A stretch of 63,089 nt of DNA, filler included, from Octopus bimaculoides (taxonomy: Eukaryota), in NCBI RefSeq assembly GCF_001194135.2. It is 5 parts of 5 records of this genome, joined end to end, with 100 filler letters (N's around TTAATTAATTAA, not from the genome) between each part and the next. Parts side by side here need not be neighbours in the genome. Positions count along the whole stretch, not along the records: positions 1 to 31,227 come from NC_068998.1; 4 more parts are not named here. One strand, written 5' to 3'. Both the position numbers and the translations under genes were made by a program. Every line of letters begins with the position of its first letter. Position 1 is the first letter of the stretch. Positions 1-63,089 of this stretch are shown one piece after another. A model generated the notes under the pieces. That model was given only the letters and a program-made list of their open reading frames with translations, was not told the DNA's origin and ran no database searches.

Positions 1-14068: not shown

Positions 14069-14583
14069 GTATATATATGATATATGTATATATATATATA
14101 AAATACATGCATACATGTAGGTATTTACTATGGAATCAAATTCAAAGATTCGCTAACTACCGAAGATAATGATAAAGTTCATGATGATGATGATAATGAT
14201 GATGATGAGAATAATAGCAATAGGCTTGAGGACAATTTAGAATGCAAAGCATTAAAAACGTCGGTGATGGATGATGTGATAGCTTTATTCTGTCATGTTG
14301 TAATTTCAATAGATCGTTGTATATCTCCGACAGATCGTTGTGTGATGGGAAGATGACCTGTTGGATAGTAAGGATATTGAACCAGCAGTGGCTGTCGGGG
14401 AGAGGCTGTTTAATTAGCTGGACAGACTGGCAGATGCGTCCACATACCATATATAATATGTGTGTGTGTAAGTGAGTGATTGTGTCTGTATAAACATACT
14501 ACACGCATACATACACACATAGATATATATCTATATATCTATATGTATATATATATATATATATATACGCATATGTATGTATA

Positions 14584-14648
<65 letters not shown>

Positions 14649-16194
14649 AAAGCATGTATGTGTGCCTCTGTGTGCATGTATGCACACACACACATAATAT
14701 ATATATACATACATGCATACTTACATATATATATACACACATATGTGTGTGTGTGTGTATTCATTGGTCGTCTGAGTATGACGATGATATTTAATTAAGC
14801 ATTTCAAGTTTTGGAAATTTTGTGACATGCACACGCAGGCATACTCACACACACACACACACACACACANNNNNNNNNNNNNNNNNNNNNNNNNNNNNNN
14901 NNNNNNNNNNNNNNNNNNNNNNNNNNNNNNNNNNNNNNNNNNNNNNNNNNNNNNNNNNNNNNNNNNNNNNNNNNNNNNNNNNNNNNNNNNNNNNNNNNNN
15001 NNNNNNNNNNNNNNNNNNNNNNNNNNNNNNNNNNNNNNNNNNNNNNNNNNNNNNNNNNNNNNNNNNNNNNNNNNNNNNNNNNNNNNNNNNNNNNNNNNNN
15101 NNNNNNNNNNNNNNNNNNNNNNNNNNNNNNNNNNNNNNNNAAAAAGGAACCCAGTGTAAATAAAGGACAGCGTCAAAACTATTGAAATGGTTGCAAGACG
15201 CAACGAGAATTTTAGGAAAATAAAAATAAGGAATAAGTGGAAATTTTGCCGGTGAGTGTGTTAAATGATAAGGTACAAAAAGAAAATGACTCTCCCCAGA
15301 CACAACAGAATATGCTTCATCACACGAACTCACATAAAAAAATCTTGCTAACCAAATCCAGAAATGAAATATATATTACAGGATGAGTAAAAAGTAAGCA
15401 ACGTTTTGAACCATGAAGAATTTGTATCGGATTGTTACAGAGTTCTGAATTTTTTAAAACACTTTTTTGGAATTGTCTGATTACAGAGACTTACACATGC
15501 ATCAATAAATTAACATTGATATTTTTTCACCATTGTTACAATCATCTGTAACCGAAATAACTCAAGGTATTGATGTAAACGCATCATCCTACTTGTGTCT
15601 TAATGATGTATGGAGATTTGAATACTTCAGATGTTACGACGTCTGAACAAGAACTATTGAGAAATCTGGGTATTGCAGACCAGAAGATGAAAAAAAGGAA
15701 GGTGGAAAAAAAAAAAGGAATTTTGCAGCTGCGGCTAATGAAACACGAGAAGAGATTTGTTTTAAGAAGGTGGACTTGAAAAGTACAGGGAAATCCTGTA
15801 AAGGGAGAGGCACGAAATAAGTGACCCCTCCGAATGAAGTTACAAAGGACACGCAAAAAGAGATACTAATATATATAGAACGTATAGTCTGGATGCAAAT
15901 AGAATGGAGATAGTGAAAAAATACAAGTTGAGAGGGATTTGAGACCCATCTGGCAGGATGTCACCTATCTTGCCTGAGGGAGGACATACGTAACATTGGA
16001 GGTGCGATTTGCATCCGACGAGAAGGCTAGGCAATATTCAGTAGCCTCCCTGAAAACGGATGAGGTAATACTTCTGGGCACTCTTTTCTTATGTGGCCCT
16101 CTGGCCACGTTTATACCAGCGGGGCTTTCTGCCTTCTACTATAACTCTTAACGCTATATACTCGCCCACCGAATGTTATGGTGTCGACCATTCT

Positions 16195-16485
16195 TTCAAG
16201 GGTTGGACAAAATGATGGAAACACCTAGCATCATAGCTCCCTAATTTTGAAATATCTATAAAACCGTCACAAGCGTATCTATTTTTATTTTTTGTTTTTT
16301 AATTTATTATTAGTGTTGCTGAATAATCCTTCACCATCATCACTACAAGAACTGGAGACTGTTTTAGCTGAAGAATGGACGAAAATTCCTTTGGAAAAAA
16401 TTCAAACTTTGTACGAGTCCATAGAATTCAAACTGTAGAATTCAAGCTGTAATTACTGCCAAAGGCGGTCCTACTCTATATAAAT
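16195..16485 (+). mobile_element. Internally deleted Tc1-like element (TIR-like start plus transposase C-terminus)
   Basis: caagggttggacaaaatgatggaaacacc resembles a Tc1 TIR. Downstream reads NPSPSSLQELETVLAEEWTKIPLEKIQTLYESI...RIQAVITAKGGPTLY*. Confidence 0.7.
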
Positions 16486-16624
16486 ATAAATTTGTTTGAA
16501 ATTTATCTCGATCGGCATTTTCCGAACGATTAGGGTTAGTGTATAGGTTTTCATTTATGTGGATTAACTACAGCATTAGAGCATTAGAGTATATGTGTTT
16601 GTGTGTGTGTGTGCGCGCGCGCGT

Positions 16625-16850
16625 CTGTGTGGAATATATGTATCTATGAGTGTCTTTGTGCTTGTCCCCACCACCACTTGACAGTCGTTGCTGGTTTTTT
16701 TATATCACCGTAACCTAGCGATTACCAGGCTTTTTAGAAAAATAAGTAGCGAGGGGCGATTCATTCGACTAAACCCTTCACGTCGGTGCCTCAGCATGGC
16801 CGCAGTGCAATATCTGTAACATGGAAAAGATAAAATATAAAATAAATACG
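16625..16850 (+). mobile_element. SINE 3' portion (degenerate)
   Basis: gtgtctttgtgcttgtccccaccaccacttgacag...aaaaataagta...cgattcattcgactaaacccttca..ggtgcctcagcatggccgcag. Related segments recur at ~30290 and ~50670. Confidence 0.55.
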
Positions 16851-17396
16851 TGAATAACGTCTTCGGTAAATTTCCTGTAACATGACAAGACTTCATTACA
16901 TGAACATGCTTATCTCACAAGAAGGCCAATCAGAATTAATCTTCGTGTTAATACAAAATACAATCAGTTGAGAAAATCTGCACTCTTCTAATTAACCGTT
17001 CACTAATTATCCTTTGTTGATAAAGAACTTCATGGGTAAATTACAAAAGAGAGCAATGTTCAACTTTTATCTGTTCCGATAGTGAGGCTGCTATTGTCCC
17101 GGTCTCGCTACTGCTGTACAACAAAAATGTTTTAGTAGAAGTTGAAAGGAAGTAATTAGTTTCTATCGTTGTGTGAACATTTCCAAATAGGGCAGTTTAC
17201 CTTCTGCCTCTGCCAATACAGTACAACAGAAATCTGCTATTTTGTGGTTGAATGATGCTGAGACGACATCGATCTCCAAGACAAATAGTCACATCGGGAA
17301 ATACGGTGGTCGGTTTCACGAACATAGGAGAAATACAGAAGGCTCACAGTCTCGGAATGGTTTTGATCATAAGTCTGCACAATCAGGCGCTAACCA

Positions 17397-17450
<54 letters not shown>

Positions 17451-17960
17451 CCAGGAAGATTAATTTGAAGAAGAATGGTATTCAATAGTTATACTTTAAA
17501 TGGGTTCTTTAGTATAATTTCGAAAAATAAATGGGATAATCACAGCTGGAACGCCTTTGATCAATCATAGATTTGTTCGTACAGGGCCTGAATCGGATTA
17601 AATAGCAACGGTAATGTGTGTAAATGTGTGGGCGAGTGTTTGTGTGTCTGTGAGTGTGTATGAGCGTGAGAGATAAAGTGAAAGAGAAAGAGAAATCGAA
17701 GGAGAAACAGAGAGGGAGAGACTGTGTGTGTCTGTGTATGTATATGTGTTTGTGTGCATGTGGGCATGTGGGCATGTGTGAGCGTGTAAGTGTGTAGGTG
17801 TGTATGCATTTTACCACAGTGAATCAACGAGCATCGATTGGAATCAAACAAGGCACAGTCACAATATTGGTTCTTCAGTAAACATACGCACACATATATA
17901 CATACACACAAATATACACATGCATAAACGCGTACATAGACGTATGCATGCAAACATATA

Positions 17961-18054
<94 letters not shown>

Positions 18055-18368
18055 TACATGTATATGCACACACGCACACATGCTCACACACACATATCAG
18101 CACCACTTGTAGGACACACAAACACTCATACACTTATTTAATGTTTACACACACACATACATACATACATACATACGTGCCTACATAGTACTTACGTCCA
18201 TCCATGCATCTAACCATACATACATGGATGGGTTTTCTCGTTTACTCTCATGCTCTCTGTCGCATGCTATCTTTATCTCATTCTTTTCTATTCTCCCCCT
18301 CTCTCTATCCTTCTGTCTTTTCCCCTCTCAACCACTAGCTTATTCTCTCTCTCTCTCTNNNNNNNNNN

Positions 18369-18407
<39 letters not shown>

Positions 18408-18649
18408 TCTCACGCTCTTCTTTCTCTTCTATCTGTCGCCTCGTGCCATCAATACTAATGAGGCTTCCGCTTGCTTTAAATCACTGCTGTTTCATAATAA
18501 ACCTACAACGGTAAGGAAACCACAAACACGACATCTGTTGACAGTTATTGCACAACTCCATTGTTTTAGGTCGTCCAATTACGTCAAACGAAAGTTTCTT
18601 TGTCAATATTTTATTTCCTATTTCTATTTGTTTCTGCTCTTTATTAAGC

Positions 18650-19160
18650 TTCAGGCAGATCGCTATTTTAGTGTTGTTCGGAAAGACAACAGTGAGGTAA
18701 TGGAGTTCATACTGATATATACACACATAAGAAGGCTCAAACGAGACTTACAATGGAGTTATGCTATCACGTCTAAGACGATGCTGTTACTCTGCCTATA
18801 GATATCCTGGGCCACATCCAGAAAAGAGCTATTTGACTAAATGGAATTCAGTTACTATCAAACATACACCAGTCTCTTGCTCGCGTGTGTGCTGGCTCCT
18901 CTCTGTCTTTTTTATTGCTTCTATAATGGCTTCTGTTCCTTGCTGTTGGATGATCTGGTACCACCATGGCCTGGGCAGATTTGATTCACTTGCCTTTCTA
19001 TCTCTCGTCAACTCTGGTGCATCCAACGTCTTCCAATATTTTCAGACTTTTCTCTCCAGATGATTGCCCCACTGGAAACCCCTCCGTGTCCATGCTTTTT
19101 CCTGTACGTCTTGACACGCATCAATTTAAAAGGAACATTAACAGCATCAAAATAACCTAA
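18650..19160 (+). mobile_element. CR1/Jockey-like LINE 3' end (post-RT region), highly degenerate
   Basis: Across stops: YTHIRR...DILGHIQKRAI...SLARV...SSLS and FPVRLDTHQFKRNIN*, similar to the CR1-type LLDRVQKRA / SL.HRR..ASLS / FP..Y.L..FK motifs. Confidence 0.6.
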
Positions 19161-21290
19161 AAGGACCTAAGAAGTCATGGGCACTGTCCCTTCCTCAAGA
19201 ATAAATAGTTAAACATCAAAGTAAAACAACAACAACACAAGGAAGAGAAAATGGAAGACATTCGTCTCTGAAAACAAAACTAGACTTCTAATACAGAAAA
19301 TGTTTAGAATCTACATCTGCGTGTGTGTATTTTAGAGAAATCTTATGAAAAGGTCGCTTGAAAGGCACAGTGGGCGCTTTCCTGACAAATGTTCCTACCA
19401 CCTTGTATTACTAGGAATTACTAGAAATTAAAGCAAAATTTTCAAGGAAAAGTGCTGATACGTTCTAGTTCGTTCTTCTAGATGATCTAGTACCTTATTT
19501 TTTAGCTCATACATAGTTATAAGGGGACATTTAAATTTTCCGCAACCCCTATTCAGATTTTCGCTAGCAAGTCTTTGCGATAGAAATTTGTTTATTCACA
19601 CGTAAAATATTATTATGAAGTCGTAAACAGCCTACATATAACTAATAATATGAAGCTGCAAAGTAGCTAGTCTAACATCACATCTTAACTCCTTCTCTGG
19701 ATCCCTTTACTGTATAATGCAAGTTATAATAGAGAACTTTATTTCACAATGTCTCACGATGAAAGAATATAGAGCTCCCCAAACACTCAGCCTACACCTA
19801 ACTAACTCTCATAATATTAAAATACAAATGTTTTAAAACTAAACCTGGGACCATATGAAAACCACTTAAAGGTCTTTTTATTTGTGAAGAGTAAGCGATT
19901 TGGTAACACCTTCGCTGTAGTAATTACAATGTTCCTGCATGAAAGAGGGAAGATNNNNNNNNNNNNNNNNNNNNNNNNNNNNNNNNNNNNNNNNNNNNNN
20001 NNNNNNNTGAACAATGCTTTGGTGGCTGGAACATGTCATTAGATTTTCTTTTAAATATTTTAATCCGCAAATATTTAAAACAAAGTAGGCTCCTTGAGAG
20101 TTTATTAGGGGAAAAGTCGGCAGTTTTCTAGAAACTTAATCTAACTTAATATTAGGTGACCACATTTAATTCAGCAAAAAATGCTATTCTAGCACTGGTA
20201 TGGAACGAAGGATATTGGAAAATTGGGGTTGAGTCTGTACAATATCGTTTGTAAATCCTCCGTAAGATGAACAATGGTTTTAGGATTGAGTTGTGTAATT
20301 AAAAAAGTGTTTGCTGTTGGCATATTTGTTGGTCTCATTATATTAATCAATATTAATCGATTTGGAAAGTATCATCAACTAGAAAGTCAGTGCGTTTGCA
20401 ATTGACTGCTCATGATTTATTTTATGGAAATAATAAACTGCAAAGGTAAATTGACAAAATAAACGATATCGTCTGCTTTTGATCTCCTAAGTTCAGTAAG
20501 TAACTACAGCCACAGGTAACAAATGGATCTTTTTACTCAGTACGGCATAACCTTTCATCTTTCTAGGGTTAATAAAATAAGAAAGGTAGGTTTAATTGAC
20601 CCTTACTTTCTTCAAACATTCTGTGTCTCTGTATCTCTGTGCCGAAGGTGAAAAATCATTATTTTCTTGATATTAGTCTATTTCTACAAGTCATCTAATC
20701 CCTCTCCTCTTCATCACCCAACTCTTTCCCGTCTTTATTTCTAAACCTATTTTCTAATTATATTGACATGTGTTCACCTGTTACTTTATTTGCATTTTGT
20801 TCTTTCATTCAATTATGAATTTCCACCATTAGTTCCTATGCATTTGCAAGCATCTATGTTTTTCTTATACGGCTTCGTTCGTTCGGATATAAATGATTAT
20901 TAAAATGCAAGAGATTTTCAAATGCAGACGATCTTCTTTTTCTTGACGTTACAGGCATATTAAGCAGACCTTTGCTTCGCTGTAACGGAATGTAATATCC
21001 TTGACCAATACGCCGGTCAAGTTTCGATGGAGCTGCTTCCGTTCAGCAGAATCACAGCTCGTCGGTGAAGCGATATAATGAACTCTGTGATTCTATGACT
21101 CTACAATACTGTGCATTACTATGAATTCTTCGGCCATGATTGTCTCTCATAGGCCAGGTCAAGGGGCATATCATCGCGTGTTTGTGTTCCTTGAGTGTGT
21201 TTATTTACATGTGTGTATGCATTTATGTATGTATGTATGTATGTATGTATGTATGTACATATATACATACATATATATACATGCATGCCC

Positions 21291-21348
<58 letters not shown>

Positions 21349-21485
21349 GTCCGTGCTTATATGTATATCTATGCATGTGTGTGTCTGTGTTTATGCTTAC
21401 ATACATACATATATATACATATATGTATACATTTATCAGTATATATAATGTATATATATGTATCTAGGTATGCATGCACATGCGT

Positions 21486-21532
<47 letters not shown>

Positions 21533-23148
21533 NNNNNNNNNNNNNNNNNNNNNNNNNNNNNNNNNNNNNNNNNNNNNNNNNNNNNNNNNNNNNNNNNNNN
21601 NNNNNNNNNNNNNNNNNNNNNNNNNNNNNNNNNNNNNNNNNNNNNNNNNNNNNNNNNNNNNNNNNNNNNNNNNNNNNNNNNNNNNNNNNNNNNNNNNNNN
21701 NNNNNNNNNNNNNNNNNNNNNNNNNNNNNNNNNNNNNNNNNNNNNNNNNNNNNNNNNNNNNNNNNNNNNNNNNNNNNNNNNNNNNNNNNNNNNNNNNNNN
21801 NNNNNNNNNNNNNNNNNNNNNNNNNNNNNNNNNNNNNNNNNNNNNNNNNNNNNNNNNNNNNNNNNNNNNNNNNNNNNNNNNNNNNNNNNNNNNNNNNNNN
21901 NNNNNNNNNNNNNNNNNNNNNNNNNNNNNNNNNNNNNNNNNNNNNNNNNNNNNNNNNNNNNNNNNNNNNNNNNNNNNNNNNNNNNNNNNNNNNNNNNNNN
22001 NNNNNNNNNNNNNNNNNNNNNNNNNNNNNNNNNNNNNNNNNNNNNNNNNNNNNNNNNNNNNNNNNNNNNNNNNNNNNNNNNNNNNNNNNNNNNNNNNNNN
22101 NNNNNNNNNNNNNNNNNNNNNNNNNNNNNNNNNNNNNNNNNNNNNNNNNNNNNNNNATATATACAGGCACACACACTCATATATAAACACATATAGATGT
22201 GGCAAAATTATTTGTCCCTTCCATTGCATGTTTTCGTTTCTGTCCGCAGCACGAGAAAGTTGTGGTGATGAAAACAGTGTTTGTGCTGAGAAAGCTGGAA
22301 GTAAAGGTGAAATATATTATAATGAGAAGTGCATTAGATTCATAAGGAATAATACTGAAAGGATGGGAGAGAAAGAATGGGAGAGAAAGAGAGAGAGAGA
22401 AAGAGAGAGAGAGAAAGAGTATGAAACTATATTCAATCGGCAAGTTTGACATCGATTGCAGAAGCAGTAAAATTTTGGAAACCATGAACGTAAGTTACAA
22501 GAAGGAAGAAACAGCGTAAATGTAAGAGTAGAGGTAAAAAAAAACAACAACCCAAAGGCAGAGAGACACAATAAAGGAGAGGAATTAGAGAGGTAACGTG
22601 ATAGAGTAAGAGAAGTATAGTGATTGCGTGAATAAGCGGGTAAGAGCTAGAAAGCCTGACATAGATCGTGAATCTTAGCGAGTTTTGTCGGAGAAAACGT
22701 TGAGAAATTAAGAGAAGAGGAACTTGTGACGAAAAGAGCAGAGCCTTATGAACTGCAAACAGGAAGTTGGGACGCTTTATTAATGTTTCATATGTGTATG
22801 TCGGAGGCATATTAGAAGAAGTGCTAAGCTGAAAGTGAAAAAATTAAACTGTAGCAATTGCTAAGACAAAATAACCCTCTGTTCGTTGCAGTTGCACCTG
22901 AATTGGTAAGGTAACTACATAAATAACACGAGAAAAATAGGAGCAACGATTTTAGGCAAAAGCATATGAGTATTTCTTTGTAGTGCTCACGTGGCGGGCT
23001 GTTGCTGGAGGAAGCATGAATGTTAGAAGTTAGAAGATGCCGAAACTACTGTGATTTCTAGTCGACAGCTGATGAAAGGAGTGTCCTGCAATTAGAGTTC
23101 TTATATAAAATAAATAAAATAAATATTAACATGTATGCCTGAACATAT

Positions 23149-23185
<37 letters not shown>

Positions 23186-23527
23186 NNNNNNNNNNNNNNN
23201 NNNNNNNNNNNNNNNNNNNNNNNNNNNNNNNNNNNNNNNNNNNNNNNNNNNNNNNNNNNNNNNNNNNNNNNNNNNNNNNNNNNNNNNNNNNNNNNNNNNN
23301 NNNNNNNNNNNNNNNNNNNNNNNNNNNNNNNNNNNNNNNNNNNNNNNNNNNNNNNNNNNNNNNNNNNNNNNNNNNNNNNNNNNNNNNNNNNNNNNNNNNN
23401 NNNNNNNNNNNNNNNNNNNNNNNNNNNNNNNNNNNNNNNNNNNNNNNNNNNNNNNNNNNNNNNNNNNNNNNNNNNNNNNNNNNNNNNNNNNNNNNNNNNN
23501 NCATATATACTTAAATATGTATGCATA

Positions 23528-23564
<37 letters not shown>

Positions 23565-23769
23565 TTGTGCGTGCGTCCGTGTGTGTGTTCCTAACCGCGC
23601 AGCAATTATTGTTGGAATGATTCTGATGGTAGACCTGCTCGATCAGGGCCGACTTGGGGATTAAAGAACGATCTCCATCACTCCTACCACCATCACTCCT
23701 ACCACCATCACCTCCACCACCGTTACTACTATCATCGCTACCACCACTATTACCACCACCATTACCACG

Positions 23770-23831
<62 letters not shown>

Positions 23832-24434
23832 CGTAACGACAACATCGGACGTACATGCAGTTTCCGTGTCTTCATTTCATCCACTTTAATTAAAAGAGAC
23901 TTACAGATGCCAATAAAAGTGGGAGTGGGGGAGTGGGAGGTAATAACTTCATTATAACATGTCGTGTCTCCAGAACAGACAGATTGTTTCTGACCGTTGC
24001 CAGGATTATTTCCTGAAATGTGCAGGCGTCTCTCTTGTGTTTAGAAGTTCGTTTCTCATCTACTCTGTTTTGGAGTTGTATCTACTGCGTTCCATTATTC
24101 TGCGGCACCATCTTTGAGTTGTTGTTTCTTGTACATCTTTTATGTTTCGGTGGAAACTGTTGAGAAAGTCTCGATAGTCTTCTGAAATAGCTCCAGGCCT
24201 AGCACTTGCTTCCGAGTGTACTTTGGTAGACATAATGAGACCCAGCACCACCTTTACTACCACCGCCCTCAGTACCGCCATCACCATTACCATCATCATC
24301 ACCAGCACCACTAATACCAGTACTACTAGTACCAGCACCCGCACCAACACCCTCACCAGCACCACTACTACTACCACTTCCACTACAAGCACCTGACCTT
24401 TGGTTCCTTCATGGTAAAAAAAAAAAAATAAATG

Positions 24435-24654
24435 TGCCCTTTTAAAGCCTAGCCAGGCTCATGGGCCCGGTTTCCCGGTTTCAATGGCGTATGTGTTCCC
24501 CAGCTTTACTCGTTTTTGTCAGCTGAGTGGACTGGAGCAACGTGAAATGAAGTGCTTTGCTCAAGAACACAGCGCGTCGCCCGTTCCAGGAATCGAAACC
24601 ACAATGTTACGATCATGATGCTGACACCCTAACCACTAAGCCACGCGCCTCCAC
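24435..24654 (-). mobile_element. tRNA-derived SINE
   Basis: Reverse complement begins gtggaggcgcgtggcttagtggttagggtgtcag (A box) ... gtggtttcgattcc (B box), then gtgttcttgagcaaagcacttcatttcacgttgctccagtccactcagctg. A sister copy is at 52808-52950 (+). Confidence 0.85.
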
Positions 24655-24699
24655 GTTCGTTCATTGTAGGTCATTGTAAAACATCCGCAACAAATCATA

Positions 24700-25050
24700 T
24701 ATCTGAGTAAAACCCTACCCTTTTTTGTTACTAGTCATCGCTATCATGCAAAAGGAGCATTTCCGCTGGCCCTCTCTCAATGTGCCCTGCCAGAAAGCGT
24801 TGGCGATCATAGGTCTCCATGTCCTTCTGTCCCACACTGAACGATTTTTAGGCCAGTGTTTTTGGAACCAGCTCAGTAATGGCATTGAGGACCTCATACT
24901 TCCCTGCTTTCTTCTTCCTTTCTAGTTCTCGGTTGGCACGAGACATGAGATTGTATCTAGTAGTGAGGTACCGGAATTCTTCGAAGTGGGCAGCTGCTCT
25001 TTAGTTACCACAACCCCCATATTTGCTCTGTCCCGGTGGTAGCAGTACTT
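24700..25050 (-). mobile_element. Possible L1/Tx1-like LINE C-terminal (zf-RVT-like) remnant
   Basis: NAFWQGTLREGQRKCSFC resembles the AW...RG.LP......C..C motif. Heavily disrupted. Confidence 0.35.
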
Positions 25051-25864
25051 GTCAAGGACCCCAGTTATTAGTCAAACAGCAGAAGATAGCTCTGTGGCTC
25101 AGAGACACATGATTGAGAGGGGAAGTGGTCCGGAATATAGTATCATATAGGTTACATGTATGTGACATGGTCTGATGTCGTATGAACTTATTCCCTTGAG
25201 AAAAGTTTAAACAGACACCATACAGCAGTAATAAGCCCAAGTAAGTACGAGACTAACAGTGTGTGTGTCTGTGTGCGCGTGCGTGCGTGCAAATTTATGT
25301 GTATATACATCTGTATGTGTGTGTGCTTATGTGTATGTTTATGCATCAGTACGTGTGTGTGTGTGTGGATGTAAACTAATACAGTCCCACCTTCTGTACT
25401 ATAGTATTCTGTCGATACACGGTATTCTGAAACAGGCTGTTTGATATCTATTATAAAAATTAATTATATGAGCCAAATTATATCGCGTTGGCATTATCAA
25501 TAGTAATTAGTAATAAATTATAAAAGCATTGACACAAAATACAAATGTATTAATCACACTTCTCTTCCATACCTTAAACCAAACTCCATATTTGCGAAAG
25601 AAAAACGATGAAGCAGCCAAACAAAATGCGTCATATGTTGGCAAACCACTGTTTATGACATATTCGAGTAGTCTAAACGAGCCCGATCTGGATAGTTTAC
25701 AGAGGTGGCGGGTGACCCGAATCTAGCCTTTCGTTTCTGATCTATGTATGCTGTAGCTGGGTCCGGGAGGTGCTATGATGCTGTTAAGACGGCCCGGGTC
25801 AAGATTCTTCTTCTTCTCATCACCATCATCTTTCTTCTTTCATCTCTCTTGTTTCCTGAACCAC

Positions 25865-26092
25865 CACCTCCTCTTACTCCTCTCCTCCTCTTACTCCTCT
25901 CCTCCTCTTACTCCTCTCCTCCTCTTACTCCTCTCCTCCTCTTACTCCTCTCCTCCTCTTACTCCTCTCCTCCTCTTACTCCTCTCCTCCTCTTACTCCT
26001 CTCCTCCTCTCCTCCTCTTACTCCTCTCCTCCTCTTACTCCTCTCCTCCTCTCCTCCTCTTACTCCTCTCCTCCTCTTACTCCTCTCCTCCT
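25865..26092. repeat. 17-bp pyrimidine-rich minisatellite (cttactcctctcctcct)n
   Basis: Directly visible tandem copies. Confidence 0.9.
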
Positions 26093-26994
26093 CCTCATTC
26101 TCATCATCATCTTGTTGTTGTTGTTGTTGTTCGTCTTCTTCTTCGTCTTCGTCTTCGTCTTCTTCTTCTTCTTCTTCTTTACCTCCACAAATATACATCA
26201 ATACAATTANNNNNNNNNNNNNNNNNNNNNNNNNNNNNNNNNNNNNNNNNNNNNNNNNNNNNNNNNNNNNNNNNNNNNNNNNNNNNNNNNNNNNNNNNNN
26301 NNNNNNNNNNNNNNNNNNNNNNNNNNNNNNNNNNNNNNNNNNNNNNNNNNNNNNNNNNNNNNNNNNNNNNNNNNNNNNNNNNNNNNNNNNNNNNNNNNNN
26401 NNNNGTCTTCTTCTTCTTCTTCTTCTTTACCTCCACAAATATACATCAATACAATTATCACTACCTTCTACTCAACATAAGCAATAAACTGAAATGAGAC
26501 TGTCTGTTGATTTCGAGATTAGTATTGTATATAATAAATATTACGTAACATAAATGCTTCAACGTTCACACACATACACTCGCGCACTTTGTCACACACA
26601 TGTATACACATATATATGTGTACATACACATATACATATACACAGAGACACAGGCAGATATATACACACGCACGTATATATATAAACTTAAACATGTTTG
26701 TGTGTGTCTCTGTCTGTATACATGCAAGTTGGTCAAACATATGCTAACATTTATCGATAACTCCATGAATAAGTTTCATAACATATCATTTACATCACAG
26801 TTCCCTCGAAATGTAGTCGAACATAGAAATCTTAAAACAACTACAAAAGTTTCGCTAAACATATCAAATCTCTTATGTTCCCATCGATCGCAAGGTTACC
26901 AACAGGTGAATGTCACGTAGACCAAACTAATCACACTGACAGCACCATTGGTATCGGCAAGTTTTCATACGATGTTGCTGATTAAAAATATTCT

Positions 26995-28317
26995 AAGAAG
27001 TTTGCGCCTGTAGGCTACAAACATCATTCTACTTTGTTACAGTTATAATATCATTACATGTATTTATGGCCATTTTATTTCCAGTACAGAGGAGTCTCGC
27101 GTGGAAAAACTTCGATCATCAGAGTTATGATGATAAAAAATTTTCCACGAGAGACTGCACATGTATCACAGCAACAATGATGTTCCCTACCACAAGTGTC
27201 ACAATAACCCTGGTGTCACTCAACACAAGTACTAAGGTTTTTATGCAGATATTAATTACAAACATCACGGCTACCACGGACTCAACATAAATATTATTAT
27301 AACCAAGACGTTATTTTGCACTAATGTTACGATAATTACCACATTAATATAAACACAATTCACGGCAGCCACGACGTTAATGTGCACAAACAGAGCAGTT
27401 ATGAAATTGTTTTGCAAAGATATCGCGGCAGCCATGACGTTAATATGGACGAGTATCGCGGTAGCCATGACGTTAATATGGACGAGTATCGCGGTAGCCA
27501 TGACGTTAATATGGACGAGTATCGCGGTAGCCATGACGTTAATATGGACGAGTATCGNNNNNNNNNNNNNNNNNNNNNNNNNNNNNNNNNNNNNNNNNNN
27601 NNNNNNNNNNNNNNNNNNNNNNNNNNNNNNNNNNNNNNNNNNNNNNNNNNNNNNNNNNNNNNNNNNNNNNNNNNNNNNNNNNNNNNNNNNNNNNNNNNNN
27701 NNNNNNNNNNNNNNNNNNNNNNNNNNNNNNNNNNNNNNNNNNNNNNNNNNNNNNNNNNNNNNNNNNNNNNNNNNNNNNNNNNNNNNNNNNNNNNNNNNNN
27801 NNNNNNNNNNNNNNNNNNNNNNNNNNNNNNNNNNNNTAATATGGACGAGTATCGCGGTAGCCATGACGTTAATATGGACGAGTATCGCGGTAGCCATGAC
27901 GTTAATATGGACGAGTATCACGGTAGCCATGAAGTTATATTGCAAAAATATCATGGCAGTCATGGCGTTAATATGCATAAATATCACGGTAGTTATGGCG
28001 TTAATAATTACAAATATCACAGTGGCCATGATATTATTAACTATAAATATCACGGTTGCCATGGGGTCGCGCAACACAAATGTCATAACATTATTTTGCA
28101 CATATACGACAGAAGTCACAGCGTTAATATGCACAGTTATCACAACAGGCATGACGTTAATGTGTAGTGATATATGTGGTTTCATTACTCTGATTATCAA
28201 AGTTTTCCTACGAGTGACTCCTCTGTACGGGAAATAAAATGGCCATAAGCATATGTAATGCTATTATAACTGTAACAAAGTGGAGTGATGTTTGTAGCCT
28301 ACAGGCGCAAACTTCTT
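26995..28317. repeat. 130-bp inverted repeat pair (26995-27124 / 28188-28317) enclosing a 30-bp tandem array
   Basis: Manual alignment is ungapped with 13 mismatches in 130 bp (~90%). The outer 32 bp are identical (aagaagtttgcgcctgtaggctacaaacatca). Confidence 0.9.
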
Positions 28318-28630
28318 CGACATGAAGTTATTTTGCATAAATATCGCGGCAGACATGAATTTCTTTTGCGAAAATATCACGGTAGCTATGGCGTTAAGGT
28401 GGACAAATATCAAAGCGGCCATGGCGCTAATAATTACAAATATCCCGGTAACCATGAAGTTATTAACTACAAACATCACAGCTGCCATGGCGTCACTGAC
28501 TATAAATAACATAACAACCATGATGTCATTTTGCACCAATATCACGGTAGCTATAGTGTTAATATGCACAAATACCGCAGTAGTCATGGCGTTAATATGC
28601 ACAAATATCATGGTAGCCATGATGTTACTA
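27160..28630. repeat. 30-bp minisatellite, consensus approx. tatcacggtagccatgacgttaatatgcacaaa, with a homogenised core (gagtatcgcggtagccatgacgttaatatggac) across the gap
   Basis: Identical units at 27430-27557 and 27837-27918. Diverged units flank them on both sides and resume at 28320-28630. Confidence 0.9.
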
Positions 28631-28964
28631 AACATAATTGGATTTACTAAACGTAATAGACAGATGCCATGTAGATTGTAAAAAACTATCAGAGAAAAAC
28701 ACTAACAAAAACCTGAATATCACAAAACTGACGCAGTTATAAAATAACAGAGTAATAATACGTAGAGTAAGAAGAATGTCTCAAACAGTATGACAGTTAC
28801 CAGACTAAAAATTACAGTTATTTATTACAGTTATATATTATAATTACCAAATCAAAAATATCACAAGATATAACCTGTTATAAAGATACTGACTGCAGCA
28901 GAATGACTGCATGTACGCCAAAAAAAATTTATCATGTTATTATAGTTACAAGACCATGAATATA

Positions 28965-29541
28965 TGCACTACCCGGTTAGGGGCCGGCAAACTACGATCC
29001 GAGAGCCATATCTAGCTCTCGTTCACGTGTCATCTAACACACACACACACTTTATTGATGTATGATACAAAAACAAAATTTCTTTATTTTTTTAATCGAT
29101 CTTTGGTTATCAATCAATAAAATTCAGTGGAAAAAAAAAAGGGAAAATTTTTATTTTTAGTGTAGCATCAAATGAATAAATGTTTTAAATTAATATGAAA
29201 AATAGAGTGATTTAAAACATTTTTTTTTTGTGTTGAAAAAATATCAGTTTTTCCAGGTGGTGTATCTAAACAATAAATGTTACAGGATTGGAGCTGTCAG
29301 AGACGAATAGCAACTCGTACGCTATTGAAATTTAAGTGGCATGAAGAACCAATTCTAAGAAAAGTAGGTTTCACAAACATGGTTATTTACCTGTTGCGGA
29401 AAGTAGATAACTAGAAGGTACTACAATTACCAGCAAAATCTGCACTACTAGGTTAGCGGCCGGCAAACTACGGCCAGAGAGCCAAAACCAGCTCGCGTTC
29501 ACATGTCATTCAACACTTTATTGATGTATGATACAAAAACA
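28965..29541 (+). mobile_element. Two direct copies of a hAT/Charlie-like terminal sequence (28965-29085, 29441-29541)
   Basis: tgcactac..ggttag(g/c)ggccggcaaactacg..cgagagcc...tttattgatgtatgatacaaaaaca occurs twice. ggccggcaaactacggcc is typical of hAT-Charlie ends. Confidence 0.6.
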
Positions 29542-29883
29542 TTCAGTCACGTTTTAGTCAAACTAAAAATATTTTAAAGCTATTTATTCTTTGTTTATGT
29601 TTTCGAGTGTTACTCTAAGTGGATAAAGCTGTAAATATTTTTTTTCTACTACAGGCACAAGGGTTACAATTCAGGAGTCAGATGCTTAGTCAATTATATC
29701 GACCCTAGTATTCAGCTGGTAATTATTTTATCGAATCCGGTGGGATTTAAACTTAGAATGTAAAGAACAGGAGGAATTAGTCCTAATTATTCTAACCAAC
29801 GTGCTAACAAACCTGCCAATTCACCGCTTTTATCAAATACTTTACCCTAGTGTCACTTTGATGGCATGCATTGATCTCTCACT

Positions 29884-29926
29884 CAATAATAATAATAATA
29901 ACAATAACAACAACAGCAGCAGCAAC

Positions 29927-29986
<60 letters not shown>

Positions 29987-29998
29987 AACAACAACAAC

Positions 29999-30087
<89 letters not shown>
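29884..30087. repeat. (TAA)n/(CAA)n trinucleotide microsatellite
   Basis: Directly visible. Confidence 0.95.
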
Positions 30088-30088
<1 letters not shown>

Positions 30089-30798
30089 CCCTGAAGGGGT
30101 TCTCTCCACTTAAAGTGTAAATTCACCCTCTCTTTTATTTCTTAATAAAGTTTCTCCCCTTACTTCGAAAGAAACTATATGTGGCAGTACCAACAATTGC
30201 CGGTCAAATTTCTCGCGTTTTCTTTTTTATATATACAGACATGGTGTCGCTTATGATTCGTTTTGCTCTCTAAGATAACATTTACTTGTTTCAGTCCTTT
30301 GACTGCGGTCATACTGGGACACCGCCTTGAAGCACTTTGACCGCAGTACTTATTAAAAATATTTTAAAGCTTGTACTTATTCTATCTTTCTCTGTTGTCG
30401 AACCACTTTAGCGAATCATCTCGATCCCATATATTTGATTGTACATTATATATCCAGACACCAAATTGATAAAATAGAAAGTTGATCGCGTCACTATTTG
30501 AACTCAGAACGCAAAGAGAGAAAACATACTGTATAACACTAAACGATTTTGCTCTGTACAGAGGGTCTGACGTGACATAGATATTTGCTAAGAAATATAT
30601 TCACGTATAGTATAAGAGGAAATTATATCACAACACAAAGACAGTTATTCAAAAGTTAATCGCTAAAAGAAGACGAGTTATAAAGACTAACACTAAAATA
30701 TTTATAACATAGAGAACACAAAAACTCTATTAACCAAATTCAATTGTAACAAGGAAGGTATATATAATAAATAAATGCCGACCAAATATAATACAGAC

Positions 30799-30841
<43 letters not shown>

Positions 30842-31327
30842 NNNNNNNNNNNNNNNNNNNNNNNNNNNNNNNNNNNNNNNNNNNNNNNNNNNNNNNNNNN
30901 NNNNNNNNNNNNNNNNNNNNNNNNATATATATATACGTATGTATATAGATATAAGTATATATACATATGATATATATATATATGCGCATATAAAATAATA
31001 TATCTAGATATATACATACATATATGTATATATACATATATATCTGTATATATACATATGTAAATATTTATGTATCTATATATGCATATATATATATATA
31101 TGTATGTATGTAAACATACATATATATCCATATATATATGTATACATATATGTATATATATATACATATATATATGCATATATATATATATGTATATATA
31201 TTTGCATATATATATATATATATATATNNNNNNNNNNNNNNNNNNNNNNNNNNNNNNNNNNNNNNNNNNNNTTAATTAATTAANNNNNNNNNNNNNNNNN
31301 NNNNNNNNNNNNNNNNNNNNNNNNNNN

Positions 31328-32520
31328 ATCATTGTATTTTCTTCAAAAATATTTAAGATTTCAGTAAGCTTTCAAAGAACGATAAAGATACCGAGAGAGG
31401 CACGTGCTACACGACTCCAGGCAGATATGTGCAGCTTTCCAACAGCACGAAGTGCTTCTGTTTGAGGAGGGAGAGAGTTGACGACACTCACAGATTTTAG
31501 TTCATACCTGGACGGTCTGACGTGACTCTCGGAAGCGGACGTGACTCTCGGAAGCGGACGTGAGGTTTCTCCTGGGGGACTCTAGGCGTCGGTAATAACG
31601 AACTGGCTAATCTGTTCCAGAAGACTTTCCAGTCGGGAATTACCTTGGATAATTTCCTGGCAGTGTTACCGAGGGGTGCTACAGGTTCGAGACAAGCTCG
31701 TCAGAGATGTGCTCAGAGAGAGGAAACCGTTCTACACGCACTCGTTCAATGTCCGAACACTGTTGACTCGCTGAGTTATGTCAAACATCTCCTGTCACGT
31801 GTGGAACGGATCTGTCTGTGTTGTGTCGACGCCCCCAGGCGAAGAAGTAGGATCTCCCAAGACATATAAAGAGAGGTAGTCTGGCCGTGGCAGGAGTGTT
31901 GAGTAGCAGTTGTGCAGCGGTTGAGTAGAGATCATCCAAAGATGCTAGATAGCAGTAACTTGAGACATAACAGTCTGTTAGCCAAGTACATAGAGATTAT
32001 TGCCTCGCCACCTTCCTATAATTGAGTAGGTGATGCAGTTTTCTTTGTCTGGTAGCAATTGCGAAAGAGGTTGTTTGATGGATGAAGCTGAAAGGCATGA
32101 GGACAGAGACTTTCCTGTTTGGTAGATCCCTTATCGACATTTTCAAGTTTAACTTGAAAAGCAAAATGAAGACAGAGAGGGAGGTGCTGCCCTCGAAAGG
32201 TTGCAAAAATAAAAGTTGGTACTGCTCTAAGTACAGACATATGAGTCGCAGAACAGGAATTGGAGAGGGCACTTGCTCTTGTGTTCAGGGAAATCTTGGT
32301 TGGTGGTGTCCCTTGATTACCCCCCAGAGGTCCTCCTGTATTACGAGAACAACATCACTATCATTCTTTTTCCTTTTCTTTTCTTTTACAGTCGTATACT
32401 CTCTATCTTTCCTTTGTTTTATTGTAATTTTTTTGATCGTTTCATTATATGTAAAAACCCTCAAACCTTGTCTTCCCATTGTCCCATTCATCCGTCGCTC
32501 TGGTTGTAAATAAAAGAAAA
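31328..32520 (+). mobile_element. Tx1/L1-like LINE 3' end with 3' UTR and polyA signal
   Basis: CAQREETVLHALVQCP (C..C...E...H....C zinc knuckle of zf-RVT) and FLFGRSLIDIFKFNLKSKMKTERE, then a pyrimidine-rich UTR, aataaa near 32510 and an A/TAT-rich tail. Confidence 0.75.
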
Positions 32521-32834
32521 TATTATTATTATACTTATTGTTGTTGTTACTGTTGCTGTTTTGTTGTTGCCGCTAATGCTGCAGTTGTTGTTGTTAATCC
32601 TCATCATCAAAGTCATCTAGTCGTCGTCATCATCATCATCATTTCTATTATTAAAGTTGTGAGCTGACAGAAACCTTAGAGCATTGTACAAAACGCTCAG
32701 CAGCATTTTCCTTCCGGCTCTTTACAATCTCGGTTCAAATCCCACCGAGGTCAACTTTACCGTTCTTTCCTTCTGATCATTAAACACCGATGTCTATATG
32801 ATCGACTTATGATGTGCCTAAAATTTGAATCTAT

Positions 32835-32886
<52 letters not shown>

Positions 32887-33225
32887 CATTATTATTATTA
32901 TTATTATTATTATCATTATTATTATTATCGTTGTTCAGTAGTTTTATTTTTATAACGTGCTTTCACTTCACTACCGAGCGCAGCTCTGTGCGCCTTGGGT
33001 ATGTGCTGTGGTTTGCTGTGATGCTCTTATGGTTACTGTGTTGAAAGTGTTTTGCATAGGATGTGTGCAGTGCCCAGTAGTGCAATTTTCTGTATGTTAT
33101 ATATATTTGTCACATACAGAAAATTGCACTACTGGGCACTGCATTTATTATTATTATTATTATTATTATCATCATCATCATCATTATTATTATCATTATT
33201 ATTATTATTATCAATATTACTATTA

Positions 33226-33257
<32 letters not shown>

Positions 33258-33267
33258 CATTATGCAG

Positions 33268-33406
33268 GTTTTTGATGCATTTATTGTGATCGCTTCTTTC
33301 GCCCTGGATTTTGTATTCCTGGATAGCCAATGGTATGAGACGGGTAAAGATGCAAGTACTATTCTGGTTTTGTTGCTTCCTTGGCGCGTCGTTCGGATAG
33401 TTAACA
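33268..33406 (+). CDS. Hv3: Hv-family voltage-sensor exon, S3-S4 (VFDAFIVIASFALDFVFLDSQWYETGKDASTILVLLLPWRVVRIVN)
   Basis: tgcag| acceptor and |gtaagt donor, phase 0 to 1. S3 FDAFIV..SF.LD and S4 WRxxRIxN are Hv hallmarks. Pro replaces the first S4 Arg, as in molluscan Hv3. Confidence 0.92.
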
Positions 33407-33802
33407 GTAAGTGAACAATAATAATGTTGTTGTTAATGCTGTGGTCATGCCTTTAGATGTAATTAATTGGAGCCTTTAATCAAATCCTCTTACTGATCAG
33501 TCAGTCAGACAGACTATATCAAAGTATACAATATCATGGGTCAATTTCAGCTCATCATATCAATCAATTTTGCACTTGGTATCAGATGATACAGTGGTTT
33601 ACTTACACCACGTGGTTTTTAGTGATGGCAAGCATGAAAACAACATGGTGAATCAGTGCGAAATCGATTGGCTGAAAAAGATCTTTAATGCTGTGTACTT
33701 TAATGTATACCCACTCAATTGAGAACTATATATATATATGTGCGTGTGCGTGTGTGCATGAAATTGACAAATATATGAGTGCTTTTTCTTTACTTTATGG
33801 GT

Positions 33803-33855
<53 letters not shown>

Positions 33856-34987
33856 NNNNNNNNNNNNNNNNNNNNNNNNNNNNNNNNNNNNNNNNNNNNN
33901 NNNNNNNNNNNNNNNNNNNNNNNNNNNNNNNNNNNNNNNNNNNNNNNNNNNNNNNNNNNNNNNNNNNNNNNNNNNNNNNNNNNNNNNNNNNNNNNNNNNN
34001 NNNNNNNNNNNNNNNNNNNNNNNNNNNNNNNNNNNNNNNNNNNNNNNNNNNNNNNNNNNNNNNNNNNNNNNNNNNNNNNNNNNNNNNNNNNNNNNNNNNN
34101 NNNNNNNNNNNNNNNNNNNNNNNNNNNNNNNNNNNNNNNNNNNNNNNNNNNNNNNNNNNNNNNNNNNNNNNNNNNNNNNNNNNNNNNNNNNNNNNNNNNN
34201 NNNNNNNNNNNNNNNNNNNNNNNNNNNNNNNNNNNNNNNNNNNNNNNNNNNNNNNNNNNNNNNNNNNNNNNNNNNNNNNNNNNNNNNNNNNNNNNNNNNN
34301 NNNNNNNNNNNNNNNNNNNNNNNNNNNNNNNNNNNNNNNNNNNNNNNNNNNNNNNNNNNNNNNNNNNNNNNNNNNNNNNNNNNNNNNNNNNNNNNNNNNN
34401 NNNNNNNNNNNNNNNNNNNNNNNNNNNNNNNNNNNNNNNNNNNNNNNNNNNNNNNNNNNNNNNNNNNNNNNNNNNNNNNNNNNNNNNNNNNNNNNNNNNN
34501 NNNNNNNNNNNNNNNNNNNNNNNNNNNNNNNNNNNNNNNNNNNNNNNNNNNNNNNNNNNNNNNNNNNNNNNNNNNNNNNNNNNNNNNNNNNNNNNNNNNN
34601 NNNNNNNNNNNNNNNNNNNNNNNNNNNNNNNNNNNNNNNNNNNNNNNNNNNNNNNNNNNNNNNNNNNNNNNNNNNNNNNNNNNNNNNNNNNNNNNNNNNN
34701 NNNNNNNNNNTATATATATATATATGTATATGTATATATATTGCATTTCAAAACACCTTGGGTGGAAAATCTTCAGGGCATAAAAAAGGACAATACAGAG
34801 GCTACATTTTGATTGGTTGAAATACTCCAATATATATTCATAGTTTTCTACCACGCTCTTACTTTCTTATCATTTCATGCTTTCCCACCCTATTTCTCTC
34901 TCACTTAATCATCCACACTTCCACTCACTTTCAAATTCACACATTCTCTCTCTCTCTTTCTTTTTTTTTTTCTCTTTTTTTTTCCAG

Positions 34988-35103
34988 GTTTCCTGATGAC
35001 AGTCAACAGGAAACATCACATAGAAATTATGACTGTTAGAAAATCCAAGAAAAAAGCAGACATGAAAATCATTAAATTACAGGCACTGATAAACGAAATC
35101 ACT
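34988..35103 (+). CDS. Hv3: Hv3-like exon, end of S4 and start of coiled coil (S-FLMTVNRKHHIEIMTVRKSKKKADMKIIKLQALINEIT)
   Basis: Long polypyrimidine tract plus ccag|, donor |gtaagt. Phase 1 to 0 joins the previous exon exactly (A+GT=Ser). Confidence 0.9.
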
Positions 35104-36347
35104 GTAAGTACCTGGAATTGAAACCCTCATAATGGGTTGTACAACGCTCCTTACTAACACCAAGGTCGTGGTCTTTTTGCTCTTATTCATAATTGCCGAT
35201 ATTGTTGTTGTTGTTGTTCTGATTGTATCTATGTAATTGCTTAATTGCTTTGTGTACGCGTCTGAATGAGGGAAATACGTGAATCTGAAACTGTTTAAAT
35301 GTATAGGTACGACCATATGTATTCCTGTGTCTATACACACACACACGCACGCGCGCGCGCACACACACACATACACACACACATATGCACCTATACACGC
35401 ACACATATTTACATATGTATAGAACAACCTAATGTTTTACACACTCCACCTCAAACCGTACCACAACCTACAGCAGCACTCTCCATCTCGTCATAGACAC
35501 AACAACATACTGCCGCACTCTACACCAGATCATACCCAACTGTCCCTCGTTCTTCTCCCGGCACTCGACATCATACGGTACCTCACTACGTCAAATTAAA
35601 CCACACCNNNNNNNNNNNNNNNNNNNNNNNNNNNNNNNNNNNNNNNNNNNNNNNNNNNNNNNNNNNNNNNNNNNNNNNNNNNNNNNNNNNNNNNNNNNNN
35701 NNNNNNNNNNNNNNNNNNNNNNNNNNNNNNNNNNNNNNNNNNNNNNNNNNNNNNNNNNNNNNNNNNNNNNNNNNNNNNNNNNNNNNNNNNNNNNNNNNNN
35801 NNNNNNNNNNNNNNNNNNNNNNNNNNNNNNNNNNNNNNNNNNNNNNNNNNNCCCAACTGTCCCTCGTTCTTCTCCCGGCACTCGACATCATACGGTACCT
35901 CACTACGTCAAATTAAACCACACCATACTTCAGCACCCTGCACTGCATCGCACCACAAAGATACTCCAGCATTCGACACTCCCCAGCCTCCTACGAAATG
36001 TCGCACTTCATACAGATTACACTACATGACACAACATTCACCTACTTTTAGACCACATCATTCTCCAGCAATCTACAGTGCTCTATAATTGTCTGCAATA
36101 CAACGTACAATACTCTACACCACAACGCAACATATTGCACAACAACATACCCCATCACTCTCCACCTCACCACAAGACACGACACCATTCTTCAGCACTG
36201 CACAGCACGCAAAACCACACTACAACTAACCATACATCTTACCACTTTATCCCAGACCACACAACACTCAACTGTTCTGCGCGACACTACACCATACTCC
36301 AGCAATCAACATCACAGTGCACAACATCATACTCAAATACTCTACAC

Positions 36348-36704
36348 AAGGCCTAGCCAACTCGAATTACATTGCGGCCCACTTTAATCACAGAAAGTTT
36401 ATTGAGGGCCATTTGTATACTGACAGAATTGAAAGCATTTTGCTTTCCCATGCTATTATTGCAATAATAAATGAACGATCGTCGATTCAACATGACGTGT
36501 TATCGTTGCAAAAACCGGAAGTATCTTTCTTTTTTACTTTTCACTACAATCTTTAATTTTTGATAATTTTTTTTAAATACTTGTTTAAATAAACCCATTT
36601 CAAGGAAGTATCAAGCGGGCCGCCGCAAGATAAAAGTCTGCGGGCCGCAAGATAAAAGTCTGCTGGCCGCATGCGGCCCGCTGGCCTCAGGTTGGCCAGC
36701 CCTG
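36348..36704. mobile_element. hAT-type MITE (~357 bp) in an Hv3 intron
   Basis: 14-bp imperfect TIRs aaggcctagccaac / gttggccagccctg. 8-bp TSD ctctacac (36340-36347) / ctctacag (36705-36712). Subterminal gcgggccgca repeats. Confidence 0.75.
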
Positions 36705-37021
36705 CTCTACAGTACCACAGTACCATTCTACAGCACTCCACAGTACCATTCTACAATATAACACACCATACGCCAGTATTTCCACGCCACACTACACACT
36801 AGCATTCTCTAGTACTCTGCACTACACCACAAAATACTCCAGTCTCTATACCATACCACACTACGCCAAAACATATTCCAGCACTCAATCTTCCACCACA
36901 CGCCACGTTACAACACGCAACAACATACTACAGCACTCTACAGCACTATACCTGTTACACTGTACCATGTGTCTTAGTACCTTATTGCTCTTTACCACAC
37001 TACAACACACAACTCTACATA

Positions 37022-37088
<67 letters not shown>

Positions 37089-37690
37089 ACCACACCAAAC
37101 TACATTCTTTGTCACACCACCCCATATCACGCTTCACCTAACCCCATCGCTCTGCCTCTATCTACACCACACTACTCTGCTCACTCTACACAACGCATCA
37201 CTCAATGCAACACCATCCTATACCATTCACACCCACAGTACACCACACTATACTACATTACATCGCACTACAGCAAACCATACAGAAACTTCCCTACCAC
37301 TTCTAGTGACAACCTAGAATTCTCCAGTGTACTGAAAGAAAATATTGCAGGCATTAACAATTTCAGAATTCTCGTTGTCTGGTGAAAGTTCTGACAGTTT
37401 ATCATCCAAAATCAAAATGTTTGATAACCAAATTAAATCTTATCAATTGAAGATGGTCTTAGTTAAACATTGCGAGCTCTCATTTTATGCAAAATAAAGA
37501 AAGTTACTGTGTTTAACGGTTAAACTATTGAGACACGTTGCTTCGAATCCCAGAGCTTTTCTTGCGTTGGAAATAACATGTGACTATTAAGGTTGAAATA
37601 TTACGAAGCATTACTCTAAACAACTTATTTTTGTTCATAATTTTTAATTGCCTTGTTACCTTATCACTCGCGTCTTCTATTTTGTTTCAG

Positions 37691-37763
37691 AGAGATGTAG
37701 AGTTACTTGTAGCGCTTAGCAGAAGCAGAGGCGCCCCAGAACATGAAATAACCGCGTGTCTTT
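37691..37763 (+). CDS. Hv3: Hv3-like exon (RDVELLVALSRSRGAPEHEITACL)
   Basis: tttgtttcag| acceptor, |gtaagt donor, phase 0 to 1. Continues the coiled-coil heptad. Confidence 0.85.
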
Positions 37764-38327
37764 GTAAGTATTCGCCAGATTGAGTTGGAATTCTGTCTGC
37801 ACAGAAGTTTTTAAAAATACTATCTTCAGTTCTAATAAATTGTAAAACCGTGATTTCTGATACACGCGATCTTGTCCAGAAATGGGCAAAGAGGAATCTG
37901 TCCCTGTCAGACAGAGGTGGGGATTGTGTACATTGCTCCTGTCATCTACTACCGCCTGACTGTCATCCCTTGCTTCATTGCTAATCAGTCTAGAGCGCTT
38001 ACTTTTCTTGAAATATAACATATACACCCACTATCCATTTTTCATCTTCGATATCTCATTGTTGTTTATATTAGGCGTGATCGGATACGAAACGTCGTCA
38101 CAAGATCCATGCAGGCTATAATTCCTATTGAAAATCCGTAAACATTAACCATCACAAATTTTGTCCATTGTGATAATAATTTTATCATTCTTCACTGATA
38201 ATAATATTTTGAATCGATTTTTCTGTGTAAACGTATTTTTATTTGATTTTTCTTTGTAAATGTATTTTTATTTGATTTTAATATTATTTGTTTTTTCTTT
38301 TTCTTTTTTTTTTCTTTGTTATGCCAG

Positions 38328-38977
38328 ATGGAAAAGGCCGGCGTGGTGTGGCCATGTCAGCCATTTCCTCGTTTGCGTCACTGATGCTCATCTCTACGTT
38401 GGGCAAGAGTAACGTGGCAGGGGACACGGAAGATGATCTTTATGGCCGCGCCCTCGAAGAGGCAATGAAAGACGATCAAGACGACAACGATGACACGGCA
38501 AACGGCATTCTCATGGAAGAAGACGAAGAAGAAGATGACGACGACGATGACGACGAAGAAGATAGGGTCGGTGACGACGATGATGACGACGACGACGACA
38601 ATGACAATGACAATGACATTGAAAGCGGACAACGAAGCTCAATTAGTTCAGCAATGGACGAAAACTTAAACTGTCGACGAGCCGTGAAAATGGCACGAAA
38701 TAAAGCTGCAGCAGCAGCGGCGGCGGCGGCGGCAGCAGCAGCAGCAGCTGCCAGTATTGCAGGTAGCAGTAGTTCTGCAAGTACTTCATATGCTCGTCGC
38801 AACACTATTCCACAGCCAGTGTTGGCAACTTCAAACCGCAGCAGTATGCTATATTATATTAACAACGGCTATGCACTCCACGAACCAGATGATTCGGATA
38901 CGGATCGGCGGCCAAGTCTTCTAAGTACTAACTCTATCCATAGTCTCCCCGGGTTACCAACAAGTGACACTTTTTTG
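38328..38977 (+). CDS. Hv3: Hv3-like long C-terminal exon (Y-GKGRRGVAMSAISSFASLMLISTLGK...D/E tract...poly-Ala...RRNT...RRPS...SDTFL)
   Basis: Strong polypyrimidine tract plus ccag|. Phase 1 start completes a TAT codon with the previous exon. 216 further open codons, then donor TTG|gtaagt in phase 0. Confidence 0.85.
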
Positions 38978-39279
38978 GTAAGTGCCTTTCTTTGTCATAA
39001 TCTATGTCCGATTTCTTCACGCCATTTGTTACAAATTGTCAGAAATATTCATAAACACACTCGATTACGTATCTAATTTTTCTGCCAAAGAATTTTAACC
39101 TTATTGCAGAAGTAGATATGTAGAATTCTCCCCTTGAGGTAAGTATTTTGGAGCGAAGCTTCAAGGTGTTGGGAAATATAAACAGAATTGTTTCTTGTAG
39201 GTCTCTTTTGCCGAAACGCACCAACACCGGTAGTCAAGTGGTGTTGGGGGACAAACAGAGATATATATATAGAGAGAGA

Positions 39280-40143
39280 GAGGGTACGGTGAATAAACTG
39301 TCGTCTAAATTACGCAAAAATGAAAATAACACTCACATCTCATTTTAACAAATATATTTACCAAAATTACATAAAACTATCTTGAAATACTAAAGAGTAA
39401 ATTCACTCAATAAAATCGCCATTGGCTTCAACCACGGCCTCCAGACGACTTCGGAATTTCCTGCAGCTCATCTGGACGGTCTCCTTGTTTAAGTTGGTGA
39501 ATGCTGCCGTAATCCTTGCCATCATCTTTAGTGTTACAAGAAGTTTCCTTGATCTCTCGATCAACTGCGCCCCACACATAATAATGAAGGAGGCTGCAGT
39601 CTTGGGAGTTAAGTGACCAGATGCTAGGGGTGATGTGGTCGCAGAAATTGTCTAACAGCCATGACTGGGTTCTCTTGCTTGTGTGGCATGGTGCAGAGTC
39701 CTGTTGCCACTCAGAGTCTTCCAGTAGCCACCCTCTTGACACAGGGCAGCACTGTCTCTTCCAGGCACCTGATGGAGGCCTCTGTGTCGAGTCTGAGGCC
39801 GTGTGGGAAGATGGAGGCATAACGTCACCATCACTAGTGATCACTCCAAACACCATGATGTTGACTGGATGTTTGATTTTTTTTTCACCCTCGATACAGA
39901 TTGCATTGTCCTCGTATTGACACCCAAACGCTCTGAAATGTTCGTATTGGAGCTTCCAGCGCGAATACCAAGCAGCACAGCATGTCATTTCCAAATTTCT
40001 AGCAGAGTGAATTGCTGTTTTTTTCTCGCAGACGATGCCCAACTGACCCTACCATATTGTATAGTCGATAAAATAAAATAAAAACAATGCGCATGCGCGA
40101 AATTAAAAATATAAAATGATGACGATTTATTCATCGCACCCTG
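39280..40143 (-). mobile_element. Internally deleted maT (DD37D-type Tc1/mariner) element
   Basis: TIRs agggtacggtgaataaactgtcgtc (39281) and gacgatttattcatcgcaccctg+TA (to 40143). Transposase remnant KHPVNIMVFGVITSDGDVMPP...WQQDSAPCHTSKRTQSWL...NSQDCSLLHYYVWG, with 37 residues between D and the (mutated, H) third catalytic position. Confidence 0.85.
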
Positions 40144-40154
40144 TATATATGCAC

Positions 40155-40313
40155 GGCGGGCTCCTTTCTGTTTCCATCAACCAAATCCACTCTCAGAGCT
40201 TTGGTCGGCCCAAGACTGTAGTCGAAGAAAGACACTTGCCAAAGGTGCCTCGCAGTGGGACTGAACCCTGAACCATGTGGTTGGGAAGGAAACCTTTTAC
40301 CACAAAGCCACGC
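40155..40313 (-). mobile_element. tRNA-derived SINE (second family)
   Basis: Reverse complement carries ggttcagggttcagtcccactgcg (B-box-like), then gcaagtgtct...gggccgaccaaagc...gtggatttggttga. A sister copy is at 58720-58858. Confidence 0.8.
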
Positions 40314-41969
40314 TTTTTTAATTCAGGCAATTCCAGTGGATTCGTCATGGTTTAAATTTAATTTTTCTGTTACTTGAAAGACTAGCGCTATAAATACTAA
40401 AAGCTTGGTTCTTTTACATATTTTGTTTAAGATCATTCTGAAGAATGAAAACAAGCATTAGTCTACATGAATTCACATTAGAGGCTTCAGTTCTTGAGAC
40501 CTATATACAAGTTCAATATGGAGTCTAATGTCCACTTGAAATCTGTGAGTAATGATGGACAAGATGTATTTCAGAAGAAAGTTAATAATTCAAGGAGTTC
40601 CCCAGAAGATACATATGTCATAAGTTCTAAAGCTTTTGTGTGGTATGATGGTGTAACACTTTACAGCAATAGCCGTTTGTTGGAGTCGTTAAATGTAATA
40701 ATTTAGCGACTTCTGGGAGTACACTTGTCCGAAGTTCTATGCAGTGGGACTGAACCCATATTTTTGTTGGTGATGATGTGGGTGAAGTTTAGATAATTAA
40801 CATAGGCGTACTTTATAACACTAAATGTCGCATACTGAAGAGAAAATTGTACCTTAAGGTTGTGGATATTACAGGCAATATGGAGTAGAAGTAATGTAAA
40901 TAACTAATGAGCGAAACACTCCGTAAAATACTTTTTTTTTTATAGTGTATCAAGATATAGAGGAATCATGGACGGAAGTAGAAGATGAACAGGAGCATAG
41001 TGTGTTTAGGGCTCATTTAATGCCGAGGTTCTGTTGGTGCTTGAACGCTGGTTCATAGGGATTAAGAGTATAGCAAAAAATATCGAGTAAAGCCCGCGTT
41101 TTTAAAAGTGTTAAGATGACATGGTTGATGGGGAAATAAGTCAGTTGAGTATTCCAACGTGACGGACAGATTTTCCACATTCGTTTTGCTTTGAATACCT
41201 TTCTAAAGGGGTTGTTTTACTCAAAACACCAGCACTAGTTAAATATTTCTAAGATAACCTTGGCTCAGCACCTTTTGTAACACGCAATTTTTCTATATAT
41301 TTTATAAGCAATCTATGTGTGTTCATGTGCAATGGTGAAACGTTTTATTCAATACATACCATCACCAAGTGACATTTCCTCAATTTGTTCAGTCAATAAT
41401 ATATCGAATTTAATTAGAATAAGTGTCACGAGCGTTTACATAGGAAAGGTTCTACCCTACACGAGAACTTCAATTTTTGTTTTTATGTAGAGTTAGAATA
41501 CGAACCAGAAAATTAAGGTCGGTAGATTGATGCCGCATTAGTTCAGCTGCCTGCTATTATGGAAACTGAAAAAAAAAATGAGTTTGCGAGAATTACTAGT
41601 AAAGAGGAGATACATTTGTGTGATTTGTTATTAAGGAGGAGATAAATTTGTGGGTTGTGTGAGTAAAGGGGAGATAAATCTATTTGATACGTGAGTAAAG
41701 AAGAGTCTTCTTTGCAGGAAAGAGTTTTGATTAACCATGACAGGCTCTGTTTCACAGTACACCAGCTTAGTTTATTTCACGATTAAATTAAACTTTGTTA
41801 TTTCATTGTTTTATTTTAAAACTCTAAAATCGATTCGTTTTTCTTTAATACTAAATATGTTTAGCTTCTCTCTCACGTCACTATTTTTAATTTTCCTTCT
41901 TTCGATCTTTTTTATATCCATAATTTTCCCTCTATTTTCTTTTGTCTTATTTTTTGCTGTGTTTTCTAG

Positions 41970-42005
41970 AGTTTTGACGTGGCAACACAAATGACCTACC
42001 TGTGA
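41970..42005 (+). CDS. Hv3: Hv3-like terminal coding exon (SFDVATQMTYL*)
   Basis: A very long pyrimidine tract ends ttttctag|. Phase 0 matches the 38977 donor. TGA at 42003-42005. The end conforms to a class I PDZ ligand (T-x-L). Confidence 0.7.
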   Translation, partial: SFDVATQMTYL

Positions 42006-43840
42006 AGACGAAGAAACGTTAGTATGTGTTTTACACTTTAACATTTGGAAAGCTTGAGCCATGAACATGTGAGGAGCAGTAGAGAAAAGATGAAACTTTC
42101 TTGATCATCATCAAATGCTTCCCAGTTAAAATGGTCGCTTTTTGTTGGGGGAACCGGGTAACGATGCCACTAAATATCAGGGTAGAGAAAAGAAGAGAAG
42201 TCACTTAAGATGAGGGTAAAGAAGCATTGCTTAAGAACCGGGTAAATGCTGAATCATGGTAAACTCGTATGTTGCAAAACGAATGGGGTGGAAAAAAAAA
42301 CGAAATCAAGGAAAATGTGGACAGGTGAAGAAAAACAGTAAAAATAATAAAAGCTATGAATGTTCTATGATAAATGTTGTTGGAAGAAAATATATTCAAA
42401 ATAAAGATGGACTGTTCAAAGTATATTCTCCCAGTTGACGGTTTCACAGCAGGTGTAATACAAGGTGGCACCCACCCACAAACCGTATGTTTAAAACAAT
42501 TTTAAAATGGACAAAAGTGGAAAGAGAAGTTGAATTGAGCGAAGAGGATGAGGGCAACAACAGCAGCAACGACAACAAAAACGAAAATTAAAACAACATA
42601 GACAACAACAGCAAAGCTTTCCAGTTCGTCGATAACTCGTGAAAATAGCATCGAAACGTTTCATCTTCAAAACACCGATATAAATCACATATTCCGTACA
42701 TAGTGTACGATGTAGGATATGTGGAATCCAAAAACAAAAAAAAAATTAATAAAATAAACAATACACGACATTACCTTACGAACAATGAATTGTAAAAGCA
42801 TTCACGGTCACGTGACTGCCCGTATATGTATGTTGCGAGTGTTGTACATGTGTACAAGAAAGAGAGACAGAGACAGACAAAGTGAATGTGTGAGTGTGTA
42901 AGTATGAGTTTATATATGTGTGTCTGTGTGTTTACGTGTATTATTAAATACACTACAGGATATATTATTTACAACATATAAAACACACCAAACAATTCAA
43001 ACCANNNNNNNNNNNNNNNNNNNNNNNNNNNNNNNNNNNNNNNNNNNNNNNNNNNNNNNNNNNNNNNNNNNNNNNNNNNNNNNNNNNNNNNNNNNNNNNN
43101 NNNNNNNNNNNNNNNNNNNNNNNNNNNNNNNNCCCCCGTTACACGAAAAGGGTTAGTTTCATGATTTTCTTATTTCGATTTTGTTCACTTAAATTTCTTT
43201 ATTGAACACTTCTAGTTACTTACACCTTCTTCTTCTTCTTCTTCCTTCTACTTCTCTTTCTCTCTCTTCTTTTTCTTCTTCCCTTCTCTTTTTCTCTCCA
43301 CCTCCTCTTCCTCCACCTCCTCTTCCTCCTCCTCCTCCTCCTCCTGCATTGATTTCATTTTATTTTTTATTGAAGTACAACAAAAACGAAAACAAGAAAA
43401 CTACACAGTAACCAAAGACAGTTTCCGGAAGAAGCCATTTTGGCTGTCGAATATTCTGATTTTCAATCTTTTTTTTTTGTTTGTTTGTTTTTTGTTATAA
43501 TAACAATTATATATTTATAATTTCCCATCTATTTTCCATATTTGTTTTTGGGTGGGGGCGGGTGTTTTGCCAACATATTTTGAAAAATCAGTCCCTTCTT
43601 TTACCTGTTCAAATTTTGTTTAAACATACGTGTACATTTTTCACATACCATGACGCAACATATACAGCAAAACTACACACACACGCACACACACATTTAT
43701 ACACACCCATTCATATAAACACACTCATGTTGTTCAAAACGTATACATACATAAATACATGCACACACACATATATACGAGTATGTATATATACATATAT
43801 ATGTATATATACATGCTTACACACACACACACACACGCAC

Positions 43841-43879
<39 letters not shown>

Positions 43880-44019
43880 TGTATATATATATACATGTAT
43901 ATGTGTATATATATATTCGTGTGTATGTACGTCTGGAAAATTATGCATATGTGTTCTTATATTTGTACTGTTATCTATGTATAGGTTTCTACAAACCTAC
44001 ATTTATCAATGAGCGTATA

Positions 44020-44051
<32 letters not shown>

Positions 44052-44330
44052 CGTGTATATGTATGTATGTATATGTATGTATATATATGTATATGTATGT
44101 ATGTATATACATATGTATCATGTATGTATGTATGATGTATGTATGTGCGCATGTATGCAGATATTTAGGTGTGTTTGTTTGTGGCTATATACACAAAATT
44201 ACAAAATTTAGTGAGAATTTTTTTTNNNNNNNNNNNNNNNNNNNNNNNNNNNNNNNNNNNNNNNNNNNNNNNNNNNNNNNNNNNNNNNNNNNNNNNNNNN
44301 NNNNNNNNNNNNNNNNNNNNNNNNNATTAC

Positions 44331-44370
<40 letters not shown>

Positions 44371-45239
44371 GGTAATTTACATTTGATTTGTTACACATCC
44401 GAATGGTTCTATTATTAAACCTTTTATAGAAGAAAACTCTTTATGCAAAAATCCTTTGATTCAATAATCGACTGATTGAGTGACAACTGAATTGAGTGAT
44501 TGGATGCATAACTGAGTAACTGAGTGATTGAGAAATTGACTGATTGACTGGTTTCTTGTTGATCTTTAAAGAATATAGAAATTATTTTTTCGAGAAATTT
44601 GGATAAACGGCTTCAGTGAACTGTGACTGAGTAAGTTACGGTTCAGTGGTTCGATGAGCTATGGTCGAGTGACTCAGTTATATACTGTCTTGTGGTTTAA
44701 AGGAATAATTGGGCAGACACGAAGTGATTGCATGATAATAATTGATTTGTGACAAAATGTGTCATAGACTCAATTATCTCTATCTGAGCAACTCTGTCAC
44801 AGAATTACTCAATGACTTTTTCACCCATTAACTAAAAGATTTATACATGAGTGACTCAGTAATTCCGTTATACGGTGACATAGAATTTTAGGATGTAGAA
44901 TTTATATTGTTGAGGAATACAGAAATAATTACGAAAGAAATTTTGAAAACTTGCGGAGCCTTGAGGATTGAGTTGAGGAGACGAAACTCAGGGACATGAA
45001 CCAGGAGTGTCCAGTCTACCAATGGTAACAACCAAATACAATTTGATAGATGTGGCTAAACAATATGAATGAAATTACTGCCAGACATGGTGATTAAATC
45101 GTGTGATAGACTGGCCCAAAGTATTGTCCGCATATCGAAGCATAATAAACCAGAGTCAGAAGACTGATATCTACGGTAGGCCAAGTAACAGTCAAGGTCA
45201 AGAGATGCCATGGAGGTTTCTTTATGAATTTGATGCTTA

Positions 45240-45297
<58 letters not shown>

Positions 45298-47110
45298 NNN
45301 NNNNNNNNNNNNNNNNNNNNNNNNNNNNNNNNNNNNNNNNNNNNNNNNNNNNNNNNNNNNNNNNNNNNNNNNNNNNNNNNNNNNNNNNNNNNNNNNNNNN
45401 NNNNNNNNNNNNNNNNNNNNNNNNNNNNNNNNNNNNNNNNNNNNNNNNNNNNNNNNNNNNNNNNNNNNNNNNNNNNNNNNNNNNNNNNNNNNNNNNNNNN
45501 NNNNNNNNNNNNNNNNNNNNNNNNNNNNNNNNNNNNNNNNNNNNNNNNNNNNNNNNNNNNNNNNNNNNNNNNNNNNNNNNNNNNNNNNNNNNNNNNNNNN
45601 NNNNNNNNNNNNNNNNNNNNNNNNNNNNNNNNNNNNNNNNNNNNNNNNNNNNNNNNNNNNNNNNNNNNNNNNNNNNNNNNNNNNNNNNNNNNNNNNNNNN
45701 NNNNNNNNNNNNNNNNNNNNNNNNNNNNNNNNNNNNNNNNNNNNNNNNNNNNNNNNNNNNNNNNNNNNNNNNNNNNNNNNNNNNNNNNNNNNNNNNNNNN
45801 NNNNNNNNNNNNNNNNNNNNNNNNNNNNNNNNNNNNNNNNNNNNNNNNNNNNNNNNNNNNNNNNNNNNNNNNNNNNNNNNNNNNNNNNNNNNNNNNNNNN
45901 NNNNNNNNNNNNNNNNNNNNNNNNNNNNNNNNNNNNNNNNNNNNNNNNNNNNNNNNNNNNNNNNNNNNNNNNNNNNNNNNNNNNNNNNNNNNNNNNNNNN
46001 NNNNNNNNNNNNNNNNNNNNNNNNNNNNNNNNNNNNNNNNNNNNNNNNNNNNNNNNNNNNNNNNNNNNNNNNNNNNNNNNNNNNNNNNNNNNNNNNNNNN
46101 NNNNNNNNNNNNNNNNNNNNNNNNNNNNNNNNNNNNNNNNNNNNNNNNNNNNNNNNNNNNNNNNNNNNNNNNNNNNNNNNNNNNNNNNNNNNNNNNNNNN
46201 NNNNNNNNNNNNNNNNNNNNNNNNNNNNNATATATATATATATGTATATACATACATATATACATGATATATAAATATATTTACATACATTTATATGTAT
46301 GTACATACGTGCATACATACATATATGCATGCATGCATACGTACATGCATACGTACGTAAGTACATACATACATGCATATACGTGTATACATACATACAT
46401 GCGTGCATACATACATACATACATACATACATACATACATACATACATGCATGCATATTTACATATGTACGTACTTATACATTCTGCTCAAAAGTTTCAA
46501 AAATCTCGGCATTCTATCTTTTCTGTAACTTTCAACCGACTAATGCATGTTTGACTGCGCACGCGCACGCATGTCAGTTTGGCGGTGTGTATGTATGCAT
46601 GCATGTGAGAGCGTATTATGTGTATCCATATATTTGTTTGCATATACATATACACATACGTAATATATTAGTACATATAAGCATATACCCATGCAAACAA
46701 GCATGTATGCATGTATATGTATNNNNNNNNNNNNNNNNNNNNNNNNNNNNNNNNNNNNNNNNNNNNTTAATTAATTAANNNNNNNNNNNNNNNNNNNNNN
46801 NNNNNNNNNNNNNNNNNNNNNNCATATTAAAACCAAGTGGGAGAGAGCAGAGGAAGAATATATACCCTGCTATGTCAAGATGGACTTATATATATATATA
46901 TTCTTCCTCTGCTCTCTCCCACTTGGTTTTAATATGTTGCCACATTTGTAATATGTCTTTTTTTTCTACATTTTTTTCTACATTTTTTCGTGCAGCTGAA
47001 GATTGCTCTTCATATTGCATTTAAGGTAATGCTCACATTACTTAAATAAATTGAAGTAGCATGAAACGTGCGTACTGCAATCACTTTTGAAATCCGTGTT
47101 GCTTATTATT

Positions 47111-47145
<35 letters not shown>

Positions 47146-47289
47146 CATGGAGGAAGTAGATAGACCCCTTTAATTTTCAAAATATCCGATCTAAGCATCT
47201 TAATATGCTTTCAGTAGTGTAAAATTTACAATGAAATTATTCTTTTTCATTCCAGGTGCCATTCTATTAAACATTTGTGAAGAGTAAAC

Positions 47290-48263
47290 ATGCCACACAC
47301 AAAAAACCCAGCAGAATTGCCTGATTTTCAAAGAGGTCATATTGTTGGGCAATCTGAGGCTGGTCTGTGCCAGCGAAAAAGTGCCGAAAGTCTTCAAATT
47401 CCTCTTACCACTGTTAATAGAATTATAGTGCAATTCAAAAAAAGAATCAACAGATTCTCATCCTGGCTGACCTGGGCCCTCAGAAAGGAAGCTTCGCTAT
47501 CTGAAGAGAATTGTGGAAAAGGCTTCTGACATTGCAAAACAGGTAGAAGTTAGTTCAAGAACGTGTGTTACATATCTGCATAAGCTTGGGTATTATGGAT
47601 GAGCAGCTAGAGGAATATCTCTCCTTCAACCAATTAATATCATGCAAAGAAAGAAATGGGCTAAGGAGATGTGAGAAAAATCCAGTTCATGAATTCAGAT
47701 TTGCATTATTTTCAGACAGTGGACATGTTTTGGTCTGGAGGCTTCCCAATCAAGAATTTGATATGAAACAACTCTAACCAGCTGTGAAAGCTGGCGATAT
47801 CTCTGTAATGATATGGGGAGCTGTCACCAGCAATGGCTGTTCTGAGATGATCGAATGTGTTGGAACCATAAACTCTGAAAAATACATTGAAATACTTAAG
47901 CAAGGACTACTTCCGATATATTCACATGGTAACATAACGAAAAATGAGTTTTTATTCATGGAAGATGAGGCTCCGTGCCACACAGCGAAATGGAATCAAC
48001 AATGGCTGACTGAAAATGGGATCTAAAAGCTTCCTTGGCTGAGCCAATCTCCTGATATGAACCCAAGTGAAAATCTGTGGAGCATACTTGATAGGGCTAT
48101 ATGAAAAACTAGACAGAAACTTAAATCTAAAGATGAATTGTTTTGATTGATGCGTGAAAAGTGGGCAGAAATTCCACAAGAGATGATCACAAAACTCACC
48201 AGTTCAATGCCAAAAAGAGTTTCTGAATTAAAAACTGCAAAGGGAATGTCAACTAAATACTAA
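47290..48263 (+). pseudogene. Tc1 transposase (DD34E), disrupted
   Basis: ELPDFQRGHIVGQSEAG (HTH), LFSD, MIWGAV, FMEDEAPCHTAK..., SPDMNPSENLWS with exactly 34 residues between D and E, ending SMPKRV..LKTAKGMSTKY*. Several stops and frameshifts. Confidence 0.92.
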
Positions 48264-48689
48264 AGGGAAATTACTGTGTGGTTGACTGTTATTAAGACAA
48301 AAGAGCTATTAGAATGACAGCTAAGTGAGGGGAGGGAGTAAAAATGTCCATAGTATTCGCACCAGTCCATACATACACATGTGCGCCCACACACCCATGT
48401 ACATGCACCTACATATATATATATATATACTCATCCATCCTCACTTGAAATACATACATACTCACCCACACATTCGCCAAAAAAAAAAATATATATATAT
48501 ATACCCGCATACAGGCTCACACACATACATGCGTGCAACATGCTCACACATATACATATGCATGCAAAAAGGTTCATACACACGTCTTTTTTGAACATGG
48601 CCCAGAAGATAGTACAGCAGCTGACATGGATGCACAGGATGCAAACTCAAAGCTATGCACTCCAATGCATGAGACAGCCCCAGGTGAGA

Positions 48690-49800
48690 GGCCCAGGATG
48701 GCCACCACTAACACCTACCCTGATATTGCACCCATATCCCTACTGAATATTGGTGGCTTGCTACAACTCAGCAACAGAGGTAAAATTCTCTATCTAAAAG
48801 AGCTTGTTACATGCAATCAAGCAATATGCATGGCACTCACTGAAACACATCTAGACCCTGATGTAACAGATGTGGAAGTGCACATGCTAGGGTATTCTGT
48901 ATTTCATACAGACAGAAGATAAAGAAGCCATGGCATAGTTGCTATGTACATTCATGAAGACGTCACACCTCTTGCATTATTGTCACATTCAAACTCAGTT
49001 TGTGACACCTTAATAATACATGTAAAGCAAGCTGATGTAGCTATATGCACAATATATTGTTCCCCAAATACCACAAAATATGATGGAAAATTTCAGGATA
49101 GCCTCAAACCCATTGAAGAGGTATTAACAAACCGAGATCAGAACATCAACATACTCTTCCTGGGTGATTTCAACTTCTCACATGTCAAATGGCCAGAAGG
49201 CCACATCCTCTCTGGGATGTCACTGCATGAACAAAAGCATATAGAGTCATTATTTGAACTTACTAATCAGCTGTTCATAGAGCAAGTGATACTCAGGCCT
49301 ACCAAAGGGAGCAACATATTGGACCTATGCTTCACAAATAATGTGGAGCTCATCCATAATGTGAAGGTTACACCAATGGCACTCTCAGGCCATGACATTG
49401 TTAAACTAACTATGTATGGTCCTGTGCAAACTGCTGGTATCTACTTTATTAGGAGGACTTGAGCCTTATACAACCTGAATTTCCATAAGGTGAAATGGGA
49501 ATCGATCTGCAAAGAGGTAGATCCACAAACAAAACTGATCCAACATTCTCTGTATGCAAGATATTGATCTGAAACTCAGCCAGCTTATGTCAAGCTATAT
49601 GCACTAAATATGTCCCCGAAAGAAAGGCCAGCACACTGTCAAACAAGATTCCCAGGGACAGAAAAATCCTCATGAGATGTAGGTCGAAAATCTCAAAGCG
49701 GCTGAATAGCCAACTGATGGATAAAGAGAAGTCTGTTTTAACACAGATGCTCCTAGAAATTGAATGCAAGATCAAACTCTCTCATGAAACATGCTACATG
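48690..49800 (+). mobile_element. CR1/Jockey-like LINE ORF2, AP-endonuclease region, truncated before RT
   Basis: LLNIGGL, MALTETHL, GYSVFHTDR, LFLGDFNF, PTKGSNILDLCFTN, SGHDIV, LNFHKVKW. ORFs 48533-48922 and 48944-49462 are in one frame, separated by a single TAA. Confidence 0.9.
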
Positions 49801-50052
49801 GATGATTCTCTAGGCCTCTTCAGAGATTTTATAAAGTTCATAAGGTTAAGTTAAAAATATAAAAATATAAAAACCGTAAAAACCCACATATATATGCATA
49901 CTTTAACATATACATAGATATATATAAATACATATATGTACATTTAAATGTACATACACAAATGTCCATAAATGCACACAAATGAATAAATTATTATTGT
50001 TATTATACATGAGGAGGACACATATATACACACCCACACATACATAATGTAT

Positions 50053-50106
<54 letters not shown>

Positions 50107-50613
50107 GTGCATATATATATATATGTGTGTATGTATATATATATATATNNNNNNNNNNNNNNNNNNNNNNNNNNNNNNNNNNNNNNNNNNNNNNNNNNNN
50201 NNNNNNNNNNNNNNNNNNNNNNNNNNNNNNNNNNNNNNNNNNNNNNNNNNNNNNNNNNNNNNNNNNNNNNNNNNNNNNNNNNNNNNNNNNNNNNNNNNNN
50301 NNNNNNNNNNNNNNNNNNNNNNNNNNNNNNNNNNNNNNNNNNNNNNNNNNNNNNNNNNNNNNNNNNNNNNNNNNNNNNNNNNNNNNNNNNNNNNNNNNNN
50401 NNNNNNNNNNNNNNNNNNNNNNNNNNNNNNNNNNNNNNNNNNNNNNNNNNNNNNNNNNNNNNNNNNNNNNNNNNNNNNNNNNNNNNNNNNNNNNNNNNNN
50501 NNNNNNNNNNNNNNNNNNNNNNNNNNNNNNNNNNNNNNNNNNNNNNNNNNNNNNNNNNNNNNNNNNNNNNNNNNNNNNNNNNNNNNNNNNNNNNNNNNNN
50601 NNNNNNNNNNNNN

Positions 50614-50645
<32 letters not shown>

Positions 50646-63089: not shown

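What the first reader, a model, noticed from the sequence alone, without database searches (positions are those of the whole stretch)
26995..28630. Composite element: 130-bp inverted repeats bracketing a higher-order 30-bp tandem array that continues beyond the right arm
Seen: inverted arms at 26995-27124 and 28188-28317 (~90% identical, ungapped). Between them and after the right arm is a 30-bp array. Its diverged units recur in the same order in three blocks (in one frame INYK-GVxxHK-xILH-xVNMH..., near 27230-27430, 27920-28165, 28320-28630), while one unit variant is amplified to near-identity across the gap. No clear TSD. Established: fold-back elements and Helentron/HINE- or pearl-type non-autonomous elements carry internal tandem arrays and seed satellite DNA in molluscs. 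Inference: this is an unnamed satellite-carrying mobile element, or a satellite being born, inside an intron of the channel gene. As pre-mRNA, the arms could pair into 130 bp of dsRNA, a possible ADAR substrate.
Basis: partly seen in the sequence, partly recalled or inferred. Interest (0 to 1): 0.7.

Follow-up and report, generated by a model that had tools for sequence, protein, structure and literature searches.

The report
Minisatellite with an inverted flank copy
This is a real but ordinary non-coding 33-bp minisatellite; a 139-bp piece of its left border also sits, upside down, inside the array, and nothing shows that the whole thing is a mobile element.

Summary
The sequence features are real, with corrections. 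The inverted arms are 26992-27130 and 28182-28320: 139 nt, ungapped, 89% complementary. The array period is 33 bp, not 30.

About 32 units are sequenced between 27157 and 28638. One unit variant is 99-100% identical on both sides of the N gap. It is on the same strand and in phase at the stated gap length. Its copy number is unknown (5 or more).

An eight-unit higher-order pattern is supported between blocks 27916-28170 and 28342-28605 (permutation p=0.003). It is only weakly supported for the left block (p=0.06).

The composite mobile element reading is not supported:
- The right arm splits one 33-bp unit. Removing it restores the array register to within 1 nt.
- The array on either side of the right arm (73% identical) is more diverged than the arms are from each other (89%).
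- The left arm borders unique sequence.
- The outer ends carry no target-site duplication.

The copied segment ends in the loop of a 29-bp hairpin at the left border.

My best reading is a locus-specific minisatellite that took up an inverted, templated copy of its own flank. Later, one unit was amplified.

Genome-wide copy number, transcription and gene context could not be tested. No coding signal, Rfam family or homologue was found. Interest is low.

The parts
26992..27130 (-). Left arm. It is contiguous on its left with unique sequence that is unrelated to the array.
   Evidence: 139 nt, 89% complementary to 28182-28320. The left flank 26700-26991 shows no array similarity in either orientation. 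The arm is unrelated to the 33-bp unit.
27093..27156 (.). Hairpin at the left border of the array: stem 27093-27121, loop 27122-27127, stem 27128-27156. The second stem is a 29-nt partial arm copy in the orientation of the right arm.
   Evidence: Inverted pair I2, 83% complementary. Folding 27085-27165 gives -34.6 kcal/mol, z = -7.1 against shuffles. Arm homology stops at 27130, at the far edge of the loop, 3 nt into the second stem.
27157..27420 (+). Left block: about 8 degenerate 33-bp units, the oldest layer of the array.
   Evidence: Wrap-around segmentation. 60-65% identical to the other blocks. Stop codons in all six frames.
27421..27557 (+). Homogeneous run, left of the gap (4.2 units).
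   Evidence: TRF finds 99% matches. Units listed.
27558..27836 (.). Assembly gap (279 N) inside the homogeneous run.
   Evidence: In phase at the stated length. The contig ends overlap by 51 nt.
27837..27915 (+). Homogeneous run, right of the gap (2.4 units).
27916..28170 (+). Middle block: one higher-order copy of 8 diverged units.
28171..28181 (+). First 11 nt of the unit that the right arm splits.
   Evidence: The distance 28171 to 28342 is 171 = 139 + 32.
28182..28320 (+). Right arm: an inverted copy of the left arm inserted inside one array unit. CAT is present at both junctions.
28321..28341 (+). Remaining 21 nt (unit positions 13-33) of the split unit.
28342..28638 (+). Right block: 9 diverged units. 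Units 1-8 are colinear with the middle block. The array ends at 28638.

Best explanation
This is a locus-specific, non-coding 33-bp minisatellite with three layers of history.

1. An old array was organised in an eight-unit higher-order repeat, which was duplicated. The copies are now about 73% identical.
2. Later, a 139-nt stretch of the array's own left border was copied in reverse orientation into one unit about 1.05 kb (arm to arm) downstream. The stretch starts in the loop of a 29-bp hairpin. I infer a replication or repair template switch (microhomology-mediated templated insertion, MMBIR/FoSTeS type) that used 2-4 nt of shared sequence at the junctions. The two copies are now 89% identical.
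3. Most recently, one unit variant was amplified by slippage or unequal exchange into a run that is 99-100% identical. The short-read assembler collapsed that run into a gap.

Shown: the structures, the in-phase interruption and the relative divergences. Inferred: the template-switch mechanism and the direction of copying (left to right). No function is implied. The inverted pair may make the locus unstable. If the locus is transcribed, the pair would form a mismatched duplex of about 139 bp.
For: - The arms are 139 nt, ungapped and 89% complementary, and occur only twice in 31 kb.
- The right arm sits between 11 nt and 21 nt of a single unit. Deleting 139 nt restores the 33-nt register to within 1 nt. 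Treating the CAT found at both junctions as shared gives exactly 33 nt.
- The blocks on either side of the right arm are colinear higher-order copies at 72.6% identity (74% outside CpG-prone columns). They are more diverged than the arms.
- The left arm abuts unique DNA with no array similarity.
- Arm homology ends just past the loop of a strong hairpin (z = -7.1).
- The array is not coding. There is no period-3 conservation (p=0.36). The left block has stops in all frames. There is no Pfam hit and no homologue in 5.8 billion proteins.
- Each arm lies inside a contig together with array units of known polarity, so the inversion does not depend on scaffolding.
Against: - Only one locus is available, and the copy number of the arm in the genome is unknown.
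- The relative ages rest on divergence. Gene conversion between the arms, or faster decay of the array, could distort them.
- The junction is ambiguous by about 3 nt, so a 3-bp target-site duplication (CAT) from a transposon insertion cannot be told apart from microhomology.
- The 11-nt left part of the split unit is a poor match to the consensus (6 of 10 positions).
- A register match within 1 nt has about a 9% chance of occurring by accident.
Confidence: 0.45

Rival explanations
1. The arms are two independent insertions of an uncatalogued short dispersed repeat (a transposon fragment or MITE-like element of at least 139 bp, possibly with a terminal hairpin). One copy is at the array border and one is inside the array, in opposite orientations.
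For: - The right arm behaves as a clean insertion into a unit, with CAT on both sides.
- 89% identity is typical of copies of an ageing repeat family.
- The hairpin next to the left copy could be a terminal structure that the right copy lacks.
Against: - There is no third copy in 31 kb.
- The arm has no terminal inverted repeats of its own, no A-tail and no tRNA-like part.
- The left copy has no matching duplication at its ends.
- Two hits by a family rare enough to be otherwise absent here, 1.05 kb apart on the same minisatellite, is an unlikely coincidence.
Confidence: 0.25
2. One reading: a non-autonomous mobile element whose 139-bp terminal inverted repeats enclose a tandem array. It would be analogous to HINE/pearl or fold-back elements, and it moves or seeds satellite DNA.
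For: - Long inverted arms are associated with a tandem array.
- Tandem-repeat-carrying Helentron derivatives are common in bivalves (PMC7492417).
Against: - The array continues for 10 units outside the right arm. That part is an old higher-order copy of the part inside.
- The right arm interrupts a unit in phase.
- There is no target-site duplication at the outer ends.
- Of the HINE substructures, only a palindrome is present, and it lies about 100 nt from the nearest end. No 11-12-bp subTIR-plus-IR pair was looked for and no microsatellite was seen. The monomer is 33 bp, against the 100-500 bp screened in PMC7492417, where the main clusters are 140-180 bp.
- There is no Helitron 3' CTRR end.
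- The arms contain no subrepeats.
- No other locus was found.
Confidence: 0.12
3. Assembly artefact: the small contig 26405-27557, or a path inside a contig, is misplaced or chimeric, so the two arms are not really 1 kb apart in inverted orientation.
For: - The two arms lie on different contigs, separated by a gap inside a collapsed repeat.
- This assembly demonstrably leaves artefactual gaps and duplicated contig ends.
Against: - The left contig is anchored to its upstream neighbour by an exact 53-nt overlap. It joins the right contig by a 51-nt overlap in the same unit variant and strand.
- Each contig on its own shows the orientation of its arm relative to array units.
- The arms differ at 15 sites, so they are not one sequence used twice.
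- The hairpin stems share no exact run long enough to fold a de Bruijn path.
Confidence: 0.08
4. The array is a coding exon that encodes an 11-residue repeat protein.
For: - Two frames stay open through the middle and right blocks. The simulated chance of one 297-nt block staying open is 0.09 and 0.40 for the two frames.
- An exhaustive HMMER search gave three weak hits to proteins with 11-residue repeats.
Against: - There is no period-3 conservation.
- The left block is broken in every frame.
- There is no Pfam hit or word-based homologue.
- The weak hits share 17-35% identity and only the periodicity. Two of them were read: in each, an 11-residue repeat is attached to an unrelated part, a receptor kinase or a mariner transposase tail.
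Confidence: 0.02

Closest known systems
Minisatellite (VNTR) loci with higher-order structure and locally homogenised runs
   Same: - A short unit (33 bp) in a kilobase-scale array at a single locus.
- Diverged variant units in a repeated order.
- A recently amplified, near-identical run that short reads cannot resolve.
   Different: - It carries an inverted copy of its own flank inside the array.
- Polymorphism between individuals was not tested.
Templated, often inverted, insertions from replication template switching (MMBIR/FoSTeS) and hairpin- or quasi-palindrome-associated switching. This comparison rests on my own knowledge of these mechanisms.
   Same: - The insert copies sequence from about 1 kb away, in reverse orientation.
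- There are 2-4 nt of shared sequence at the junctions.
- The source breakpoint lies at a hairpin loop.
   Different: The event is old (11% divergence) and is inferred from one assembled haplotype. No ancestral or empty-site allele is available.
HINE / pearl / Cg_HINE non-autonomous Helentrons of bivalves and DINE-1 of Drosophila (PMC7492417)
   Same: - A tandem array sits between conserved flanking modules.
- One module carries a palindrome.
- The host is presumably an invertebrate. The taxon was not identified.
   Different: - The known elements have 11-12-bp subterminal inverted repeats rather than 139-bp arms.
- They have a microsatellite in the left flank.
- Their main monomers are 140-180 bp.
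- Their array is strictly internal.
- They occur at many loci.
None of these was found here. Dispersal could not be tested.
Fold-back (FB) elements
   Same: Long inverted arms and an association with tandem repeats.
   Different: In FB elements the arms themselves are built of tandem subrepeats, in mirror orientation. Here the arms are unique sequence and all array units point the same way.

Membership tests
HINE / Helentron non-autonomous element | An 11-12-bp 5' subTIR with a nearby complementary IR, followed by a microsatellite in the left flank | tested here: not met
   The feature list comes from PMC7492417. By reading the sequence, no microsatellite lies between the arm and the array (27131-27163). 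The inverted repeat is 139 nt and terminal, not a short subterminal pair. No dedicated subTIR/IR search was run.
HINE / Helentron non-autonomous element | A 3' subTIR followed by a palindrome close to the element end | tested here: inconclusive
   A strong palindrome exists at 27093-27156. It lies about 100 nt from the nearest candidate end, and no short subTIR pair was defined.
HINE / Helentron non-autonomous element | The tandem array is confined between the two flanking modules, with satellite-size monomers | tested here: not met
   Ten units lie outside the right arm. The monomer is 33 bp, against the 100-500 bp screened in PMC7492417, where the main clusters are 140-180 bp.
HINE / Helentron non-autonomous element | Many dispersed copies with the same flank-array combination, and a conserved insertion site | not testable with these tools
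   The host genome is not in any searchable collection. Pattern scans of metagenome, prokaryote-genome and viral contigs found nothing relevant.
Helitron | A 5' TC and 3' CTRR end, a short 3' hairpin, and insertion between A and T | tested here: not met
   Both strands start with TC, but they end in TCGA and TAGA, not CTRR. The flanking bases are T and C rather than A and T.
MITE / TIR transposon | Terminal inverted repeats flanked by a target-site duplication | tested here: not met
   Inverted repeats are present, but the outer flanks ...AAAAATAT and CATGAAGT... show no duplication.
Fold-back element | Arms composed of tandem subrepeats in mirror orientation | tested here: not met
   TRF finds no repeat inside the arms. 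The arms are unrelated to the unit. All units are on one strand.
Minisatellite with higher-order repeat | Head-to-tail units of 10-100 bp at one locus | tested here: met
   TRF reports period 33. About 32 units are sequenced.
Minisatellite with higher-order repeat | Variant units recur in the same order | tested here: met
   Middle versus right block: 72.6% on the diagonal against 58-69% off it, p=0.003. The left block is weak, p=0.06.
Templated inverted insertion (MMBIR/FoSTeS type) | The insert is identical in origin to nearby sequence, inverted, with junction microhomology | tested here: inconclusive
   The source lies 1.05 kb away, is inverted, and TCAT/CAT and GA are shared at the junctions. 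A 3-bp target-site duplication gives the same picture, and no pre-insertion allele is available.

The most novel reading that the evidence does not exclude
The arm plus the 33-bp array is one copy of an uncatalogued family of non-autonomous elements that carry and spread a minisatellite. It would be a functional analogue of bivalve HINE/pearl elements with unusually long inverted ends. This locus would then be a copy in which the array has outgrown one end.
Probability: 0.12. Interest if true: 0.5.

Novelty: new member of a known kind. Interest (0 to 1): 0.2.

Why it matters
As it stands, this is a routine piece of repetitive non-coding DNA. Its main practical value is as a caution for anyone annotating this assembly:
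- The gap hides an array of unknown length.
- Two nearby 'repeats' are artefacts of overlapping contig ends.
- Gene predictors can read through such 33-bp arrays, because several frames stay open.

If the inverted copy is confirmed as a templated insertion that starts at a hairpin tip, it would be a tidy natural example of hairpin-associated template switching inside a minisatellite. If the arm turns out to be dispersed together with the array, it would point to a new repeat-carrying element family.

Tried and rejected
- **Coding repeat.** Rejected. There is no period-3 signal, the left block is broken in all frames, and there is no Pfam hit or homologue. Three weak HMMER hits reflect only the 11-residue periodicity.
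- **Larger palindrome.** I tested whether the inverted duplication extends beyond the arms into the left flank. It does not. The alignment score of 11 equals the shuffled mean of 10.7.
- **Arm derived from the array unit.** It is not.
- **RNA families and tRNA-derived SINE heads.** No Rfam or tRNA hit was listed in 26992-28638. The Rfam hits elsewhere lie on microsatellites and fall below the gathering scores.
- **Related loci.** Exact-pattern scans of metagenome, prokaryote-genome and viral contigs gave nothing for the arm or the unit. The one exception was a chance 21-mer inside a Paenibacillus gene.
- **Gene context.** A 4462-residue concatenation of the window's open segments gave no protein hit. 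Pfam gave only a sub-threshold mariner transposase fragment. The 'channel gene intron' claim could not be checked.
- **Organism.** It could not be identified.

Full report
**Observation**

The window around the finding was read directly and scanned for tandem and dispersed repeats.

- The inverted arms are real. They span 26992-27130 and 28182-28320, 139 nt without gaps, with 124 of 139 positions complementary.
- A sensitive BLASTN of each arm against the whole 31-kb piece finds only these two copies (E = 8e-42). It also finds a short partial copy next to the left arm.
- The 15 differences are 8 transitions and 7 transversions.
- The tandem array has a period of 33 bp, not 30 (TRF).

**Gap**

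The N run 27558-27836 lies inside a run of one unit variant (TATCGCGGTAGCCATGACGTTAATATGGACGAG).

- There are 4.2 units on the left and 2.4 on the right, on the same strand, with a single mismatch in total.
- With 279 N the register is preserved exactly (429 = 13 x 33).
- The N count is only an estimate. The last 51 nt before the gap equal the first 51 nt after it.
- Two other gaps in this piece, 12082-12091 and 26210-26404, are flanked by identical 118-nt and 53-nt contig ends. This assembly therefore sometimes inserts Ns between contigs that actually overlap.
- The homogeneous run holds at least 5 units, and 15 if the N count is right. Continuity of sequence type and strand is supported. The length is unknown.
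- The 53-nt overlap anchors the small contig that carries the left arm to its upstream neighbour.

**Anatomy of the array**

A wrap-around alignment to the unit consensus divides the array into these parts:

| Part | Coordinates | Content |
|---|---|---|
| Left block | 27157-27420 | About 8 degenerate units |
| Homogeneous run | 27421-27557 and 27837-27915 | 99-100% identical units, split by the gap |
| Middle block | 27916-28170 | 8 diverged units |
| Split unit, first part | 28171-28181 | 11 nt |
| Right arm | 28182-28320 | 139 nt |
| Split unit, second part | 28321-28341 | 21 nt, unit positions 13-33 |
| Right block | 28342-28638 | 9 diverged units |

Unique sequence follows the right block.

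- The middle and right blocks are colinear. A local alignment gives 72% over 267 nt.
- In a unit-by-unit matrix, same-rank pairs average 72.6%, against 58-69% for shifted ranks (permutation p=0.003).
- The left block aligns colinearly at 60-65%, but its rank test is weak (p=0.06).

**Is it coding?**

Three of the six frames are open in the consensus unit. Two of them stay open through the middle and right blocks. Under a random-substitution simulation, one 297-nt block stays open with probability 0.09 and 0.40 for those two frames. That is mildly unusual but not compelling, because the two blocks share ancestry.

Against coding:
- Conservation along the 33 columns shows no three-base periodicity (p=0.36).
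- The left block has stops in all six frames.
- Pfam finds nothing.
- A word-indexed search of 5.8 billion proteins, using all three open frames plus an arm frame, finds nothing.
- An exhaustive HMMER search of 1.84 billion representatives returned three weak hits at 17-35% identity. I read two of them (P0001 and P0003). Each has its own 11-residue tandem repeat attached to an unrelated part, a receptor kinase or a mariner transposase tail. These matches reflect periodicity, not homology.

I reject the coding reading.

**What the arms are**

- The arms share nothing with the array unit in either orientation.
- They contain no internal tandem repeats.
- They give no listed Rfam or tRNA match.
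- By eye they have no terminal inverted repeats or A-rich tail of their own.
- The sequence left of the left arm (26700-26991) has no similarity to the array in either orientation. The alignment score is 11, against a shuffled mean of 10.7. The left arm is therefore the left edge of the whole repeat complex.

**The right arm is an insertion into the array**

- The distance from the start of the split unit (28171) to the start of the next full unit (28342) is 171 nt, that is 139 + 32. Removing the arm restores the 33-nt register to within one base.
- CAT occurs at both junctions (...GGTTTCAT|TACTC... and ...TTCGA|CATGAAG...). If it is counted once, the rejoined unit TATATGTGGTTTCATGAAGTTATTTTGCATAAA is exactly 33 nt.
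- Its 3' part matches ordinary units at 16-17 of 21 positions.
- The blocks on the two sides of the arm are old copies of each other. They are 72.8% identical overall and 74% outside CpG-prone columns. The arms are 89% identical.
- On face value the array, including the part 'beyond the right arm', predates the arm duplication.
- The arms therefore do not behave as the termini of an element that carries the array.

**The hairpin**

Immediately after the left arm lies a 29-nt partial arm copy in the opposite orientation (27128-27156). With 27093-27121 it forms a hairpin with a 6-nt loop.

- Folding 27085-27165 gives -34.6 kcal/mol, z = -7.1 against shuffles.
- Homology between the two long arms stops at 27130, at the far edge of that loop, 3 nt into the second stem.
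- At the six stem positions where the two long arms differ, the short copy pairs with the left-arm state at four (read). It therefore belongs to the left-arm lineage.

**Most likely history**

1. An old 33-bp array acquired an eight-unit higher-order repeat, and that repeat was duplicated.
2. A 139-nt stretch of the left border, starting at the hairpin loop, was copied in reverse orientation into one unit about 1.05 kb (arm to arm) away.
3. One unit variant was recently amplified.

Step 2 is best explained by a replication or repair template switch that used 2-4 nt of shared sequence (TCAT/CAT on one side, GA on the other). The structures and their order are shown. The mechanism and the direction of copying are inferred. 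I give this reading 0.45.

**Rivals**

- **Two insertions of an uncatalogued dispersed repeat (0.25).** This fits the clean, CAT-flanked interruption and the 89% identity. It requires two hits by an otherwise locally absent family on the same minisatellite, and the arm shows no transposon hallmarks.
The array outside the arm, the in-phase interruption and the lack of a target-site duplication count against it. So does its failure on the testable features of HINE elements as listed in PMC7492417, of Helitrons and of fold-back elements.
- **Misassembly (0.08).** This is unlikely. Each contig shows its arm's orientation relative to array units, the arms differ at 15 sites, and the contig overlaps anchor the order.
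- **Coding exon (0.02).** See above.

**What could not be done**

- The source genome is not in any collection I could search. Pattern scans of metagenome, prokaryote-genome and viral contigs gave only one chance 21-mer in a Paenibacillus gene. The decisive count of arm and unit copies in the genome, and a Dfam/Repbase comparison, remain open.
- No exon was detectable in the 31 kb. A 4462-residue concatenation of open segments gave no hit. Pfam gave only a sub-threshold mariner fragment. The 'intron of a channel gene' statement and the ADAR idea are untested.
- The arms could certainly pair. An RNA cofold gives -197 kcal/mol, against -57 ± 4 for shuffled arms.

**Verdict**

The feature is real, and the description needed correcting: period 33, with the right arm inside the array rather than bounding it. 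The kind of structure is ordinary: a minisatellite with an inverted flank copy. Interest is low unless genome-wide data show that the arm and the array travel together.

Noticed in passing
window 11964-12081 / 12092-12209 and 26157-26209 / 26405-26457: Identical 118-nt and 53-nt sequences sit directly on both sides of the N gaps 12082-12091 and 26210-26404. These are overlapping contig ends left unmerged by the scaffolder. TRF's 128-bp 'tandem repeat' at 11964-12210 and the direct repeat D7 are assembly artefacts.
   Followed up: yes
window 28947-29075 and 29422-29541: Two direct copies, 78% identical, of a ~125-bp sequence that contains GGTTAG.GGCCGGCAAACTACG...GAGAGCCA. This is probably a dispersed repeat family unrelated to the arms or the array. 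ARAGORN finds no tRNA-like part.
   Followed up: partly
window ~6678-7212 (+): A decayed mariner-type transposase remnant, spread over three frames (for example ...PDSSPSDYHLFRNIKKRL...). The Pfam Transposase_1 match has E=0.0011 and 19.3 bits, below the 24-bit cut-off.
   Followed up: partly
window 16262-16435 (+): The segment ...SLQELETVLAEEWTKIPLEKIQTLYESI... resembles the C-terminus of Tc1-like transposases. This is from memory only, and Pfam gave no hit.
   Followed up: partly
window 25867-26093: A CT-rich 17-bp tandem repeat (CCTCCTCTTACTCCTCT; 13 copies, 96% matches). (TTG)n and (TTC)n runs follow it, just upstream of the finding.
   Followed up: no
window 29885-30087: A long (AAT)n microsatellite of about 68 copies, 94% pure. 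The piece is generally dense in AT, AC, ATCT and ATGT microsatellites. These account for all Rfam 'miRNA' hits (mir-297, mir-466 and others), all of which fall below the gathering scores.
   Followed up: yes
P0001 residues ~238-560; P0003 residues ~134-237: Two unrelated database proteins contain long 11-residue tandem repeats (RYAQLFVNNNG; LYCxSNSLCTT). One is a receptor tyrosine kinase-like model and the other has a mariner transposase C-terminus. They look like gene models that read through 33-bp minisatellites in other genomes.
   Followed up: partly

What the first reader, a model, noticed from the sequence alone, without database searches (positions are those of the whole stretch)
33268..35103. 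Hv-family proton channel with a non-canonical LPWRxxRxxN voltage sensor (Hv3 type)
Seen: the spliced exons give ...STILVLLLPWRVVRIVNSFLMTV, so only two S4 arginines remain and Pro (CCT) sits where Hv1 has its first Arg (RLWRxxRIxN). Established: Aplysia californica has three Hv genes, and AcHv3 lacks the first S4 Arg, is weakly voltage dependent and leaks protons. Inference: this is the cephalopod Hv3 orthologue, a candidate constitutive proton-leak channel. It could matter for acid-base handling or neuronal pH. I know of no functional work on a cephalopod Hv3, but I cannot check that here.
Basis: partly seen in the sequence, partly recalled or inferred. Interest (0 to 1): 0.85.

Follow-up and report, generated by a model that had tools for sequence, protein, structure and literature searches.

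The report
Hv3-type proton channel gene fragment

Summary
Exon A (33268-33406) and exon B (34988-35103) have canonical AG/GT borders and splice in frame to ...STILVLLLPWRVVRIVNSFLMTV.... The assembly gap (33856-34710) lies wholly inside the intron. Four ungapped orthologous loci and the annotated proteins of at least nine species join the same two exons directly, so the gap does not affect the reading.

Three more exons of the same gene follow: C 37691-37763, D 38328-38977 and E 41970-42005. Together the five exons give the C-terminal 337 aa, from S3 to the stop codon. The exons for S1 and S2 lie beyond the left edge of the piece.

Hv-family membership is solid. A profile of the clade hits Hv1 in the PDB at E 1.9e-13, against 0.019 for Ci-VSP. 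hhalign against conventional Hv1 gives 99.8% probability.

The S4 is the published "Hv3-type" xPWRxxR. AcHv3 itself (Aplysia LOC101855857) is only about 36% identical. The gene belongs to another paralogue clade (Aplysia LOC101852977, Haliotis LOC124141029; 66-78% identical). Members of that clade carry Glu, not Asp, at the S1 selectivity position, and none has been tested.

"Cephalopod" is unverified: the only Octopus match is a different paralogue at 35-40%. Proton leak is an inference by analogy. Verdict: a new member of a known kind, of modest interest.

The parts
33268..33406 (+). Exon A: second half of S3, S3-S4 loop and S4 (VFDAF...LLLPWRVVRIVN); ends in phase 1
   Evidence: Canonical AG/GT borders. 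87-93% protein identity to exons in L001-L004. PDB best hit is Hv1.
33376..33405 (+). S4 signature LPWRVVRIVN. Leu is at the R1 position, Pro (CCT, 33379-33381) at the L206 position. Trp, R2, R3 and Asn214 are kept.
   Evidence: The same motif occurs in over 100 library proteins.
33407..34987 (+). Intron A-B, containing the assembly gap 33856-34710 flanked by (CA)n and (TA)n
   Evidence: Orthologous introns without gaps measure 272-2851 nt.
34988..35103 (+). Exon B: post-S4 helix (SFLMTVNRKHHIEIMTVRKSKKKADMKIIKLQALINEIT), first part of the homologue of the Hv1 coiled coil
37691..37763 (+). Exon C: RDVELLVALSRSRGAPEHEITACL, end of the coiled-coil homologue; ends in phase 1
   Evidence: tblastn with orthologues. 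Borders read. 100% protein identity in L005. Aligned to the end of the Hv1 coiled coil by hhalign.
38328..38977 (+). Exon D: cytoplasmic tail. It holds the conserved block YGKGRR..SFASLMLISTLGK, a 65-residue block that is 60% Asp/Glu, a poly-Ala run, and the conserved blocks RRxTxP and YYINNGY.
   Evidence: 79% protein identity in L005.
41970..42005 (+). Exon E: last coding exon, SFDVATQMTYL plus TGA
   Evidence: DVATQMTYL is identical in L005. Orthologues end in FEVTTQVTYL.
39431..40042 (-). Tc1/mariner-type transposase remnant inside intron D-E (not part of the gene)

Best explanation
The piece carries the 3' half (five exons, 337 codons, + strand, 33268-42005) of a gene for a voltage-sensor-only membrane protein of the Hv (voltage-gated proton channel) family. 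It is of the lophotrochozoan 'unconventional/Hv3-type' group, whose S4 reads xPWRxxR. Within that group it belongs to the clade of Aplysia LOC101852977 and Haliotis LOC124141029, not to the AcHv3 clade.

Shown:
- The exon structure.
- The S3 acidic residues (equivalents of D174 and D185).
- An S4 with Leu-Pro in place of Arg-Leu, and with W, R2, R3 and N214 kept.
- A post-S4 helix homologous to the Hv1 coiled coil.
- A long acidic tail that ends in -TYL.
- Purifying selection on the coding sequence.

Inferred from the orthologues, because the 5' exons are off the piece: S1 carries Glu at the selectivity position (D112 of Hv1), S2 has Met where Hv1 has F150, and a long S1-S2 loop is present.

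Inferred mechanism. Protons would pass through the voltage-sensor domain itself, selected by the S1 carboxylate paired with an S4 arginine. Glu works in this role in the stick-insect channel EtHv1 and in Asp-to-Glu mutants (PMC10377628). With only two S4 charges and a helix-perturbing Pro, gating should be weakly voltage dependent and perhaps leaky, as measured for AcHv3. The coiled-coil homologue suggests a dimer. The tail probably sets location, possibly in intracellular membranes as proposed for AcHv3. My estimates are about 0.95 for family and clade assignment and about 0.5 for 'proton-selective, weakly voltage dependent or leaky'.
For: Exons and frame. Orthologous exon pairs with identical splice phases in L001-L004. 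Exons C-E conserved in L005, while the introns do not align.

Family: phmmer against the PDB puts Hv1 (5oqk, 3wkv) on top. The clade profile against the PDB gives Hv1 1.9e-13 and 1.5e-11, and Ci-VSP next at 0.019. hhalign against a conventional Hv1 profile gives 99.8% probability, E 1.8e-29, over 161 columns from S2 to the end of the coiled coil.

Clade: best library matches are 67-79% identical over residues 1-84 and are named as gastropod and bivalve proteins. Aplysia LOC101852977 from the review supplement matches block for block. NJ bootstrap for the clade is 76%, with AcHv3 and the Octopus protein outside it. Identity matrix. Full-length alignment, including the shared C-terminal end.

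Glu in S1 of all five orthologues whose S1 is known (four library proteins, plus Aplysia LOC101852977 read from the review supplement). Selection: pN 0.09-0.19 against pS 0.73-0.93. AcHv3 properties and the sufficiency of Glu.
Against: - No S1 or S2 sequence for this gene is in the piece, so the selectivity residue is not seen here.
- No transcript or current is available for this gene or for any member of its clade.
- AcHv3, the only tested xPWR channel, is about 36% identical over S3-S4, so its biophysics may not transfer.
- Pfam Ion_trans does not reach threshold, even for the full-length orthologues.
- The AlphaFold model of the Haliotis orthologue was poor (pLDDT 47), and Foldseek gave only non-significant voltage-sensor matches.
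- Bootstrap support rests on 85 columns.
Confidence: 0.85

Rival explanations
1. One reading: this is the cephalopod one-to-one orthologue of AcHv3 and shares its constitutive proton leak.
For: Same LPWRxxR motif. Octopus relatives of the Aplysia Hv genes are mentioned in PMC10911540. The window's distance to gastropod members (72-78%) is of the same order as the Octopus-Aplysia distance in the sister clade (67%), so a cephalopod source is not excluded.
Against: AcHv3 (P0069) is 36-37% identical, against 66-78% for the LOC101852977-like clade. It falls outside the window's clade in the trees. The downstream exons and the C-terminal end match the other clade. No cephalopod protein of this clade appeared in two library searches, although Octopus vulgaris proteins are present in the library.
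Confidence: 0.05
2. The protein keeps the voltage-sensor fold but no longer conducts protons. It would be a sensor or scaffold, like the non-conducting Hv relative TMEM266/HVRP1 or the voltage sensor of VSP.
For: R1 is lost and Pro is inserted. The orthologues have Met where Hv1 has F150 and Glu where it has D112. The tail is large and has a PDZ-ligand-like end. The 2023 review itself warns that some mollusc duplicates may no longer be proton channels.
Against: AcHv3, with the same S4 changes, conducts protons selectively. A carboxylate plus an Arg counter-charge is the stated minimal selectivity filter, and Glu works naturally in EtHv1. W207, R2, R3, N214, D174 and D185 are conserved under strong purifying selection.
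Confidence: 0.25
3. A decaying pseudogene, or chance open frames in repeat-rich DNA.
For: Only the 3' half is present. The locus is full of microsatellites, gaps and a transposon remnant.
Against: All five exons are open, with canonical splice sites and matching phases. pN is far below a saturated pS against five other genomes. The protein aligns end to end, including the stop-proximal motif. The missing 5' half is explained by the edge of the piece.
Confidence: 0.04
4. A voltage-sensor domain of another family (VSP/TPTE, or a Cav, Nav or CatSper repeat).
For: Weak profile matches to Ci-VSP, CatSper1, T-type Cav and the SLC9C1 voltage sensor (E 0.02-0.05). Foldseek's best, non-significant, match is Nav1.7 VSD4.
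Against: Hv1 scores at least ten orders of magnitude better. The S4 Trp and the coiled-coil homologue are Hv-specific features. Neither the window's tail nor the full-length orthologues show a phosphatase or pore domain.
Confidence: 0.01

Closest known systems
Aplysia californica LOC101852977 (XM_013090418) and its relatives: Haliotis rufescens LOC124141029, Pomacea LOC112560398, Physella LOC131938628, Mactra, Mya and Dreissena 'HVCN1-like' proteins
   Same: S3-S4 is 66-78% identical. The S4 is the same (LLLPWRVVRIVNSF). The exon A/B junction, the post-S4 helix, the YGKGRR..ASLMLISTLGK block, the acidic tail, the YYINxG block and the ...TQVTYL end are all shared.
   Different: The window's tail has a much longer Asp/Glu run and a poly-Ala run. 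The source lineage lies outside the sampled gastropods and bivalves. These relatives are listed as putative Hv channels but none has been tested.
AcHv3 (Aplysia LOC101855857, XP_005094274; Chaves et al. 2022, PMC10911540)
   Same: xPWRxxR S4 without R1. Long loops and tail. Same large family. It is the only member with recordings: proton selective, e-fold conductance change per about 60 mV, and a leak.
   Different: Only 36-37% identical over S3-S4. S4 continues ...RVVNSL rather than ...RIVNSF. S1 has Asp, whereas the window's clade has Glu. Different tail and C-terminal end. It is a paralogue, not an orthologue.
Hv1 / HVCN1 (human 5oqk, mouse chimera 3wkv)
   Same: Voltage-sensor-only architecture. 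D174, D185, W207, R208, R211 and N214 are kept, and there is a coiled-coil homologue after S4.
   Different: R205 becomes Leu and L206 becomes Pro. In the orthologues D112 becomes Glu and F150 becomes Met, with a very long S1-S2 loop. The tail after the coiled coil is about 230 residues.
EtHv1 (stick insect Hv with natural Glu selectivity filter)
   Same: Glu at the S1 selectivity position, as in the orthologues of the window's gene. Proton selectivity is retained.
   Different: EtHv1 has a conventional RxWRxxR S4 and is a small protein from an unrelated lineage.
Octopus vulgaris CAI9740694 (P0022) and Aplysia LOC101862058
   Same: Also xPWRxxR...NSF, with a conserved ...FASLA...-type block in the tail.
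   Different: A different paralogue clade (97% bootstrap, window outside). 35-40% identity. Asp in S1. Ends in -T(K/R)L.

Membership tests
Hv (voltage-gated proton channel) family | Sequence closer to Hv1 than to any other voltage-sensor protein | tested here: met
   phmmer: Hv1 at 1.3e-4 and 4.8e-4 are the only channel hits. Clade profile: Hv1 1.9e-13, next Ci-VSP 0.019. hhalign: 99.8%, E 1.8e-29.
Hv (voltage-gated proton channel) family | Four transmembrane helices S1-S4 and no pore domain | tested here: inconclusive
   The window holds only S3 (from its middle) and S4, and no S5-S6 follows. S1 and S2 were not found in 31328-33267 and must lie beyond the edge. The full-length orthologues have S1-S4 only.
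Hv (voltage-gated proton channel) family | S4 signature RxWRxxR with the Hv-specific Trp | tested here: not met
   The canonical form is not met: LPWRVVR has Trp, R2, R3 and the following Asn but lacks R1. This is the published variant signature of the Hv3 group.
Hv (voltage-gated proton channel) family | Carboxylate (Asp or Glu) at the S1 selectivity position | not testable with these tools
   The S1 exon is not in the piece. Orthologues (Haliotis, Physella, Mactra, Mya, Aplysia LOC101852977) have Glu.
Hv (voltage-gated proton channel) family | Cytoplasmic coiled coil directly after S4 | tested here: met
   Exons B and C align to the Hv1 coiled-coil region as far as its ...LLxxHGI end. The AF2 model of the orthologue has one continuous helix 335-406 running from S4 (low confidence). 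The heptad pattern is only moderate, 9 of 15.
Hv (voltage-gated proton channel) family | Proton-selective current | not testable with these tools
   Needs electrophysiology. Recordings exist only for the paralogue AcHv3.
Unconventional 'HV3' family, as defined in the 2023 review of Chaves et al. | No R1, and Pro directly before the S4 Trp (xPWRxxR) | tested here: met
   LLLPWRVVRIVN, with CCT at 33379-33381.
Unconventional 'HV3' family, as defined in the 2023 review of Chaves et al. | Large intracellular domain | tested here: met
   291 residues follow the S4 Asn.
Unconventional 'HV3' family, as defined in the 2023 review of Chaves et al. | Very long extracellular S1-S2 loop | not testable with these tools
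   That region is outside the piece. It is about 190-640 residues in the orthologues.
AcHv3 orthologue group (Aplysia LOC101855857) | AcHv3 is the closest Aplysia paralogue and groups with the gene in a tree | tested here: not met
   36% identity to AcHv3 against 69% to LOC101852977. AcHv3 lies outside the window's clade.
Cephalopod gene | Nearest relatives, or flanking DNA, are from cephalopods | tested here: inconclusive
   The nearest named proteins are from gastropods and bivalves. The only Octopus hit is another paralogue. The transposon remnant gave no named hits. The Octopus locus DNA could not be fetched. No eukaryotic nucleotide database is available here.

The most novel reading that the evidence does not exclude
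The window's clade combines a Glu selectivity residue, a two-arginine LPWR S4, Met at the F150 charge-transfer position and a PDZ-ligand-like -TYL end. It could be a functionally distinct class of Hv protein: for example a nearly voltage-independent proton shunt anchored at a defined membrane site, or a voltage sensor that has given up conduction. That would make it more than a mere copy of AcHv3. No member has been recorded.
Probability: 0.3. Interest if true: 0.55.

Novelty: new member of a known kind. Interest (0 to 1): 0.3.

Why it matters
Hv channels are a tiny family in vertebrates but have expanded widely in molluscs, and only AcHv3 among the xPWR-type proteins has been recorded. This gene shows that the LPWR sensor occurs in at least three old paralogue clades. 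It also marks one clade, with Glu in S1 and an end in ...TQVTYL, that is conserved under strong purifying selection in gastropods, bivalves and the unknown source of this piece, yet has no functional data. Recording one member would show whether loss of R1 plus the Pro always gives a leaky, weakly voltage-dependent proton path, or whether the rest of the sensor compensates. For this particular locus the value is mainly annotation: five exons, a gap that is harmless, and a corrected orthology.

Tried and rejected
- Pfam on the 85-aa and 337-aa peptides and on the full-length orthologues gave no Ion_trans hit at threshold and only low-complexity noise on the acidic tail. It was therefore not usable as a membership test.
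- AlphaFold2 of the Haliotis orthologue with a 10-row alignment gave mean pLDDT 47 and pTM 0.32. Foldseek against the PDB gave nothing below E 2. This is inconclusive.
- The search for the upstream S1/S2/S3 exons in 31328-33267 with orthologue segments found nothing credible.
- Four routes to the source organism failed. The first protein search returned only unnamed single-exon fragments. The transposase remnant matched only unnamed proteins, at 47-51%. DNA of the Octopus P0022 locus could not be fetched because the gene spans 149 kb. DNA comparison with L001-L005 aligns exons only.
- Rfam and tRNA scans of the piece found nothing.
It was replaced by a numpy NJ with 500 replicates.
- I rejected the idea that the gap hides a coding exon. 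A 272-nt ungapped intron in L004, and direct junctions in all annotated orthologues, argue against it.
- Batillaria P0014 joins exon A directly to exon D. Skipping exons B and C (189 nt) keeps the frame, so this is either an isoform or an annotation artefact. I did not pursue it.
Full report
**1. The observation**

Exon A is 33268-33406. It is preceded by ...cattatgcag and followed by gtaagtgaac. Exon B is 34988-35103. It is preceded by ...ttttttccag and followed by gtaagtacct. Spliced, the two give 255 nt with no stop: VFDAFIVIASFALDFVFLDSQWYETGKDASTILVLLLPWRVVRIVN-S-FLMTVNRKHHIEIMTVRKSKKKADMKIIKLQALINEIT. The Ser codon is split across the junction (A|GT).

S4 contains two arginines, and the Pro codon is CCT (33379-33381). 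One detail is off. Against Hv1 RLWRVARIIN (alignment), Leu replaces R205 and Pro replaces L206. The Pro thus sits next to the R1 position, not in it. This is exactly the published LPWRxxR motif.

**2. The gap**

The N run 33856-34710 starts 450 nt after the donor of exon A and ends 277 nt before the acceptor of exon B. It lies between a (CA)n and a (TA)n run. It is intronic, and the frame is set by the splice phases, not by the length of the gap.

Independent support comes from four contigs of other organisms that carry the same exon (L001-L004). All have the exon B homologue downstream, with the same donor (...AA[CT] A|gtaag) and the same acceptor phase. Their introns are ungapped, at 1263, 1784, 2851 and 272 nt. 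Annotated proteins of Haliotis, Pomacea, Physella and others align to residues 1-84 of the spliced peptide without a gap. I conclude that the gap hides no constitutive coding exon. An alternative exon cannot be ruled out.

**3. The rest of the gene**

The exhaustive HMMER search with the 85-aa peptide gave 202 hits, seven of them below 1e-30. Using the full-length hits as tblastn queries on the piece revealed three more exons on the same strand. I read their borders and checked the phases.
- Exon C is 37691-37763 (RDVELLVALSRSRGAPEHEITACL; tttgtttcag|...|gtaagt, ends in phase 1).
- Exon D is 38328-38977. It begins AT, completing Tyr, and reads YGKGRRGVAMSAISSFASLMLISTLGK..., then an acidic block, a poly-Ala run, ...RRNTIPQP...YYINNGYAL...SDTFL|gtaagt.
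- Exon E is 41970-42005 (ttttctag|SFDVATQMTYL-TGA).

The five exons give 337 codons. These align end to end with the C-terminal halves of the orthologues, including the terminal F(E/D)V(T/A)TQ(V/M)TYL.

A fifth locus from a nearer relative (L005, found through P0178) keeps exons C, D and E at 100%, 79% and 100% protein identity, while its introns do not align. Across all these comparisons the synonymous differences are saturated (pS 0.73-0.93) and the non-synonymous ones are low (pN 0.09-0.19). The coding sequence is therefore under purifying selection. The exons for the N-terminus, S1, the S1-S2 loop, S2 and the start of S3 were not found in 31328-33267 and must lie beyond the left edge.

**4. 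Which family**

Pfam was silent, even for the full-length orthologues. Three other tests are clear.
- The 85-aa peptide alone finds only Hv1 among PDB channels (5oqk at 1.3e-4, 3wkv at 4.8e-4).
- A profile of the clade (alignment A1) finds Hv1 at 1.9e-13 and 1.5e-11. Next come Ci-VSP at 0.019, then CatSper1, T-type Cav and the SLC9C1 voltage sensor at 0.04-0.05.
- hhalign of that profile against a profile of conventional RLWRxxR Hv proteins gives 99.8% probability and E 1.8e-29 over 161 columns, running from S2 to the end of the Hv1 coiled coil.

Exons B and C are thus the homologue of the coiled coil. TMEM266 could not be fetched for a direct test. However, the gene sits inside the xPWR clade that contains AcHv3, a proven proton channel.

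A fold-level test failed. AlphaFold2 of the Haliotis orthologue reached only pLDDT 47 and Foldseek returned nothing significant.

**5. Which member**

AcHv3 lacks R1 (L429) and has P430. It is proton selective, its conductance changes e-fold per about 60 mV, and it shows a proton leak. The authors note that weak voltage dependence alone may explain the leak. The 2023 review defines an 'unconventional HV3' family by xPWRxxR, large loops and large intracellular domains. It counts seven putative Hv genes in Aplysia and four in Octopus bimaculoides.

The review's supplement prints the Aplysia sequences. P0069 in my hit list is Aplysia LOC101855857, with L429/P430, which is AcHv3. It is only 36-37% identical to the window's S3-S4 segment. 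A different Aplysia gene, LOC101852977, matches the window block for block...FEVFDAFIVVSSFALDFVFLDSRWYETGKDATTILVLLLP[W]RVVRIVNSFLMT..., then RKDVQLLVAL..., then YGKGRRSVTLSAMSTCTSLMLISTLGKD.... The window is 72-78% identical to the other gastropod members and 66-71% to the bivalve members of that clade.

In NJ trees of the 85 aligned columns the xPWR proteins split into three groups.
- The window's clade (bootstrap 76%).
- A clade with Aplysia LOC101862058 and the Octopus vulgaris protein P0022 (97%).
- The ...NSL clade, which contains AcHv3.

The gene is therefore Hv3-type in the broad published sense, but it is a paralogue of AcHv3.

**6. Features of the clade that bear on function**

All five orthologues whose S1 is known have Glu where Hv1 has D112: VVIECVCVLVELMVDL, VVVECACVLAELMVDL, LVTLECMCVIAELMVDL, LVVTECLCVMAEIMVDL, and Aplysia LOC101852977. 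AcHv3 and the Octopus paralogue have Asp. According to the review, Glu at this position keeps proton selectivity, both naturally in EtHv1 and in Asp-to-Glu mutants. The stated minimal filter is a carboxylate plus an Arg or Lys counter-charge.

In S2 the clade has Met at the F150 position (alignment). In the window itself the equivalents of D174 and D185 (VFD..., ALD...), W207, R208, R211 and N214 are present.

After the coiled-coil homologue comes a conserved, moderately hydrophobic block (SFASLMLISTLGK), which recurs in other xPWR clades. Then follow a 65-residue block that is 60% Asp/Glu and the -TYL end. That end looks like a class I PDZ ligand. This last point is my inference and was not tested.

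**7. Most likely mechanism**

The gene most likely encodes a voltage-sensor-only protein that dimerises through the post-S4 helix. It would conduct protons through the sensor, between the S1 carboxylate and the S4 arginines. With only two gating charges and a Pro one residue before the Trp, it should respond weakly to voltage and may leak at rest, as AcHv3 does.

What is shown: the sequence features, homology and selection. What is inferred: conduction, selectivity, weak gating, dimerisation and location. I put about 0.5 on 'proton-selective and weakly voltage dependent or leaky' and about 0.25 on loss of conduction.

**8. The source organism**

I could not confirm a cephalopod. The named relatives of this clade are gastropods (Haliotis, Pomacea, Physella, Biomphalaria, Plakobranchus, Candidula, Batillaria, Aplysia) and bivalves (Mactra, Mya, Dreissena). 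Octopus vulgaris proteins are in the library, but the only one matched is the other paralogue, at 35-40%.

The window lies outside both the sampled gastropods (80-99% identical among themselves) and the sampled bivalves (74-87%). That pattern fits any other deep mollusc lineage, cephalopods included. The remaining routes failed: the transposon remnant, the Octopus locus DNA and the flanking DNA.

**9. Novelty and verdict**

The family, its S4 motif and the existence of octopus relatives are already published. The Aplysia orthologue of this very gene is listed in the review's supplement as a putative Hv channel. I found no functional work on this clade or on any cephalopod Hv in the held literature.

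The finding is a correct reading of the DNA and a mostly correct family call. The orthology is over-specific, the taxon is unverified, and the function is extrapolated. It is a new member of a known kind, with interest about 0.3.

Noticed in passing
window 35535-35607 and 35852-35924 (flanks of gap 35608-35851): The 73 nt before this second gap are repeated exactly (100%) right after it. This looks like an unmerged overlap at a scaffold join, so the gap may be spurious. It lies in intron B-C and does not touch coding sequence.
   Followed up: partly
window 33066-33143: A palindrome with 39-nt arms, 92% complementary, with no spacer. It sits between two (ATT/ATC)n microsatellite blocks (32805-32995 and 33115-33267). 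The second block runs right up to the acceptor of exon A, where a polypyrimidine tract would normally be.
   Followed up: no
window 35458-37170: About 1.7 kb of C/A-rich, degenerate repeats of about 31 nt (ACACAACAACATACTNCAGCACTCTACANCA-like) with strongly negative GC skew (-0.4 to -0.6). Nature unknown.
   Followed up: no
window 39431-40042, minus strand: A 204-codon open frame that is a remnant of a Tc1/mariner-type transposase, inside intron D-E. The best library proteins are 47-51% identical and carry HTH/DDE_3 domains.
   Followed up: partly
window 31645-31869, plus strand: A short open frame with a CxxC...ETxxHxLxxCP pattern and a weak Pfam zf-RVT match (E 0.07). It may be the 3' end of a non-LTR retrotransposon in the GC-richer stretch 31328-32300.
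   Followed up: no
library proteins P0016, P0018 (nemerteans Tubulanus, Lineus), P0021 (annelid Owenia), P0025 (brachiopod Lingula): These carry LLPWRVIRIVNCF, or LVPWRVIRIVNSF in Lingula. The 2023 review states that the S4 proline is missing in Nemertea and Annelida. On these sequences it is present, so the Pro may be older than the review proposes.
   Followed up: partly
library proteins P0052, P0060, P0072, P0079, P0082 and others: Two further groups lack R1 without having the Pro (FLLWRILRVING, LLLWRIARVVDG). One named member is from the annelid Owenia; most are unnamed single-exon fragments. They branch outside the xPWR clade.
   Followed up: no
P0014 (Batillaria attramentaria) against window exons B and C: This annotated protein joins the exon A sequence directly to the exon D sequence (...RIVNNGLGRR...). 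Exons B and C together are 189 nt, so skipping them keeps the frame and would delete the coiled-coil homologue. It is either an isoform or an annotation artefact.
   Followed up: no
P0075 (Pinctada imbricata): A member of the AcHv3-side clade with CMLPWGVIRVVNSL, that is, Gly in place of R2, the arginine reported as fully conserved in Hv channels.
   Followed up: no
Octopus vulgaris gene for P0022: The gene for this 599-aa Hv3-type protein spans about 149 kb in the Octopus assembly. By contrast the window's last five exons span about 8.7 kb.
   Followed up: no
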